Positions 1 to 64,000 of a stretch of 64,000 nucleotides of DNA are shown here, one piece after another; the stretch's first letter is position 1, and each line of letters opens with the position of its first letter. The DNA is taken from positions 62,001 to 126,000 of the IMG/VR virus record IMGVR_UViG_3300042923_000474; one strand, given 5' to 3'. A program made the translations under genes and the position numbers. The notes beneath the pieces are model-generated. The model was not told the DNA's origin and searched no databases. It worked only from the letters and a program-made list of their open reading frames with translations.

Positions 1-2
1 CC

Positions 3-2327
3 ATGCATTACAACGGCGGAGGTCTGCCCTTCCCTGCAGATAGCCTGATCAACGGTAACTGGATCAGCGACCCGATGAATGCTCAACTACCTGTTCCCCA
101 AAAGCAGGTATTCGCCCAATATCCACAAGTTCAGTGGGTGCTGGGATTTACCGCAGCATTGTTGGTTACGGCATTGCAAGACAAATCGCGTGGCGGTCCT
201 GTGTCGACATTCGCGTACAACCTGTTCTCCAGCAACGGTTACAACAACCAGTTCTGGCTGACCATCGTGGACGAAGCTTCTGACTTCGCGCTGGCTCAGT
301 TGCAGGCATCACCTCAGCACAATGCTCAGCAGGTGGTGGCGGGTGCAGTGAACTTCTACTCTGACTACGCGGCCGCTGCTTGCGTGCTCAAGTGGCCTGA
401 TCTGCAACGCTGGCTTCAACCAGACCAGCTGGCACGCTGCCAGCAGGCAATCAACCAGTGGCATGCGGCGAACGGCCATCAGGCTGCAGCGCCCATTCCA
501 AGCAACACGGCGAACTACGCAACGGCGAACGTGGGTGCAGGTATCACAACCCCGAGCGCCAGTTCCTTTGCGTACAACGTCCAACCCCTCGAAGCTTCTT
601 CTAAGTACGGTGGTCGTCCGAAAGTAAAACCGGATGCCCGTCGCTTGCAAGGAGAACCTACTGACGATCTGAAGGATCTGGGCGTGACTGAAGTCGATAG
701 CATCGGTAAGCAGCAACAGCCAACACCTACGCAGTTGCAGCAACCCGCTATGGCCTCGGCTGGCGGTGCAGCACCTGTCGTGCGTCGTCGTCCACGTCCT
801 ACGCCGCTCGCGGCTGAAGCGATCGTGGTGACTGACAACGCCGGTCAACCTATCCAGCCGAACATTCAGCCTCAACAAGCTGAACGTCCACCGCAGGACA
901 TCCCTCGTGAAGCTCCGCAGGAATTCCTGCCGATGGATCAGGGCATTCCTTCTCTGGACGTGTTGGGCGTGGATGAAAGCGAGTGGGGCGAAATCCCTGC
1001 CTCGCACACCGGTGGCGCTGCTGCGGTAGTTGACAACGATACCCCGCCGGACGATTACGCGATTCACACCAGTGGTCGTTTCCTGATCCGTCCAAAGCAC
1101 AATGACGTGGTTCTGCCTAGCACCTTGGAAGACGCTCAGCTGGAAGAAGAAGACGACCTGGAAATCATTCAGATCTCTTCCCTGCCAGTCGAAGGCGACT
1201 ACTCGGCGCTGGAACTGGAAGATGGCAACGTTGCCGTTGTGGTTGCTCACGACGACACCGGCCGTACTTGGACGGTTGCTCAACCGCACAACTTCCCGTA
1301 CAGCCCACTCACCCACATCCGCTACCTCGTGCACGTCGACGACGATCTCAAGTACGAGGCATTCATGCCGCGAGACCCAGACGTGGAATACGAAGACCTG
1401 GAATTCGATGCGGCCAAACGCATCTCGGCGCGTCAACTGCGTCTGTCGGACAAGACCATCCTGGCTGACCTGTCGGTCATCACCGAGATCGTCCCTGCGG
1501 GTGCTCCGTACACGCTCATCGGTGCTACCGAAGATCTGGTGCGTGCATCTCAATCGGCCGACCAAGGCGCTGCACTGGAAGCTGTAGAACGTTTCCAAGG
1601 CAAGCTGACGTGGTTCGAAGGTACGCTGGAAGAAACCGCCCTGCACAAGGCGCTGTACCGTGTGGACAGTTTCTTCGATCAGGTCAAGGCGCGCAATGCG
1701 GTTATCGTGGCCTACGCCAGCGACACAGTGTCGTTCGTGGCTCACGGCATGGGTACCAAGATCAAAGAACTCAACACGGCACAACACAATCAGCGGCTGG
1801 CTAAACTGCTGCTGTTCGTTCGTGATCTGGAAACCGTGGTGCCACGAGCATTCGTGTACCTCAATGACTGGATGACGCGTGAAGTCAACCGTGTCCTGCA
1901 ATACGAAACGGGGCTCGCTGAGTACACCGTGACTGACTTCGCCCAGGATTACTTCGAACTCATCGAGATGGTTGAGGCGGAGAAGGGCGAACTGGCGGCC
2001 GAGAAGATCGGTACCGTCTTGAACGGCGTGGCACATGGCCTGACGATTGCCTACACTGGAATCGACCTCATGGTGACGCATGCCTACTCGGTAGTTGGTT
2101 TGCCGGTGGGGCTGGCTAGCTTCAAGTTGGAGACGGCGTCTGGGGAGGCGTTCGTTGTTAATTCCACTTGGGGTCCAGAGCTGAACGCTTTGCTGGATGA
2201 GGCAAAGAAAGATGAGGCGCGTCCTTTGAACATCAAAACTTACCTAAGCGGCCGCGATGGTGAGGTGTTTGAAGTGCGCGAGTCCGCTTGGGACGACGGC
2301 TACAAGATGCTCGTTCGTGTGAAGTAA
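3..2327 (+). CDS. Large hypothetical protein (774 aa) with a Gln/Pro-rich disordered middle; start at the window edge
   Basis: Long ORF, codon usage like neighbours, ends before a hairpin terminator; no motif recognised. Confidence 0.75.
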   Translation: MHYNGGGLPFPADSLINGNWISDPMNAQLPVPQKQVFAQYPQVQWVLGFTAALLVTALQDKSRGGPVSTFAYNLFSSNGYNNQFWLTIVDEASDFALAQLQASPQHNAQQVVAGAVNFYSDYAAAACVLKWPDLQRWLQPDQLARCQQAINQWHAANGHQAAAPIPSNTANYATANVGAGITTPSASSFAYNVQPLEASSKYGGRPKVKPDARRLQGEPTDDLKDLGVTEVDSIGKQQQPTPTQLQQPAMASAGGAAPVVRRRPRPTPLAAEAIVVTDNAGQPIQPNIQPQQAERPPQDIPREAPQEFLPMDQGIPSLDVLGVDESEWGEIPASHTGGAAAVVDNDTPPDDYAIHTSGRFLIRPKHNDVVLPSTLEDAQLEEEDDLEIIQISSLPVEGDYSALELEDGNVAVVVAHDDTGRTWTVAQPHNFPYSPLTHIRYLVHVDDDLKYEAFMPRDPDVEYEDLEFDAAKRISARQLRLSDKTILADLSVITEIVPAGAPYTLIGATEDLVRASQSADQGAALEAVERFQGKLTWFEGTLEETALHKALYRVDSFFDQVKARNAVIVAYASDTVSFVAHGMGTKIKELNTAQHNQRLAKLLLFVRDLETVVPRAFVYLNDWMTREVNRVLQYETGLAEYTVTDFAQDYFELIEMVEAEKGELAAEKIGTVLNGVAHGLTIAYTGIDLMVTHAYSVVGLPVGLASFKLETASGEAFVVNSTWGPELNALLDEAKKDEARPLNIKTYLSGRDGEVFEVRESAWDDGYKMLVRVK

Positions 2328-2393
2328 CTTCGACTAACCCTTCCATTAACTTGACAACCCCGGATTGACACCCAACGAAAGCGCCTAATAAGC

Positions 2394-2452
2394 GCATAGA
2401 CTCCAGGCCCACCGGGGGCCTGGAGTCACTTTCACCTATGCTATTTTTTTTT
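2394..2452. terminator. Bidirectional hairpin terminator, GCATA...TATGC flanked, with a + strand T-tract
   Basis: GACTCCAGGCCC/GGGCCTGGAGTC stem between convergent genes; TATGC 2437-2441 then a T-run. Confidence 0.85.
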
Positions 2453-2455
2453 GTC

Positions 2456-5197
2456 TCAGACAGTGCTGTCGTCGTTGGAGCTGTCGTCACTGGTGCTGGA
2501 AGAATCATCCTCGGAAGAGGAATCACCCGAGTCATCACCAAAGTCGAACTCACCACCATCGCCATCGCCGTCTTCGTCGCCCATGTCGAAGTCACCGAAG
2601 TCGTCATCGCCCCCGAAGTCAGAGTCGAAGTCGTCACCACCGCTACCACCACCTGTGGTCTCTGAACCCTCACCGGCCTCAGTGCCCTCAACACGGTTAG
2701 CATCCAGACGCTCCTTGAGAGTCGCCATCTGGTTCTCACTGATGAGTGCGGCAGAGTACAGCTGTAGGCCCATGCCTTGGATGATCTTGGTAAGACGCCC
2801 TGCGTTGACCACACCGTCCATAACCAGCATGCTGCCTGGATCTTCGGCGGTGTCGTTCTTGAACAGGTTGGTAACCTCTGGCAAGATCGAGTTGCTGCGG
2901 CAGTAATCGAGCACCAGCGTAGACTTCACAGATGCCTTCAGTACAGCCACCCACTCGTTCGCACTTTCACCCGTCACGTTCGACTGCATCAGATCGTCAG
3001 GAACAATGTTGTCCAAGACTTTCTCAACAGCGGTCACGTAGTCGTCAAGATCGGTCATGCGGTTGGCAAGGCCGGTATCAGGACGAGGGAGGGTGCAGGT
3101 ATAGATCGAGAAGAAAGCTGTGATGAAATAATCTTCACCGAGCTTGGCCACAATCTTCTTGTCCATCTTGTCGACGTGGTTACCCACAGCCTTACGCATC
3201 TTATCCATGTAGCCCTTGTGGTTAAGGACCAACTTGATAAGTGTTTCGCGGATGAACAGGTTAGTGCGATCTTGCAATGCCAGTGCACGTTTGAGCGACA
3301 GTTCGTTCGAGGTCGCCATCTTGGACGAGAACTCGATCTGAGTCGACAGGTCCACAATCTCTGGTGCCAGACCAAAGCCCATGGTTTGCCGCTTACGCAG
3401 ATCTTCATCCAGATCCAGGTTGACTTCCTTGTACTCAACCGGGCGAGAGTCGATAGACACCTCGGTACCAGGGTAGTTGTCACCACCCTTCACAGATACG
3501 GCCAGACCAGAGTTCTGAGCCACTTCAACCATACGACGAGGGTTGGAGCTAGCCCATGGAATGGAGTTGCCGCGGTTACGAGCGTACTCGTGGAGAATCA
3601 TCTCCTTGGTACGAGACTTGTTAGGGTCATCCTCGTCCACTGTGATGTTGAGCGTACGGTGATCGATCGAGTTGCGGATGTGCGTTTCGATGTTCATGAA
3701 CATGGTCAGTGCACGGATAGAGGACAGGATCTTGTTGTCTTCCATCAGCGAACGGCCAGTACCGTTGTCGTTGTAGTCGTACGTCCAGTAGATCACCATG
3801 TCGGCAGGGACATAAACCACACGAGTCTGCTTACCCGCCAGCGCTCGTTCGAACATCAGGTCGTAAGCCATTTCCACACGGCTCACGGTCACGTTACCCA
3901 CCGAACCATGCAACAGACGATTCTCGATGTCACGCAGAGCCAACTCACGGAAAGCCTGCACCGCTTGCATCGTCATCAACTGTTGGGAGAAACCATCCTC
4001 CATGTTCAGCTGGTCTGCCATGTTATTCAGCATGCCAGAGACAGCGTTACGGTTGTTGAACACACCCGCTGAGATGTTACGCATGTAATCGCTACGGGCC
4101 GAACGACTGATGAAGGCGCCGAACTCATCGAGCAAGAACAGGTAACCCACAGGTTTGCTCGGACTGCCTGGACGCACTACAGGCATGCAGGATTCAGTTG
4201 GAGCACCTTTCCACAAAGGAGGACCTACCGCTTCGCGGCTGGCTTCTTCCTGACGCATCATCATGACGATGTCTTCAGGCTTGTGGTCTGGACTGTGGTA
4301 CATGGCTTCGATGTTGCCGAACATGCTGTTGCCACCAAACGACTCAATGGCCATGTTGGTTTGCGTACGCTTGATCGAGGAGACGATGTCTTCCAGCTTC
4401 ATCATCTGCGGGTTATCAAACAGCTCAGGCATCACAAAGCCTGTCAGCTTGCTGAAGTCCCACTTGTTGCCATCCATCATGGTACCCGCTACTTTGAGCG
4501 GTTCGAGCTTGTCGACAACCTCAGGCGGTCTGGACAGGCCATCCAGCATGCTCTCCAGCGTCATCTTCACGCCGGCAGCTGGAGCGGTCTTTGGACCATT
4601 GGCCATGAAGCCGCGGGGCTTGCTGATGTCGTTGTAGAGACCCTTCTCACGGAACGATTCCAACGTGATCTTGTGCGCACCCCGGCCATTGATCAAGTCG
4701 TCCAACGAGTTCTCAGGGATGACGATAGAAACGTCAGCACCTTCAGAGACTAAGGCCTTACGCAGTTTTTCCTGCAAAAGGGACTTAATCTTATAGTTCT
4801 GCTCGGCCTCCTTCAAGATTTCGAGCATCTCCTGTGCCATTTCGGCAACCAGGATATTCGGTTCAACGGCATGCTTGAGTTCGATCTTGTCGATGTCTTT
4901 GGGTGTCAGAATCAACGACAACAGAACCTGGATGCAGAGTTCAATCTCCGGCAGCATGGCCATGTGGTTTTTGTAGTCGTCGATGTTTGTAGCCATGACA
5001 TCGGCGGATTCTTGCAGGTAGCCAAAGTTACCCAAGTAAGGACTGTCGGTACGCTCGCGACTTTCGCCGTTAGGGTCGCGAATCATCTTTGACATGATGG
5101 TGTTGTTATCAACACCCGCTCGACTGTGCGGGAGTCGGGTATTGGGTGCGCCAGAACGAATGACGTTCTGAGCAGAGACTCGACCTGACGGGTTCAT
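2456..5197 (-). CDS. Portal protein, phiKZ gp129-like (start moved to ATG 5197)
   Basis: About 900 aa, head-to-head with a gp128-like gene as recalled for phiKZ-like phages; AAGGA RBS before 5197; acidic Gly/Asp C-terminal tail. Confidence 0.7.
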   Translation of the reverse strand: MNPSGRVSAQNVIRSGAPNTRLPHSRAGVDNNTIMSKMIRDPNGESRERTDSPYLGNFGYLQESADVMATNIDDYKNHMAMLPEIELCIQVLLSLILTPKDIDKIELKHAVEPNILVAEMAQEMLEILKEAEQNYKIKSLLQEKLRKALVSEGADVSIVIPENSLDDLINGRGAHKITLESFREKGLYNDISKPRGFMANGPKTAPAAGVKMTLESMLDGLSRPPEVVDKLEPLKVAGTMMDGNKWDFSKLTGFVMPELFDNPQMMKLEDIVSSIKRTQTNMAIESFGGNSMFGNIEAMYHSPDHKPEDIVMMMRQEEASREAVGPPLWKGAPTESCMPVVRPGSPSKPVGYLFLLDEFGAFISRSARSDYMRNISAGVFNNRNAVSGMLNNMADQLNMEDGFSQQLMTMQAVQAFRELALRDIENRLLHGSVGNVTVSRVEMAYDLMFERALAGKQTRVVYVPADMVIYWTYDYNDNGTGRSLMEDNKILSSIRALTMFMNIETHIRNSIDHRTLNITVDEDDPNKSRTKEMILHEYARNRGNSIPWASSNPRRMVEVAQNSGLAVSVKGGDNYPGTEVSIDSRPVEYKEVNLDLDEDLRKRQTMGFGLAPEIVDLSTQIEFSSKMATSNELSLKRALALQDRTNLFIRETLIKLVLNHKGYMDKMRKAVGNHVDKMDKKIVAKLGEDYFITAFFSIYTCTLPRPDTGLANRMTDLDDYVTAVEKVLDNIVPDDLMQSNVTGESANEWVAVLKASVKSTLVLDYCRSNSILPEVTNLFKNDTAEDPGSMLVMDGVVNAGRLTKIIQGMGLQLYSAALISENQMATLKERLDANRVEGTEAGEGSETTGGGSGGDDFDSDFGGDDDFGDFDMGDEDGDGDGGEFDFGDDSGDSSSEDDSSSTSDDSSNDDSTV

Positions 5198-5243
5198 CGT
5201 ACGTCCTTCTTTTACAGGTGTCACAATTTTTGGGGTGCTGGCG

Positions 5244-7529
5244 ATGGCCAACGACTATTATCAAATCTACCGCGATAGCGTAAAGCGGATGGCCCGAACT
5301 ATGGTCATTCGTCATGACCTCAGCGCTCAGGCTACAAACCGTTACCTCATCAATGCCGGTATTCCCGTGGGCGATGATAGACGAGGCTGGCGTTACTACA
5401 TGAATATCGCCGGACTATATCATTCTACTAATGAAATGATGCAGGTCCAAAGTCTTGACACACGGGAAATGATTGACTTCACCCGCGAGAACATGGCCAT
5501 CCACCGGGCTACGGCTCGGGGCTACGCTTACGGTACTCGCTACTACAAAGAGCTGGTGGCTCAGTGGGGGCGACAAGAGCGACTGATTAAAGGCATCATT
5601 AACCCAGTGGACATTGATGTGGCTATCAATGCTCGGGAGAATGAGATCCTCTGGATTGATCCTTTGCTCATGAGTGAGAACGAGGACAACCTCAAGTTAC
5701 TCATCCAAAGTCAGATCGATGCAACAATGGATCGCTGGCATGTCGAGATGTACTCGTTGACCGAGAGCCTCTACGACTGCTCACGCTACGTGAACCTTTA
5801 TGCCCACATGCCGGCCTTCATCGAGTTCGCTCGTTGGAAGAACAGCCGTACAGAGCGGGCACACAGCTTCTACATCCGTCAGTTCCTCGCAGCCAACGGT
5901 CGATTGGACCAATGGTTCGATGCGATGAGTCTGGAACAGCGTTTGTTCTTCTACCGCAACCTGCCTTACCTGCACCGTTACCCGGGTTGGCAGGACACGT
6001 TCGACTGGCTCAAGGTCGAGGTGTTGGAAAAACGTCTGTTCCCATTGGCCGACTATCGACTGATTCAAAACGTCGAGAACATGCCGAATGACCTGACGCC
6101 GGCTGTGGAACTGATCCGTCAGGAAACCACTGCAGACTACGCTGGGATCAAGCCTACCAAGGCCTCGGTGCGGGATGTGTTGGTGAAGCAGCAACGCTTG
6201 GCACTGCGCAACGCCGAGACGCTGGAAGAGAACGAGATCGAAACAACTCAGTTGATGAGCAATGCTCAGGTCAGCGAGATGCAGACCAAGGTGTTGGAAT
6301 CGGACGTGCTGGACATGACCGATAGCCAGATCTTTAAGCTCGAAGAGTTTCTGATCAACCACTGGGCCTATCTGGCCTTAGAGGAACGTTACCTTGCCAT
6401 CGTAACCGTTGAACACCCTCGCACCGGTGAGCCTATCCAGTTGTCTGCACTGGATGCGTTCATTCTGTTCCTGTACGTGTACAACAAGTCCGTGCTGCAA
6501 GACCTGACACTGGTACCCGACATTCATGTCAGCTGCGTGTTGAAAGATCCAAAGCCTAGCGCCAAGGAAATGTTCGATGTCTGCTGCTTGGGCAAGAATG
6601 CTTCTATCAACCACGCCAATGCACTCTGGGACATGATCCCTGAGTTCACCTCCTACATCTCTACTGAATCGTTCTACAACGCTGTGAATGCTTTGTACAA
6701 CGCCGCAGTGGATCAGCACAACTTGGCAGCCTTCCAAGGCCACTTACAAACGCGTGCTGAAGTGGAGGCCATGGGCCTTTACATGTTCATGGACTACGGC
6801 GTAAGTCTAGCTGGTGAAGTGCCATACGACGATTGGATGAATGTGCGGGGTCTGTCCACGATCCGTGACCTGAACCAGACAGAGTGTGAAGGCTTGTCTT
6901 CTGCTCTGCTGCAAAGTGCTACGGGGATGGACCTCAACGTCTCGCTGTCGTTGAACGATATCCACAAGGCCATGATCGGCATCATGCAGCGCCTGTCGTC
7001 TTATTCGGTTCACTATGTGCGCCTGATGAACGACTCGCCACTGCGTCCGATCGACCTTAAGTGGATTCGTATTGGTGACACGCTCGGTACAGGTGAAGGG
7101 CATCACGAGTTCGATATCCTGAAACTCAAGGAGATCCACAGTAAGGGTCAGCTCAAGGGTAACTCGGTATTGCCGAACCTTGACAACATGCAGGTGCAGG
7201 AGTGGGAGACGGATCTGGCGGGTACATCGATGATGATGTTCGGCCTGACGTTTGAACAGCAGACCGAGAAGCATGGCCACTCGTACATTGAGATGCCACG
7301 TCTGCGGATGTTTGAACCCGTACTGCGTCCAGTGACAGACCTGTCGGTCTACAAGCTTTCCACAGACATCATCGTGGGGCCACTGGACCCAGAGGCAGAG
7401 CACGTGGGTGAGGTGATCTCTACTCGCTACTTGTCCGGCCTGAACTACCCGAACCATGCCAGTGAACTGACACCGCTGGATCGCGTGATCACCAACGTTA
7501 ACCTCAGGGGGCTTGAGTACCCTGAATAA
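5244..7529 (+). CDS. Virion structural/baseplate wedge-like protein, phiKZ gp128-like
   Basis: 761 aa; WRYYMNIAGLYH N-terminal block recalled from this family; synteny with portal. Confidence 0.6.
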   Translation: MANDYYQIYRDSVKRMARTMVIRHDLSAQATNRYLINAGIPVGDDRRGWRYYMNIAGLYHSTNEMMQVQSLDTREMIDFTRENMAIHRATARGYAYGTRYYKELVAQWGRQERLIKGIINPVDIDVAINARENEILWIDPLLMSENEDNLKLLIQSQIDATMDRWHVEMYSLTESLYDCSRYVNLYAHMPAFIEFARWKNSRTERAHSFYIRQFLAANGRLDQWFDAMSLEQRLFFYRNLPYLHRYPGWQDTFDWLKVEVLEKRLFPLADYRLIQNVENMPNDLTPAVELIRQETTADYAGIKPTKASVRDVLVKQQRLALRNAETLEENEIETTQLMSNAQVSEMQTKVLESDVLDMTDSQIFKLEEFLINHWAYLALEERYLAIVTVEHPRTGEPIQLSALDAFILFLYVYNKSVLQDLTLVPDIHVSCVLKDPKPSAKEMFDVCCLGKNASINHANALWDMIPEFTSYISTESFYNAVNALYNAAVDQHNLAAFQGHLQTRAEVEAMGLYMFMDYGVSLAGEVPYDDWMNVRGLSTIRDLNQTECEGLSSALLQSATGMDLNVSLSLNDIHKAMIGIMQRLSSYSVHYVRLMNDSPLRPIDLKWIRIGDTLGTGEGHHEFDILKLKEIHSKGQLKGNSVLPNLDNMQVQEWETDLAGTSMMMFGLTFEQQTEKHGHSYIEMPRLRMFEPVLRPVTDLSVYKLSTDIIVGPLDPEAEHVGEVISTRYLSGLNYPNHASELTPLDRVITNVNLRGLEYPE

Positions 7530-7546
7530 GGTGACTCCCCTCTAAG

Positions 7547-7575
7547 AGACGGGCCCAGTGCCCGTCTATTTTTTT
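7547..7575 (+). terminator. Classical intrinsic terminator
   Basis: AGACGGGC-CCAGT-GCCCGTCT followed by ATTTTTTT. Confidence 0.8.
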
Positions 7576-7593
7576 GTCAAATGGAAGAACATC

Positions 7594-8814
7594 ATGAGCG
7601 AGTTCTATGCTGCTCGGGCGGCGAGACTGCCCCCCAAAGACTTTGTGTTGTTCTTGTTCAACCATGTCTCTGGCCTGAACATCAACTCCTACGAGGCTGA
7701 AGTGTCTGCCCCGCTGGGGAAAGATGCCCAAGGCCGTACGGTGGTGAACATCCGTGGATTGGGTCAACCCGGTCCTAACGGAGACGGTGGCTACATTAAC
7801 CGTGCCGAGTTCGCCTATCGTCGTACACCGCTGGATCAGATCGATCTACCTACCGACGGTAGTTTCTTTGATGTGATTGGTTCTCGTCCGACGTTCGTTG
7901 AGATCGTGGATGAGCTGCGTCGTCGTACACAGTTGGGTTGCACAGTGGCCGACTTTATTCCCACGGAGTATCGCTCTGACCAAACCACAGGTTACGTGCT
8001 CAAGGCCGACCCCAACAGTCTGCGCTTTGAAGGCCGGGTCAACATCGGCAACCCACGTCGTGCCAACATCGATGAGTTCATCCCAGCCGACATCGGTGAA
8101 CTGACCTTCGAACAGTACGACGGCATCTTTGACCTGAACTTGAATCGCATCCCGATCAACTTCGACGTCACTGAGTACCCAGACCAGATCACCAAACTGG
8201 CGAAGGGTTACAAGATCCGTACCAATGACTTGGTCCTGTTCAGCCTGTTGCAGGTGCAAGCCGACTACAGTGGTCTGCCATTGACCAACGACACAACGCC
8301 AAATGACCTGCTCAACGTCTACCAAGCGGAAGTGACCTACCACGGTCCTCTACGTCAGGATGCCGATGACAAGCATTTGTTTGCCAGTCGTGATCGGGTG
8401 ATTGAGTTGACCCCCTCCAAGGTCTATGCCCCACGGGCTCAGGGTGTGCTCAAGCTCTACTACTCCACCGATGTTCCAGCCTCCCCGGTATTGGCCAGCC
8501 AGAACATCTACGCACTGAACCTACTGTCTACGCCCGCTTCTGGCAGTGCACAGGCAGCGTTCTGGGCGCAGTGCGTGAAAGGTAGACTGTTGGACCAAAA
8601 TGGGACAGCAGGGGTTATCTCCACGGCGTTCCAAGCCGCATTTGGGATAACATATGACCCCATCCTCAAGCAGGCGTTGAAAGTGACCTATAATGGCCCC
8701 GCTCGACCTATCGATCAGGTGCCCGCTGGCAAGACGACCTGCAACGTCTGTGAGCTTTCTGTTGTGGACAGCCCACTTGACTTCATCTACGGCCCAGGCA
8801 AGGTGTACTACTGA
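7594..8814 (+). CDS. Putative virion (tail/baseplate) protein
   Basis: 406 aa ORF in the structural operon, coupled to the next gene by a TGATG overlap. Confidence 0.6.
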   Translation: MSEFYAARAARLPPKDFVLFLFNHVSGLNINSYEAEVSAPLGKDAQGRTVVNIRGLGQPGPNGDGGYINRAEFAYRRTPLDQIDLPTDGSFFDVIGSRPTFVEIVDELRRRTQLGCTVADFIPTEYRSDQTTGYVLKADPNSLRFEGRVNIGNPRRANIDEFIPADIGELTFEQYDGIFDLNLNRIPINFDVTEYPDQITKLAKGYKIRTNDLVLFSLLQVQADYSGLPLTNDTTPNDLLNVYQAEVTYHGPLRQDADDKHLFASRDRVIELTPSKVYAPRAQGVLKLYYSTDVPASPVLASQNIYALNLLSTPASGSAQAAFWAQCVKGRLLDQNGTAGVISTAFQAAFGITYDPILKQALKVTYNGPARPIDQVPAGKTTCNVCELSVVDSPLDFIYGPGKVYY

Positions 8815-9380
8815 TGAGCGCTATCATTGACCTTCTTGCCGTGTCGCAAGAGGAAGCCATCATGCGCAACCTCGCAGAGCGCATGGGGGTGGACTTCGAG
8901 TTGATCCATCCCAAATACTTCACGTTCACGTACAACCAATTGGATGACGTGCGCGTGGCTATTCAAATTCGTGCACGAGCACAAACTGTCAATGGTGAGA
9001 AGTCTCCATGGCAGGCTGACCGCACCGTGCAGTTCCACCGTGCCAAGTTGCGAGGCCTGGCCAGCCAACGGATGCTCAATGTCAATTGGGTATCAGGCAT
9101 GGCCATCGAACACATTCTGCGCGCCCTGAAGCTGACCCACAGCTTTAATGTGTCGGCCAGCGAACTTGAGTTCCAGCAGGCTGATGGCAGTTGGATTCAA
9201 TTGGCTGAGTCCTATCGCCCTGTGGTCAAGACTCTGTACTGCCGCTTTGCTGCATCGCAAGGTCGGTTCCTGCCCAGCTCCAGCCAGTTCACGGTGGTGC
9301 TGTCCGATACCCAGCGTAATGACTTGGGCGAATACCTGCGCATCATCTCGGCAGGTACCGTAACGGGAGCACTGCAATGA
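8814..9380 (+). CDS. Hypothetical protein, probably virion-associated
   Basis: 188 aa, start/stop overlaps on both sides. Confidence 0.6.
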   Translation: MSAIIDLLAVSQEEAIMRNLAERMGVDFELIHPKYFTFTYNQLDDVRVAIQIRARAQTVNGEKSPWQADRTVQFHRAKLRGLASQRMLNVNWVSGMAIEHILRALKLTHSFNVSASELEFQQADGSWIQLAESYRPVVKTLYCRFAASQGRFLPSSSQFTVVLSDTQRNDLGEYLRIISAGTVTGALQ

Positions 9381-9883
9381 GTGGAATGATTACCCGTGAT
9401 GAGTTGCGGGGTATCTCGGTGAGCGGTTTGATTACACTGTACGTTAACCGTGCGGGTGATCTGAACATCGAGTCCAAGCACCTCAAGCTGGAAACCGCTA
9501 CTCGACTGGAGAACGGCGATGTGCGGTGCAAGCTGACACCAGCGCCTGAAACTGGTTGGAATAACGGTCCTATCGAAGTCGTCATCCCACCTGTGCGTGT
9601 CGGTGAGGTCTACGACGAGACCGAGATTCAGTGGGCCGACATTGGCACCCACACGTTGGAGGAGGTGTTCAAGCAAGCCAACCTGCCTCCACCAGCCCCG
9701 TCCAGTGTAGAGGTTGAGGAATACCTGATGCTTGATCCAGGCCCAGAGCTGAAACTCAAGTATCGTTTGACCTACACACACGCTTTCTTCATGGGTGACG
9801 TGATTGTCCGCATCGCTGGTGCGCCTAACAATCTTGACTCCCTCGAATTCCTTAACAACCTTTTCATCAGGGCTGAGCAATGA
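9377..9883 (+). CDS. Hypothetical protein, probably virion-associated
   Basis: 168 aa, ATGA overlaps on both sides. Confidence 0.6.
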   Translation: MSGMITRDELRGISVSGLITLYVNRAGDLNIESKHLKLETATRLENGDVRCKLTPAPETGWNNGPIEVVIPPVRVGEVYDETEIQWADIGTHTLEEVFKQANLPPPAPSSVEVEEYLMLDPGPELKLKYRLTYTHAFFMGDVIVRIAGAPNNLDSLEFLNNLFIRAEQ

Positions 9884-10734
9884 AAACCACAGTCACCACC
9901 ATTTACGGCGCCTTTGTACAAGCGTGCCAGTTCTTCAAGCAGAAGTTCGTCTTGGTACCCAACACCACGCTGAACGAAAAGCTTGGCTTCATGGCGGGCG
10001 TTGCTCCAGCCGATAACGAGATGCCGAGCGTGCAGTGGGTGTGCATCGGTAACTGGGGTCACCGTAACGTCAATGACGCCACCGGTCGACCGTACACCGC
10101 CAGTAACCAACACTTGCCGAGCGATGCTGGTCTGTACGGCATGATCCCGTGGGTTGTGCGTCCGATCAACAATGACCTCACGGCCAATGAGAAGAAGCAG
10201 TACGGCGGTCGCGTTGTCAAGGAACACAACGGCGCACGTCTGGTGCTCTACTACCTGCGCAAGGTAGACACCACCACTGCAGTACCGGCCATGACGATCA
10301 ACGTCAAGATCAATGGTCAAGTGTCGTCCAAGCCATTCGTGCCGGATGCCTCCAACCTGTCGCCTACTCCGCCGGTCATTCAGAACGGTGAAGTGCTGGA
10401 AGCCTCCGGCGAATACCTGGCGGTCAAGTCGGTCATTGACATCATCATCACCGCTCAGGAAATCGAAGCCATCATCGAAGGCTGCCGTATCCTGGACGAC
10501 AACGAAGGTCTGGCCATCATCTCCGAGATCGGTTTGGTGTCGGGCGTTCCACGTCAGAACTCGGGTCAGGGTGCTGGTGGTAACAACATCCAGTACGACG
10601 AAGTCATCGCCGCGCAGATCGTAGGTATTCTCAACACCTACTACTCGCTGCCTGCTGCAAACAGTCAGATCCGTGAAACCATGACACTGGGTACCAGTGA
10701 CCCGATGCTGCTCAATACTGGCTTGACCAAGTAA
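9880..10734 (+). CDS. Virion structural protein, phiKZ gp139-like
   Basis: 284 aa; CIGNWGHRNV and IISEIGLVSGV blocks; directly upstream of RuvC as recalled for phiKZ. Confidence 0.6.
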   Translation: MKTTVTTIYGAFVQACQFFKQKFVLVPNTTLNEKLGFMAGVAPADNEMPSVQWVCIGNWGHRNVNDATGRPYTASNQHLPSDAGLYGMIPWVVRPINNDLTANEKKQYGGRVVKEHNGARLVLYYLRKVDTTTAVPAMTINVKINGQVSSKPFVPDASNLSPTPPVIQNGEVLEASGEYLAVKSVIDIIITAQEIEAIIEGCRILDDNEGLAIISEIGLVSGVPRQNSGQGAGGNNIQYDEVIAAQIVGILNTYYSLPAANSQIRETMTLGTSDPMLLNTGLTK

Positions 10735-10744
10735 GGGGCAACTC

Positions 10745-11332
10745 ATGGAAGTCAGACACGATCGAGACTGTGTTCGTGTCATGGGCATAGACCCAGGGTC
10801 CCGGACCCTGGGCATTGCTATCACCACGGTGTTCCCGTATGAACAGGAATGGACGTTGGATGAAGCATGGACACTGAACACTGAGTTAGCTTTAAGACTC
10901 AAGCGTTATCGTGCTGAACGAGTGGGCGACCATCAAGTCAGGATTGAGGCGATTGAGGAAGAGGTGTTTGACGCTCTTTGCGAATACCATCCCGATGCAG
11001 TGATCATGGAGACGCCTTACCTAGGCCGGCTCCCACAACCTTTCTTTGTGCTTACTCAAGTCATGGTGGCCATTGGCCGAGCCGTTCAACGGTATTCCGC
11101 AGCCATGCACTTGGAGAAGATTGATCCTTCAACTGCGAAGAAGGCCATAGGAGTCCCTGGTAACTCCTCTGACAAGTCTCTGGTGCGCAAAGCGGTCCTT
11201 GGGTTGAAGAACCTGGAGAACGTCTCTGACACACCTCTGACGAGCCTGGACGAGCACAGCATTGATGCCATTGCTGTTGCACACTACTACTGTGTCACTG
11301 AACTCGGGTTGGAGTTTAAGAAGCCATGTTAG
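10745..11332 (+). CDS. ruvC: RuvC-like Holliday junction resolvase
   Basis: VMGIDPGSRTLG, PDAVIMETP, KKAIG and DEHSIDAIAVA catalytic motifs. Confidence 0.93.
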   Translation: MEVRHDRDCVRVMGIDPGSRTLGIAITTVFPYEQEWTLDEAWTLNTELALRLKRYRAERVGDHQVRIEAIEEEVFDALCEYHPDAVIMETPYLGRLPQPFFVLTQVMVAIGRAVQRYSAAMHLEKIDPSTAKKAIGVPGNSSDKSLVRKAVLGLKNLENVSDTPLTSLDEHSIDAIAVAHYYCVTELGLEFKKPC

Positions 11333-11847
11333 ACAAACTCAAGAGTTACCTACTCCTGGGCTGTGGCTTGCTGTTGATATCACTCATCGTGGTGAATCTG
11401 TACGGCGTTCGCAAAGTCTGGAACCGCCTCGATGAAGTGGCCAACATGCGGGTCGAAGTTGCAGGGGAAAAGGTAGTGGCTCAACTTGCTGACAAACAGA
11501 AGGAAGCCATTACAAAAATTAATCAGGCTGGTGAAGATTCCACCGCTAGACTACAGGAAATTCTCAGTGATGCGCAGAACGAGAATACTGAGCGGAGCCA
11601 GCCGGCCCCGTCCACCAACGTTATTCAAGTGGTCAATGTTCCGTCAGCCCCTGTGGTTGCGAAAGCTACGCCACGTCCTACTCCTCAAGCGAAAGTCGAA
11701 GCTGTCCCTAAGGGTCCTTCTGCTACCACCACTCGCACTATTGATGAGTTGTGGAACAACTACTGTACAACCTTCCCCACCGAAAGTAGCTGTGATCGAC
11801 AAACGGCTACAACACGGGGAGTGTCGCCCAGTACCGCCACCCGCTAA
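11326..11847 (+). CDS. Putative inner-membrane spanin (Rz-like)
   Basis: Single N-terminal TM helix, coiled coil, Pro-rich linker, C-terminal Cys pair; overlapped by a lipoprotein ORF in the +1 frame. Confidence 0.65.
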   Translation: MLDKLKSYLLLGCGLLLISLIVVNLYGVRKVWNRLDEVANMRVEVAGEKVVAQLADKQKEAITKINQAGEDSTARLQEILSDAQNENTERSQPAPSTNVIQVVNVPSAPVVAKATPRPTPQAKVEAVPKGPSATTTRTIDELWNNYCTTFPTESSCDRQTATTRGVSPSTATR

Positions 11848-12001
11848 GGAATCCGTGGCGGGTCGTACTGATCAGGAGATGGTTCCCATCCTCGGTCAGG
11901 TCATCGTAAAGCAGAACGGGGTGATCGCCAAATGTATCGAGCAGATCGATACCGGCAACGTTTACCTCGAAAAGATCAATGAGGAGCTGAAAAAGAAATG
12001 A
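11636..12001 (+). CDS. Putative outer-membrane lipoprotein spanin (Rz1-like), start uncertain
   Basis: Basic N-region, hydrophobic LLLPPLALL, lipobox-like LMS-C, Pro-rich then helical mature part; overlaps the Rz-like 3' end. Confidence 0.6.
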   Translation: MFRQPLWLRKLRHVLLLKRKSKLSLRVLLLPPLALLMSCGTTTVQPSPPKVAVIDKRLQHGECRPVPPPAKESVAGRTDQEMVPILGQVIVKQNGVIAKCIEQIDTGNVYLEKINEELKKK

Positions 12002-12432
12002 ACCTCTTTACCGCGACTACGCTGAACGAGAATGCACCCATCGGCACCCAGTCGTGGTATTCGATGGTCCCTCTGATTCAGTTGAGCTTTCCCTCGGGCA
12101 CCAACTTCGATCCTACCATGACGTGTAAGGATTTCCTCGCACAGATCATGGGTTTGGAAGTTGAGATCCGTTCCCGTATCCTGAACATGGATATCCCTGT
12201 CGTGGCTGAACAAGTCGAAGAAGCAAAGCGTGAAGGGCACAAGTCATTGCTCGTGGGCGTCATTGCCTGTGTGGTGGTGGCCAGTGTGTTGATTACCGGC
12301 GGCTACATTGTGGCAACCAGTCATCTGACCGGGGCGGCTGATGCGGGGCTGTTTGAAAAGTTCACCACCTTCATCCTGGAGATTCTCAAGATGTTGGTGT
12401 CTATGTTGAGTGGGTCCACCCCAGCAGCATAA
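11998..12432 (+). CDS. Membrane protein with two C-terminal hydrophobic helices (holin candidate)
   Basis: LLVGVIACVVVASVLITGGYIV and FTTFILEILKMLVSML; coupled to the spanin pair. Confidence 0.55.
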   Translation: MNLFTATTLNENAPIGTQSWYSMVPLIQLSFPSGTNFDPTMTCKDFLAQIMGLEVEIRSRILNMDIPVVAEQVEEAKREGHKSLLVGVIACVVVASVLITGGYIVATSHLTGAADAGLFEKFTTFILEILKMLVSMLSGSTPAA

Positions 12433-12467
12433 AGCCTGCCTGCCCCCAAAGGGGCAGGCAGTTATGC
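12427..12467. terminator. Bidirectional hairpin terminator, GCATA/TATGC flanked
   Basis: TGCCTGCCCC-CAAA-GGGGCAGGCA between convergent genes; no T-tract. Confidence 0.75.
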
Positions 12468-12469
12468 CG

Positions 12470-13738
12470 TCATTCGAAAATGTCACACTTGATCTCAAGG
12501 ATCTCAGGGTTAGCCACTCGTAAACGATCACGGTTGGACCTGACAGCGTCTACCGCGTTGACATTGCGCCAACGGATGTCGTGCATGCGCATGTGATCGT
12601 GTGTGCCCTCTGGAGCCAGCAGGGCCCACTTAGGCCATTGGTCGAGCAACAAGTAGTTCATCAGTCGACCATCGTGATGTACAACCGGTGCCTTAACAGC
12701 TTCGTGGTGGAAGAACGCACAAGGGTGACCACCCACTTCCAGAGGAATACGATTGACGTACACATCAGGGCTGTTGATCACCACAATGAACGACTGACTG
12801 ATGGTCAACAACTCACGCAGGAAGTCACGTTGCAACACTTCTTGCGTACTGGTTACCGACGGGGAGTCTTTCTTCTTGGAGAGTACGGAGCGGATCTGCG
12901 AGAGGTCCATGTACTTCTCAGCCGTCAAGAAGCGTTCCAGATACGGATACTGCAACAGGTTGATTTCAAACAACCCATCACCCGTGGCACGGAACACACT
13001 GCCCAATGGGATCAGATGGCCGAGGAGCACCAACATAGCAGAAGAACGGCTCCAGTCGATACCAGGGACAGAGACGTAAATTGGAGTGTCCAGTGTAGCT
13101 CCTGGTTCAGGTAACCCTCCAAGCATTGATTCAACAATCGGGACAACTTTACACCCCCCAAGTTTACTGAAGCTAATGAGTCCCAAGCTGTTGATATTGG
13201 AGACCGCTACCGTGCGGCCACCTTGCATGACGTACATCCCGCGGCTAGAACTGTAGGTGCGGTGCAGAAAGCCTGCCACGCTGGCCAGACAGTTCGCCTC
13301 TACCATACCGCCTTCCATTCCTTTTTTAGTGACGAGCAGGTCAGTCTTGGCAGAATGCACCAACATGTCACTGGGCCCACCGCCGGGTGTGACCATCTCC
13401 ACTTGAAACTTTGCATGGATCGCGTCGGAGTAAACCGCTTGCACGGTACGGGTGTCTTTAAACTCCGTGGTGGGTAGCGCCGTGTTGCCCAACGCTGTGA
13501 ACCACTCACCCAATGTCATCTGCTCTTCAAAGCTATTGACGAAGGGGAGGGAATCCATAAAGAAGTCGAACAGGAACAACTTGTCCTTGTCCGCGCTGTG
13601 GGTGAGGACCATGCGGGTTTGTCCCAACACTTGTCCTACAGAGTGCACCTCAACTGCGAGGGCGGTTGCCAGATCCTGTTCGATCCAGCGCAGGCCATTT
13701 AGATTGACCTTGGCGAAGATTTTCTGTGGGGTATACAT
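12470..13738 (-). CDS. Hypothetical protein (422 aa), probably virion-associated
   Basis: Long ORF convergent on the terminator, in the structural region. Confidence 0.7.
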   Translation of the reverse strand: MYTPQKIFAKVNLNGLRWIEQDLATALAVEVHSVGQVLGQTRMVLTHSADKDKLFLFDFFMDSLPFVNSFEEQMTLGEWFTALGNTALPTTEFKDTRTVQAVYSDAIHAKFQVEMVTPGGGPSDMLVHSAKTDLLVTKKGMEGGMVEANCLASVAGFLHRTYSSSRGMYVMQGGRTVAVSNINSLGLISFSKLGGCKVVPIVESMLGGLPEPGATLDTPIYVSVPGIDWSRSSAMLVLLGHLIPLGSVFRATGDGLFEINLLQYPYLERFLTAEKYMDLSQIRSVLSKKKDSPSVTSTQEVLQRDFLRELLTISQSFIVVINSPDVYVNRIPLEVGGHPCAFFHHEAVKAPVVHHDGRLMNYLLLDQWPKWALLAPEGTHDHMRMHDIRWRNVNAVDAVRSNRDRLRVANPEILEIKCDIFE

Positions 13739-13791
13739 AGGGCCGCCTCTCGGCTGAAGAAGTATGTTATGGACGATGCATCGGCTATAAA

Positions 13792-13807
13792 ATAGCCGCC
13801 CCTATAA
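13792..13807 (+). promoter_or_regulatory. ATAGCC-N4-CTATAA motif, putative phage promoter
   Basis: Recurs at 24824-24839 (+) and 49055-49070 (-), each at a divergent junction. Confidence 0.45.
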
Positions 13808-13838
13808 ACCCCGGAGACGGATTCGGAGTACCCGAGAC

Positions 13839-16040
13839 ATGTCAATTGATCTCAACACCGTCAGTCTCCCCTTCGACCGTTGGGGCACAGCAGCTACCAA
13901 CAAGATCGTGGGGGAACGACAAACTCTCACCAGCGTCGCCTGGACAGAGTTCAATATCCTGATTCCGAAGTACGCTCCGTACTACTCGGAGAGTATCCCG
14001 AACGACGGCATTACTCACTTGCCAAGTGGGCGCAAGCTGGTTCGTGGTAAGGACTGGATCGAGGGCTGGTACTTCCAATCCGCTTCTGGCGAACTGGGCC
14101 TGGACCTGCACTGCTGCATTTATTTCTACGACCCAACCTTGGCGGGTGAAGTCGAGATCCCATCCTACCAAGCGATGGGTGGTGAATGGCAACTCAATGC
14201 GGCGTTGCTCACCAAGATCCTCGCAGAGAAACTGCTCAACCCACTGCGTTACTACTGGGAGCAGATTGCAGAGCTGCCAGAAATCTTCAACCCGCTGGAC
14301 CACGACCAAGACATCGAAGACTTTACTCGTCTCGGCAGCTTGATCGACGTCCTGCGTGAGATCGCTCAGGCGATCGGCAAAGATGACCCGGCTATCCTGG
14401 CTCACATTGCCAACAAGAACAACCCACACGGCACCAACAAAGGCCACGTGGGGCTGCCGCTGGTAGAGAACTGGCGTCCGGCTGATCTGAATGACTTGGT
14501 TGTCGGTAACTTGACGTACCAGGCGTACATGAACCCGCCGATGACGTACCAGTTGATCCAGCGTACGGCCATCCCTGCGATCAATGCGCACATTGCGCGG
14601 GTGGACAACCCTCACAATACCCGTGCAGACAAAACCGGTGCCTACTTCAGAGAAGAAGTTGATGCCCTGTTGGAATCGCTGGCTCGTGGTCTGATCCACA
14701 ACGTCTATGCTTATCGCCTTGAAGGTAAGAGCGTGGCCGACATTGTGGCACTGGCTCGTGGTGATGCCTCCGGCAGCCTGGACGAACTGCGCAACCTGAT
14801 CACCGGCGTTTCGAATGCGGCGAATGCTCACGCCCAACGTACTGACAATCCGCACAACACGCGGGCTGACAAGACGGGCGCCTACTTCACGACTGAAGTG
14901 GATGCGTTGCTCGATGCACTGGCTACAGGTAACCTGCACAACCTCTACGCCTACCGTTTGGAAGGCAAGAGCGTACAGGATATCATCAGTGCCTCCATCG
15001 CCGGTGTGGTTGACCGGATGGATGAGATCAAGCAGGACGTACTGGACACCCTGACCGCCACGCTGAACAACTACAAGGCTGTCGACACCACCAAGTTTGC
15101 CGGTAAAACGGAAGACCAGTGGGTGGACATCATTGATGGCAAAATCGTTGAGGCGGTGAACCATTGGAACATCTGGCCACCGGGCGACGTCATCGGTAGC
15201 GAGACTGAGGCAAGCGTTATCCTCATTGCGGAAATGTCCGACTCTGAAGATTCAGGCGGCACCGACGCCTCGCACCGTGGTAGCTTTGGCTTCCGTGTTC
15301 TGATGGGTGGTCCTAACACCACTTCTGCAACCAACTATGCCGACATCTTTGTATCGCAGAGTACGGGTCAGGCGTGGGGTATCGCCTCTGCTGCATTGCC
15401 AACCGGCGTCTCGTTCTTCTTGGAAAACAAGTTCGGTGACGATGGTTCGCTGTGGGATGGTACCAAGCGTCTGTACATGCGTGCTCCGGCAGGCTTTGGC
15501 GCTGTGGGCGTTACTGCGTTCTCCATGACCGGTATCACAGTTCCGGGCGAGCAGGACATCTGGAAGCAGTCGACGTGGAATGGTTTGGGTTCCCCTACCA
15601 ACACCGTCAACATCCAGCTGACCACCAACGGCACCAAGGAAATGACGGACGCCGTGGCTACCAACGTAGGTCTGCTGACTACAGCACTGACCAACTTGGG
15701 CACCACTGTCGGCACCCAAGGCGGCAAGATCCTCGCACTGGAGAACAGCAACAAAGTTCGCTATGCGCAGAGTCGTCAAATCCCAGCCGGTCTCAAGATC
15801 ACCATCGACCTGCAAACGTTGGTGACCGATCCTGCAGACTACGCCAAGTACGATTACCTGGGCGCTCGTGTCAACGTATTGCTCCTGGACGAGGTGGCCG
15901 AATCCAACTCCAAGGATTCGTACATTGAAGCCTCGACCACTGTGGTCAAAGCTCTCCGTGGCAACCGCTATCTGGATCTGTGGAACTACGATACGGTTCC
16001 GGTTACGGTCGCCGTGCGAATCGAGCTGCCATTGCTCTAA
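13839..16040 (+). CDS. Tail fibre protein, phiKZ gp145/146-like
   Basis: N-terminal attachment-type domain, NPH motifs, 80-aa tandem repeat, Gly/Ser/Thr-rich distal domain. Confidence 0.75.
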   Translation: MSIDLNTVSLPFDRWGTAATNKIVGERQTLTSVAWTEFNILIPKYAPYYSESIPNDGITHLPSGRKLVRGKDWIEGWYFQSASGELGLDLHCCIYFYDPTLAGEVEIPSYQAMGGEWQLNAALLTKILAEKLLNPLRYYWEQIAELPEIFNPLDHDQDIEDFTRLGSLIDVLREIAQAIGKDDPAILAHIANKNNPHGTNKGHVGLPLVENWRPADLNDLVVGNLTYQAYMNPPMTYQLIQRTAIPAINAHIARVDNPHNTRADKTGAYFREEVDALLESLARGLIHNVYAYRLEGKSVADIVALARGDASGSLDELRNLITGVSNAANAHAQRTDNPHNTRADKTGAYFTTEVDALLDALATGNLHNLYAYRLEGKSVQDIISASIAGVVDRMDEIKQDVLDTLTATLNNYKAVDTTKFAGKTEDQWVDIIDGKIVEAVNHWNIWPPGDVIGSETEASVILIAEMSDSEDSGGTDASHRGSFGFRVLMGGPNTTSATNYADIFVSQSTGQAWGIASAALPTGVSFFLENKFGDDGSLWDGTKRLYMRAPAGFGAVGVTAFSMTGITVPGEQDIWKQSTWNGLGSPTNTVNIQLTTNGTKEMTDAVATNVGLLTTALTNLGTTVGTQGGKILALENSNKVRYAQSRQIPAGLKITIDLQTLVTDPADYAKYDYLGARVNVLLLDEVAESNSKDSYIEASTTVVKALRGNRYLDLWNYDTVPVTVAVRIELPLL
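14583..14975 (+). repeat. Intragenic tandem repeat, 240-nt period
   Basis: DNPHNTRADKTGAYF..EVDALL..LA.G..HN.YAYRLEGKSV twice, starting 14583 and 14823. Confidence 0.9.
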
Positions 16041-16100
16041 ACCTTCATTGGGCGCCCCGCTCGTCGGGGCTAGTCCACGTTCGATTCAGGAGCATTCTTT

Positions 16101-17564
16101 ATGTCCCTTCGCCCGTTTAAGTTCGAGGTTGATAACACGGGTGTCAACCCGAACAACCTCGTACCGGCAGAGGCGCACACCCTACAAGCGTCGGGTAAGC
16201 GCTTCATCGTTACGGATCATGGCCCGTTCTATACGGACTCGTTGATCCTGATTGATCTGGCAACAGGTCAACAGTTGGCACCCCGTACACAGTTCACCGC
16301 TATCCAGCTGGAAGAAGATGCAACCGTTGAGTCCGGTAAGGAAGTCTGCTCGATTGTTATCATCGACGACCCCAAGGTCTCCAACCGTGTAGCGATCACT
16401 TACCAAGCCTACGGCGGCTGGATGTCCTATTCGGTTACGGCCATCATCGAGATGATCGAGAACCTGGACTTGGACAACCGAGTCATTCACTGGGCAGACA
16501 TTGTGGGCAAGCCGGATCGCTATCCGCCTGCTCCGCACCAACACCCATTGTCCGACGTTTATGGTTGGCACAAACTGTTCCCATCGCTTAATGCCATCCG
16601 TGAGGCTATCCTCGCCGGTGACCAGGCGGTGTTCGACCAGATCCGTGCATCGTTCGCTGCTGAGATTGCAAGGCTTGAGGCTAAGGATGCTGACATCCTG
16701 AACAAGCTGAACTCTCACATCAGTAACCTTGCCAACCCGCACAACGTTACCATCCATCAAATCGACGGTCTGTCCTCTAGCGAGATCTACGCGCTGTTGG
16801 CTCAGAAGCTCGGCAAGACGGAGACCGCGGTTAACTCGATGAAACTGGAAGGGCGTAGCTTCCTGCAAACTCGTGATGAGATTGTAGGCTCTATCCAGAA
16901 CCCAGAGCTGAGCCGTGGCCTGTTCAACAAGCCCAACTTGGGTGAGAACTGGAACACCAGCGATGCGTCGTTGCTGTTGACCCGCGATGGTTGGAAGAAC
17001 TTCAAGCAACACGAAACTCAGTTCGGTCGCAGCATTACTGAGCTGGGCGGCTACACCACGTCTGAAACAAACAACCTGCTCAACCAGCGTCTGCCTGTAG
17101 GCGGTACCGCCGTCAATGCCAACGCGTTGGAAGGCCGCTCGTTTGGTCAGACCCGTGCCGAGATCGTGGGCAGCATCCAGAACCCTGAACTGGTTCGTGG
17201 TTATTTCAACAAGAATAACCTCGGTGAAAACTGGAACCCTGTCAACAACAAGTTGGTCCTGACCGCAACTGGCTGGCGTGAGTTTGCCACCATGGCGGGT
17301 GAGAACGGCTTGGACGGCGGCTCTCTGATCTGGTCGGGTGGCATGCGTTGGGCTCAGGTGCAAGTGGCGTACGCTGACAACACCCGTTACAAGCCCGGCA
17401 CTGCTGTGATCTTCGTGTACACCAACTACAACGTTTGGGGTACCGGTAACGGTACGGCTTCGACCTCCGTTGACACCTACGGCATCATGGTCAAGATTGC
17501 CGCTGGTCAATGGATCTTGGTAGCAACCTCTGGCCCAGCCACTAACCAGGCCAACAATCTGTAA
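16101..17564 (+). CDS. Second tail fibre protein
   Basis: Related N-terminal domain, NPHNVT motif, 94-aa internal repeat. Confidence 0.75.
   Translation: MSLRPFKFEVDNTGVNPNNLVPAEAHTLQASGKRFIVTDHGPFYTDSLILIDLATGQQLAPRTQFTAIQLEEDATVESGKEVCSIVIIDDPKVSNRVAITYQAYGGWMSYSVTAIIEMIENLDLDNRVIHWADIVGKPDRYPPAPHQHPLSDVYGWHKLFPSLNAIREAILAGDQAVFDQIRASFAAEIARLEAKDADILNKLNSHISNLANPHNVTIHQIDGLSSSEIYALLAQKLGKTETAVNSMKLEGRSFLQTRDEIVGSIQNPELSRGLFNKPNLGENWNTSDASLLLTRDGWKNFKQHETQFGRSITELGGYTTSETNNLLNQRLPVGGTAVNANALEGRSFGQTRAEIVGSIQNPELVRGYFNKNNLGENWNPVNNKLVLTATGWREFATMAGENGLDGGSLIWSGGMRWAQVQVAYADNTRYKPGTAVIFVYTNYNVWGTGNGTASTSVDTYGIMVKIAAGQWILVATSGPATNQANNL
16824..17285 (+). repeat. Intragenic repeat, 282-nt period
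   Basis: TAVN...LEGRSF.QTR.EIVGSIQNPEL.RG.FNK.NLGENWN....L.LT..GW..F twice, starting 16824 and 17106. Confidence 0.9.
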
Positions 17565-17573
17565 GGAGGCGTC

Positions 17574-18146
17574 ATGAACATTGCTGCATTGTCTGGTGCC
17601 TTCGCGCAGGCGCCGAGTATTGTGGGGGGTACCGCCAAAGTTTGGTTGATCTTCAACCGAGCCAACGGCGTGTATTGGGGTTTCGCTCAGTACGATGAAG
17701 ACCATGCGTTTGATGAAGACTACTTCGTCTTGGTCGAAGCTGAGATGGATGCCACCTATGAAGGCGTGGTTGGGACTTATCCCGATTACAAGATCATGGC
17801 CAAGGCAGACATGCCTCAGGAAATCGACGAGGCCATGCTCAATGCAATGACCTCCGAGAACATCGAAACCCGCTACCCTGTGACCAAGCAGATCAATAAC
17901 CTGGCTGCCGTGGTTATGTTGTTGGCCAAAACCGCTGGTCTACAAGACAACGAGTTGGTCGTCGCGCTACAGGAACAGGTGGATGAAATCGCCGACATCC
18001 TGCGCAACAACTCTCTGCGTAAGCAGGGTTACGCGGGTAACGATGCGTTCAAGTTCGTCACCACCGACGACCGTGCACGTGCCGAGAACTCCAAGTACGA
18101 AGGTGGTCTGCATGAGCGAATGGGTCCAAGAACAGTTGTATCCTGA
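17574..18146 (+). CDS. Putative tail fibre assembly/accessory protein
   Basis: Follows the fibre gene; acidic; YPVTKQINNL helix; AAGGAGG RBS. Confidence 0.55.
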   Translation: MNIAALSGAFAQAPSIVGGTAKVWLIFNRANGVYWGFAQYDEDHAFDEDYFVLVEAEMDATYEGVVGTYPDYKIMAKADMPQEIDEAMLNAMTSENIETRYPVTKQINNLAAVVMLLAKTAGLQDNELVVALQEQVDEIADILRNNSLRKQGYAGNDAFKFVTTDDRARAENSKYEGGLHERMGPRTVVS

Positions 18147-18618
18147 CGTTCTTAGTCCTGTTGTCTGTACGGAAATGCTGGAGCGGTGTAAAGCCCTCCA
18201 GCCGTTCCACTGGGTCAAAGTCGATCGAGCCATGGGAAAGCAGGGGTATGCCGGGGCGTGGTCCCGGTATGCCTATGTTACGCAAGATTCCGTACCTAAG
18301 GAATTGGCCGACTGGATCTGGGCACAGGCACCTAAGAACCCGGCGTGGGAGTTGGGGCGGTTTGTTGTGAACCGCTATCGGGTCGGGGAATTCATTGGTC
18401 TACATAAGGACCGTGGCACCCACGATCTGAATTTAATCATCCCTCTGCAGACTGGTGAAGACGGCGTGTCCATCGAAGACGTGCTGTATCCCGATGTGGT
18501 GGGTAATGGGCGACTCCATATCTACAACGGCAAACCTCATTGCGTGCCCCCTGTTAAGACAGAGCGCTACGTGGTGATTTACCTGTACAAAGAGGTAGGT
18601 ATCCATGATCAAGGATAA
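18112..18618 (+). CDS. 2OG-Fe(II) dioxygenase (P4H/AlkB-type fold)
   Basis: VNRYRVGEFIGLHKD (HxD), distal H in PHCVPPV, 2OG-binding R in ERYVV. Confidence 0.85.
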   Translation: MSEWVQEQLYPDVLSPVVCTEMLERCKALQPFHWVKVDRAMGKQGYAGAWSRYAYVTQDSVPKELADWIWAQAPKNPAWELGRFVVNRYRVGEFIGLHKDRGTHDLNLIIPLQTGEDGVSIEDVLYPDVVGNGRLHIYNGKPHCVPPVKTERYVVIYLYKEVGIHDQG

Positions 18619-19270
18619 TTTGGGTCCAGACATCAAACGTCTGTCCCCGCTTACAGACGAGCAGCTTAAAGGCCTTATCGCCTACGCTGACTCGCACACG
18701 ATGTTCCCTGGCAACTTTCCACACATGGGCATCAATGGCCGCGACAATGTCTCGGTCTATCTGCAACACTCGATGTACAAGCAACCGATCCGTGACCGTA
18801 AGGCGCTGCGTGAATTCATGCCGAGCCTGCATGAGAAGGCGATCTTGGAATACTTCTTGGAGTATCCAGCCAAGCGTGGTCACCTTGACCTGCAGACGTA
18901 CTGGATCGGTAAGCGTCCGGCCATGCGCATTGCAGCCTGGTGCCTGTCTGAAGAGGCCACCTTCTACAACTGCCGCAACATTACCAACCCAGCTTTCTCC
19001 ATGGATGAAACCATTCCAGTGGGTGACGTGGTGGCCGATGCCGACCGCATTGAGTTGGTGACGCTGGAGAATGCTGAGTATTGGGCGAACCGTGATGACA
19101 TCATTCGTCAGAACGCGCCGACTGAACATGTCTTCAAGCAAGGCGAAGGTTTCGTTTTCAACTTGAACAACGCGCACGCCGTGCTCAAGCAATCCACCAC
19201 TCAACGCTGGTTCTGCTTGGGGCTGATGATGGCTCCCGACAGTGTCCACGCACCCAAGTCATGGATCTAA
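18605..19270 (+). CDS. Divergent 2OG-Fe(II) dioxygenase/cupin-like protein
   Basis: GHLD (HxD), FKQGEGFVFNLNNAHAV (distal H), QRWF; about 50-aa insertion relative to the flanking paralogues. Confidence 0.55.
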   Translation: MIKDNLGPDIKRLSPLTDEQLKGLIAYADSHTMFPGNFPHMGINGRDNVSVYLQHSMYKQPIRDRKALREFMPSLHEKAILEYFLEYPAKRGHLDLQTYWIGKRPAMRIAAWCLSEEATFYNCRNITNPAFSMDETIPVGDVVADADRIELVTLENAEYWANRDDIIRQNAPTEHVFKQGEGFVFNLNNAHAVLKQSTTQRWFCLGLMMAPDSVHAPKSWI

Positions 19271-19274
19271 ACAA

Positions 19275-19799
19275 ATGGACTTCGACAAGACATTGGGGTT
19301 TCAATCCATCCCAGGGTTGATCACTCCGGTACTGTGCGACTTGGTTAAGGAAGCCCTCGAACGGTTGCCTGCCCAATACTGGGCCCTGCGCGATGTACTG
19401 GCTCCCGGTCGTGGTTACCCAGGTGAGTCCTGCCGCTACCACTGGGCAGGGCCTAATACGCTCCCTAAAGAGCTTTACCGGTCTTTGCTGGACATTGCCC
19501 CTAAGCATCCAGAACTCGACCTGTACGAGGCCTGTGTGAACCGCTATGAGCCAGGAGACTACATCGGCAGACACCGTGATCGAGACGGCTGCATTCTCAA
19601 CGTCACAGTACCTCTGCAAGCGGATGGCGATGGCCTGCTCGTGGACGATGTGTTTTACCCCGATGTCATTGGCCAAGGCAATCTGTTATACAAGTCTGGT
19701 CCTGCCCATTCAGTGCCGCCTGCCAAGCGCAGTCGTTACGTTTTGATCTTCCTCTATACGGAGAAGCCCCATGATCACCGTTTCCCGCCTGGGCAATAG
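19275..19799 (+). CDS. 2OG-Fe(II) dioxygenase, paralogue of 18112-18618
   Basis: VNRYEPGDYIGRHRD, AHSVPPA, SRYVLIFLY. Confidence 0.85.
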   Translation: MDFDKTLGFQSIPGLITPVLCDLVKEALERLPAQYWALRDVLAPGRGYPGESCRYHWAGPNTLPKELYRSLLDIAPKHPELDLYEACVNRYEPGDYIGRHRDRDGCILNVTVPLQADGDGLLVDDVFYPDVIGQGNLLYKSGPAHSVPPAKRSRYVLIFLYTEKPHDHRFPPGQ

Positions 19800-20466
19800 C
19801 TGGGCATCTGCCACTGACCCCAAGACAGGTGAGTTGGTATTGATTCATTTGGATAGTCTGCGCCAAGAGGTGAGTGATCCCCTCGAATCGTCCGCTATCG
19901 TTTCGACCTTCAGCTTCTATCGTCGCCCTCAACCGGGTGAAGGTGAAGTGGTCAAGCCTACCGCCGATAACCTCAAGCAGGCCAAGCGCTTCCCTAACGA
20001 AGTGGTTCTGCTGATGGGAATGGCTGACGGCGAGAACCCTGCTCGTTTGTTCGATCAGGTGGTCTACGTGTTGTTTGCGGTGTTGTTCGAAACCCATCCT
20101 CCGATGACGTACGAAGAATATCAGCTGTACCTCAAGCAGACTCCGCGTTACGGTCGCAATTACCTGGCCCTGCCAAACCCATCGAGCCCTACTGGGCGCT
20201 TTGCGGTGTGGAACATCCTCTTCACTCGTACCTACGGCTTGAATGCCGAAGGCGTGTTCACCAAGCTCTCGGCGAAAGCCAAGTATCGCTTTGGTTACAT
20301 GGGCGGTGTGGAAGTGTTCCCAGGCACGATCTACAACTTCCCTCAAGGCTTCATGCTGGAGCGTAGCGTGGAAGGTCATGACTTTATTGAACTCATGGCT
20401 AACCTGCTGACTCTCGCCAGTCAGAGTGAAGACGTGGCCAAGGTTGAGCCGTACTGGGTCAAGTAA
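19771..20466 (+). CDS. Hypothetical protein (231 aa)
   Basis: Overlap-coupled to the dioxygenase, RBS GGAGAAG, last gene before a terminator. Confidence 0.7.
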   Translation: MITVSRLGNSWASATDPKTGELVLIHLDSLRQEVSDPLESSAIVSTFSFYRRPQPGEGEVVKPTADNLKQAKRFPNEVVLLMGMADGENPARLFDQVVYVLFAVLFETHPPMTYEEYQLYLKQTPRYGRNYLALPNPSSPTGRFAVWNILFTRTYGLNAEGVFTKLSAKAKYRFGYMGGVEVFPGTIYNFPQGFMLERSVEGHDFIELMANLLTLASQSEDVAKVEPYWVK

Positions 20467-20472
20467 TGCTGC

Positions 20473-20505
20473 CCCGCTCTCCCCACGGGGAGGGCGGGCG
20501 TATGC
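20473..20505 (+). terminator. Hairpin followed by TATGC
   Basis: CCCGCTCTCCC/GGGAGGGCGGG stem; TATGC 20501-20505; tandem junction. Confidence 0.7.
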
Positions 20506-20534
20506 TATGATTCTCAATCCACAGGAGCAGTCCA

Positions 20535-23500
20535 ATGGCCGCTTACAACGTCTGGTTCGATAAAGAACCTGGCCGCTATACCAGTCCCCAGACCATTGGC
20601 TGGACTGTGTCTGATCAGGTTGACTTCTTTGCCATCTCGCAAGGTGACCTCCCGGCTGCTATTTCCGAGTACATCGCTTACGACACCCTGACCCCACCGA
20701 ACCCTTTCATCGCGGTAACGCAGGACGGTACAGGTAACGTCGTTTATGATGGCGGCTTCCCCAAGTTCATGAATGCGTCAGCTCCACCGGCTGGGATCAA
20801 TGCTTCGATCACTATGGAGTTCCGGGCTACCTGTACGGGCGTAGCTGCTGGTGTCAATGCCTTCTACTACAACGCATTCACCGATCTGGCATGTCTGATT
20901 GCAGCGGGTGACAAGCTCGTGTACGACATGTGGCAGAACAACAGCCTTGCCCGAGCAGGTATTGACGGGGTTACCTCCCTGACCCCACCGGACCCACACT
21001 ACTCATTGCGAGATTGGGAAGGCGGATACATCGTTGACCAGAACGGACTGGCCTCCCATCCTGCAACAGATCTGGGTGGTCGAGCCACTAACCAGTGGTA
21101 TCACCGTGAGTTCGACCTGACTCGCTGTGCAGGCTTCACGTTCAATCGTTGGTCGATGGCCTTCGAAGGCGAGTCTGCGGGCGACTTTGCTTGCCGCTTC
21201 CGTGACGTCTATATCTTGGACAGCGCCGGTCGTATTAAGTACACGTTGTTTAAGGATTCCATGCGTCTGCCGGGGAATTCCTCAACTGAAGTAGGGGCGA
21301 GTGGCTACACCAATCTGGTCAAGCAGCTTTACGACCCACGGGCTCAGTTAGCAGGTTCCTACAAGTACCTGTTCAACGCCGTGCATTTTTGCTCCAACAC
21401 CAAGAAGAACGCGGCGGGTAACAAGAAGATTCTGATCTTGGGTGACCACACCAATGCATCTTCTACCTATGCGGTTAAGAGCACTGACCCTAGTGGCTTC
21501 TTTACCAGCATGACCAACCTGTGTGCGGCGCTCGGCTACACGCCAACGTTCAAGGACTTGGGTGATTATGGTGGCACCCAACTGAATCCAACACTGGCTG
21601 AGTTGGAGCAGTACAGTCTGGTGTTGATGTTCTCTACGGCCTACCACCAGCAGAACGCTCCACTGATTACTCCGGCAGCTGTGGATGCGTTTGTGGCGTA
21701 TCGTTCGGCGGGTAGCGGCATTATCCTGATCACCGACCATGGCAGTGCCGTGATTACCGACATCGCCCAAGTCAACCAACAGGTGGCTACATCGGCGGGC
21801 TTCTACGGTACCTGTAACCGGATTGCCACGCGTTTCGGTGCATGGTTCACTGGTAACTTTGACCGCTCTCCGGTTAACGTAGGTTTCCTGCGTTCGACGT
21901 ATGGCGAGCATCCTCTCTGGGCGGGGCTGGCCAACGATGAAAGTATCATTGCCGGGGGCTCTGAATCCAAGGTAATGATCAGTCCCTTCACCAAGTACAC
22001 CAAGACCTCCCTGCCTCCGGCGATCTCACTGCAGACGCCGCAGCGTAAAGTGGTTCAGGTAACGGCCAAGCTGAAGAACGGTGAGGCTGAAACCTTCCGA
22101 GTGGTGTTCATCTACGGTGACGGTTCGCTGATTAAGTGGACGGCTGACGGCAGCACCGAAGTGACCAGCGTCGACATCAAGTGGGCATGGACCATGTTCC
22201 TCGATCTGAAGTTCGACACGGCAGGATTAGGTACGCTGACAGGTTCCATTTACAAGAACACCACCAAGATCGGCGAGATCCTTTCGTCCGACGACGGCGA
22301 TGTTAAGGTAACCTGGTATTCGGGTGCCGTCTCCAACCACACCTTCTTGAATGGGGATGTGTTGCGGGCGGCTCTGGAAAACCCAATCAGTGCTTCTGCC
22401 AGTGTGGCGATCAGTCGCTGGAACTTGGAACAACTCAAGGGGCGTTCCAAAGCAGAGATTGCTCAGCTGATCAGTCACAAGTACGGGGCTGACACCGTAG
22501 CGGGTCCAGAAGCCAAGTTCCCACAGCGAGCCATTCGTGCTGCGGGGCGTGGTGTTCGTTCCATCTTGCCGAAGGATGCCATCATTGATGGTTACGGTAA
22601 GGTGCTGGACTGGGTGAGTGCAGGTCAGATCATCCGCATGCTCAAGGAGTTCGCCAAGGGTAACTTCCCACGGGTTCCGCTGAACGTTCTACTGTACGAG
22701 GACCAAGCGAAAGCCAACGTGGCCATGGCCAACTTCACCCCACCCACGCCTAAGCAGATCTTCGACACATGGGGTCGCTTCTCGAATCAGGAATGGTACG
22801 AGCCTGGGGTTGTTCCGCCTGCTGGTTCTGAGGCGGCTGGCTGGTCGTGGGATGCAGCTTCCAACAGTGCCAAGTCCACGGTCAACTCTGCGAGCACGAT
22901 TGGTTTTGTGTCCAAAGAGAAGGTAGAGGAATACATCCACGATGTGACCTTCACCTCCAGCAATGCTGACGACGATTCCATCTGCGTGGTGATTGCTGCT
23001 GCGAAGACGGGTAATCTGGTTGAGCACTTGACGTTGGTGGCAAGCCCTGGTGGTTACGGCACTGCACCGATCATGTTGGTGTACAACCTCGCTACAACGG
23101 GTGCCAAAACACTGGTAGAGCGTAACGTCATTGCGTTCGGTACACCTAACAGTGGGCTGACGCCATGGAGCGGTCGATCCATCCGGGTTAACATCAACCG
23201 TCGTGGGTCAAGCGTTACCATCGGCTACACGAACTGGAACGACCCATTGGGCCCGATCGTGGATACCTTCACGTTCGACATGACCAGCGAACCTTTACTG
23301 CACAACCTCTTGGGGCCACAGCAGTACGGCTACGGTGCCATGTCTCAACCTGATGTGACGTTCAAGAACATCCAGTTCTATGGCGGGGTGATGCTGCAGA
23401 CACTGACCGTAGCTTCGACGGGTGCGGTGTATCGTTGGAACGGTTCGGCTTGGGCTCCGGTAAACGGGGTTAAGTTGAAGGATGTGTACGGGACGCAGCG

Positions 23501-24014
23501 TAAGTTGATCTCGTACCTGACAACGCAAGAGTTCTACATCGACAAGAATGGGGTGGTGACTAAACTGACCGACCCTGCTCCCATGTTGTTGTCCCCTCTG
23601 GTGAACTCCGCCTTCAAGAACCCTGTAACCAATGCGGTGTTGTCGCCACAGTACAAGGTTTACTCGGCCAGCTACGGGTGGCAATCTCTGCCGGCTAACC
23701 TGACGATGTATTACTACGCGGACATGTACTTCCCAGCGGGAGACTACTGGTTCATCGGTGCTGCGGATGATCAGTTGACTGTCGAGATTGATGGGGTGGT
23801 GTATGGAAATCTGGGTGGTGGTTATGTAGAAGGAGCCGCTGTTCAGAAATTCAAAGTCACACTCACTGCAGGTACACACAAGTTGAAACTGACTAACGTG
23901 AACGTCCCTGCTGGTACGCCTGGGTATTGGTACATGTTGATCCTCAACAGTGCAGGTGCCATATTCCACGAGCCTACTCCGGGCACTTGGAAAACACTCG
24001 ACGCAATCGGGTAA
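20535..24014 (+). CDS. Large modular virion/tail-associated protein (1159 aa) with lectin-like and PA14-like domains
   Basis: Gly/Ser/Thr/aromatic-rich; beta-sandwich-like segment SSNADDDSICVV; C-terminal FIGAADDQLTVEIDG...GTHKLKL PA14-like pattern. Confidence 0.6.
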   Translation: MAAYNVWFDKEPGRYTSPQTIGWTVSDQVDFFAISQGDLPAAISEYIAYDTLTPPNPFIAVTQDGTGNVVYDGGFPKFMNASAPPAGINASITMEFRATCTGVAAGVNAFYYNAFTDLACLIAAGDKLVYDMWQNNSLARAGIDGVTSLTPPDPHYSLRDWEGGYIVDQNGLASHPATDLGGRATNQWYHREFDLTRCAGFTFNRWSMAFEGESAGDFACRFRDVYILDSAGRIKYTLFKDSMRLPGNSSTEVGASGYTNLVKQLYDPRAQLAGSYKYLFNAVHFCSNTKKNAAGNKKILILGDHTNASSTYAVKSTDPSGFFTSMTNLCAALGYTPTFKDLGDYGGTQLNPTLAELEQYSLVLMFSTAYHQQNAPLITPAAVDAFVAYRSAGSGIILITDHGSAVITDIAQVNQQVATSAGFYGTCNRIATRFGAWFTGNFDRSPVNVGFLRSTYGEHPLWAGLANDESIIAGGSESKVMISPFTKYTKTSLPPAISLQTPQRKVVQVTAKLKNGEAETFRVVFIYGDGSLIKWTADGSTEVTSVDIKWAWTMFLDLKFDTAGLGTLTGSIYKNTTKIGEILSSDDGDVKVTWYSGAVSNHTFLNGDVLRAALENPISASASVAISRWNLEQLKGRSKAEIAQLISHKYGADTVAGPEAKFPQRAIRAAGRGVRSILPKDAIIDGYGKVLDWVSAGQIIRMLKEFAKGNFPRVPLNVLLYEDQAKANVAMANFTPPTPKQIFDTWGRFSNQEWYEPGVVPPAGSEAAGWSWDAASNSAKSTVNSASTIGFVSKEKVEEYIHDVTFTSSNADDDSICVVIAAAKTGNLVEHLTLVASPGGYGTAPIMLVYNLATTGAKTLVERNVIAFGTPNSGLTPWSGRSIRVNINRRGSSVTIGYTNWNDPLGPIVDTFTFDMTSEPLLHNLLGPQQYGYGAMSQPDVTFKNIQFYGGVMLQTLTVASTGAVYRWNGSAWAPVNGVKLKDVYGTQRKLISYLTTQEFYIDKNGVVTKLTDPAPMLLSPLVNSAFKNPVTNAVLSPQYKVYSASYGWQSLPANLTMYYYADMYFPAGDYWFIGAADDQLTVEIDGVVYGNLGGGYVEGAAVQKFKVTLTAGTHKLKLTNVNVPAGTPGYWYMLILNSAGAIFHEPTPGTWKTLDAIG

Positions 24015-24016
24015 CA

Positions 24017-24063
24017 GCATAGACCCCCTGCCCGCAATGGGCAGGGGGCTTGTGCCTTTATGC
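24017..24063. terminator. Bidirectional hairpin terminator
   Basis: CCCCCTGCCC-GCAAT-GGGCAGGGGG; GCATA 24017-24021, TGTGC 24051-24055 and TATGC 24059-24063. Confidence 0.75.
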
Positions 24064-24798
24064 TGCTTCCAGAACGTTGCCTGGTTTCAAGCCTTCGGCC
24101 ATCATGGCTTTCAGTTTGACCAGACATTCACCGCGAGTGATCGCGCCGTCTTTGTTCACGTCCAGACCCGAGTTCTGACGGTAGGTGGTAGGACGGCTGT
24201 TCTGATCCCAGAGGATGTAGTCGTCCGACTGACCCACGCCACGCGGCCAGAGAATAGCCATGTACAGGTCACCCAGGTTCTTCAACTTGCCAGTGTACGG
24301 CATGAAGTATTTGAGCACGTAATCCAGCTGCTCCTCTGCCGACATCTTGGCCAGTTTGGCACAGGCTTCGATACCCGCTGCTTTCTTCTGGGCATCAGAC
24401 ATCTTGGCGATGGCCGCTGGCGTGTTGAAGTAGGCAATCGCGGTAGCCGGCATGAACTGAATCAAACCAGTAGCGCCAGAGCCTGCCTTGTTCACTACGG
24501 AAGCCGAGAAGGTACGACCCGACTCCCACGCGATACAGGTCATGAGATCGGACAGGCCAGCAGGTGGCATGTTCAATGCGGCGACAATGTTACGGGCCTT
24601 GTCGAGGAAGGGTTTGGAAACCTTCGCACCCCATGCAATTTGCATTGGTTTAGTTCCTGTTTGAGTTTGTTGAACAATCCCGATTGCCCGATCAAAGGCG
24701 CCTTGGGACCCACTACCCCACAGCCCGTCAATGTCGCCCGTATAAAGGCCAACAGTCGCCAGACCACGTTGCAATTCTTTGAATGTTTCTTTAGACAT
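24058..24798 (-). CDS. Modular endolysin: peptidoglycan-binding domain plus lytic transglycosylase/lysozyme-like domain
   Basis: ELQRGL..VGLYTGDIDGLWG binding motif; CIAWESG (catalytic Glu), GATGLIQFMP, LYMAILWP; GAAGGAG RBS. Confidence 0.9.
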   Translation of the reverse strand: MSKETFKELQRGLATVGLYTGDIDGLWGSGSQGAFDRAIGIVQQTQTGTKPMQIAWGAKVSKPFLDKARNIVAALNMPPAGLSDLMTCIAWESGRTFSASVVNKAGSGATGLIQFMPATAIAYFNTPAAIAKMSDAQKKAAGIEACAKLAKMSAEEQLDYVLKYFMPYTGKLKNLGDLYMAILWPRGVGQSDDYILWDQNSRPTTYRQNSGLDVNKDGAITRGECLVKLKAMMAEGLKPGNVLEAA

Positions 24799-24856
24799 GT
24801 AAGTCTCCTTCACCAGTCACAGAATAGCCCTAGCTATAAGAAACTAGGAGCAAACC

Positions 24857-25339
24857 ATGAAGAATGACCTTACTATCTTCCACGACGCATCTGGCAACCC
24901 TACTCAGGTATTGATGTCGTGGGTGGAATATCAGAAGCTTTTATCCGGCAAACCCAAACTGGATGGAGCGGCACTGCAGACTAACCCTAACGAGATTCGT
25001 CTACCGGGTGCTGGTAACTATGCACTTAATGTTGTTGACTTGGTTGCTCGGTTAAAGACTTGGGGGTTTTCCATCATCCCCATCTGTGCCAGAGCCAAGA
25101 AGCTTACCGAGTTTGAGGGTTATGAAAAGAACTCTCTGGAGTACGTCATTCGTGCCGACATCCTTGGCCCAGAATCACCTTACCACAACACCATGCAATG
25201 TACGACGTTGGTCATAGAGGCCTTGGTACACAGCGGGTGGTTTGAGCGATGTAAGGACAAGGGCCCACGGTATTCCGATGGTCGACCTTTTGTTGAAACG
25301 TACTACCGCGCAGTAATGTGTCTAAAAATTAAAGACTAG
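24857..25339 (+). CDS. Hypothetical protein with a Phd/YefM antitoxin-like N-terminus
   Basis: IFHDASGNPTQVLMSWVEYQKLL matches the G.P..Vlms..eY..L pattern; AGGAG RBS. Confidence 0.6.
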   Translation: MKNDLTIFHDASGNPTQVLMSWVEYQKLLSGKPKLDGAALQTNPNEIRLPGAGNYALNVVDLVARLKTWGFSIIPICARAKKLTEFEGYEKNSLEYVIRADILGPESPYHNTMQCTTLVIEALVHSGWFERCKDKGPRYSDGRPFVETYYRAVMCLKIKD

Positions 25340-25343
25340 GGAG

Positions 25344-25658
25344 ATGGCAATGAGTAACATGTTTTGGATGGCGGCTGGTGGTTTGGTTCTGGCGATGGTC
25401 CTGTTGTTTGGCGCACTGCTGGTGGTGCAGTTGTCGGCTCGGGTGCGATACATCCCGTATTCGATTCCAGAAGGAGACTACGCCATCAGTGGAATAACGG
25501 CCAATCATTTCCGATTCTCTGGCTCTGTAAAAACTGACGACGTACATGATCACAAAGGAGCCGAATGGGCTATCCGTGCGTGGGCGTTCAGGCGTGGTGT
25601 TAAGGTTAAAGTAATCACGCACATTGCAAGTGGAAAGCTTATCTACGAACGTAAGTAA
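25344..25658 (+). CDS. Small single-pass membrane protein
   Basis: N-terminal TM helix, basic C-terminal domain. Confidence 0.7.
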   Translation: MAMSNMFWMAAGGLVLAMVLLFGALLVVQLSARVRYIPYSIPEGDYAISGITANHFRFSGSVKTDDVHDHKGAEWAIRAWAFRRGVKVKVITHIASGKLIYERK

Positions 25659-25768
25659 CAAAGGCTCAGCTGTATGTATTGAGGAACACGGCGTTAAATC
25701 CATTGGCGTGGCTCAGTCGACACCTCGCAACATCTCCTACTACAGCAGCACCTATCGAGACAACCACC

Positions 25769-27337
25769 ATGCAAAAGATTGCAGCTTTCGTAAGCAAGAC
25801 CAACCAGGATTGGCTAATCCCAATCAATGAGTTGAAGACACTGGACACGGGTATTTGCGATATCCTCAACTTCCAGCGTATGACACAAGACGATGAGTTC
25901 GCAGGCGACATCCTGTACGGTTGGTCCGAAGGCATTGCCGACAACCGTAAACACTGCGTAGCGCCATTGGTGCACGTACTGGTTAGCGAACGTCTGTCTC
26001 ACGCTGTCATGAGCAACTACGGCGAAGACAAGCAGCTGCCAGCCGTGTTCATCATGCCGAGCACTCCTCGCAGCATGGATTGGGTCATTGTACTGCATTT
26101 GTTCGCGTACAAGCGTCCGCAAGAATTCGCATTCACCGAGAGCCGTGGTCTGCTTAAGGTGAATCAAGAGAGTCCGGTCTACAGGCACTGGGCTGCCGAG
26201 CGTGTATCCCATGAGTGGCTAGGTGATACCGCTGCCCCTAACTTCTGCTATGGCCTGTTCCCGACCATGCCCCGACCTGCACCCCTCGGCGTCGATAAAG
26301 ACCTGACGGTGGAAGTGGCTCACGGTGGCATGATCTGTCGCGAATACTGGGCAGACTGGGTGTTCAACTACCATCATGGCAAAACCGCTGCCATCACGGT
26401 CGACTCTGTGGTTTCCCAAGTGCAGGAAGTCGAAGAGCGCATCCGCAAGATTGGTGGAACAGAGCGCCTTCTTAAGGTCATGCCATCGGACAGCGACGAG
26501 TTCCGTCTGGACATTCTTCGTGCTACTGGCCGCGATCTACTGGAAGCCATGCGCAGAGCTAAGCTGTCTGACCTGATTGTGTTCTTCTCCCAGGCAGGCG
26601 AACTGCGCTACGTGGCCGACCCAGAAGGTCATCTGATCGATACCGACTCCGGCGCTGGTGCAGAGATTGCTGCTGCTGTACTTGCAGCGGGTAGCCGAAC
26701 GACTGGTGATGGCATTGATACCGTGTCTGATAAACTAATGGTGGTCAGGCCAGCAGACACTGCACATTACAAGGAACAGGTCCAGCGGGTATTGGGCTCT
26801 CCAAAGTATCTGTCGGTGTTTACCACGGCCAAACAGTACGGCTTAACCCTGGAGTTCAGTCAGTCCGGTAAACTGGTTAGTCTGCGTGATGGGGCAGGTA
26901 ATCTGGCTGACATGCGCGGTGGTTGGGGGTTGCACTTGGTTGAGTTGTGTACCCAGGCAGCAGCGTCCAAGCGCGTCGTTGAGGTCGTCCCGGTCGGGAC
27001 CAAACTTAAGGCCGAGTTCTACGACCTGGCACAGTTCATCGGCAAGAACCGTCCCCTTAAAGGCATGGCCGACATTCCAACTCAGACTCGTCTGGGCAAT
27101 AAAGAGGCGTACCACTACCCTCCATACTGCTCACCGATTCAGGGCATTCTGGAAAAGTCACAGACCCTGCAATACGCTCAGGAAGCTGGGTTGGTGATCG
27201 TCACCTTGAACGACGACTTCCAGCAGCTGGTCACAATCTGTGATTCGTCAGGCCATGAGATCTGTATCTCTCGCGGGATGGGCAATGACATTGCTCGTGC
27301 CTTCGGTGGGGTCGTCGGACGCACCGCTCAGAAGTAA
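25769..27337 (+). CDS. Hypothetical protein with three C-terminal repeats (start uncertain, 25679 possible)
   Basis: Long ORF; repeat A...L...FSQ.G.L....D..G......G.G. Confidence 0.7.
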   Translation: MQKIAAFVSKTNQDWLIPINELKTLDTGICDILNFQRMTQDDEFAGDILYGWSEGIADNRKHCVAPLVHVLVSERLSHAVMSNYGEDKQLPAVFIMPSTPRSMDWVIVLHLFAYKRPQEFAFTESRGLLKVNQESPVYRHWAAERVSHEWLGDTAAPNFCYGLFPTMPRPAPLGVDKDLTVEVAHGGMICREYWADWVFNYHHGKTAAITVDSVVSQVQEVEERIRKIGGTERLLKVMPSDSDEFRLDILRATGRDLLEAMRRAKLSDLIVFFSQAGELRYVADPEGHLIDTDSGAGAEIAAAVLAAGSRTTGDGIDTVSDKLMVVRPADTAHYKEQVQRVLGSPKYLSVFTTAKQYGLTLEFSQSGKLVSLRDGAGNLADMRGGWGLHLVELCTQAAASKRVVEVVPVGTKLKAEFYDLAQFIGKNRPLKGMADIPTQTRLGNKEAYHYPPYCSPIQGILEKSQTLQYAQEAGLVIVTLNDDFQQLVTICDSSGHEICISRGMGNDIARAFGGVVGRTAQK

Positions 27338-27355
27338 GTAATACCACGCCAATGG

Positions 27356-27395
27356 CGCCCCCTAGTCTCCTAATTGGGGGCTAGGGGGTGTATGC
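27356..27395 (+). terminator. Hairpin followed by TATGC
   Basis: CGCCCCCTAGTCTCC-TAATT-GGGGGCTAGGGGGTG then TATGC. Confidence 0.7.
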
Positions 27396-27404
27396 CGTTA
27401 TGTG

Positions 27405-27434
27405 CGATTTAACTGATTTTCAAACCTACATTAC
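27405..27434 (+). promoter_or_regulatory. Putative early (virion RNAP) promoter
   Basis: CGATTTAACT-N6-CAAACCTACATTAC; near copy at 30445-30474; ends in a TATTAC-like core as recalled for phiKZ early promoters. Confidence 0.7.
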
Positions 27435-27488
27435 CAACATGAAGCGCGTCAATAAGCTTCTTCATTATCCACAGAAAGGAGTCTAGTT

Positions 27489-27632
27489 ATGTTGAAACAT
27501 ATCGCTGTACCTGCCATCTTCTTGGCAGTCGCTGTCGGTGTCTGCGGCCTGTTCGCTACACTTGAATCTGGTCGACAGGATGCATCGACTTATGCCACAC
27601 CCCAAGCTGCAATCGCGGCTAACTTCAAATAA
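27489..27632 (+). CDS. 47-aa membrane peptide (absent from the ORF track)
   Basis: AGAAAGGAG RBS; MLKHIAVPAIFLAVAVGVCGLFATLESGRQDASTYATPQAAIAANFK; TAA at 27630-27632. Confidence 0.7.
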   Translation: MLKHIAVPAIFLAVAVGVCGLFATLESGRQDASTYATPQAAIAANFK

Positions 27633-27641
27633 GGATGTTGT

Positions 27642-27965
27642 ATGTTTGACAATGATGTTACGGTTCTCTGCATCAGCGGTACTGCCTACTTGCTGTTGCT
27701 GATTGTGTTCTATTACAAGATCAAGCGTATGTACGCCAAGGTCTTGTCCAGGAAGGTTTCTCAAACAGAGGGAGGTAATCTGGATATCGTGGTATGGAAT
27801 GACACGCACGGCAGGACTGAGTACCTGAGTGTGGATACTTGCATACCGCTGGAAAAGTCTGCATCCGTAATTCGGGCTGTACGGATGTGGGGGATTGTAC
27901 GGAGAAAGTCCATCATCGAGATCAAGGATGTCAATGCATCCAAGATCCTGTATCGAACCTACTGA
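27642..27965 (+). CDS. Small single-pass membrane protein
   Basis: TM helix AYLLLLIVFYY; AAGGA RBS. Confidence 0.7.
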   Translation: MFDNDVTVLCISGTAYLLLLIVFYYKIKRMYAKVLSRKVSQTEGGNLDIVVWNDTHGRTEYLSVDTCIPLEKSASVIRAVRMWGIVRRKSIIEIKDVNASKILYRTY

Positions 27966-27975
27966 GGGGTTTTAC

Positions 27976-28818
27976 ATGAATCGTCGTATCTTACCTGCGG
28001 TGCTTATCATTGCGGGGGTTGTGGGGTTGGTCACTGTCTGGTTGGAGGTGATGTCTTCTGGCGTCGTGCCACGCTGGTCGGCCTTTACCTTCCCCATCGG
28101 CTGGGTGTTGTTTGCCATTCTGCTCATTTCGATCAACCGCACCATGACCGTCAAGGACGATCTGATCGCCCGGAAACAGGCGACCAATGATCGACTGACT
28201 GAACAGTGCCGACTGACGCAGACGAATGTCGAGAATCTGGAACGTCAGGTTAGCGGCATACAGGACCAACTGCGTTCGGCGCAACATGCCCACTCCATGG
28301 TGTCGCTGGATCTGGCTACTCAGAAGTTGTTTGTTCGTCGCCTGAACGGCATCTGTGCGGACAACGGCATTGACACCCGTGCAGCCAACGTCCCACCTGC
28401 TGAAGCTGGACGTGAACTGAACAGCAGTCGTGTGGCCCGCGAGAACCCAGTAGCACCACCACCGGTGCCGCAATCTTTGCGTGGCCAAGTGGTCTCTCAG
28501 CGTCGTTCCATGTCTTCGCCTAATCCATCCAGTTCGCCTGTCATCCGTGACACCGACAATGGTGGTTTCGACGGTCTCATGGCCGGTGTGCTGATCGGGT
28601 CGATGCTGAGTGACGATTCTTCGGCGTCGCCACGTCGTGAGCCTGAACCAACCCGTTGCGAACCAGCCCCGACTTATTCGGAGCCTGTCCGTAGCGAACC
28701 GTCTTATTGTGAACCCACCCGCAGTTCAGGTGGCGACAGTTGGGGCGGTAACAGTTCCTCGTCCGAGTCGTCTTCCTCATCGGGTGATTCCGGTGGCGGT
28801 AGTGGCGGCGGCGATTAA
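27976..28818 (+). CDS. Membrane-anchored coiled-coil protein with a Ser/Gly-rich tail
   Basis: Two N-terminal TM helices, coiled coil, GGFDGLMAGVLIGSML, low-complexity C-terminus. Confidence 0.75.
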   Translation: MNRRILPAVLIIAGVVGLVTVWLEVMSSGVVPRWSAFTFPIGWVLFAILLISINRTMTVKDDLIARKQATNDRLTEQCRLTQTNVENLERQVSGIQDQLRSAQHAHSMVSLDLATQKLFVRRLNGICADNGIDTRAANVPPAEAGRELNSSRVARENPVAPPPVPQSLRGQVVSQRRSMSSPNPSSSPVIRDTDNGGFDGLMAGVLIGSMLSDDSSASPRREPEPTRCEPAPTYSEPVRSEPSYCEPTRSSGGDSWGGNSSSSESSSSSGDSGGGSGGGD

Positions 28819-28825
28819 CCCTCTT

Positions 28826-28855
28826 GCCCCCGGCCAAGTGCCGGGGGCTTTATAC
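28826..28855 (+). terminator. Hairpin followed by TTTATAC (variant motif)
   Basis: GCCCCCGGC-CAAGT-GCCGGGGGC. Confidence 0.55.
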
Positions 28856-28873
28856 CCACGTTCTAAGGAGAAC
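28855..28873 (+). promoter_or_regulatory. RBS-sequestering hairpin element 1
   Basis: CCCAC-GTTCT-AAGG-AGAAC, 3 nt before ATG 28877. Confidence 0.65.
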
Positions 28874-28876
28874 ACA

Positions 28877-29638
28877 ATGTCCTCAACTTTTCCAGGTGCA
28901 ACTCGTCCTAGTCGTGAAGCAGACGATTGCCCATGTCAATACGACGACTGCACTGAAGTGGCCACGCAGGAATACTGCACTGAAGTGGACAGCATGGGCG
29001 GTGAGTGGCTGCCCCTGTGCGATGAGCACATCGTGCAGTTCAAAGAAGATGTAGCCAATGCCAATGCCATCTCTGACGGTGAGTGTGATTGGTGTAAAGC
29101 AAGAGATGTGCAGGTAGCCCCCTTCCGTGACTGGCAGGAAGGCACTCAGGGACCCGTGTACGAGGTTTGCGAGACTTGCCGCGGCAAGAGTATAGATGAG
29201 GCCAACAAGCTGGCAGACAACGTCCCAGAGGACGAGGAGGATATCAATGGCGACGTTGATACTTTCGCGCAGATGCCAGAGCTGGACGATGACGCCATCG
29301 GTGAGATGTTCTTTGCCCCAGGCGTTGGACGCAGTGCTGATTACGACTGTGATGAACTGAACCTGTTCAAGCATTCGAACATTGGTGAACCCATTCGGTC
29401 TGACCACCACTTCAACCTCAATGGTCCGATGCTGGTAGATGGTCAACTGGGTTTCTCTGCACACTTCCAGGACGGCATCCACTTTGTGATTGCGCTGGAT
29501 CTGGATCTGGGGATGATGTTCTGGGGGGTTAGTTTTGATAACCCGCTTTACTTCATCGCCATCGGCCCTCGTGTTAATCGCATTCGTCTTCGCCTAGCCG
29601 CCCTTGGCTACCGCGTACTTGACACTGAAGAACTTTAA
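28877..29638 (+). CDS. Cys-rich, acidic putative Zn-binding protein
   Basis: CPCQYDDC, LCDEH, CDWC, CETC motifs. Confidence 0.7.
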   Translation: MSSTFPGATRPSREADDCPCQYDDCTEVATQEYCTEVDSMGGEWLPLCDEHIVQFKEDVANANAISDGECDWCKARDVQVAPFRDWQEGTQGPVYEVCETCRGKSIDEANKLADNVPEDEEDINGDVDTFAQMPELDDDAIGEMFFAPGVGRSADYDCDELNLFKHSNIGEPIRSDHHFNLNGPMLVDGQLGFSAHFQDGIHFVIALDLDLGMMFWGVSFDNPLYFIAIGPRVNRIRLRLAALGYRVLDTEEL

Positions 29639-29648
29639 GGATAGTCCC

Positions 29649-30452
29649 ATGACTACTGCAAACCCGCTCCAAGACAAACTGCGTTCGTTGTTCCTGCTGT
29701 GCGACTATGCCAACATCAGTTCTAACGATCACCGTGACTGCTACAGTACGGCTGAGGAGGAGATCAAGAAACGCAATCCTAAAGTCAGCGAAGACATCCT
29801 GGCTGGGATGATCGAAAGCAACGTGTGGCACGAGATCACCATCCACCCAGTGGGCGCTCGTAGCCGCATGTCCTTCATCGGCCATGACTTCATCTCTACG
29901 TTGAACGATGCGTTCGCCATGGCGGTGATGTTCTCCAAGGAAGCCTGTCCTGAAGGGGATGACATTATCCTTACTGATGAAGAGGATAACGCCACCCTCA
30001 ACTACGTCAAGCTGAGCAATACTTGCCGTGCGTCTGTTGGACTTACCTTCAACGGCTGGCGGGATGATCAGGTGAGCACGCAGGACGGTCCCCAAGAGGC
30101 GACTGCCGAGAACCACCTGCGTAACCACATCGAGTGGGAAGACGATGAGGAGTGCACCGAGTACCTGACCGAGGAGTTGATTGCTGCAATGTGTGAGCCA
30201 GGCTCTGAGTCTGTCTTCTACATCCACGCTTACCCCAACACCCCTGTCGGCAGCTACAGCTTCTATGGTCTGAACTCTCATCAGGTCATCAAGGCCATGC
30301 TGCAGATCTGCACAGAAGCCACCCAGTTCGATGCTCCCCAGCCAGCCGGCATGAACATTGAGTTGTCTCGTGTGGCAGCAGAGCTGCGTCGTCAAGGCGC
30401 TGAACCGTCCGAATTCTGGACTAGCCGTGAAAAGCCAAACGATTCGATTTAA
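29649..30452 (+). CDS. Hypothetical protein with a tandemly duplicated domain
   Basis: ND HRD..STAEE..K...VSEDILAGMIE..ITIHP echoed by NGWRD..TAE..L...LTEELIAAMCE..IHAYPNTPVG. Confidence 0.7.
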   Translation: MTTANPLQDKLRSLFLLCDYANISSNDHRDCYSTAEEEIKKRNPKVSEDILAGMIESNVWHEITIHPVGARSRMSFIGHDFISTLNDAFAMAVMFSKEACPEGDDIILTDEEDNATLNYVKLSNTCRASVGLTFNGWRDDQVSTQDGPQEATAENHLRNHIEWEDDEECTEYLTEELIAAMCEPGSESVFYIHAYPNTPVGSYSFYGLNSHQVIKAMLQICTEATQFDAPQPAGMNIELSRVAAELRRQGAEPSEFWTSREKPNDSI

Positions 30453-30474
30453 CTAAAAATCGAACCTATAATAC
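30445..30474 (+). promoter_or_regulatory. Putative early promoter, copy 2
   Basis: CGATTTAACT-AAAAAT-CGAACCTATAATAC. Confidence 0.7.
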
Positions 30475-30516
30475 CCACGTGAATAAGGTTGAATAAACTT
30501 CCTTGTTCACATCAAT

Positions 30517-30536
30517 CCCCATGTTCTAAGGAGAAC
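30517..30536 (+). promoter_or_regulatory. RBS-sequestering hairpin element 2
   Basis: CCCCAT-GTTCT-AAGG-AGAAC before ATG 30540. Confidence 0.65.
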
Positions 30537-30539
30537 AAA

Positions 30540-30875
30540 ATGGAAACTTACTTCATCGTTTCTGGCGTTATCGCCAATGCTGTTGTTATCGCTGCTGCCC
30601 TGCTGTGGATCGTCTACTGGGTGATCCTGCGTAAAGGTGTGGATGTACGAGAGGTAGGCGTTATGAACGCCGAAGTGAAGGAAGGCGATGACTGGGTTGA
30701 GGTGGTTGAAGAGGGCGGAGTGGTTAAGCACTATATCCTGACCTTCACGGCTATCCGTCACCGTTACTACTCCATCTGGTCCATGCGCCGTCAGATCTGG
30801 AAGTCTGTAAAGCGCATGCATCCAAACGTCAGAGCTGTTAGCGTGGAAGGCTTCGCTTACGGTTTCGACGACTAA
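30540..30875 (+). CDS. Single-pass membrane protein, paralogue of 30911-31222
   Basis: N-terminal TM; IWKSVKR...VRAV...GFAYGF. Confidence 0.75.
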   Translation: METYFIVSGVIANAVVIAAALLWIVYWVILRKGVDVREVGVMNAEVKEGDDWVEVVEEGGVVKHYILTFTAIRHRYYSIWSMRRQIWKSVKRMHPNVRAVSVEGFAYGFDD

Positions 30876-30884
30876 TCAACCTAT

Positions 30885-30904
30885 CCCCAAGTCCTAAGGA
30901 GGAC
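30885..30904 (+). promoter_or_regulatory. RBS-sequestering hairpin element 3
   Basis: CCCCAA-GTCCT-AAGG-AGGAC before ATG 30911 (compensatory C-G pair). Confidence 0.65.
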
Positions 30905-30910
30905 ACTGTA

Positions 30911-31222
30911 ATGACCGCTATCATCGTTATCGCTGTACTGGCTGCAATCGTACTGACTGTTGTTGTAGCACGTCGTATGCGTCACCATGGCTTCACCTTG
31001 CAAGAGGTATCCATCTATCAAGAAGCTGCCTCTCAAAAGGCTGACAACTTCGTAGAGATCACTGTTGCTGGCTGCCGTCTGCGCAAGCCACTGGCTGTAG
31101 AGGTTGAACTGGAACGCCGGTTCAATCCAGAGAAACTGCGTGAAGCCATCTGGCGGAGCGTTAAGCGTTACGATGATCGTGTGAGCGCTGTGCGTTTCCA
31201 AGGTCACACCTACTCGTTCTAA
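30911..31222 (+). CDS. Single-pass membrane protein, paralogue of 30540-30875
   Basis: N-terminal TM; IWRSVKR...VSAV...GHTYSF. Confidence 0.75.
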   Translation: MTAIIVIAVLAAIVLTVVVARRMRHHGFTLQEVSIYQEAASQKADNFVEITVAGCRLRKPLAVEVELERRFNPEKLREAIWRSVKRYDDRVSAVRFQGHTYSF

Positions 31223-31230
31223 AACTAAAC

Positions 31231-31264
31231 GGTCCGGCTCTCAGGTGAGGGTCGGACCTTATGC
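31231..31264 (+). terminator. Hairpin followed by TTATGC
   Basis: GGTCCGGCTCTC-AGGT-GAGGGTCGGACC. Confidence 0.7.
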
Positions 31265-31283
31265 CGACTAAAGGAGCAAGATA

Positions 31284-31556
31284 ATGGCATCTGTAAAAGT
31301 AATGGTAAACCGCGTAAACATCCTCGTCCTCCCTGACTTCCGTAAGGTGCTCAAGGAGTGGGAGAAGTTTGGCAACACCACCGGCGAACGTCTGGTGGGC
31401 ATCGTCGTCACCCCTTGGGATGGCGAGTACAACCTGGAAGAGGTCATGACTTCTTCTCGCTTCTCAATCCCCGGCTTGCAAGATGCAAAACGGGACCTCA
31501 TGGCGACTATCGCCGAATACGACAAGGTCACTATCAATGAACGTCGAATTGCTTGA
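31284..31556 (+). CDS. Hypothetical protein (90 aa)
   Basis: AAGGAG RBS. Confidence 0.7.
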   Translation: MASVKVMVNRVNILVLPDFRKVLKEWEKFGNTTGERLVGIVVTPWDGEYNLEEVMTSSRFSIPGLQDAKRDLMATIAEYDKVTINERRIA

Positions 31557-31557
31557 A

Positions 31558-31719
31558 ATGAATAACCTGATCCTCTCCATCGGTGCACGCCTGCGTCAAG
31601 TCTCCCTGAGTCTTGCACAGGCTACCGGCCACTGCCGTGAACTGCTTTCCGTTGAACGAGACGTCCTGCTTAACCAGTACACTTCACTCTGCAGCCGTAC
31701 CTCCACCCTGACCGCCTAA
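31558..31719 (+). CDS. Possible 53-aa protein
   Basis: ATG 1 nt after the upstream stop; MNNLILSIGARLRQVSLSLAQ... Confidence 0.45.
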   Translation: MNNLILSIGARLRQVSLSLAQATGHCRELLSVERDVLLNQYTSLCSRTSTLTA

Positions 31720-31766
31720 GCTTAGTCTTAAGCGCATTGGGTGGCAGTGCATTTAAGAGTGAACTT

Positions 31767-31786
31767 CCCCACGTCCTTAGGAGGAC
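31767..31786 (+). promoter_or_regulatory. RBS-sequestering hairpin element 4
   Basis: CCCCAC-GTCCT-TAGG-AGGAC before ATG 31793. Confidence 0.65.
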
Positions 31787-31792
31787 AACCCC

Positions 31793-32053
31793 ATGAGCGA
31801 ACAAAATGATCCACTCGATCAACTAACCCCTGAGAATCGCATCAAGTATGAAAACTACAAACGCGAAGATCAGTTAACCGCAGACCTGCTCCACGGCATT
31901 GTCGCCATGGCAAAGATGTTGCGTGGTCGTGACATCTTCGGCTTGGAAGGCAAGGGTGCTCTGGACTCTTTCCAACAGAGTGAAGACATTCAATGGCTGA
32001 TGGACCACACTGGCGTAGCCGGTTGGGATGACCCCATTGACCCAGCAGACTGA
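31793..32053 (+). CDS. Small acidic hypothetical protein (86 aa)
   Basis: Strong RBS; ends at a terminator. Confidence 0.75.
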   Translation: MSEQNDPLDQLTPENRIKYENYKREDQLTADLLHGIVAMAKMLRGRDIFGLEGKGALDSFQQSEDIQWLMDHTGVAGWDDPIDPAD

Positions 32054-32055
32054 CA

Positions 32056-32111
32056 GCATAACCGCCCTCCCATTACGGGAGGGCGGCTACCTGCTTGCTA
32101 TTTATTTTTTT
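32056..32111. terminator. Bidirectional hairpin terminator
   Basis: CCGCCCTCCC-ATTAC-GGGAGGGCGG; TATGC on the minus side, distal T-tract on the plus side. Confidence 0.75.
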
Positions 32112-32244
32112 GTTTCTGAACACGATCACTGATCTTGCTCAAGGCGATCCCCGCAACAATTTCACGGATAGCCTGACGACCCTGGCACATTTGCTGACTG
32201 GTCATGATGGGTACGCGCTCTGCCACTGCTTGCATGTTCGATCC

Positions 32245-32718
32245 TTACTTGATCTTGGAAAGCACCATGGAGATGAATTCCTCTAGGGATTTGGCGATGA
32301 TCTGCCGTTTAGGTTTACCGGTGCGGAAAAGGATGATCTGACCCCGTCGCCCACCGGCTGCTGGCGCTTGGTCAATGCAGTAATAGTCTGCCCCATTGAT
32401 TTTGGCAAACGGAATCCACGCAGGGTTCCACCAGGTAGCTGCGACCCCAGAGTCCGGCACAGCTTTCTTGTCGTCGGTCTTGCCATCGGTGTAGGTCTCG
32501 TTGAAACCTTTCCAGAGGGTCAACACCTTCTGATGAGGCAGGAATACAATCTTGCCCCCTTCAGTCTTGATGGACATCCCGTTGGATTGTTCCAGCGCAG
32601 AGCGCAGGTCCTTGGGCATGTCGATCTTTGCTTTCTGTTCGTTCGCATCGGCCTTGGCCTTATCGAGTTCAGGTCCCTTTTTTACACCTTCCGGCAGGGA
32701 TGACAAGTTAACGGCCAT
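32245..32718 (-). CDS. SMI1/KNR4 (SUKH) family immunity-like protein
   Basis: MPKDLRSALEQSNG, WWNPAWIPFA, DYYCIDQAP..GG..GQIILF, IAKSLEEFI. Confidence 0.85.
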   Translation of the reverse strand: MAVNLSSLPEGVKKGPELDKAKADANEQKAKIDMPKDLRSALEQSNGMSIKTEGGKIVFLPHQKVLTLWKGFNETYTDGKTDDKKAVPDSGVAATWWNPAWIPFAKINGADYYCIDQAPAAGGRRGQIILFRTGKPKRQIIAKSLEEFISMVLSKIK

Positions 32719-33154
32719 TGCGAGGCTCCTGATTGATTTGCTCTATATAGTTCAACCAGTTGGTGAGGAAGTCACGAGCCTTATCGTGATTGCCCACTGT
32801 CTTACCGGTCTGACGACCCGCTACAAAAGCTGCACGAGACAGTTCACGAATGCCATGGTAGGCTTGCTCTTTACGACGCAGGCTTTCCCAGTCCAGACGT
32901 TTGTCGATGCCGTGCAGATGGGAACGGATGTGGAAGGTGATCATGTTTGCACGGTGGCCACCAATGGGTTCCGGCAACTCTACAGCTTCCAGCTTTTCCA
33001 ACTCCTGACCCGCCACGTGATCGGCGTAGATCTCCTTGTGCATCTGTTCATGCATGTCCATGCCGCGTTGCTCTTCTGGAGTCAGCGGCTTCTGAAGATC
33101 TGACTGATAAGTGAAATCAGACATCAGACCTGCATTGAAGGGTGACGATCGCAT
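32708..33154 (-). CDS. Hypothetical protein with an isolated terminase-type Walker A peptide (GRQTGKT)
   Basis: GGAG RBS; AFVAGRQTGKT encoded at 32798-32818. Confidence 0.7.
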   Translation of the reverse strand: MRSSPFNAGLMSDFTYQSDLQKPLTPEEQRGMDMHEQMHKEIYADHVAGQELEKLEAVELPEPIGGHRANMITFHIRSHLHGIDKRLDWESLRRKEQAYHGIRELSRAAFVAGRQTGKTVGNHDKARDFLTNWLNYIEQINQEPRNGR

Positions 33155-33363
33155 ATGAAACTCCGTAGTCTTTCAGGGAACCCTCGCATGCTCACGTACT
33201 GATTCCGAGCGTGCTGCTGGCCACACAGATAAATAAAGTCACGACGCTGTTGGGCATCGAAAGTGATTGCACCCAACTGCATGCAGTAGGGCAGGGGCTT
33301 AAGAATCCCGCCCACTCGGTTCGCCATCATCTCCAGCATCGGAGTCGGTAACGTCAGGTTCAT
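33124..33363 (-). CDS. Possible hypothetical protein (79 aa)
   Basis: Fills the gap in the operon but overlaps both neighbours. Confidence 0.4.
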   Translation of the reverse strand: MNLTLPTPMLEMMANRVGGILKPLPYCMQLGAITFDAQQRRDFIYLCGQQHARNQYVSMRGFPERLRSFICDRHPSMQV

Positions 33364-33913
33364 TGAGCGACTCCATTAGCATGCGATCGATGGGGTCCAT
33401 GGGACCGTACTCGGTAGGGGGCACCATCAGGAAATCAATGTCACTTGACGGCGTGGGTTCGGAATGATCAACAGTGCCCGTAGGGACTATCCGGCCCAAG
33501 TAAGGGACACCATCCTTACTGACATCAATACGGGAGACGGGGTCTGGCATGAAATCGCAATTGCCAATGCTCAATGAGTCAATGGACAATGGATGAGGAT
33601 ACTCGGTCACCATCTGACGAATGCCACCGTCCTCTACGGCCGTCGGGCGAGTGGCGAAGAACTGCCGTTCGAATTCCCGCTCCCGATGACGCAACTTGAT
33701 CCATTCCAACTGGGCCCTGAAGTTGATGTCTTTCTCAAAGCCAGACACATGACTCGTGACACAAAAGCTCAGCGCCTTGATGTACGAGGGAGGCTGGCTA
33801 AGGGCGTAGCGAGGAACGCCCTCTTCAACCAGACTGGTGGCCAAAGCGTCCAGCTGTTCCTGTTCACGTTTCCTGTCTGCTTGACGCTGGAGGCGCTTTC
33901 TACGGTTGGCCAT
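33299..33913 (-). CDS. Hypothetical protein, basic N-terminus and acidic C-terminus
   Basis: AAGG RBS; 204 aa. Confidence 0.65.
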   Translation of the reverse strand: MANRRKRLQRQADRKREQEQLDALATSLVEEGVPRYALSQPPSYIKALSFCVTSHVSGFEKDINFRAQLEWIKLRHREREFERQFFATRPTAVEDGGIRQMVTEYPHPLSIDSLSIGNCDFMPDPVSRIDVSKDGVPYLGRIVPTGTVDHSEPTPSSDIDFLMVPPTEYGPMDPIDRMLMESLNEPDVTDSDAGDDGEPSGRDS

Positions 33914-33926
33914 TTTCTTACCTTGA

Positions 33927-34625
33927 TTAACGTGGTTGCCTGAAAGATTGCTTGGATCTGTGGCGTATTACTGAGCCCCGCATCTTCTTGGTACGGTTCT
34001 GCCGCTTACGGTTGCGCAGGATGTCCAGCGTGACCATTTGCAACAGTACATCACAGATGAGGTTGTGTGCAGCATCCGCGCGCTCTGGAGACATCCCTAC
34101 GACGTACTGTTGCATGGTGTCTGCATCCATCACAATGTCGCCCGGCAGTGGACCATCAGGACGACCCAACGCATCACCACCGTGCCACATCGGAGGAACC
34201 TTGACGTTGCGCAGGGGTTCTGGGATGTCGACAACGACGGGGCCAAAGGCATTTAAGAAGGTGGGTTCAAAGTCCGGCGTAGATTTTCTTTCACCACGCA
34301 ACATTGTTTGAACACTGGGTTGCAGGTGACTGTCGCACAGGCCGAAGCTTAAAACGTCTTCGCCTTTACCTAGGCCATTGACCAAACCGACCTCGGAGAT
34401 AACTGCGTAGGCTTGACCTTTGTGCTGGGTCATGTTCACCTCGTAGACCTTACCGTTAGACAACTCCAACGGTGCCTGGATGATGTCTAACAGCTCCTTT
34501 GGGAACTCGTAGAGGTGCCGGGCAATACCTGTCTTCTCCTCGACAGGTTCAGCAACCTTCGGAGCGTCACCTATCCGGGTGATCTCCATGGCGGTTATGT
34601 CGCACAGCTTATTGCCTTTTTCCAT
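33927..34625 (-). CDS. Hypothetical protein with an Arg/Lys-rich C-terminus
   Basis: Start moved to ATG 34625; overlap-coupled. Confidence 0.65.
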   Translation of the reverse strand: MEKGNKLCDITAMEITRIGDAPKVAEPVEEKTGIARHLYEFPKELLDIIQAPLELSNGKVYEVNMTQHKGQAYAVISEVGLVNGLGKGEDVLSFGLCDSHLQPSVQTMLRGERKSTPDFEPTFLNAFGPVVVDIPEPLRNVKVPPMWHGGDALGRPDGPLPGDIVMDADTMQQYVVGMSPERADAAHNLICDVLLQMVTLDILRNRKRQNRTKKMRGSVIRHRSKQSFRQPR

Positions 34626-35220
34626 GATTGATATCTCGAATGGCTTGTTGTAAAGGTGGGAGGATCTCTTGTTGAGGTCCCATGTAATCGCAATGGCCGA
34701 TAGTTCCCACATTGACAATGGGTTTCTTCAGCCCGGCCAGAGGATCTTCGTACATACCACCCCACGCCTTGTACGAGACGGTGTAGCGATCACGCCATGG
34801 CTCGATAGCGATCACGTTGGCAGCGATCATGTAGCGAGTCATGGCCTCTGCATCACGCAGGTGCACGATGTGGTCATGGAGAGGATCTGCCAGCGGCCCA
34901 CCGAACATGGGTTCCATGCTGCACTTGGTGTGCCCGGTGTAATACAAGATGCGCTCATTGGGATCACGCTCGTCTACGACCCGCCTGGTCCTTAGGTCGT
35001 AACCACGCGCACGATAAACCGAGTGACGGTGTGCATTGGGTTCAACGACCGATTGGAGTGGAGAGTTCTCCAACATCTCCACATGGGCTGCATGGATTTT
35101 GGATTGGTAGAATTCATTGCGGGCTTTATGCCACTCGTCCATGGCTTGCTCGTGGGCCAATTCCCCTTTCTCAAAGAGGCGATGCCAGCTGCTCTTCTTG
35201 AAGCTTACAAAGGTATCCAT
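34609..35220 (-). CDS. Hypothetical protein with an EF-Tu-like peptide KPIVNVGTIGHCD
   Basis: 203 aa; motif encoded at 34687-34725. Confidence 0.7.
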   Translation of the reverse strand: MDTFVSFKKSSWHRLFEKGELAHEQAMDEWHKARNEFYQSKIHAAHVEMLENSPLQSVVEPNAHRHSVYRARGYDLRTRRVVDERDPNERILYYTGHTKCSMEPMFGGPLADPLHDHIVHLRDAEAMTRYMIAANVIAIEPWRDRYTVSYKAWGGMYEDPLAGLKKPIVNVGTIGHCDYMGPQQEILPPLQQAIRDINHGKRQ

Positions 35221-36353
35221 TGATCTTCTACCCGATAAGAGAAGGAAGGTTCGCCAGCTCTAACCTTAACCTGCACGCGGTTTGGGCCGACAGCCTTAAT
35301 GACCTCACGATCAAAGAGGCATTCCAATTGACCCTCAGTTACGAGGGGGTGATTGCCATGTTCCTTAACCACCTCATTCCATGCAGTGATCGCTGCAAAC
35401 TTCAGCTCTTCGGTACTCATAGGCGCCTTGACCGACGGCATGATTATCGAGGAACCTGTGTCGATGCGACGGAAGTGGTGACCTTCACGAGGCCTGATGC
35501 CCGGCAGGCTGTATACCCACTCGCCATCGCCAGCCTTGAACTTGAAGCTGACCTTGTCGTACTTCTCATCCTTCCAGATGGCCTCAGCGGAAACCATCTC
35601 TGGTCCAACTTCACGCCAGAAGTCTTGGAACTTGGTTGCCACGACGGTGTGAGGTGGGCTTTGGTGATGGGCGAAGTACACCATGGTGAAGCTCCACGCT
35701 TTCTGAGCCAGTTCTTCATACGTGGCCAATGAGCTGGGTGTGGGATATCGTGAGGAAGGCTCTACCGTGACCGTAGGGAAGTAGATCTCAGCGAACTGTG
35801 CCGGCTTCCCGCCCAGATATTCATCCAGCGAGATCGGACGCTCAATCTCTTTCCACTCACCCCAGACCAGTTGCTCGTAACGCACACCCATGCCGACGAA
35901 ACGAACACGAGCCAGCTCGGAGCCAAACTTCTCACGAGCAGCCCGTGCAAATTCAGCCTGCATGTGCTCGCCGTAGCGGTCGCGGTTAGCGGAGTAAATG
36001 CGGCTCCATGTTTCATCGCACCATTCCCACGTTGGGCCGTCTACCATCTCTTCCCTGTAGTAGTCGCCGATGGAGAGGGCCGGTGGGAACAGAGGAGGGG
36101 TGCCGATCGCCTTTTTCTCAATCTCTGACCACGTCAGCATGTCGCCGTCCATATCGCCCGGTGTCTTGTCAGGATACTGAGGCAGTGTACGGATGGCATC
36201 CCATGCGTAACGTTCAGCTTTCGCGCCGAGGATACGTGTGAAGAAGTATTCTGGATTAACCCTGACTTCTTCCAGAATGAGTTCCTTCTGCTCCTGAGTC
36301 AGGTTCGGCGAGAAAGGGTCAAGCGCCTTTACGTTCTTGTTAATCAGTTCCAT
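35205..36353 (-). CDS. Hypothetical protein with a terminase-N-like first 40 aa
   Basis: ALDPFSPNLTQEQKELILEEVRVNPEYFFTRIL; start moved to ATG 36353. Confidence 0.7.
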   Translation of the reverse strand: MELINKNVKALDPFSPNLTQEQKELILEEVRVNPEYFFTRILGAKAERYAWDAIRTLPQYPDKTPGDMDGDMLTWSEIEKKAIGTPPLFPPALSIGDYYREEMVDGPTWEWCDETWSRIYSANRDRYGEHMQAEFARAAREKFGSELARVRFVGMGVRYEQLVWGEWKEIERPISLDEYLGGKPAQFAEIYFPTVTVEPSSRYPTPSSLATYEELAQKAWSFTMVYFAHHQSPPHTVVATKFQDFWREVGPEMVSAEAIWKDEKYDKVSFKFKAGDGEWVYSLPGIRPREGHHFRRIDTGSSIIMPSVKAPMSTEELKFAAITAWNEVVKEHGNHPLVTEGQLECLFDREVIKAVGPNRVQVKVRAGEPSFSYRVEDQWIPL

Positions 36354-36729
36354 GCTGTTCCCCCACAGTTGTAATGTCAGTAAGTTGGTAAGCTTCTTTC
36401 CCGTCGACGCAGACCGAGATAGCATTGAACGGTTCGCCCACAGGGATCGCAGTGATGCGCCCATGGATCTCCACCGGCAGCTTAACGGAGTTAGCCTTCT
36501 CCACAATTGCTCGGGCCAGTGTGACGTGAATGTCTTCGCCTTCCAGTTGGACATTGGTTTCATCGTCCAATGCCAAGTCAACTACCTGACAGGCAATCCA
36601 CAAGCGTTGACTGGTCGCCAAGGCCTCTGGGTTGCTGTCGTACATGGTGGACAGAGTCGGGTACTGCATTGCGCGCAGCATCTCGGTGGCTTGATCTGCT
36701 TCAACCTGAGGGATGAATTGCTTTACCAT
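36340..36729 (-). CDS. Hypothetical protein (129 aa)
   Basis: GGAG RBS. Confidence 0.7.
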   Translation of the reverse strand: MVKQFIPQVEADQATEMLRAMQYPTLSTMYDSNPEALATSQRLWIACQVVDLALDDETNVQLEGEDIHVTLARAIVEKANSVKLPVEIHGRITAIPVGEPFNAISVCVDGKEAYQLTDITTVGEQHGTD

Positions 36730-36746
36730 GATTTACTCCAAAATTA

Positions 36747-36774
36747 GCATAAAGGCCCACCCCGAAGGATGGGC
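36747..36774 (-). terminator. UUCG hairpin followed by CTTTATGC on the minus strand
   Basis: Minus strand GCCCATCC-TTCG-GGGTGGGC-CTT-TATGC. Confidence 0.7.
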
Positions 36775-36943
36775 ACAATGGGGGCTTATGCCCGAGGCAG
36801 GCTGGTAGCCAAGGCTACCCAGAAGTCACGCCAAACTTTCTGCACGTCCAGAAGCGCTTTCGCATTTCCATACGGGCAGACGAGAGGGATAGACTGCTGT
36901 GGGATTACAACAGGAAGCTTTCGGTTCATGACGCCCCCAGACA

Positions 36944-37774
36944 TTACTTCTGCTCAGCCTGATCTTTCTTGGCCTGCTCTTCAGCAGCCAGATCTTCAGC
37001 CGACTTTTCTACAGGCGCCGGAGCGTCGGTATTTGGTTTGTCGGTATTGACCTGTTCCAGGCCGGCAGCAGAGCTGGCAGCAGGTGGAACCTGTTCAGGG
37101 TTTGGCGCAGAGGGCAGATCGTTGCTTGCAGGCACAGCGCCTTCAAGTACGGTCTTTTCTTCTGGCAGTTTCATGTCGGTTGGAGCAGAGCCAGTTTGTG
37201 CTTCAGCGGCCACTTCCGAAGTGGTCACAACCACTGCAGAGTCAGGCTGCCCTTCAACTGGTGCTGCACCCGCTTGACGACCAGCGTCAGAGATGGTCAG
37301 ACCGTTGTCAGCCGACGGAGCGACGTATTCAACGCCGTTCTGTTCGTTCAGAGAGGCATTGCCCTCGTGCAGAACATTGTCGACCACAGGGGCTTGCAGG
37401 TCTTCACCAGCGCCATTGCGGTGACTGCCCGGAGCCCAGGTGCCCACCACTTCGCTTTCGTGCAGGACGTTGGCTTTACGCTCGCCTTGGCTACCGTCAG
37501 AGACGGACACTGCCAGAAGGGCCAGACGCGGGTGGTGGTTGGTGGCCAACTGGTTGAATCGACGGACGAAGGTCGACGTTTCCAGATGTTCCTTGTTGGC
37601 CTCGGCCACACCGACAACCTCATTGATGAGGACGCCAACTTTCGACTTGATGACATCGGTCGAAGGTTCCGGGGTGTTGTCGCGTTTCGGTTCAGTTGCC
37701 TGAGCCTTCACTTGAGCGTCTGCAGCTTGGGTGCGCTGCTGCTCTTGCTGGCGACGTTGGTTCTTCTTGGACAT
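36944..37774 (-). CDS. Acidic, largely disordered hypothetical protein (276 aa)
   Basis: GGAG RBS; Ala/Glu/Pro/Gln-rich. Confidence 0.7.
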   Translation of the reverse strand: MSKKNQRRQQEQQRTQAADAQVKAQATEPKRDNTPEPSTDVIKSKVGVLINEVVGVAEANKEHLETSTFVRRFNQLATNHHPRLALLAVSVSDGSQGERKANVLHESEVVGTWAPGSHRNGAGEDLQAPVVDNVLHEGNASLNEQNGVEYVAPSADNGLTISDAGRQAGAAPVEGQPDSAVVVTTSEVAAEAQTGSAPTDMKLPEEKTVLEGAVPASNDLPSAPNPEQVPPAASSAAGLEQVNTDKPNTDAPAPVEKSAEDLAAEEQAKKDQAEQK

Positions 37775-37827
37775 GTGATTTCTCCATGTTTCAGTTGAAT
37801 GTGGAGTGGGGTCCCCACATAAGAATG

Positions 37828-38121
37828 TCAGGAGTGCAGGATTTCCAGCACGTGATCCACCAGATCCTGGCCCTCTTTCAGCTCAGGTGTCATGGGGTAC
37901 AAATTCTCAGCCTTGGTACGGTTCAGGCGGAACTGCTTGAACACAGGAGGACCCTCGCCGTACCACTGACCTTTATCGGCTACCATGACCGAGTAGCGTC
38001 CTTGCTTGGCGCCGAGGTGATGTACACGCTTATCACCGATCATGACTTTGTTGGCGTTGAAGAAGCAAAGACGCAGGTGGTCTGTGGGTACCGAAGTACC
38101 CATCACGTTAAGCCCACTCAT
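37828..38121 (-). CDS. Hypothetical protein (97 aa)
   Basis: Start moved to ATG 38121, TAATG overlap with the upstream stop. Confidence 0.6.
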   Translation of the reverse strand: MSGLNVMGTSVPTDHLRLCFFNANKVMIGDKRVHHLGAKQGRYSVMVADKGQWYGEGPPVFKQFRLNRTKAENLYPMTPELKEGQDLVDHVLEILHS

Positions 38122-38411
38122 TACGAAATCTCGACGTCGGCCAGTTTCAGGAAGCGGTGGTACCAGTACGACCAGTTGTGACGGCATTCCAGACGAATGG
38201 CTTCACGCTGCTCTTCGGTAACATCCGGGCTGAAGGGGTCCAGCTCTTTCAGGGCAGGGTTGACGTAGTACAGGCCTTCCGGTACCTGGATGAGTTTAGA
38301 AGCAGCTGCACGCTGCTCCTGAGTCATCTCCTCGTAACGGCGAGCCAACTTGATGCTCTCATCGTTTTCGAGGAAGGTGGCGTCAAACTTAAATTCACTA
38401 TCGGTATTCAT
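38121..38411 (-). CDS. Stand-alone 96-aa protein resembling the N-terminus of phiKZ-like large terminase
   Basis: NDESIKLARRYEEM...NPALKELDPFSPDVTEEQREAIRLECRHNWSYW; TAATG-coupled to SbcC. Confidence 0.65.
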   Translation of the reverse strand: MNTDSEFKFDATFLENDESIKLARRYEEMTQEQRAAASKLIQVPEGLYYVNPALKELDPFSPDVTEEQREAIRLECRHNWSYWYHRFLKLADVEIS

Positions 38412-40891
38412 TAACTAATCTCCACATGCAGATTGGCGTCGGCTGGACGCGTGATATTTCGGTCATCCAATACCACGAACTCGGCTTGGTTAAATGAACC
38501 ATAGACCGACGAATAGTGACTGACCATGAACAACTGACTGAACCGACCCTGCTCCATCAGCGACTGAATGTAATTGACCAGACGCTCGCGGTGCTCATCG
38601 TCAAAGTCCTTACCGAACTCATCGGCCAGCAATGGGAAGTCGTGTAAACCTGTCAACTCCATCACCACCAACTTGAACACCCAGTCAATCATCGAGACCT
38701 GACCGGTAGACCCATCGGCAATATCGCCATCGGGGTTCGGTTGGTTGTTGACAATGATCGGGAGTTTCACGTTGAGGGTAGCGCCTTCCTCCAAGACCGC
38801 ATCAATCTCCATCGGGTACGTCCACACCATCGCAATGTGTTCGTTGATCATCCCAGTGAAGTGACGAATGAAGTTCTTGGTGATGTCTGCCACAATGCCA
38901 TGAGTAGGTGACAGGGCGCGAGCCAGTAACTTGTACGACGTGAAGCGAGACTCCACATCAATCAGCTCACTGCGAGAGTTCTCGTAACGGGCTTGTAGGT
39001 CACGGTAACGCTGGGTGGATTGGTGCAGGGTAGCCAGACGGGTCATCACCTTGCCACGCACCTGATCCAGATGCTCATCACGCAGTGCATCTTCCACTTG
39101 CTTACGCAGGGAGTTGAACGATTCAATGGCGTTGGACATCTCCATCATCAGAGTATCCAACTTCTCCAAGTGATAGAGTTCCTCACTGAGTTGGGCCATT
39201 GCGATCGTTGCCTGGTTCACCGCCTCGTACTTGTCGTGCAGCTCACCTTCGAGCAGGTCAGCACGCTGCAGCAGGAACTTAGGATCACCACTGTTCTTGA
39301 TCAGCTCCAGACGCGATGTGAGGTCCTTTAGCTCTGCAGTGATACGCTTGGCGTAAGCAGTGTCCAAAAGCTTTCTAATCGTGTCTGAGAGCGCCACAGA
39401 GATCATGGCAGGGTTAGTGCGTACATAACCTCGTTCACTCACCATCTCCCAGAAAGCAGACAACACTTTGGAGCCTTCACGAATACGAGCCAACTCACCG
39501 AGCTTACGGCTGTAGTCATCAAAGTCTGAGATGTGGACAGACAACTCCTCCATCTCCCGCTGAGCCTGCTCCACCTTTTGACGACGACTGTCCAACCGCG
39601 CCTGAGTTTGCTCAACCAACCCAGCAGGCCAGCCCGGCTTGAAGGTGTGTTCACACTTAGGGCAGTTGGTATCAGCGGTGTGGGTCGCATGTTCCAGCGT
39701 CGCCTCCATCTTGGAGATGACGTTGTTGGATTCAATGCACCACTGACTGAGTTTGGTGTAGCGCTCCATCCTTTCAGAGTGAGTACCACGAGCGTACAGT
39801 CCTTCGGTGTTGGCAGGGATCGTGACGCACAGTTCAGTCAGTTGCTGCTGGATACCTTCCGCTACGGCCAGCAACGCTTCAGGAGACTCGCTACCGCATT
39901 CGTAGAGACTGCCTTGAGCTTGGATACCCGCCAGCTCTTCTTCGATCTGTGCAACGCGTGTAGTGAGCTGAGAAGGATCGTCCAAAGACTCACGACCTAC
40001 GTGACGGATCAGCGACTGGATACCTTCCAGTGCTTTCTCATGGGTGTCACACTCCCCACGGGTCTTCATCATCCGATCACGCAGCGAGGAGATCTCGCCA
40101 TCCACCTGCTCTTTGGTCTTGCCACCGTACTTGGAGTTGTCACGAATGACCGTCTCCGCCACGATGGTTTGAGAGCGCTGGTGAATGGTCTTGTACGCGT
40201 CCTGCATGCGCTTGATCAGACCACTGGAATCGGCTACCGACATTCGGCCATTCAAAGCGTGGTTGAGTTCAATGCCCAACTGCTTGAGTTGAGTGACCTC
40301 ATCATCCGTGTCCTTGAAGTCATCCTCCATAGAACGGATCTCATCGGACATGTCATGTGTCAGGTCCAGCAGGTACTTCATCGTACCCTGCATGTCACGG
40401 GCTTTGACACGAAACTGTTCGAACAGACCCAACACGTAATCAAAGTCAGTCCCTGAGATACGCATCATCCACTCACGGCGTTTGGAGGGACTCATCTGAG
40501 ACAGGCGTGCTCGTCCTGTCAGAATGTCACTCACCTCTTGGGTCAACCCCACGTAACGCTCTACCAACTCTTTCTGAGTGGCCTGAGTGTTGCCGTCGTT
40601 CAGCTGAACACCGTTCATGTTAAAGGTGTGGTGACCGGCCTTAACGTTATAGACGCTGATCAGGTTGAAGTTTGAATCGTTGTGTTCGAAGAAGTATTCG
40701 ACACCACCACCTTTGTGGAAACGGCTACCGTTAGGCACAAGGTTCAGAATCGCTTGTAGCAAAGAACTTTTACCTGCCCCGTTACTGCCCAGCACAATTT
40801 GTTCCTGTGACTGCGGCGTATATTCGAAGCGCCAAATACCCGCTAGGTCAAAAGACTTGTAGCCGGTTAGGATGATTTTGAGAAGACGCAT
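38411..40891 (-). CDS. sbcC: SbcC/Rad50-like SMC ATPase
   Basis: Walker A GSNGAGKS, coiled coils, central CPKC zinc hook, signature GSTGQ, Walker B LLADE, H-loop MVSH. Confidence 0.92.
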   Translation of the reverse strand: MRLLKIILTGYKSFDLAGIWRFEYTPQSQEQIVLGSNGAGKSSLLQAILNLVPNGSRFHKGGGVEYFFEHNDSNFNLISVYNVKAGHHTFNMNGVQLNDGNTQATQKELVERYVGLTQEVSDILTGRARLSQMSPSKRREWMMRISGTDFDYVLGLFEQFRVKARDMQGTMKYLLDLTHDMSDEIRSMEDDFKDTDDEVTQLKQLGIELNHALNGRMSVADSSGLIKRMQDAYKTIHQRSQTIVAETVIRDNSKYGGKTKEQVDGEISSLRDRMMKTRGECDTHEKALEGIQSLIRHVGRESLDDPSQLTTRVAQIEEELAGIQAQGSLYECGSESPEALLAVAEGIQQQLTELCVTIPANTEGLYARGTHSERMERYTKLSQWCIESNNVISKMEATLEHATHTADTNCPKCEHTFKPGWPAGLVEQTQARLDSRRQKVEQAQREMEELSVHISDFDDYSRKLGELARIREGSKVLSAFWEMVSERGYVRTNPAMISVALSDTIRKLLDTAYAKRITAELKDLTSRLELIKNSGDPKFLLQRADLLEGELHDKYEAVNQATIAMAQLSEELYHLEKLDTLMMEMSNAIESFNSLRKQVEDALRDEHLDQVRGKVMTRLATLHQSTQRYRDLQARYENSRSELIDVESRFTSYKLLARALSPTHGIVADITKNFIRHFTGMINEHIAMVWTYPMEIDAVLEEGATLNVKLPIIVNNQPNPDGDIADGSTGQVSMIDWVFKLVVMELTGLHDFPLLADEFGKDFDDEHRERLVNYIQSLMEQGRFSQLFMVSHYSSVYGSFNQAEFVVLDDRNITRPADANLHVEIS

Positions 40892-40956
40892 GGGTAGGCT
40901 TTCCGTATTCGTAGGCATTCGCTAATAAGTGCCCCCAATCTGTTAGGAGATACACG

Positions 40957-41823
40957 GTGGATAACTCCAAATACCGCCTCTACGCATTAGGCCATGCAGC
41001 CGAACGTAAAGTGGACTGTTACAACTGGGAACTGGAGTGCACCCCTACCGAACGGGTTCAGTATTCTGACGGTGCTTTGACCAACCGAGGGGAGGCCATT
41101 GAGACCGAAGGTACTGACGGGGGTGAGAAACAGTACGCCAGTAAAGAACTGGTGTCCGGTACCGTCAATGCCGAATGGCTCTGTCGTGAAGCCAACCGTT
41201 TGACCTGCCCCAACGTTGAAGCCGGTGAAGAACTCTTCATCTGGACGTACGAGAAGACCGGTAAGTTCTTCTGGGAGACCCGCAACAACGGCAAGGTATC
41301 CCGTCGAGAGGAAACCGTGTGCATTGGTGTAGCAGCAGACCCTGCTGGTAATGAGGGTACCCAGCGCTCTCAGGACAACAGTTACATCCTGGACATCTCA
41401 GCCCACAAGAAGATCGTGACCATCTCAACCTCTGACAAGAATGATGAGTTGGCTCGCTTCACGTTGCAGTTGAATGGTGGTGAGGGCTTTGCTTCGTTGC
41501 AGGACAGTGAAGGGCAAGAGGTCACACTCGACCCTACAAGCAACCGTATCTCAGTGATCAACGCTGAGGATGTAGAAGTGCATCTGCAAGGCAAGAACCT
41601 CACGGTCAATGTCCCAGCCGATGAAACCCACAACGTGCAAGGTAACTTCACCATCACGGTTAACGGTGCGGCCTACATCAAGGCAGAGACTGCCACGATT
41701 GAATCCACGCTGAACACTATCGTGGGTCCTACCAAGATCGATGGTCCGCTGGAGGTAACAGGGCCTAGCAAGTTGAATGGTGCAGATTCACCACTCCCCA
41801 TTACAGCCCCCAACATCAAGTGA
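40957..41823 (+). CDS. Baseplate central spike-like protein, phiKZ gp164-like
   Basis: Gp5/GpV-like layout ending in short beta-helix repeats (GNFTITVNG, GPTKIDGPLEVTG); next to SbcC. Confidence 0.6.
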   Translation: MDNSKYRLYALGHAAERKVDCYNWELECTPTERVQYSDGALTNRGEAIETEGTDGGEKQYASKELVSGTVNAEWLCREANRLTCPNVEAGEELFIWTYEKTGKFFWETRNNGKVSRREETVCIGVAADPAGNEGTQRSQDNSYILDISAHKKIVTISTSDKNDELARFTLQLNGGEGFASLQDSEGQEVTLDPTSNRISVINAEDVEVHLQGKNLTVNVPADETHNVQGNFTITVNGAAYIKAETATIESTLNTIVGPTKIDGPLEVTGPSKLNGADSPLPITAPNIK

Positions 41824-41825
41824 CG

Positions 41826-41869
41826 GCATAGCCTCCCTCTCCCTACGGGGAGAGGGAGTGCGCTTATGC
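41826..41869. terminator. Bidirectional hairpin terminator
   Basis: CTCCCTCTCCC-TACG-GGGAGAGGGAG flanked by GCATA and TATGC. Confidence 0.75.
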
Positions 41870-42568
41870 GCCGATGGACTTCAGCGTGCGGGACAGACGG
41901 CCCGAAGCGTTGAACAGGTGGTACAGAGCACCGATGCAGATACGGGTCCAGTTTTCGTACGGACGATCTTCACCGCGCAACAGTTGCAACAGTGGAACCG
42001 GCTTGTGCATGATCTGGTTCGGCTCGTTCGACACGATCTTGCTGCCGGCAGGCAACAGAGCGATGAACACTGCAGCGAAGTGAACCTGGCCGATGGCGTT
42101 GGAGTTGTCGTTGATCCAGCCGATGTGCTTGTAGGTCGGCTTGATGACGGTGCCGTCTTTGTCGGTGATGGTGATTTCTTCGCCGTCTTCGCGCTCTTGG
42201 CTGGCGAGCAGGGAGGCTACGAAGTCGGTGTACTCGTACTTGTCTTCGCGGTAGTCGGTCTTCTTGTCAACGTGGCCACCGTAGCCGATGGAGAAATCGC
42301 CATGTAGCAGTTCTTCACCCACGGTCTTGGCACGCTGGTACAGGCTGATCTCGTCGGCGACGATACTGGTCTCGTCTTCGATGACGTAGATGTTGTACGC
42401 AATCGCCTGAGCGTCTTTGGCCGCAGCTTTGAGTTCTTTGCGATCACCCCAGACGATGTGTCCACGGATCTCTTCAGCGAAACGGTTCAGCGGGATGGAG
42501 TTGCTGAAACCTTCTGGCAGGATTTGGTCAATGACCTGACGCGGTACAGCCAATACTACTTCGCCCAT
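41864..42568 (-). CDS. Nudix-family phosphoesterase (YmaB/COG4112-like)
   Basis: LYQRAKTVGEELLHGDFSIGYGGHVD, NSNAIGQVHFAAV, YENWTRI. Confidence 0.75.
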   Translation of the reverse strand: MGEVVLAVPRQVIDQILPEGFSNSIPLNRFAEEIRGHIVWGDRKELKAAAKDAQAIAYNIYVIEDETSIVADEISLYQRAKTVGEELLHGDFSIGYGGHVDKKTDYREDKYEYTDFVASLLASQEREDGEEITITDKDGTVIKPTYKHIGWINDNSNAIGQVHFAAVFIALLPAGSKIVSNEPNQIMHKPVPLLQLLRGEDRPYENWTRICIGALYHLFNASGRLSRTLKSIGA

Positions 42569-42659
42569 GGGGATAGTCCTTTTAATGGATTGAGGGAATT
42601 GCACAAACAATCCAACGAGCCTGTTCGGCATAAAGACCAGCCCGAAGGCTGGCCTCTAC

Positions 42660-43274
42660 TTACACAGGGATGCCGGCTTGGATAATCAACTGCTCGTAGC
42701 GCTGACGAATCGACTTCTCAGTGTTGAGTTGTCGTTGCAGATCTTCCACTTTGGCAAAGAACGTTTGACGGTTCTCGACAGCTGCCAAGCGGTTCGCTTC
42801 GAAAGACGCGGCCTGTTCAGGCGTCAGGATACCGGTCATGGGAGCGGTGTACATGGTGACAGTGATGTCAGTCAAACCTGTCAACGCTGTAAACAACTCC
42901 TTGACTTCTTCCTGCACGTAGGTCAAATCCAACGTATCAGGAATGACCCCCACATCCAGACCCATCACCATGCGACTGAAACCAGACGTCACGGTAGTCG
43001 GTGCAACCTTGATGTAGGTGGTCGGTACCAGAACGTCTGCGTAGTCATCAGACTTCAGCGTCACCAGCGAGGTGCCATTGACCCGGTCACTGTTGTACTG
43101 CTCAAGCGTCAGTCCGTAAGGCTTGTAGTAAGCCTCAAAGATGTTGATGCCCTCAGCCAACACTTTACCGAAGTCGTTGATGCCGTTACAGGTGTAGCTT
43201 ACATCGTCTTTGATCAACGTGCGGTACGGGTCGAGCAACTCCCATTTACCGCGTGCGTGCATGATCGGTGTCAT
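42660..43274 (-). CDS. Putative virion structural protein (204 aa)
   Basis: Co-transcribed with the 455-aa gene; C-terminal coiled coil. Confidence 0.6.
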   Translation of the reverse strand: MTPIMHARGKWELLDPYRTLIKDDVSYTCNGINDFGKVLAEGINIFEAYYKPYGLTLEQYNSDRVNGTSLVTLKSDDYADVLVPTTYIKVAPTTVTSGFSRMVMGLDVGVIPDTLDLTYVQEEVKELFTALTGLTDITVTMYTAPMTGILTPEQAASFEANRLAAVENRQTFFAKVEDLQRQLNTEKSIRQRYEQLIIQAGIPV

Positions 43275-43285
43275 GAACTAACCCC

Positions 43286-44653
43286 TCAGTCAGTAACAGG
43301 CACCATGGTGGAGCCTTGAGAAACTTGATACAGCTCCAACACAGAGGCACGGGACACAACGATCAAGCTGGTACGCTCAAAGGTAGCGGTCACGTAGAGA
43401 ACGCCTTCACGGATCAAACGCATGTAGCCACGCGGCACTGCCGAGATAGCGGTCATGGTTTCAGCGATTTCCAGCATCTTACTCAGCGCCATGGCGAACT
43501 TGATGGTCGAGTCGCTCATACGCTTGAAGTCGATGCCGGCAGTGGAGACTGCGATGTAGTCCTTGAAGCGGTCACCGATCTGGTTAACGCCGTCACGGTT
43601 ACGGTAGCCGCCGATCACCGACATCTGCACCGACTTGTAGGTCGACTGCATCGTGTTGATGTTCGCATTGATGTAGGCTTCCGTGTAGCCTGCACCGCGG
43701 ATGAACTTCTTTGCCATGACCAAACGCTGGGCATCGTTGTTGATCGGCGAGTACACACCACTGTTTACCGCGTCGTCTGGAATGGCGATGTGGTTGAAGG
43801 TGGGGATGAAGATGAACTCGGTGCTGCCGAAGATGTCGGGAAACAACTTCTGCCATTCGCTTTCCGGGTACTTGCTGTGCTCGATGATCCACTTGCCAAT
43901 GGCGTCACGGATGGCATCGATATTGCGCCCGGCTTCACCGTAGATCACGCAGGTCCACGGCACCACGATCTTGCGTTGAGCGTTGGTGGGGTCAACCCAT
44001 TCAAACTCAGTCGGCTCGATGATGGTGGGCAGTTTGTCACCGACGATCACATTGGCACGGCTGAACTGATCCATCAGGGTCATCTCTTCAGAGACGATCT
44101 TTTGAACAGTAGTCGCGTCATCGAAGAAGCGGTCGATGTCATCGATCGGACCTACCACCTTGATGGTGTACAGGTCGTACTCGTTGCGGAAGCTCTGGTC
44201 GCTGAACCAGATCTGTACCTGGAACGGACTGGTGGTGCTCGTGCCTTCAAAGATGATCGAGGATGGCAACCACAACGTACCGTCAGACACCATGGTGTTA
44301 ACGATGACGTTCTGTACCTGGCCCTGCCACTGCGACAAGATGAACTCTTTGACCGGGATTTCCTGGTCATCGAAGTCACCGGCCACCGAGCGGGTGAACA
44401 ACGTCTCCATCATGTCCAGAACCAGCGAGGACACACCAGGCGGTACGTCGGCATACACCGATTCAACAGAGGAGATCTCGTTCAGGGACGAGAAGGTAAT
44501 GAGGAGGCTGGAAGGACGGGTGGTGTCTTTGAAGATACCACGGTCGAGGGCAAACGACTCCGAATAAGGAGTTAACTCACCCAGCCGGTTTACTTCGTCC
44601 TTGCTGTTGTTACTGATGGGCGGAAAGGCGCCAAATGCCTTTAGACGATACAT
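43286..44653 (-). CDS. Putative virion structural protein (455 aa)
   Basis: GELTPYSESFA and FPDIFGSTEFIFIP blocks recalled from phiKZ-like virion proteins; GGAG RBS. Confidence 0.6.
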   Translation of the reverse strand: MYRLKAFGAFPPISNNSKDEVNRLGELTPYSESFALDRGIFKDTTRPSSLLITFSSLNEISSVESVYADVPPGVSSLVLDMMETLFTRSVAGDFDDQEIPVKEFILSQWQGQVQNVIVNTMVSDGTLWLPSSIIFEGTSTTSPFQVQIWFSDQSFRNEYDLYTIKVVGPIDDIDRFFDDATTVQKIVSEEMTLMDQFSRANVIVGDKLPTIIEPTEFEWVDPTNAQRKIVVPWTCVIYGEAGRNIDAIRDAIGKWIIEHSKYPESEWQKLFPDIFGSTEFIFIPTFNHIAIPDDAVNSGVYSPINNDAQRLVMAKKFIRGAGYTEAYINANINTMQSTYKSVQMSVIGGYRNRDGVNQIGDRFKDYIAVSTAGIDFKRMSDSTIKFAMALSKMLEIAETMTAISAVPRGYMRLIREGVLYVTATFERTSLIVVSRASVLELYQVSQGSTMVPVTD

Positions 44654-44714
44654 GCTCGCTCCTAAGATTCAACAGAACTACTTTATGATAGCCTTGTTGG
44701 ATGAGTACCCGAAA

Positions 44715-45149
44715 ATGACAGCACTAGCCCAGGCGATTCTACGCTTACTGCTGCCTCTTATCCGGGATTGGTGGAAGAAAAAGAACTGGTCGGCTCATAG
44801 CATCAAGAACCTGAAAGAGATCCACTACATCTTCTTTGGTGGACTCTTTCAATTTGCTTTGCTCTTGGTAGTTGTGGATCACGGCCTTGGTTTGTATATC
44901 GCGTACACGGATGTCGTCCATGACAACGCGATAGAATCCAGCCGGGTGGAGCACACAAAGCTTGAGAATACGCGATTGATCTCGCAGAACCAAACCTTGA
45001 CGGAACAAGTAGACGCTGCAAACAGACTCATCCGTCAACTTATCGAAAACAACCCAAGTCTTGCTCCCAAGAAGACTGTAACCAATAACCCCTCGGTACC
45101 CCTGAGTGACAAGCTCAACGGGTTGAAGAAAAAGTACGGTGAACCGTGA
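44715..45149 (+). CDS. Membrane protein with a C-terminal coiled coil (start uncertain)
   Basis: IFFGGLFQFALLLVVV hydrophobic helix; ATGA overlap with the next gene. Confidence 0.6.
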   Translation: MTALAQAILRLLLPLIRDWWKKKNWSAHSIKNLKEIHYIFFGGLFQFALLLVVVDHGLGLYIAYTDVVHDNAIESSRVEHTKLENTRLISQNQTLTEQVDAANRLIRQLIENNPSLAPKKTVTNNPSVPLSDKLNGLKKKYGEP

Positions 45150-45613
45150 TGCTTAAACGACTCACAAACGTGATCTTGGGGGTGCTGCTGGTGCTGTTAA
45201 TAGGTGGGGTCTTCTTGCTAACCACAAAGGTTAACAACCTGGCCAGCCTCCTTACCGCAACACCACCCGCCACCACCTCGACCAAGTCCCCCACCACCTC
45301 TCTGTCGATTGGTGAATGTTCTGGCTCGGGTTATTGCTTGCGCTTTAAGCATGAGGCTGAACTGGCTTTGCCGGCTGTGTCTTCAACAGGATGCGCGCCG
45401 TACAAGTTGCCAGAGATGCCTGCCCTGCCCAACGTGAAGGAACTGGACATCAGTGCCACGACTTCCTCGGAGCAGGCAAGCGATACCCTACTCAAATATG
45501 TCGAGAAAGTGTTGGATGCAGACAAAGCGAACCAAGCTCTGCTGCTCAAGCATTATCAAGACTATCTGGCGGGTTGCTCTGAAGCTGCCAAGCCTTCGAC
45601 TCCTACCAACTAG
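45146..45613 (+). CDS. Signal-anchored protein with a Cys-containing periplasmic domain
   Basis: N-terminal TM, Thr/Ser/Pro linker, four Cys. Confidence 0.65.
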   Translation: MMLKRLTNVILGVLLVLLIGGVFLLTTKVNNLASLLTATPPATTSTKSPTTSLSIGECSGSGYCLRFKHEAELALPAVSSTGCAPYKLPEMPALPNVKELDISATTSSEQASDTLLKYVEKVLDADKANQALLLKHYQDYLAGCSEAAKPSTPTN

Positions 45614-45646
45614 CGGTATCTGGTAGCCGAGTATAAGGACAGCATC

Positions 45647-47302
45647 ATGACTGATCTCCCATTTGACGTTGACGAAGTTAAGGTTCCTCCCGTTCCACCA
45701 GTCGTTGAGGCTGAGGTCAAAGTCGAACCCAAGCCTGTAAAGGCAGGTAAGGCCAAGGCCGTTGTGGAAGTGGAAGAACCTGTCAACCAGTTTGCCGCTT
45801 TCTACATTGTGGAAAGCTCGATGCCGGACCGTGGTTTCTTCGGCGTCGGTGTACATGGGTACGTGACCACCCAGGTGAAGGCCAAGCGGGGCTACGGCCT
45901 CAAGAAGGTTGTGCCGACACCCAAAGGTTACAAGGACGATGGGAAGATGGAGTTGCAGATCATCCGTGAGGTGGTCGACATCCGTGCCCCATTGTCCAAA
46001 CCCGAACATACAGCCACTGTAGCCAACTGCATTTTGCAAGGCTGCGTGCTAGCGCTCGAATACGTGGCGCAGATGGAAGAGACACCCAAGACACTTTGCT
46101 TACTGGTCCCGCGCAAGAACCTTGCGTCGTTCATGACCAAAGGCTACCCCAAAGCAATTGAGGCGGGGTATGTGGATGGCAAGGGTAATCCCCTGGCGTT
46201 CCGTGAGGTCTTGGATGCGTACATTCGTGTTCTGGAAGTGCTCGCCTCAAAAGGGTGCAAGACTTCTATCGAGTACGTGTCTCTGGAGGACAAGCGTGGA
46301 CTGCCCGTCGCCAAGGCCAATGCCAATGACGCGGTGCTGTCTGCTCAGAAGTCCAAGGGTGCAGAGGTGGATGCCCATTGTATCGTGTCGCCGCCTGAAG
46401 GTTACTGGAACCACGATCATGGACGCCACCCACTCTTGGGTAAGTCTCGCATGGTCTTCAAGATGGCCAATAAGGAAGTCGTGGCTCAGGAACACGTCTA
46501 CCTGATGGACTTTGAGAAGTCTAGCAAAAAGAAAGAACACTTGCACAAGCTGGAAATCGAAGTTGGGCAGCTGTTGCCTTCGGCCTCGTACTGCGTGGCT
46601 CGAATCAACACACTAGATCCAATCATCCAGTCGATCCAAAAGCAGCATACGAACTATCTGGACACGAAAGTGGAACGGATGGCGGTGTTGTTTCTGGATG
46701 CGGTCTTCAAACCAGGTGCACACTCGGTCATGGAAAAGGTGGGCGCAGATTATCTGCACTCGACGACCTTTGTGACTGACTTGGCGGACAGCTACGGGGC
46801 GATGTACACCCACGAACTGAACCCGGCTCGTCAAGCACACAGAGCATGGAACGTGTACCTGGACATGGAGTCGCTGGTCCTGAGGTTTCTGGACCACAAG
46901 AAAGATAAAGGTGGTGCCGGTCAGTTCCATGGGGCGGACGGTATCTACATGGCCACCAATATCACCGAGCACTTCATTACCGTCACGGAAGACGCCAAAG
47001 GCAAACCTGTCTTTAAGGCATCGAAGCGGGTGGAAACGCCCAACACCAGCCTTCTAGTTCCAGCTGCTTACTGGGATGACAACGAGGAAAAGGTTAAGGA
47101 AGCTAAAATTAACCTGGCCATCGGACTCGACATGCCTAAACGTAACGCGATCGCTGCAATGGCGGGTGCGGAATACGAAGCCTACGTTTTGGTTCACCAG
47201 GACACGGCCTTCACGGTTAGACACTTTGTCGTAGTCACAAACGGGGATGAATACGGTATCTGGGCGGCGCCCTTTGCCAATCGAACCTTTGTCAAGAAAT
47301 AG
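45647..47302 (+). CDS. RNase H-like protein, phiKZ gp155-like, catalytic residues apparently degenerate
   Basis: GVGVHGY and HPLLGKSRMVF family blocks, synteny; YIVESS in place of Y.DG and no EL, DS or NE.AD motifs. Confidence 0.6.
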   Translation: MTDLPFDVDEVKVPPVPPVVEAEVKVEPKPVKAGKAKAVVEVEEPVNQFAAFYIVESSMPDRGFFGVGVHGYVTTQVKAKRGYGLKKVVPTPKGYKDDGKMELQIIREVVDIRAPLSKPEHTATVANCILQGCVLALEYVAQMEETPKTLCLLVPRKNLASFMTKGYPKAIEAGYVDGKGNPLAFREVLDAYIRVLEVLASKGCKTSIEYVSLEDKRGLPVAKANANDAVLSAQKSKGAEVDAHCIVSPPEGYWNHDHGRHPLLGKSRMVFKMANKEVVAQEHVYLMDFEKSSKKKEHLHKLEIEVGQLLPSASYCVARINTLDPIIQSIQKQHTNYLDTKVERMAVLFLDAVFKPGAHSVMEKVGADYLHSTTFVTDLADSYGAMYTHELNPARQAHRAWNVYLDMESLVLRFLDHKKDKGGAGQFHGADGIYMATNITEHFITVTEDAKGKPVFKASKRVETPNTSLLVPAAYWDDNEEKVKEAKINLAIGLDMPKRNAIAAMAGAEYEAYVLVHQDTAFTVRHFVVVTNGDEYGIWAAPFANRTFVKK

Positions 47303-47314
47303 CGGGTAATCACA

Positions 47315-47671
47315 ATGAGAACAGAAAGCCTCTGGAGTAAGTTTTTAGGACAGGTAGTTCCACAAGGTGTGAAGCGCAAACTGGTATTGGTGACAGTCTT
47401 CGTGGAATTGGAACGTGAGCGTGGTCATGACGAACCGCGCTTGTCTGACCTGAATGAGCAAATGCATTTGGTGGAAGACATTGATGTTCTCAACCGACTG
47501 GCTGACTTAGCCAAGGTGTTGTTTGGTGGGCGACACTGCCCGGTGGATAAGGACTCGATTACCGAGAACTGTTCCAAGGTGATGAGCTGGCTTCCCCAGT
47601 GGCTCAAATATGGCGAGCGTGACAAGATCTTCAATGATCTGGCCGAGCTGAACGTCAGTCATATCCGTTGA
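47315..47671 (+). CDS. Hypothetical protein (118 aa)
   Basis: Ends at a terminator. Confidence 0.65.
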   Translation: MRTESLWSKFLGQVVPQGVKRKLVLVTVFVELERERGHDEPRLSDLNEQMHLVEDIDVLNRLADLAKVLFGGRHCPVDKDSITENCSKVMSWLPQWLKYGERDKIFNDLAELNVSHIR

Positions 47672-47673
47672 CA

Positions 47674-47711
47674 GCATACTCCCCGCTCCCTAGGGAGCGG
47701 GGAGCCTATGC
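47674..47711. terminator. Bidirectional hairpin terminator
   Basis: GCATA-CTCCCCGCTCC-CTAG-GGAGCGGGGAG-CC-TATGC. Confidence 0.8.
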
Positions 47712-47713
47712 CC

Positions 47714-48937
47714 TTACCAGCCGCCTGGAGAAGCGTCTTGCGAGGATTGCCCTTGGTTGGTCCATGCAGAGATCAACTGCTCAGTGGTGGCTTCTACCAA
47801 ACGAATGGTGGTTGCACCCGACTGCACGTTAGCTGCCAGAACGTCCAAGTTCATGACCGGGTACAGACGACCACCCATGCGGATAGCGCCTACCAGATCA
47901 CCTGCCCAATCACGCTCTTCGTTGCCGAGCAGCGGATCACGGTCCAGCACTTCGAACACCCACGACACTTCATTGATGTCGACGTCCTGCTCCTGCTGCC
48001 ATTTGAGCGTGTCGTAGACGAATGTATGCGGGATATGCACACCACCCAATACCAACTCAGGTTCAGTGACGACGACCATCGACTCGGTCTTCATGGCGAT
48101 CTTGCGCGATTCAGCCAGAGGCTTCTTCAACTCGCCCACTTGGTGATCGCACGCCACTACCAACTCACGCACCAGGATACCGATCTGGCCGTACAGGTCG
48201 ATAGCCTGAGACATGTTGGCACAGATACCCGAGAGGATGACTGCAGTGTTCGCCGACAGTTTGGCGTTGCCTTCGTCGCTACCGTCTTCGATCTTGGTGA
48301 TGATGCGATCGATCTTGTCTGCAATCTCAATGGTCATCTTGACGATGCGCTGAGGATTGGTTTCCAGATAGCGGGTAGCCAGTGCGTTGGCATTGTCCCA
48401 CGTTGGTTTGACCTGAGAAAGGTTCTCGTAGATCGAAGACATGGGAAGGTGATCGACACGACCGGTTGGGTCAACGAACTTGGCCAGCGCAGCACGAGTG
48501 CCTTCGATGTCCTGCTCTTTGAAGTTCTTGAGGTCGGTGAGGGTGGCAGCCGAGGCCAGCGTATCAGGAGAAGCAATGCGCAGGGACAGCCAGATGCTGA
48601 ACGGCTTGAGCACTTCTTCTTCGATGTTCTCAACTTTCACCAGACCGTCGAACAACGATTCGGTGTAGGCCATCAGCGGACCCTTAAGGCCACGTGGCAC
48701 GCTGAGTTTGTTCGAAGAGATGTCAGAGTAGCGGCTACCCGCCAAGTCTTTCAGTACGCCGTTGTACGCCACCAGAGGGATCTTCACTTCTGGACGGATC
48801 TTGCCACGGGCCCAATCACCAATGGCACCAGCGATACCTTTGAGCTTGGCAGTCACAGAACCTGTGATGCTACCAGTCATGCCGTGGCCCAAAGCTTCCT
48901 GGACGATCATTTGGTGTTTCAGTTCAATCTCGTTCAT
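47714..48937 (-). CDS. Virion (head) protein, phiKZ gp153-like
   Basis: Divergent from UvsX as recalled for phiKZ; GAGG RBS before ATG 48937. Confidence 0.6.
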   Translation of the reverse strand: MNEIELKHQMIVQEALGHGMTGSITGSVTAKLKGIAGAIGDWARGKIRPEVKIPLVAYNGVLKDLAGSRYSDISSNKLSVPRGLKGPLMAYTESLFDGLVKVENIEEEVLKPFSIWLSLRIASPDTLASAATLTDLKNFKEQDIEGTRAALAKFVDPTGRVDHLPMSSIYENLSQVKPTWDNANALATRYLETNPQRIVKMTIEIADKIDRIITKIEDGSDEGNAKLSANTAVILSGICANMSQAIDLYGQIGILVRELVVACDHQVGELKKPLAESRKIAMKTESMVVVTEPELVLGGVHIPHTFVYDTLKWQQEQDVDINEVSWVFEVLDRDPLLGNEERDWAGDLVGAIRMGGRLYPVMNLDVLAANVQSGATTIRLVEATTEQLISAWTNQGQSSQDASPGGW

Positions 48938-49044
48938 TTCATTTCCTCGGACTTGGGCCGGGTGTGAACCGCAATAACGGCAATTTGGTTGTTGAGCGCC
49001 CATGCACGAATCTGAGCAGCGAGGCGTTTGCGTACTTCGGCCAT
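48934..49044 (-). CDS. 36-aa peptide (absent from the ORF track)
   Basis: AGAAGGAG RBS; MAEVRKRLAAQIRAWALNNQIAVIAVHTRPKSEEMK; ATGA overlap with the next gene. Confidence 0.65.
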   Translation of the reverse strand: MAEVRKRLAAQIRAWALNNQIAVIAVHTRPKSEEMK

Positions 49045-49142
49045 GATGGGCTCCTTCTAGTGACGGCTATAGTATTCCTTAAGGTGCCACGAGTCTGGGA
49101 AACCTATTGATTAGGATATTCCGTTAACTGGGGAAACACTCA

Positions 49143-50612
49143 ATGGCTCGTCGTGGAAACTTTGTATCGTCACCAGTGGTGATGCCGATCCTTAACACGG
49201 GTCGATTTTGGGACATTATCACCGGTAACCTCATACAGGGGAAACACGGTGACACTATCTGCATTGGTGGCTTGGCTTATCAAACAGGTATTGCGGGCCC
49301 CGGCAACACCTTCAAGTCGTTGTTCATGTGGGACATGCTGCTCGCCATCCTGAACAACTATATTTGCTCTCAGGGTAACATGTACGACACCGAGCTGTCG
49401 CAACAGCGCAGTCGTCCGCGTAACCTGTCGAAAATGTACGCACGTCTTAAAGAGATTGTGGACATCATCTTCGACGAGCAGATGAACGAGTCTGGTCAAC
49501 TGCAAATGACCAACGCTGCACAATACCTCGGTGACCAGTGGTACAACCTGTTCGCCGAATCCATGGACGAGAAGTTCGCCAAGGGCAAGAAAGAGATCGG
49601 CAAGAAGAATCCAGAGTACCTGCTGGAAACGCCGTTCATCAATCCAGACGGCACTCCAATGTTCGCCATGGTGCCAGACGTCTACGGCGTCGACTCCTTC
49701 TCCAACTTCCTCACGTCGTCCGTAGAGAAGCTGCAGAACGAGCATGACATCGGTGACGGTGGCCGTAACATGGAAGTGTTCCGCGGTGGTATGGCCAAGA
49801 CGCAGATGATGATGGAGCTGCCGGTCAAGACTGCACGCGGTGGTGGTTACATCCTGCTCTCTGCCCACATCGGTAAAGAGTTCGCCATGGACCCACGGAC
49901 TCCGCCTGCCAAGCAATTGGCGTTCATGAAACAAGGCGTGAAGTTCAAGAACGTGCCTGAGAAGTTCACTTTCCTTGTGAACAACTGCTGGCTGTCGATG
50001 AGTGCGTCGTCGTACTTCAACAGCTCCAGTGACCGTACACCGGCCTATCCTCGCAACAGCGACGACAAGATCGTGGGTGACACTGACCTCATGACCGTAC
50101 TGATTGCCAACCTGCGTGGTAAGTCGGGTGGTTCGGGTACGCCGTTTGAAGTGGTGGTGCGCCAGTCGGAAGGTGTGATGCACAGTCTGACCGAGTTGGA
50201 CTTCTGCAAGAAGTATGGTCGTTTCGGTTTGGACCCTAACGTCCAGAACTACTTCCTGCACCTGCGCCCTGATGTGAAGCTGTCGCGTACCACCGTGGAC
50301 AAGAAGTTCCGCGAAGACGCCAAGCTTGCTCGCGCCATGTTCATCACCTTCGAGATGTGCTACGCGCGTTACCTGCACCAGGACTGGCCAGAGCAGTACC
50401 GCAACATCACGCCTGAGGAGCTGTACAAGGGCTTGATCGAGAAAGGCTACGACTGGGACGTTCTGCTCGACACCGTGCCAAACTGGGACTTCGTGGACTT
50501 CGAGAAGGTTGCACCGAAGCCTCGTCTGACTACATGGGATTTGATGAACATGTACCACGGTACCTACCATCCTTACTGGATGAAGGACAAACCCAAAGCG
50601 GCTGCTAAGTAG
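49143..50612 (+). CDS. uvsX: UvsX/RecA-like recombinase, phiKZ gp152-like
   Basis: Walker A-like GPGNTFKS, MYDTE, Walker B YGVDSFS, ILLSAHIG, NLRGKSG. Confidence 0.8.
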   Translation: MARRGNFVSSPVVMPILNTGRFWDIITGNLIQGKHGDTICIGGLAYQTGIAGPGNTFKSLFMWDMLLAILNNYICSQGNMYDTELSQQRSRPRNLSKMYARLKEIVDIIFDEQMNESGQLQMTNAAQYLGDQWYNLFAESMDEKFAKGKKEIGKKNPEYLLETPFINPDGTPMFAMVPDVYGVDSFSNFLTSSVEKLQNEHDIGDGGRNMEVFRGGMAKTQMMMELPVKTARGGGYILLSAHIGKEFAMDPRTPPAKQLAFMKQGVKFKNVPEKFTFLVNNCWLSMSASSYFNSSSDRTPAYPRNSDDKIVGDTDLMTVLIANLRGKSGGSGTPFEVVVRQSEGVMHSLTELDFCKKYGRFGLDPNVQNYFLHLRPDVKLSRTTVDKKFREDAKLARAMFITFEMCYARYLHQDWPEQYRNITPEELYKGLIEKGYDWDVLLDTVPNWDFVDFEKVAPKPRLTTWDLMNMYHGTYHPYWMKDKPKAAAK

Positions 50613-50623
50613 CCGTATTACCG

Positions 50624-50645
50624 GGGGCAGCCTTCGGGCTGCTCT
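50624..50645 (+). terminator. UUCG hairpin without T-tract or TATGC
   Basis: GGGCAGCC-TTCG-GGCTGCTC. Confidence 0.45.
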
Positions 50646-50660
50646 CAAGGATTATTGCCG

Positions 50661-51005
50661 ATGAAAACCCTTCGAGATAATATTTATGATGTCCTCTCGG
50701 AGCATTGCAAAGTAACTGCGCGCCGCTGGCGCCAGAACTATGTTCCGTGTGCGGCCTTCGCCAGCCCTGAACAAGAACTTCAGGGTGTGGTTTCCTATTT
50801 CTTTCAGGCGTTCTCTCTCCTGCAAGGCAACTTCACACACGAACTCAGCTGCATTGTTTGCAACAGTCACGATAAGGATCTGTGGCTGGAAGATTTCCGT
50901 CGTGTGTTAGCCCCCGCATTTGTACAGAACGCCCGACACATCTTCTCCCCAGCACCGAAGCTTGACGACAACGTTAACTGGTTGAGTCAGTTGCTGAGCG
51001 GATAA
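50661..51005 (+). CDS. Hypothetical protein (114 aa)
   Basis: AAGGA RBS. Confidence 0.6.
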   Translation: MKTLRDNIYDVLSEHCKVTARRWRQNYVPCAAFASPEQELQGVVSYFFQAFSLLQGNFTHELSCIVCNSHDKDLWLEDFRRVLAPAFVQNARHIFSPAPKLDDNVNWLSQLLSG

Positions 51006-51022
51006 CACCTAAGGGGTGCCTC

Positions 51023-51703
51023 GTGGCCGGTAATCGTAAAGCTGCTGAAAAGATCATACTGAGCGACTTGGCTCTCTACGACAAGTCCCCCGGTAAGGAC
51101 AACGTCAAAAACTATGCCGCGTATTTCGCCGCAATGAATGATGCGCAATTCGATGGTTGGGTAGATCGGGTTGACAAACAGGAAGAATACATCCAGTTCA
51201 AAGTCCCTAACTTCCAGGGCAAAGACCTTACCTTCGAAGAGATCCTCGATATTGGGGATCGGGTAGGTTACAAGTTCTTCGAACGCATCTGGATCACCGA
51301 CCGGGCAACCGGCATCACCATGCTGTCGCCGCACGAGTACATGATTATCGTGCAGCCATTGCGACGCCAGTCTCAGTCGCTCATGGGCAAAATGTCCACG
51401 GCTGAAGATAACAGCCACATCGATACTTTGACCGATCAGCCAACTGGCGAGTCAAAGACCAGTAGCCTCTCGTTCGTAGAGACTCAGGTGGTGAGTAACC
51501 AAGGCATCCGTAAGCCCTTGGAAGAACTACTGCGGGTGCGTGGGGGTAACCTCAAGGCATTGGCACGGTTCGAACAGCAGTTCCTTGAATACGGGGAGGG
51601 GTCATTGGATGCGCCGGGCATGGAACAGGGTAAAGTAAAGTCTGTGCAAAACACGGCCATCTATCTGCGTGCAATGCACCTGGATAACAACTTCGATAAG
51701 TAA
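51023..51703 (+). CDS. Virion RNA polymerase split beta subunit, C-terminal part (phiKZ gp149-like)
   Basis: KMSTAEDNSHIDTLTDQPTGESKTSSLSFVETQV parallels the beta KmhaR...ltqQP.gG...rfgEmE region. Confidence 0.8.
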   Translation: MAGNRKAAEKIILSDLALYDKSPGKDNVKNYAAYFAAMNDAQFDGWVDRVDKQEEYIQFKVPNFQGKDLTFEEILDIGDRVGYKFFERIWITDRATGITMLSPHEYMIIVQPLRRQSQSLMGKMSTAEDNSHIDTLTDQPTGESKTSSLSFVETQVVSNQGIRKPLEELLRVRGGNLKALARFEQQFLEYGEGSLDAPGMEQGKVKSVQNTAIYLRAMHLDNNFDK

Positions 51704-52311
51704 TGGTGAAATTCATGGATCGTCAACAAGCCGCAATCCATTACATCTCCCAGGCAGAGATTGCCTTGAAGACGTGTTTGGAATGGTGTAAAGCCACGTA
51801 TGGAACTCCGGCTGCTGACCAGTTGTCTCGTTTGTTAACGAACACGCTGTTCAGTGAGAACTTGGCTGCCTACACTGAGCCAGGCGAGGTCCTTTCACTG
51901 TGGGGTGCCATCAGCCGTAGCCCGATCACTGAGAAGGTGTACGGTGGCGAATTCATCATGATGCTGTACAATCAGTTCAGCATGTATGTTGAACCTGCGG
52001 TGGTGGACAAGTCGGAAAGCCCTACCAACGTCAACAACCTGACCACTCTGGGTAAGCACCTGGTATCCTCAATTGCCCGTGCTCACCCGTTGGTCAAATA
52101 CCCTGAGACAGAAATGCACGTTGAGTTGGCGAACTTCAATTCGTTCCTCACCGACCTGCCCACCCCTGAGCAGGTGATTTCCATTCTGTCGTACTTCCCT
52201 TGGATCGCTCCACTGTACCTGCTGATGTTCTCCCAGCCTGCAACGCTGAAGAGCGTCTTGCACGAGTTCCAGATCAACAGTGGTTCGACCCCTAACGGCA
52301 CGGGTGCATAA
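51703..52311 (+). CDS. Hypothetical protein (202 aa)
   Basis: TAATG coupling on both sides. Confidence 0.7.
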   Translation: MVKFMDRQQAAIHYISQAEIALKTCLEWCKATYGTPAADQLSRLLTNTLFSENLAAYTEPGEVLSLWGAISRSPITEKVYGGEFIMMLYNQFSMYVEPAVVDKSESPTNVNNLTTLGKHLVSSIARAHPLVKYPETEMHVELANFNSFLTDLPTPEQVISILSYFPWIAPLYLLMFSQPATLKSVLHEFQINSGSTPNGTGA

Positions 52312-53114
52312 TGCGCAGCACTATCTTGATTGAACTGGATGCTTTGCTCGATACGCGCTTGGGTGCCATGCGTGTGTTCAGTGAAAGTCTCTGGACCAAC
52401 ACCTGGAACGATCCGGCGTATTACAATCGGTTGGTGGATGACTTCGACCATTACGGTGCGGGGACCACTCTGATGTGGCGCGGGATTTACGAACAGCGTG
52501 GTTCTCTGCGAGATGCGGAGAGTGGTCAACTCTTGGTGCTCAAGAACTCCATCATGACATGCATGGTGGGTAAGATCGGCATGCACCTACGTCAACTGTA
52601 CTCAACCAAAACCACCTCGCCTAACTTCATCGGTGCCGACGTGAAGGTTAACGTCTGGCCGTACGAGTTGGAACAGGTAGACATGGATGAGATCGTTTTG
52701 GCCCTGGAACAAATGATGGTCCCGGACGAAAGCGGGTCTGACGTTGAGATCGTTGATACCCAAATCAGTTGCGTGCGTTTGTCGCCTGCTGAATTGACGT
52801 TAGACGAGATCCGAGAGAAGTTCAGTCGGGTGGTGATGTACAACTTCAACGAGTGGTGGGACATTCAGGCTAAAGCAATCTACGAGGCGGAGCGCGGTGC
52901 TACGCTAACCGAGTTTGTGGTGCCTGAACTTCTGCGTTTGGACAAGACCCGCAAGATCGACAAGAAGGTCTTTGTCGATGACACAGGCAACATGTACAAC
53001 CCATTCACCGAGACTAAGCGCACGCTGTCTGTTTCGATGAACCTGAACTTCATGTCTCCGCTGTACTTCTCTGTCCCTAACCCCCAAGAGCTTATCAAGG
53101 ACTTGAAGGCATAA
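52311..53114 (+). CDS. Hypothetical protein with a HAD-like N-terminal motif
   Basis: ILIELDALLDTRLG. Confidence 0.6.
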   Translation: MRSTILIELDALLDTRLGAMRVFSESLWTNTWNDPAYYNRLVDDFDHYGAGTTLMWRGIYEQRGSLRDAESGQLLVLKNSIMTCMVGKIGMHLRQLYSTKTTSPNFIGADVKVNVWPYELEQVDMDEIVLALEQMMVPDESGSDVEIVDTQISCVRLSPAELTLDEIREKFSRVVMYNFNEWWDIQAKAIYEAERGATLTEFVVPELLRLDKTRKIDKKVFVDDTGNMYNPFTETKRTLSVSMNLNFMSPLYFSVPNPQELIKDLKA

Positions 53115-53150
53115 ACCCTCCCCCTCCCTGCAAGGGGAGGGGGAGTATGC
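53109..53150. terminator. Bidirectional hairpin terminator
   Basis: GCATA..CTCCCCCTCCC-TGCAAG-GGGAGGGGGAG-TATGC. Confidence 0.8.
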
Positions 53151-53153
53151 TCG

Positions 53154-53663
53154 TCACTTATCGTTTTCGAGCAAGTTGGTTCTGTCACGGGAGAAGCGGC
53201 TCTGCATGGCGCTGTACGTTATTGTGTGGCTGCCGGTATCCATTTCACCGGGTACCACTTCAATGTCGGGCAATTCGCTGTCCAGAGGGATAGCTGCACG
53301 CTGTACGGGTGCGCCTTCGACACGCATGACCGAACCGCTGCCTTGGCGGTTGGCCAACTCCAACAGAGCCTGTGCCACGATCTGGTCTTTCTTGGCATTG
53401 TTGTCGTCGGTCTTCTGACGCATGACACCCAGCTCTTGGGCGTCAAAGTCTTTCATCGTGTCGAGCAACATCTTCACACCGTCTTTATCGGTGGGGACTT
53501 TACCACCCGGTGCGAGTTCATCCATCATCTTCAAACGCACTTGTTGCGTAAGGCGAAGACGTTCTTCGTGGGTGGCGGGCATCACCGCGGGAACGATGGG
53601 GGTTACGTTCTCCAAGTGGGTTCCGTCTTCAACCACGCCTAAGTCTTTCAGTGCCTGATCCAT
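53154..53663 (-). CDS. Hypothetical protein (169 aa)
   Basis: Start moved to ATG 53663 with GAGG RBS. Confidence 0.65.
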   Translation of the reverse strand: MDQALKDLGVVEDGTHLENVTPIVPAVMPATHEERLRLTQQVRLKMMDELAPGGKVPTDKDGVKMLLDTMKDFDAQELGVMRQKTDDNNAKKDQIVAQALLELANRQGSGSVMRVEGAPVQRAAIPLDSELPDIEVVPGEMDTGSHTITYSAMQSRFSRDRTNLLENDK

Positions 53664-53673
53664 TGTAATGCCC

Positions 53674-53703
53674 TCTAATAACTCTTTCTCAAACCTAAAA
53701 CAT
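53674..53703 (+). promoter_or_regulatory. Possible early-type promoter, degenerate copy 3
   Basis: TAACT-N6-CAAACCTA with the same spacing as 27405 and 30445. Confidence 0.45.
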
Positions 53704-53766
53704 CTATTTGAATACCTACCTATAAGGTTTTGGTTATTCACCTAGGATGGATATGTGAGGCGTAAC

Positions 53767-54318
53767 ATGCTCGCACAATCATTTAGCTTTCCGGCTACTG
53801 GACGCCAATCCATGTTTCATCGATTGCTACGCTGGCTAGGATTTGGACAGGGGGACGCTCCTGCTCCAGATGAACGATTGGACAAGATGAATGCTATGCT
53901 TGTACAGGTAGACCGACTTCGACGTCTGATCGGTCAACACACTTGGAAAGGTCGCAGGGGAACCTGGCGTACCTCCAAGTTGGAAAGTGTTCATCCGAAC
54001 ATTTTCTACCTCATCAACACCGTACGGAGTACCACAGATGCAGTCATATCGAAATCGCCACCCCCGCGTGAAGCAATCCTGTCACGCAAGTTCATGGACA
54101 ACTTGTATCCCGTAACACTTGATGGCTATCTAACCGATGAGCAGGGACTGACCTGTCCACCGGAAACGATCATGCGGGAGCTGATAAAGGCCATCGAAGA
54201 TTTGGTCAACAACATCCGCATGTACGACCAAACGGACTCGACGTACTACGATTACTATCTTCGTCAGTGCTCGACTCTATTTGGCGAGTTGGAGATCATA
54301 ACAAAAACATACCTCTAA
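53767..54318 (+). CDS. Hypothetical protein (183 aa)
   Basis: GAGG RBS before ATG 53767. Confidence 0.65.
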   Translation: MLAQSFSFPATGRQSMFHRLLRWLGFGQGDAPAPDERLDKMNAMLVQVDRLRRLIGQHTWKGRRGTWRTSKLESVHPNIFYLINTVRSTTDAVISKSPPPREAILSRKFMDNLYPVTLDGYLTDEQGLTCPPETIMRELIKAIEDLVNNIRMYDQTDSTYYDYYLRQCSTLFGELEIITKTYL

Positions 54319-54347
54319 CTCAGCCAAGGTTACGAAGGACTTTTTGG

Positions 54348-55040
54348 ATGAGTGCTAAAGGTAATGACATCTACACGATGTTGGCTACCCCCGACAAACG
54401 GATTCGAGAAGCCCATGGCATTCTGTCACGGATGTATCGTCTCATTTTGTGGGAGTTGCAGATTACCCCTTACAAGTGGAATCTTTTCCTGATCAACTAT
54501 TTGGACAAGTTGACTGACCAACTCAATCTGTCCCAAGACCGGGTAACCAATGAGCGGAACAATCTGCGCAAAGGCCTATCCGATCCTGACATGACTTTCG
54601 AGATGCTTACTCGTGGTCTGTCTGTGTTGGCCCCCAGGGGGATGATCTTTAAGGTGGAACTGTTTTACGACAACGACGTTACCGTTCATTCCAGCGTTGA
54701 CATGCTGGCACCTGATACCGGTGACGTGGGCAAGTTGTCTGGGCTGTATCAGAACCTCTGCGCGATTATGGGTAAGGACGTCAATCATCTGGAACCTGAG
54801 ATTGAAGCCTACCTATGTAACAGTCTCGTACGCGAAGATACAAAGGGGCGCAAGAAGGGCAACGACAAGGGCAACCTGCGTCGGGAGTTGCCTGGGATGC
54901 AGATGACATGGGACGTGTTCAAGAAGGGCTTGCGGGTCTTGGCACCGAACATGACGTGCATCAGTGTAGAGCTTAAGTGGAACCGTAACCGGACCACTCG
55001 GCACATGTTGCGAATTGCAACGCCGAAGAAAGCTGCGTAA
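54348..55040 (+). CDS. Hypothetical protein with an internally duplicated domain
   Basis: NERNNLRKGL..PDMTFEML.RGLSVLAP echoed by NDKGNLRREL..MQMTWDVFKKGLRVLAP. Confidence 0.7.
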   Translation: MSAKGNDIYTMLATPDKRIREAHGILSRMYRLILWELQITPYKWNLFLINYLDKLTDQLNLSQDRVTNERNNLRKGLSDPDMTFEMLTRGLSVLAPRGMIFKVELFYDNDVTVHSSVDMLAPDTGDVGKLSGLYQNLCAIMGKDVNHLEPEIEAYLCNSLVREDTKGRKKGNDKGNLRRELPGMQMTWDVFKKGLRVLAPNMTCISVELKWNRNRTTRHMLRIATPKKAA

Positions 55041-55044
55041 CATG

Positions 55045-55093
55045 CTCCCCCACCTTCGGGTGGGGGAGTTTATGCTGCCTGTTTATTTTTTTT
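55045..55093 (+). terminator. UUCG hairpin followed by TTTATGC and a distal T-tract
   Basis: CTCCCCCACC-TTCG-GGTGGGGGAG-TT-TATGC. Confidence 0.8.
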
Positions 55094-55131
55094 GTCCAAT
55101 TCTATGAATCTTTTCCTACGAGTCCGATGCC

Positions 55132-56145
55132 ATGCGTACTACCCTAGCTCCTACCACGTTGAGCATCGGCTCAACGGACAAGGTTCTTGAGAAGAGTGCT
55201 TCTGAAGTTACCAGCGCTGCAGACAACACGTCCATCAAGGACATGCTGGTTGGTTTAAAGGATGAAACGGTTGATGCCCTGCGTAAGACACCCAAGCTTG
55301 CCTCGCAGCTCACCAAGCTCGTTGTAGACGCCAAGACAGGCAAGCTCAATGCAACCAATGCGTTGTCTCGTCTGAGTTCGGTGTTTGGCAACAAAGGTGG
55401 CATCATTGACAAGCTGTCGACTAAGACAGTCTCTCTGATGTCTGACACACTCGGGATGGACCCCAAACTGTCCAAGCGTGTCATGATGACGGTCAAGGAT
55501 GTGGCCACAGGTCGCAACACCAGCATCCTTGGTTACTCTGCCAACGTGTCGTCTTCTCAGGGGCTGGTAAACACCATACAGCGTCTGCTGGGCGACAAAG
55601 ATGTAATCGGCTACGTTGACCTCGATGCTGAGGCTTCGTTGCTCTCAGGCCTGCTCAAGGAAGCTGTGAAGGCAGGTATCCCTCAATCGGTTGACATCCT
55701 GCTCAAGGAAGCCACGAGCGAGGAAACAAAAAGAAGAGTCATCAGTGAAAACGTCTACGCAGTTGTGTTCAGCGGTAACCTGAACACAGTAGAGAAATTG
55801 ACCACGCACATGACACCTGAACAAATCAGGGCGCAGTACCCACACTTTGCCAGGGATTTCTTGGCACAATTCGCTCTCACCCCAGCAGACACTGTGGCCG
55901 AGTATGCGAACATCAAAACCCGAATCATCACTCTGTTCAACCAGATTGATGTCCATTGGGATAAGTCCTTGCGTGACGGGGCTTGGGTTCCTGCACTTGC
56001 TCCTTTCAGCAAGGCATCTGAAGACGCTACGATCATCTTCAATACGTCCCCAGCGTATCGTAGTGCTTTGGTCCTGGCCAAGAACTTCCCCTCCATTGAG
56101 ATCAAATCCTGGATCAAAAAGCACTACGCCTTTTTCCCCGGTTAA
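55132..56145 (+). CDS. Putative virion structural protein (337 aa)
   Basis: Long ORF in the tail gene neighbourhood. Confidence 0.6.
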   Translation: MRTTLAPTTLSIGSTDKVLEKSASEVTSAADNTSIKDMLVGLKDETVDALRKTPKLASQLTKLVVDAKTGKLNATNALSRLSSVFGNKGGIIDKLSTKTVSLMSDTLGMDPKLSKRVMMTVKDVATGRNTSILGYSANVSSSQGLVNTIQRLLGDKDVIGYVDLDAEASLLSGLLKEAVKAGIPQSVDILLKEATSEETKRRVISENVYAVVFSGNLNTVEKLTTHMTPEQIRAQYPHFARDFLAQFALTPADTVAEYANIKTRIITLFNQIDVHWDKSLRDGAWVPALAPFSKASEDATIIFNTSPAYRSALVLAKNFPSIEIKSWIKKHYAFFPG

Positions 56146-56160
56146 TAAAGGCGAGCCGAC

Positions 56161-56739
56161 ATGGAAGATAAAATCCTGATTGTGCCAATCAGAAAGTTTG
56201 ACCAGTACAGTGTGTCCTTCAATCAGGAGTTCACGAAAGCGTTGGGCAAACAGCATTGGCTCACTAACGAAAACTACGTCTACTACTTGGGAGAGAAGTA
56301 TTCCAATGAGTGGGTTGTGGTTCCTCGCGGATACGCCACTGATGGCGCCACTGTTCCACCTGCGTTTCAAAGTATCCTGCCTGTGTTTGGCAAACATGGC
56401 TCTGCCGTCATTCTCCATGACTGGCTGTGTGAGTACGGCTTTGTGTGGCATCGCAACCTCATGTCGGGAGAAGTCACAAAACGTGTACTGACCCGTGAGG
56501 AGATCGACAATGTCTTCTTAGAAGCGTTGGCGGTTATCGAGATGGACCCCGGTACCATTCACTGGGTGAAGTTAGGCTTTGCTACCCACCGTGCACTTTC
56601 GCGTCCTAAAGTTCCCAACATGGACCACGCCAAACAACTCCTGGAGTTTAACTACGCGCAATCGAAGGGCTACCACCCTTTCGACGGCAGTTTGTTATAC
56701 GACGTGATTGATCACCCCCCGCTCTGGGCAATCGCATAA
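56161..56739 (+). CDS. DUF1353 family protein
   Basis: VVPRGYATDGATVP...GSAVILHDWLC...TREEIDNVFLEAL. Confidence 0.85.
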   Translation: MEDKILIVPIRKFDQYSVSFNQEFTKALGKQHWLTNENYVYYLGEKYSNEWVVVPRGYATDGATVPPAFQSILPVFGKHGSAVILHDWLCEYGFVWHRNLMSGEVTKRVLTREEIDNVFLEALAVIEMDPGTIHWVKLGFATHRALSRPKVPNMDHAKQLLEFNYAQSKGYHPFDGSLLYDVIDHPPLWAIA

Positions 56740-56777
56740 AGGTCACTGCCTCTCCCTTGCGGGAGAGGCAGCTATGC
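56734..56777. terminator. Bidirectional hairpin terminator
   Basis: GCATA..CTGCCTCTCCC-TTGC-GGGAGAGGCAG-C-TATGC. Confidence 0.8.
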
Positions 56778-56779
56778 CG

Positions 56780-58912
56780 TCAGTTGTTAGAGACGGTACC
56801 TTTGGTGAAGAGGTTCAACATTCGAACAGGCATCCACCCACCCACCTTGTTCTGGAAGGCAGAGGTTGTTGTCCACGACTCGTAACTGGAGATCATCTTC
56901 GTCATGGCGATCTTAAGCTTCTGCGTGGTGTAGATCTGCTCTTGCAGCGTCAGACCACCGAAGACTGCCATCAACTCGGAATACTTGTTCGAGTCATCCC
57001 ACGTGGTTGGGTCAGTGAGCGTAGCCGCCCCTTGGAAGAAACGGTTTTCACCCACCACAGCGCCAGTAGCACCGTCAGCCATCTTGCCCACAGTCTGCTT
57101 CACACCGCTCCAGAAGCCCGCCTCGGTAGAGATCGGCATGGTAACAATGCTAGACAGGTCCACAATCGAAAACGTCACAGTGACGCCCAGAGGGTCACCG
57201 TCCTGGTTACGACCCATGGTACCCACACCGGTAGTGATGGTGAGGTCACGGATCATGCCCAGTTTGATCGTGTGCCGGCTACGCGAGTAGGCTTCACAGA
57301 TGAACGGAGACGTGTACGACTGCTTACCTGTGGCCAGAGGCAGAACACCAGCGAGCAACATCGAGACCGGAATCCAGATGTTCTTGAAGCGACTGATAGG
57401 GTCACCCGACCAGCTACGCAACTCGATGGTGTACGACGGAGCAGGCAGCGATGCTGCAGCGCTCTGCCATGTCTGCGGAATGTCAACGAAGGCGTTACCC
57501 ATCAGGGCTGTCAGGTTGGACACACCAATCATGTCCAGACCGCCAGCCATCATCCCCTTAACAGCGCCTGCCACCTCATCGATCACGCCGATACCCGTTT
57601 GGAACTGGGCAGCGTTAAACATCACCGAACGAGCCCGAGCAGTCATGCCGTTAGCGTTCTGAGAGATCTCAGATTCACCGACGGTGTTACTGAACGAGGT
57701 GGTGGTAGGGCCTGTGGAATCCACGCGGAAGGTTACGAATTCAGAGCCATCGTTCATCGAGGCCTTTTCGTGTTCTTCCATGGCATCAGTGAAGCTCCAC
57801 TTCGCCATCGTACTCGGGTCGGCAATCTTCTTACCCGTGGAGTCCACCTGTACGTTGGTTTCGTTCTCCACCTTAAAGGAGTTGACCTGCCGCTCCAATG
57901 CCTCGGTTGAGATGTTCTCGAACTGACTGCCCTGCGCATTGAGATAACGACTGACGTAGTCTCGCACGTTACCCACGTTGGTGTCCGTCAGGGCACTTAA
58001 GTAGGCAGCATTGGTCCAGTTACGGAACGCATCGACAAAGGCTCCCTTGGAGGTTGCCTGAATCGCCAGTTCGTTCACCGACTCTTGGAACTTGAGTGCC
58101 AGTCGGTTGTAACGGTTGGCCACACCGAACAAGTCAATACCACCGTCCTTACGGAAGATGTCAGGGAGCTGTTCGTTGTAGTGCTTGATCTCCTCCATCC
58201 GCGCTTGGGCTTCTTCCTTGGTCTCATCGCGGCCACCGACACGGGGAATGATCCCCATGTTGACAGCAATGGAGTTGGCAATGTTGTTAGCTGCCGACCA
58301 GTAGTTGTGCATGGTAGGGTCGAGGTAGTAGAACCGCGACACCGACGAACCCAACAGGAAGCTGATTGCCTTACCCGCAAACATCACAGGAGCGTAGGCA
58401 AAACCTACCACCCAACCGAGTGCCTGACCCATCCGGTAGAACAAGCCAGGACCTTTACCTGTACGCGCAATGACCGAAGCCTCTGGGTCGTAGAAGGTAA
58501 AGAAGAACGAGAGCAGGGAGTTGAACTTGGGGACACCGAAACGCATGGTGATATACTCACCGGTGTCATCGTACATCTCCGAGTAGGCCCTGCCCATACC
58601 CCTCGAAGCAGTTGCCCCCGATCGAATGTCATCCGCCATGTCGTTGGCCGCAATAAGCGGCTTCATGACCGGGTTGTCAATCGAGTAGGAGAACATGGTG
58701 TTCAGGCCAGCGACTGTCATGTCAGCATAAACAGTGAACTGGGGTGGTGGGTTGATGCAGCGTGCACCGCCCAGAGTGGTGTCGGCGAATTTGATACGTG
58801 CGCCAGACTCCAAACGCGCTCGTCTATCGTTACTCGACCTGCCCGCTCGGGCGATCAGAAAGCTGGAGCGCACCCAGCTGTCGTTGCGAATACCCGCAAG
58901 AGCTGTTGCCAT
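56780..58912 (-). CDS. Virion tail/baseplate hub-like protein, phiKZ gp182-like
   Basis: 710 aa, directly downstream of the gp181-like gene; GGARCINPPPQFT block. Confidence 0.6.
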   Translation of the reverse strand: MATALAGIRNDSWVRSSFLIARAGRSSNDRRARLESGARIKFADTTLGGARCINPPPQFTVYADMTVAGLNTMFSYSIDNPVMKPLIAANDMADDIRSGATASRGMGRAYSEMYDDTGEYITMRFGVPKFNSLLSFFFTFYDPEASVIARTGKGPGLFYRMGQALGWVVGFAYAPVMFAGKAISFLLGSSVSRFYYLDPTMHNYWSAANNIANSIAVNMGIIPRVGGRDETKEEAQARMEEIKHYNEQLPDIFRKDGGIDLFGVANRYNRLALKFQESVNELAIQATSKGAFVDAFRNWTNAAYLSALTDTNVGNVRDYVSRYLNAQGSQFENISTEALERQVNSFKVENETNVQVDSTGKKIADPSTMAKWSFTDAMEEHEKASMNDGSEFVTFRVDSTGPTTTSFSNTVGESEISQNANGMTARARSVMFNAAQFQTGIGVIDEVAGAVKGMMAGGLDMIGVSNLTALMGNAFVDIPQTWQSAAASLPAPSYTIELRSWSGDPISRFKNIWIPVSMLLAGVLPLATGKQSYTSPFICEAYSRSRHTIKLGMIRDLTITTGVGTMGRNQDGDPLGVTVTFSIVDLSSIVTMPISTEAGFWSGVKQTVGKMADGATGAVVGENRFFQGAATLTDPTTWDDSNKYSELMAVFGGLTLQEQIYTTQKLKIAMTKMISSYESWTTTSAFQNKVGGWMPVRMLNLFTKGTVSNN

Positions 58913-58941
58913 GGTAGAGTCCTTTAATAAAGGGGGTTAGG

Positions 58942-58980
58942 TCATAAAGTAGACAGGGCGCCCCCGAAGGAGCACCCTGA
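58942..58980 (-). terminator. UUCG hairpin followed by CTACTTTATGA on the minus strand
   Basis: Minus strand CAGGGTGCTCC-TTCG-GGGGCGCCCTG. Confidence 0.6.
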
Positions 58981-58986
58981 CTAAAC

Positions 58987-61900
58987 TCACACGGACGTTG
59001 GAGCTTTGACACTCATTGGACCACCTGCCCCAGTAGCTGGAGCACGTTGACTTTGTGCTGCAATGATCTGCAACAGCTGCACTTGTTGTTGCTGCAACTG
59101 TAGAGACTTCGAACCAATGTCGATCAGCTTGTCAATGCCTGCACCAGAAGTGTTAGCCGCTGATGTAGTATTGGCTGCTGCTTGCGCTGCACGCTGTTCC
59201 GCCTGTACCTGGGCTTGGCTTGGGGATGGAGCAGATGTACCCGGAGCCGAAGCACCCGTGTCGCCACCGCCGCCACCCGAAGAACCGCCACCAGAACTGG
59301 TAGGAGCCAACGAGGTTTTGAGCAACTCTGGAGGAGCGCCCGGTGCTGCTGCAATGTCGGCACCACCCGAGTTAGCATCACGCGCCATGGAGGCCACGGA
59401 TGGTTTACCCTGTTCACCAACTGGACCACCTGTCGTCGGAGCATTGCCAGCAGCCGAGGCATCAGGGTTAGGACCCGTATCCTTAGGCTGACCTGCAACA
59501 GTCTGCTCTGTACTGCTCAGTGGGTTCACACCTTCGCCAGCACGCAACATGCTGTCGTCAACCTTCTCACCCTTGGACTTCATGTAGGAGTACATCAGCG
59601 AACCGAACTTGTTCCGGTTGCCCACCTGCTTAGCAGCCATGAGATCGATGATCTGACGGAACGTACGCGGCTTGGATTTGTCGCCACCCACGTAGAAGAT
59701 CGGTTTGTTATAACCTGCCTCCTTCGGCATGACATCCGCACCGTACTTGTCCAGATTCTTGAGCGCGGTTTTGTAACCACCGGAACCCAAGAAGTGAGCC
59801 ATGTACGCATCCACATCCGTCAGTGGACGGTTGAGAGTACCTTTGAGCGACTCCATGTTGTCCTTCATGTACATTACTGTCATGAGGGCGTTAGCACGTG
59901 GATCGTTCGGGTCGGTACCTTCCTTGATACCAAACTTCGCACCGTGCTTTTTGATCATCGCTTTCCAGGTACCCGTGATGAACTGACCCAGACCAGTCGC
60001 AGAGCCACCCATAGAAGATTTAACCGAGGAGTCAAACCCAGACTCAGTGGCCATGAGGCCAGCAAGTACACCTGGATCTACGCCGGTCATCTTCGCTACA
60101 GCCGCAATCAGCTCTTTGTGAGCGTCAAAACCTTTGCGGGATGTAGGCATTGGCAAGTCATTGACATTGCCGGCACTGCCACCATTCGGGTCAAACGTCA
60201 GACCGACGCCACCACCATTCTGAGCATTGTACTCACCCGGCTTACCACCTACCCCTTGGTTGTAGAGATCCGTCTTGTTCTGGTTGTAGGTATCGGAAAG
60301 GTTGCCGCCCGCGGTACGTTCACCGGAGCTTGGACCTTTGAACATGTTGGTGAACCAGTTGCCGCCTTCCGAAGAAGGAGTAGCGCCCTTATCACCGCCT
60401 GCACCGAAGAAGTTCTTGACGCTATCCACAGCGCCAGAGAAGAAGTCTTTGGTCTTAGACATCAGACCGGACTTCACCTTACCAGACTCACCCGCCACCT
60501 CATCGAGTTGTTGCTTCTCGATGTCTTTGATGAGCGCCTTCATGTTATCCGCCGCAGTCGACGAATCCATGTTAGGTGCATCACCGTAGTACGGAGACAG
60601 GGGGACCTTCCAGATGGCTACAAAGTTGTCTTTGTAGTACGAACCCGCAGAGATCACCGCCTCAGCCAACTTGTATTGCTCAGTTGGTTTGCAGTGAACG
60701 TGAGCCAGCAATGGATCGGTGTTACCCGACACCGCCTTGAGAGCACCCACGTAGGCTTTGTACACGGGCAAGAAGCGATAGTTCAACCAGTCCTTGAAGG
60801 TGTTGAAGCTTTCCGACCCAGGTTGCCCCACGCCGAACTTCGCACCCGCCAGACCAATCAAGTCTTCCAGCGTGCCGGTGTAATCAGCCGAGCCGTCCGA
60901 ACTTGCCCGCATCTTCTGCTGAGCAGCCCACTCCAGATACAGCAAGGCATGAACCTTCTGCACATCCAAAGTGATCAGGCCATACGCACGCATACGGATC
61001 GTACGCAGTGGGTCCAATGGACCTTTAGGCAACAGCGATGTTGGGAACTCATTCGCAGCAGAGCCAGACGTTGGACGCGTACCACCACTCATGGCCAGCG
61101 CACCCGCCATGACAGGCGTCACAGAACCCACTGCCATAACCGCAGCAGCAGAGCCCATGGTTTGCTGGGTGGTCATCACCTTGGACGGTGCAGCGACTTC
61201 AGCCACCACGGCAGCCCCAGCCACACCTGTACCCAATGCAGCAGCCTCAGCCGCCAGTTGCCGCGCCTTGTCGTTCCCACCCTCTGGCAGCGGTAGGTCA
61301 GTCTTGGCGTTGGCTTTACCGAACTTCTCCACAGCAGCGTCAGCCAGTGCTTTGATAGCTGATGGATCGGTGAGCATGTTCATGTCTTCACCGGGAGCCG
61401 AACCAATGGTCCAACCCGCGCTACCCGCCGTCTTCACCAATTCGAGCAAGGTCTTCTTGGTTTCGTCGTTGAGCTTGTCATCCACCTCAGGTAGTTTGGC
61501 AGAAGCATCTACCTTGTTCAGGGCCATGACCCAAGTGTCGAACACCAAACGGAATCGCTTGTCGTACCACTCTTGGAAGCTTCTGAACTTAAGGTCACGT
61601 GGCTTCTCTGGATCGATGTCAAACTCTTTCAGAGCTGCGATTGCATCATCGCCACCTGCGCCCACGTCGATCTTGCCGTCGGTGACTTTGGTGTGTTTGA
61701 GAATCTTCTCCTCAAAGGCCAACATCTTCTTGGCCACATCGCTATCCTTACCATCCCACCCGTACTGAGCCAACCTGAGTCTTTGCAGCGGACGATCTTT
61801 CGATGCGTCGTACCACTTGTACGCAAGCCATGCCACAGTACCCACAGCCATCGCAATACCCACAGCCGCCATAACAGGAGCCGACACAATACCTGCTGCC

Positions 61901-64000
61901 ACAGCGCCTGCACCCAGAGCCCCACGCAATGCCCAACCACCGGCAGTGCGCAGACCCAACCCAATGGCACCCCGAGCACCCAAACCGCTTACAGCACCGC
62001 GTAGGGCACCTACACCGGGGATTCGACTAAGCATGCCACCAAGGCGACCAACACCAGGGATACGGCCCAGTTTGCCACGCAGCCAACGACCAGCTCCCTT
62101 GGTCTTGTTCCAGAGCTTACCCAGTCCTTTCTTACCATGCTCTGCCAAATCAGCAGCATTAGCAGCGTCCTGCAGATCCAACCCACCTTCTTCATCCTCC
62201 TCTTTCTTCTTGCCCCCGAACAAACCTTTGAGCTTATCACCCAAAGCGGCCAGTAGCCCACCGCCAGCAGCGGCCTTACCAGCACCCCCAGCACCCATGG
62301 CCTCACGATCCTTATCCTTCTCGGACTTGGCGTTGCGCTTGGCTAGGATGTCCTGCCAGCTACCTTCCACGACACCGTCACCATCTCGGTCACCGGTCTT
62401 ACGCTTCTTGTTCGCTGGGTTCATCTGGGCGATCTGTTCAAGGATCGCAGTTTGCACCTCAAGTTGAGCCGACAGGATTCCGTTTGCGCCCGAGTCTTCA
62501 CTCAGCCAACGGTTGATCTTGCCACCCAATCCAGACAGGGAACTCAACGCCCAGTTGCCGAAGCCCTTGGCACGTTTCAGTACGCCCTTACCGAAGTTCT
62601 TGAGACCTGTGTAAAGCTTCTTGCCATTTTCCCACGCAGCATTGCCCATCGCTTTAACGCGACTGACTGCCGTGAGCCAGTTGGCCTTGACCTTTTCGCC
62701 GTACTGGTCGACCAAGCCCTTACGCATGTCATCCAATGACAGTACGAGGTTACCCTGCAAGTCCACCACGTCGCCCTTGATGTCGCTGAGCTTGGTGATG
62801 ACCTTGTTAGTGGCCTTGTCGATGTACCCGCCGTTCTGCAACACGAACTTGAGCAGACGAGGTGTGTCCTCACCCGCCACGTAGACGTCGTGCAGCTCGG
62901 TCATCTTGCCCCAGGCCCAGTCTTTAGCAGACTTGAACGCGCCAGTGATCTTGCCGGCCAAATTACCCCAAGCCCCAGATACCCGCTCAAACAGGTTCTT
63001 GCCCAAGTCCTTGACGTTCTTGATACCGGCCATCACAACACGGCGACCCAGTCGGTCATGCAGACCCTTCTTGATGTCGTCGATGGTCAGGACAATGCGA
63101 GTGGTACCGTCGTCCATCAACTCTTCCACTTCCCCGGTGATATCGGAAAGCTTCTTGATGATTTTGCCGGTGACCTTGTCGCGGTACATGCCCAGTTCAA
63201 TCTTGCGGGCTTCCAGTGCAGCGCGTTCCCAACCCTTGACATAGACGTCAACGATCTGACCTTTCCAGTTGTCGGCAAAGGTAGCGAGCTGCCCCATCTT
63301 GTCCTTACCGAAGGACAACGCCTTGCCTGCTGTTTGACGAGCAGAGGTCAGACGATTGCCGACTGCTTTACGGGCTTTACCGAACATGTCACGAGCGCCT
63401 GTGAGCGCGCGCTTGCCACGGTTCTTCCACACGGCACCTTCGGTACCCAGTTGCTTGCCATTCACGATGAACAGATCGTCAGACACCACCACGTTGGCTT
63501 GTTGACGGCCGTCCGTGAGAATGTCCATGATCTCTTCCAACACCAGCGTTTGATAGCCTGAGTTGTAAGTGTCGTTCATGCTTTGCAGCGCTTCAATGAT
63601 CTTGTCCATACGGGACATGTATTCATCGATTGGACCACAGCATGCATCATCGTCGTTCTTAGCCTTGGTGTCTTGCAGAGCCTTGGCCATGGCTTCGCCC
63701 ATCAGGTTGTAATTGATGGTGCCACCGGTTGGGAGCAGGGGTTGCTTACTGCGGTTCTGTTGAGCCAGCAGCTGTTGGTTGGTGAACTGTTGCAACGAGG
63801 TGGACAGATTGTTGATGGCCTTGTTACCAGCACCTTTACCGCCGCCGCCCCACTGACGACCTTTAGGTGAGTAGGCCCGTGGACCGAAGTCCTGACCCGC
63901 CTGCCCTTCACCCAAACGCAGATCATTGATCGCATCAAGGTTCAGTGTAACGTGGCCGTCCTTCTCATTCAGCAGACCAGCAGCAATCAGTTCTTCCTTG
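58987..64000 (-). CDS. Tail tape-measure/lytic transglycosylase, phiKZ gp181-like; 5' end beyond the window
   Basis: VDPGVLAGLMATESGFD, SATGLGQFITGTW, YMAHFLGSGG SLT motifs; frame stays open upstream of TTG 63915 to base 64000. Confidence 0.88.
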   Translation of the reverse strand, partial: KEELIAAGLLNEKDGHVTLNLDAINDLRLGEGQAGQDFGPRAYSPKGRQWGGGGKGAGNKAINNLSTSLQQFTNQQLLAQQNRSKQPLLPTGGTINYNLMGEAMAKALQDTKAKNDDDACCGPIDEYMSRMDKIIEALQSMNDTYNSGYQTLVLEEIMDILTDGRQQANVVVSDDLFIVNGKQLGTEGAVWKNRGKRALTGARDMFGKARKAVGNRLTSARQTAGKALSFGKDKMGQLATFADNWKGQIVDVYVKGWERAALEARKIELGMYRDKVTGKIIKKLSDITGEVEELMDDGTTRIVLTIDDIKKGLHDRLGRRVVMAGIKNVKDLGKNLFERVSGAWGNLAGKITGAFKSAKDWAWGKMTELHDVYVAGEDTPRLLKFVLQNGGYIDKATNKVITKLSDIKGDVVDLQGNLVLSLDDMRKGLVDQYGEKVKANWLTAVSRVKAMGNAAWENGKKLYTGLKNFGKGVLKRAKGFGNWALSSLSGLGGKINRWLSEDSGANGILSAQLEVQTAILEQIAQMNPANKKRKTGDRDGDGVVEGSWQDILAKRNAKSEKDKDREAMGAGGAGKAAAGGGLLAALGDKLKGLFGGKKKEEDEEGGLDLQDAANAADLAEHGKKGLGKLWNKTKGAGRWLRGKLGRIPGVGRLGGMLSRIPGVGALRGAVSGLGARGAIGLGLRTAGGWALRGALGAGAVAAGIVSAPVMAAVGIAMAVGTVAWLAYKWYDASKDRPLQRLRLAQYGWDGKDSDVAKKMLAFEEKILKHTKVTDGKIDVGAGGDDAIAALKEFDIDPEKPRDLKFRSFQEWYDKRFRLVFDTWVMALNKVDASAKLPEVDDKLNDETKKTLLELVKTAGSAGWTIGSAPGEDMNMLTDPSAIKALADAAVEKFGKANAKTDLPLPEGGNDKARQLAAEAAALGTGVAGAAVVAEVAAPSKVMTTQQTMGSAAAVMAVGSVTPVMAGALAMSGGTRPTSGSAANEFPTSLLPKGPLDPLRTIRMRAYGLITLDVQKVHALLYLEWAAQQKMRASSDGSADYTGTLEDLIGLAGAKFGVGQPGSESFNTFKDWLNYRFLPVYKAYVGALKAVSGNTDPLLAHVHCKPTEQYKLAEAVISAGSYYKDNFVAIWKVPLSPYYGDAPNMDSSTAADNMKALIKDIEKQQLDEVAGESGKVKSGLMSKTKDFFSGAVDSVKNFFGAGGDKGATPSSEGGNWFTNMFKGPSSGERTAGGNLSDTYNQNKTDLYNQGVGGKPGEYNAQNGGGVGLTFDPNGGSAGNVNDLPMPTSRKGFDAHKELIAAVAKMTGVDPGVLAGLMATESGFDSSVKSSMGGSATGLGQFITGTWKAMIKKHGAKFGIKEGTDPNDPRANALMTVMYMKDNMESLKGTLNRPLTDVDAYMAHFLGSGGYKTALKNLDKYGADVMPKEAGYNKPIFYVGGDKSKPRTFRQIIDLMAAKQVGNRNKFGSLMYSYMKSKGEKVDDSMLRAGEGVNPLSSTEQTVAGQPKDTGPNPDASAAGNAPTTGGPVGEQGKPSVASMARDANSGGADIAAAPGAPPELLKTSLAPTSSGGGSSGGGGGDTGASAPGTSAPSPSQAQVQAEQRAAQAAANTTSAANTSGAGIDKLIDIGSKSLQLQQQQVQLLQIIAAQSQRAPATGAGGPMSVKAPTSV

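What the first reader, a model, noticed from the sequence alone, without database searches (positions are those of the whole stretch)
38121..38411. Stand-alone mini-protein resembling the large terminase N-terminus, translationally coupled to SbcC
Seen: a 96-aa ORF with TAATG overlaps to SbcC upstream and the next ORF. It contains NDESIKLARRYEEM and NPALKELDPFSPDVTEEQREAIRLECRHNWSYW. As recalled, phiKZ-like terminases begin N.SF..LA..Y..MG...L.PEL.GVDP..PNL......I..EC..NPWYF. No ATPase follows. Inference: a decoy, a dominant-negative packaging regulator, or an adaptor linking SbcC processing to packaging.
Basis: partly seen in the sequence, partly recalled or inferred. Interest (0 to 1): 0.7.

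Follow-up and report, generated by a model that had tools for sequence, protein, structure and literature searches.

The report
Stand-alone copy of terminase N-terminal subdomain
A jumbo phage carries a small, intact gene under purifying selection that encodes only the first helical piece of its DNA-packaging enzyme, present in some strains and missing in others, which suggests an unknown accessory that tunes or sabotages DNA packaging.

Summary
ORF96 (window 38121-38411, minus strand) is an intact 96-aa gene. It shares TAATG overlaps with the SbcC-like gene upstream and with the next gene.

Residues 15-93 are homologous to the pre-ATPase N-terminal subdomain of chimallivirus-type large terminases (TerL). 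A TerL-only profile gives E 2e-9, and the next non-family ORF in the genome scores 0.48. No ATPase or nuclease follows. The genuine TerL lies about 54 kb away, outside the window.

It is not a relic:
- The locus is present without indels in at least four of six independent runs, and a seventh carries a divergent allele.
- 8 of 9 variable sites are synonymous (P about 3e-5).
- An allele 84% identical in DNA keeps every invariant family position in its readable part.

It is also dispensable. Near-identical relatives carry a 23-aa micro-ORF, or nothing, at the same junction. The link to SbcC is therefore positional only.

The same subdomain recurs in other accessory proteins: a 382-aa paralogue in this window, Pseudomonas phage Noxifer gp119, and a 171-aa metagenomic protein.

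The function is inferred, not shown. My best guess is a mimic that competes for whatever docks on the TerL N-terminus, and so modulates or interferes with packaging. An Avs decoy role is unlikely.

The parts
38121..38411 (-). ORF96 (P0001): 96 aa, 11.5 kDa, pI 4.8. A stand-alone homologue of the TerL pre-ATPase N-terminal subdomain.
38133..38273 (-). Core motif, aa 47-93 (NPALKELDPFSP..TEEQ..I..EC..N..Y...R). It corresponds to TerL residues about 44-90. The last two helices match the universal N-terminal helices of TerL ATPase domains.
38131..38406 (-). The 276-nt strain-specific segment. A 95-97% identical relative (L012) and run X8 have 68 nt here instead, encoding a 23-aa Cys-rich micro-ORF. 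The start codon and the last 10 nt before the next ATG are shared flanks.
38420..38423 (-). GGAG Shine-Dalgarno-like element, 8 nt upstream of the ORF96 ATG and inside the SbcC coding end.
   Evidence: sequence
38411..40918 (-). SbcC-like SMC/Rad50-type ATPase (835 aa). First gene of the leftward unit, divergent from a baseplate gene as in RP12, Goslar and Noxifer.
37828..38121 (-). Next gene (P0002, 97 aa counted from the ATG at 38121). ORFan, conserved in L008 and L012, where it directly follows SbcC or the micro-ORF.
36944..37774 (-). 276-aa acidic, low-complexity protein. Last gene before a terminator-like hairpin.
36755..36774 (-). Terminator-like GC hairpin followed by a T-rich tail. Likely end of the SbcC-ORF96-P0002-276aa unit (a consensus match only).
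35205..36353 (-). P0005 (382 aa): a second protein with the TerL-N motif, at its N-terminus (aa 4-48), fused to an unknown C-terminal region. Conserved in L008 and L009. In L012 its first ~250 codons, including the motif, are replaced by 201 nt.

Best explanation
SHOWN. ORF96 is a real protein-coding accessory gene under purifying selection, in a nucleus-forming (chimallin-encoding) jumbo phage. It encodes only the helical N-terminal subdomain that in TerL precedes, and packs on, the ATPase core. It sits in a hot spot right after the SbcC-like gene and is present in some strains and absent in others. It is one of several independent accessory proteins that have captured this subdomain.

INFERRED. 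It acts as a molecular mimic of the TerL N-terminus. It would be expressed with the replication and recombination genes. It would occupy the partner that normally docks on the TerL N-terminus: a TerS-like initiation factor, or the neighbouring-subunit or portal contact of the motor. That would delay or dampen packaging by the phage's own TerL, or poison packaging by a co-infecting rival chimallivirus.

Confidence. Identity and selection: about 0.9. The mimic-and-titration mechanism: about 0.35.
For: Homology:
- establish homology to the TerL N-terminus.
- Nearly all family-invariant positions are kept: N16, M29, L40, L54, D58, P59, I72, E75, C76, N79, Y82, R85.
- The AF2 model has five helices that match the helix order of the TerL N-terminus.
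- Its nearest shapes in the ESM Atlas are a 166-aa viral hypothetical cluster and TerL clusters. Its top BFVD hit is Noxifer gp119.

A real gene under selection:
- The locus is covered without gaps in runs X1, X2, X3 and X6, each from a different study, and largely (X4) or partly (X9) covered in two more.
- 8 of 9 variable sites are synonymous third positions, P(>=8 of 9) = 2.7e-5. The flanking SbcC (25 of 25) and P0002 (4 of 4) behave the same way.
- A divergent allele in run X11 (59 differences in 373 nt, no gaps) keeps all invariant positions in the part that could be read.
- GC and GC3 equal those of the neighbours.

Accessory and polymorphic: L012 and X8 have the micro-ORF; L008 and X11 have a clean 290-nt absence between TAATGA repeats.

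Recurrent capture of the subdomain:
- P0005 family.
- Noxifer gp119, next to a DnaB-like helicase.
- P0008, next to a dCTP deaminase.

General knowledge: TerS binds the N-terminus of TerL (review PMC13595956).

Weak hint: ORF96 resembles its own clade's TerL less than 88% of foreign TerLs do (25-28 bits against a median of 36). This fits a target other than, or orthogonal to, its own TerL.

The genome encodes a chimallin homologue.
Against: - No partner is known, and no TerS has been identified in this phage group.
- The AF2 model of TerL 1-345 places the N-subdomain as a rigid, confidently packed part of the ATPase domain (pLDDT 93-98, pTM 0.91). The conserved residues may therefore serve folding or core packing rather than an external interface.
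- A free copy would compete poorly with an intramolecular domain.
- Dispensability shows it is not needed for packaging.
- Nothing here measures expression or binding.
Confidence: 0.4

Rival explanations
1. Address tag or adaptor. The TerL N-subdomain is a portable docking module, and proteins that carry it are taken to the place or partner where TerL goes (packaging site, shell, capsid). ORF96 would be the minimal, cargo-less version, or would pair with another protein.
For: The subdomain is found fused to three unrelated extensions: C-terminal in the P0005 family and Noxifer gp119, N-terminal in P0008. This is typical of a targeting or interaction module.
Against: ORF96 has almost nothing besides the subdomain (15 N-terminal residues and a 9-residue loop insertion), so it has no cargo. 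The neighbouring P0002 exists without ORF96 in L008 and L012, so it does not depend on it.
Confidence: 0.2
2. The subdomain has been exapted as a small helical scaffold for a job unrelated to packaging, for example acting on replication or recombination proteins. The resemblance to TerL would then be only ancestry.
For: All the copies sit among DNA-metabolism genes (SbcC-like, DnaB-like helicase, dCTP deaminase) and not in the late structural modules. The small proteins lie on very long branches compared with TerLs.
Against: The positions kept are exactly the TerL-invariant ones, in four independent architectures and in a divergent allele. The SbcC adjacency is not conserved in relatives.
Confidence: 0.2
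3. Immune decoy. ORF96 soaks up a host sensor that recognises TerL (Avs1-3, Upx or an unknown sensor).
For: Presence/absence polymorphism and several alleles at one hot spot are typical of arms-race loci.
Against: Characterised TerL sensors bind the ATPase core, its ATP or the nuclease, and the ATPase domain is what triggers them (PMC13601566). ORF96 ends where the ATPase core begins. There are no PADLOC or anti-defence family hits.
Confidence: 0.1
4. Non-functional remnant of an illegitimate recombination that copied the 5' end of a terminase gene into the SbcC junction.
For: It is an insertion that is absent from close relatives. It has no orthologue among 5.8 billion clustered proteins or in the exhaustive search.
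Against: The frame is intact in every run examined. 8 of 9 substitutions are synonymous. A divergent allele has no indels and keeps the invariant residues. The domain boundaries are exact. Composition is fully ameliorated, and there is no DNA-level similarity to TerL or to anything else in the genome.
Confidence: 0.05

Closest known systems
Large terminase (TerL) of chimalliviruses / phiKZ-like jumbo phages (PHROG phrog_2; structural relatives T4 gp17, PDB 2O0H and 3CPE)
   Same: ORF96 residues 15-93 align with TerL residues about 21-90. The invariant positions and the helix order are shared. The last two helices correspond to the universal N-terminal helices of TerL ATPase domains.
   Different: No Walker A/B ATPase core, no nuclease, 96 aa instead of about 730 aa. 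It is much more diverged than any TerL from another, and it is dispensable.
Pseudomonas phage Noxifer gp119 (YP_009609034.1, 157 aa, annotated hypothetical)
   Same: A second, non-TerL copy of the same motif in a cultured chimallivirus (E 3e-15 to the family profile). It is tightly coupled to the DNA-metabolism gene upstream (a DnaB-like helicase) and is an ORFan outside the motif.
   Different: The motif is at the N-terminus and is followed by about 100 unrelated residues. It lacks the region upstream of the motif that ORF96 shares with TerL. It sits at a different locus.
P0005 family (this window 35205-36353; L008:13926-14885; L009:13306-14241) and P0008 (171 aa, metagenomic contig L006)
   Same: They carry the same subdomain (E 1e-8 to 1e-11 to a TerL-only profile) and are accessory genes in variable regions.
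   Different: The subdomain is fused to other, unknown domains. The P0005 family is conserved across relatives, whereas ORF96 is strain-specific.
T4 vs.8, a stand-alone protein homologous to the TerL ATPase domain (described in PMC13601566)
   Same: It is a precedent for a phage that encodes a separate, TerL-derived accessory protein besides its real terminase.
   Different: vs.8 keeps the Walker A/B ATPase core. ORF96 is only the piece in front of that core.
Satellite or phage proteins that hijack packaging by binding terminase subunits (for example PICI Ppi and Rpp proteins acting on TerS; from my own knowledge, not looked up here)
   Same: The proposed logic is the same: a small protein interferes with, or redirects, assembly of the terminase holoenzyme.
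   Different: Those proteins are not TerL fragments and they act on TerS of helper phages. No binding has been shown for ORF96.

Membership tests
Large terminase (TerL) | ASCE ATPase core with Walker A (GKS/T) and Walker B | tested here: not met
   ORF96 ends where the TerL core begins. The full-length TerL HMM matches only positions 45-82. There is no Pfam Terminase hit and no GK[ST] in the sequence.
Large terminase (TerL) | C-terminal RNase H-like nuclease domain | tested here: not met
   The 96 aa are all accounted for by the N-subdomain. The downstream ORFs have no terminase hits.
TerL N-terminal (pre-ATPase) subdomain of chimallivirus-type terminases (no curated family exists) | Significant match to a profile of TerL N-termini built without the small proteins | tested here: met
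   E 2.2e-9, 34.6 bits. The next unrelated ORF in the genome scores 0.48, and the best of 2,000 shuffles scores 10.5 bits.
TerL N-terminal (pre-ATPase) subdomain of chimallivirus-type terminases (no curated family exists) | The invariant and near-invariant positions are conserved and the helix order is the same | tested here: met
   P59, E75, N79 and Y82 are invariant. N16, M29, L40, L54, D58, I72, C76 and R85 are kept. Helices 17-28, 31-40, 52-55, 66-78 and 80-87 correspond to TerL helices 23-34, about 42-50, 63-75 and 77-84.
Small terminase (TerS) | Match to TerS families, or an HTH plus oligomerisation architecture | tested here: not met
   No TerS family hit in Pfam, PHROGs or NCBIfam.
Decoy of TerL-sensing immune receptors (Avs1-3, Upx) | Contains the epitope those sensors bind (ATPase core with ATP, or the nuclease active site) | tested here: not met
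   Neither is present in ORF96. What the sensors need is taken from PMC13601566.
Decoy of TerL-sensing immune receptors (Avs1-3, Upx) | Binds the sensor and blocks its activation | not testable with these tools
   This needs co-expression or plaque assays.
Pseudogene / relic | Disrupted frame, or no constraint on the frame | tested here: not met
   No indels in any of the runs that hold it. 8 of 9 changes are synonymous, P 2.7e-5. The divergent allele is in frame.
Dominant-negative or titrating 'microprotein' regulator | Binds the partner or oligomer interface of the parent protein | tested here: inconclusive
   Co-folding of TerL 1-345 with ORF96 gave no verdict. The partner is unknown.

The most novel reading that the evidence does not exclude
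Chimalliviruses repeatedly capture the N-terminal docking subdomain of TerL into small early or middle genes. These would act as packaging-interference weapons or checkpoints: free mimics that titrate the still-unidentified TerS-like or portal-side partner of TerL. They would let a phage block DNA packaging by co-infecting rivals, or hold back its own packaging until replication is done. If so, ORF96 would be a handle for finding the missing packaging-initiation partner of nucleus-forming phages.
Probability: 0.15. Interest if true: 0.8.

Novelty: new variant of a known kind. Interest (0 to 1): 0.55.

Why it matters
How nucleus-forming jumbo phages start and control DNA packaging is not known. 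No small terminase has been identified for them, and no structure exists for the TerL N-terminal subdomain.

Here a free-standing copy of that subdomain is under purifying selection yet strain-variable, and unrelated copies occur in Noxifer and in metagenomic phages. This marks the subdomain as an interaction module that evolution reuses.

It also gives a small, easily expressed bait for finding what binds the TerL N-terminus. It could further reveal a new layer of packaging control or of competition between phages.

If it turns out to do nothing of the sort, it is still a clean example of how a hot spot behind a conserved gene exchanges tiny cassettes while keeping translational coupling.

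Tried and rejected
- Megablast of 6 kb around the locus against cultured phages: no match.
- Word-based search of 5.8 billion protein clusters with ORF96: only itself.
- Exhaustive HMMER search of 1.84 billion representatives: besides itself, two low-complexity false hits (P0006, P0007) and P0008.
- IMG/VR scan with ORF96: nothing.
- Profile search for small homologues: 54 hits. Except for ORF96 and P0008, essentially all are genuine TerL 5' fragments at TerL-level conservation (about 80-400 bits; P0184 scores only 35). Of those read, most are cut by frameshifts or contig ends or are split TerL genes; P0149 and P0184 were not resolved.
- Foldseek of the ORF96 model against the PDB: nothing. 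PDB sequence searches with the family profile and with TerL: nothing meaningful.
- ESM-Atlas feature searches for ORF96 and P0005: no usable hit.
- NCBIfam and PADLOC: no hits.
- Tree of the subdomain: the small proteins sit on very long, unresolved branches, so no donor can be named.
- blastn of ORF96 against its own genome: no second DNA copy, so it is not a recent internal duplication.
- Co-folding of TerL 1-345 with ORF96: no verdict. It is evidence neither for nor against binding.
- Rejected idea: that the shared C-terminal VEIS of SbcC and ORF96 marks a duplicated SbcC end. Comparison with L012 shows that the ORF96 tail reads through the conserved ribosome-binding region of the next gene (GATTTC[G/A]TAATG), so the likeness probably reflects the two similar junction signals.
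- Literature searches found nothing on the role of the chimallivirus TerL N-terminus.

Full report
WHAT IS THERE

The window is bases 62001-126000 of a 231,724-bp viral record with direct terminal repeats. The phage is a distant member of the phiKZ-like, nucleus-forming group.
- Its SbcC-like protein is under 30% identical to those of Ralstonia RP12, 201phi2-1 and Goslar.
- The divergent arrangement of baseplate gene and SbcC is shared with RP12, Goslar and Noxifer.
- The genome encodes a homologue of the Goslar nuclear shell protein (28% identity, E 1.6e-24).

The finding is a 96-codon ORF on the minus strand, 38411 to 38121.
- Its ATG shares one base with the TAA of the 835-aa SbcC-like gene (TAATG).
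- A GGAG lies 8 nt upstream of the ATG.
- Its own TAA overlaps the ATG of the next gene (P0002, 97 aa) in the same way.

IS THE RESEMBLANCE TO TerL REAL?

Yes. Five independent tests agree.
1. PHROG phrog_2 (terminase large subunit) matches residues 50-86 at E 1.6e-4.
2. tblastn against 50,697 phage records gives 115 records. All 40 listed rows have one place per record, at the N-terminus of TerL or of an unannotated TerL-sized gene.
3. I built a profile from 113 foreign TerL N-termini only. Against all 2,769 ORFs of this genome it found TerL (1.3e-44), ORF96 (2.2e-9) and a second protein, P0005 (1.3e-8). The next ORF scored 0.48, and 2,000 shuffles of ORF96 reached at most 10.5 bits against 34.6.
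4. The alignment runs from N16 to about residue 93. It keeps the invariant P59, E75, N79, Y82 and the near-invariant N16, M29, L40, L54, D58, I72, C76, R85.
5. An AlphaFold2 model (pLDDT 76) has five helices in the same order as the TerL N-terminus. Its nearest shapes in the ESM Atlas are a 166-aa viral hypothetical cluster and TerL clusters.

The real TerL (726 aa) lies at genome 154833-157010, outside the window. Nothing downstream of ORF96 resembles an ATPase.

WHAT THE SUBDOMAIN IS IN TerL

A model of TerL 1-345 is very confident (pLDDT 92.9, pTM 0.91). The first 95 residues have pLDDT 93-98, so they are packed rigidly on the ATPase core.

Structural alignment gives these equivalences:
- T4 gp17: Z 19.6, model 30-345 = gp17 43-351.
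- T7 model: model 65-345 = residues 1-261.
- P74-26 TerL: model 75-345 = residues 4-246.
- PhiV-1 TerL in its Avs3 complex: model 59-345 = residues 2-286.

So the last two helices (ORF96 66-87) are the universal N-terminal helices of TerL ATPase domains. The part before them is shared with T4-like and chimallivirus TerLs. No solved structure matches ORF96 itself or the family profile.

NOT A RELIC

Contigs from public runs of different studies hold the locus without any indel:
- X1 is the likely source.
- X2 is identical over the part it covers.
- X3 and X6 are about 98% identical.
- X4 covers most of ORF96 and X9 covers part of it.

Across X3 and X6 there are 9 variable sites in ORF96. Eight are synonymous third positions and one is K21Q. 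With 21% of possible changes synonymous, P(>=8 of 9) = 2.7e-5. SbcC (25 of 25 synonymous) and P0002 (4 of 4) behave alike.

Run X11 carries a much more divergent allele: 59 differences in 373 nt, with no gaps. In the part I could read (codons 46-86) there are 7 synonymous and 11 replacement codons, yet every family-invariant position is kept.

GC and GC3 match the neighbours. There is no DNA-level copy elsewhere in the genome.

BUT DISPENSABLE, AND NOT TIED TO SbcC

The same junction has four states in the population.
1. ORF96, in the window and in runs X1-X4, X6 and X9.
2. A 68-nt segment in place of window 38131-38406, in a metagenomic contig that is 95-97% identical in DNA (L012) and in run X8. 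It encodes a 23-aa Cys-rich micro-ORF, also coupled by TGATG. A relative with 71% identical SbcC (L009) has the same micro-ORF, which suggests this is the older state.
3. A clean absence of exactly 290 nt between the two TAATGA repeats, in a relative with 80% identical SbcC (L008) and in one contig of run X11. SbcC is then coupled directly to P0002.
4. The divergent ORF96 allele, in run X11.

The locus is therefore a small-cassette hot spot that preserves translational coupling whatever sits in it. This removes the basis for a functional SbcC-to-packaging adaptor. A terminator-like hairpin at 36774-36755 suggests the unit is SbcC, ORF96, P0002 and the 276-aa acidic protein.

THE SUBDOMAIN IS REUSED ELSEWHERE

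- P0005 (window 35205-36353, 382 aa) begins with the same motif (phmmer E 8.5e-7 to ORF96). It is conserved in L008 and L009. In L012 its first ~250 codons, motif included, are replaced by 201 nt that fuse the upstream 129-aa ORF in frame to the P0005 C-terminal part.
- The exhaustive search found P0008 (171 aa). Its motif is at the C-terminus, it is a complete gene inside a 10.6-kb contig, and a dCTP deaminase gene lies two genes downstream.
- The BFVD fold search pointed to a 157-aa uncharacterised protein of Pseudomonas phage Noxifer. Searching that record with the family profile found TerL plus gp119 (E 3.1e-15), which overlaps the end of the DnaB-like helicase gene.
- RP12, Goslar, RTH11 and Proteus phage 10 have only TerL.
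- Most other small hits in the metagenomic protein collection are broken or split TerL genes.
- A tree cannot place the small proteins, because their branches are very long. ORF96 does not fall in its own TerL clade.
- ORF96 scores lower against its own clade's TerL (25-28 bits) than against 88% of foreign TerLs (median 36). This is a weak hint only.

MECHANISM

Shown:
- the identity of the protein;
- purifying selection on it;
- its polymorphism in the population;
- its modular reuse in other proteins.

Inferred:
- What it does. In tailed phages generally the TerS C-terminus binds the TerL N-terminus (review PMC13595956). A free, acidic (pI 4.8) N-subdomain made alongside replication genes is most simply a competitor for whatever docks there. 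That would make it a packaging checkpoint, or an interference factor against co-infecting relatives.

Against this:
- The subdomain is modelled as an integral part of the ATPase domain, so its conserved residues may be structural.
- No partner is known.
- Co-folding with TerL 1-345 gave no verdict.

Rivals:
- A docking tag. This fits the fused copies well and ORF96 less so.
- Exaptation to DNA metabolism.
- An immune decoy. This is disfavoured, because Avs2, Avs3 and Upx recognise the ATPase core, ATP or the nuclease (PMC13601566).
- A neutral remnant. This is largely refuted.

COMPARISON AND NOVELTY

ORF96 is not a TerL, because it has neither ATPase nor nuclease. It is a member of an uncurated TerL N-subdomain family.

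The nearest precedents are Noxifer gp119 (unannotated) and, as a concept, T4 vs.8, a stand-alone TerL ATPase-like protein (PMC13601566). I found no description of free TerL N-subdomain proteins.

I rate it a new variant of a known kind: TerL-derived or mimic accessory proteins. Interest is moderate, and it rises if the packaging-interference reading proves true.

Noticed in passing
L012:3566-3637 and L009:12470-12538 (the site equivalent to window 38131-38406): A conserved 22-23-aa Cys-rich micro-ORF (M-[ND]-C-x2-PDCPY-x-G-x-RHPYPPFPE), translationally coupled to the SbcC stop, occupies the ORF96 site in relatives. Its conservation between relatives whose SbcC proteins are about 71% identical suggests a real micro-protein.
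   Followed up: partly
window 35604-36357, compared with L012:5382-5582: In a 95-97% identical relative, the first ~250 codons of P0005 (including its TerL-like motif) are replaced by 201 nt. This fuses the upstream 129-aa ORF (window 36340-36729) in frame to the P0005 C-terminal part, giving a 323-aa protein (P0132). Both TerL-like copies are thus missing from that strain.
   Followed up: partly
window 32245-38411, minus strand: A block of about eleven consecutive leftward genes after SbcC has no PHROG hit (those also scanned against Pfam, NCBIfam and PADLOC have none either). Its content differs between close relatives: the 129-aa ORF is found only in the window/L012 lineage, and P0002 is absent from L009. 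It is a hypervariable accessory region.
   Followed up: partly
proteins P0134, P0136, P0139, P0141, P0146, P0150, from other metagenomic contigs of up to 252 kb: Several TerL genes of other jumbo phages stop at about residue 247 of the TerL profile, although they lie on long contigs. This looks like TerL genes split at one recurrent position by an intron, intein or homing-endonuclease insertion.
   Followed up: no
window 38118-38123 and 38408-38413: The 290-nt unit that holds ORF96 is bounded by identical TAATGA hexamers. One contig in run X11 lacks exactly this unit. This fits gain or loss by recombination at the stop/start junction signals.
   Followed up: partly
Noxifer NC_041994.1:104815-105288 (L020:1195-1668, minus strand): gp119 of a cultured chimallivirus is annotated hypothetical, but it starts with the TerL N-terminal motif and overlaps the end of the DnaB-like helicase gene. 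It offers an experimentally tractable counterpart of ORF96/P0005.
   Followed up: partly
runs X3, X4/X5/X7, X11: Several runs that hold this phage locus are labelled with single (coded) organisms rather than as metagenomes. This might point to the host or to a carrier culture. The names are hidden here.
   Followed up: no
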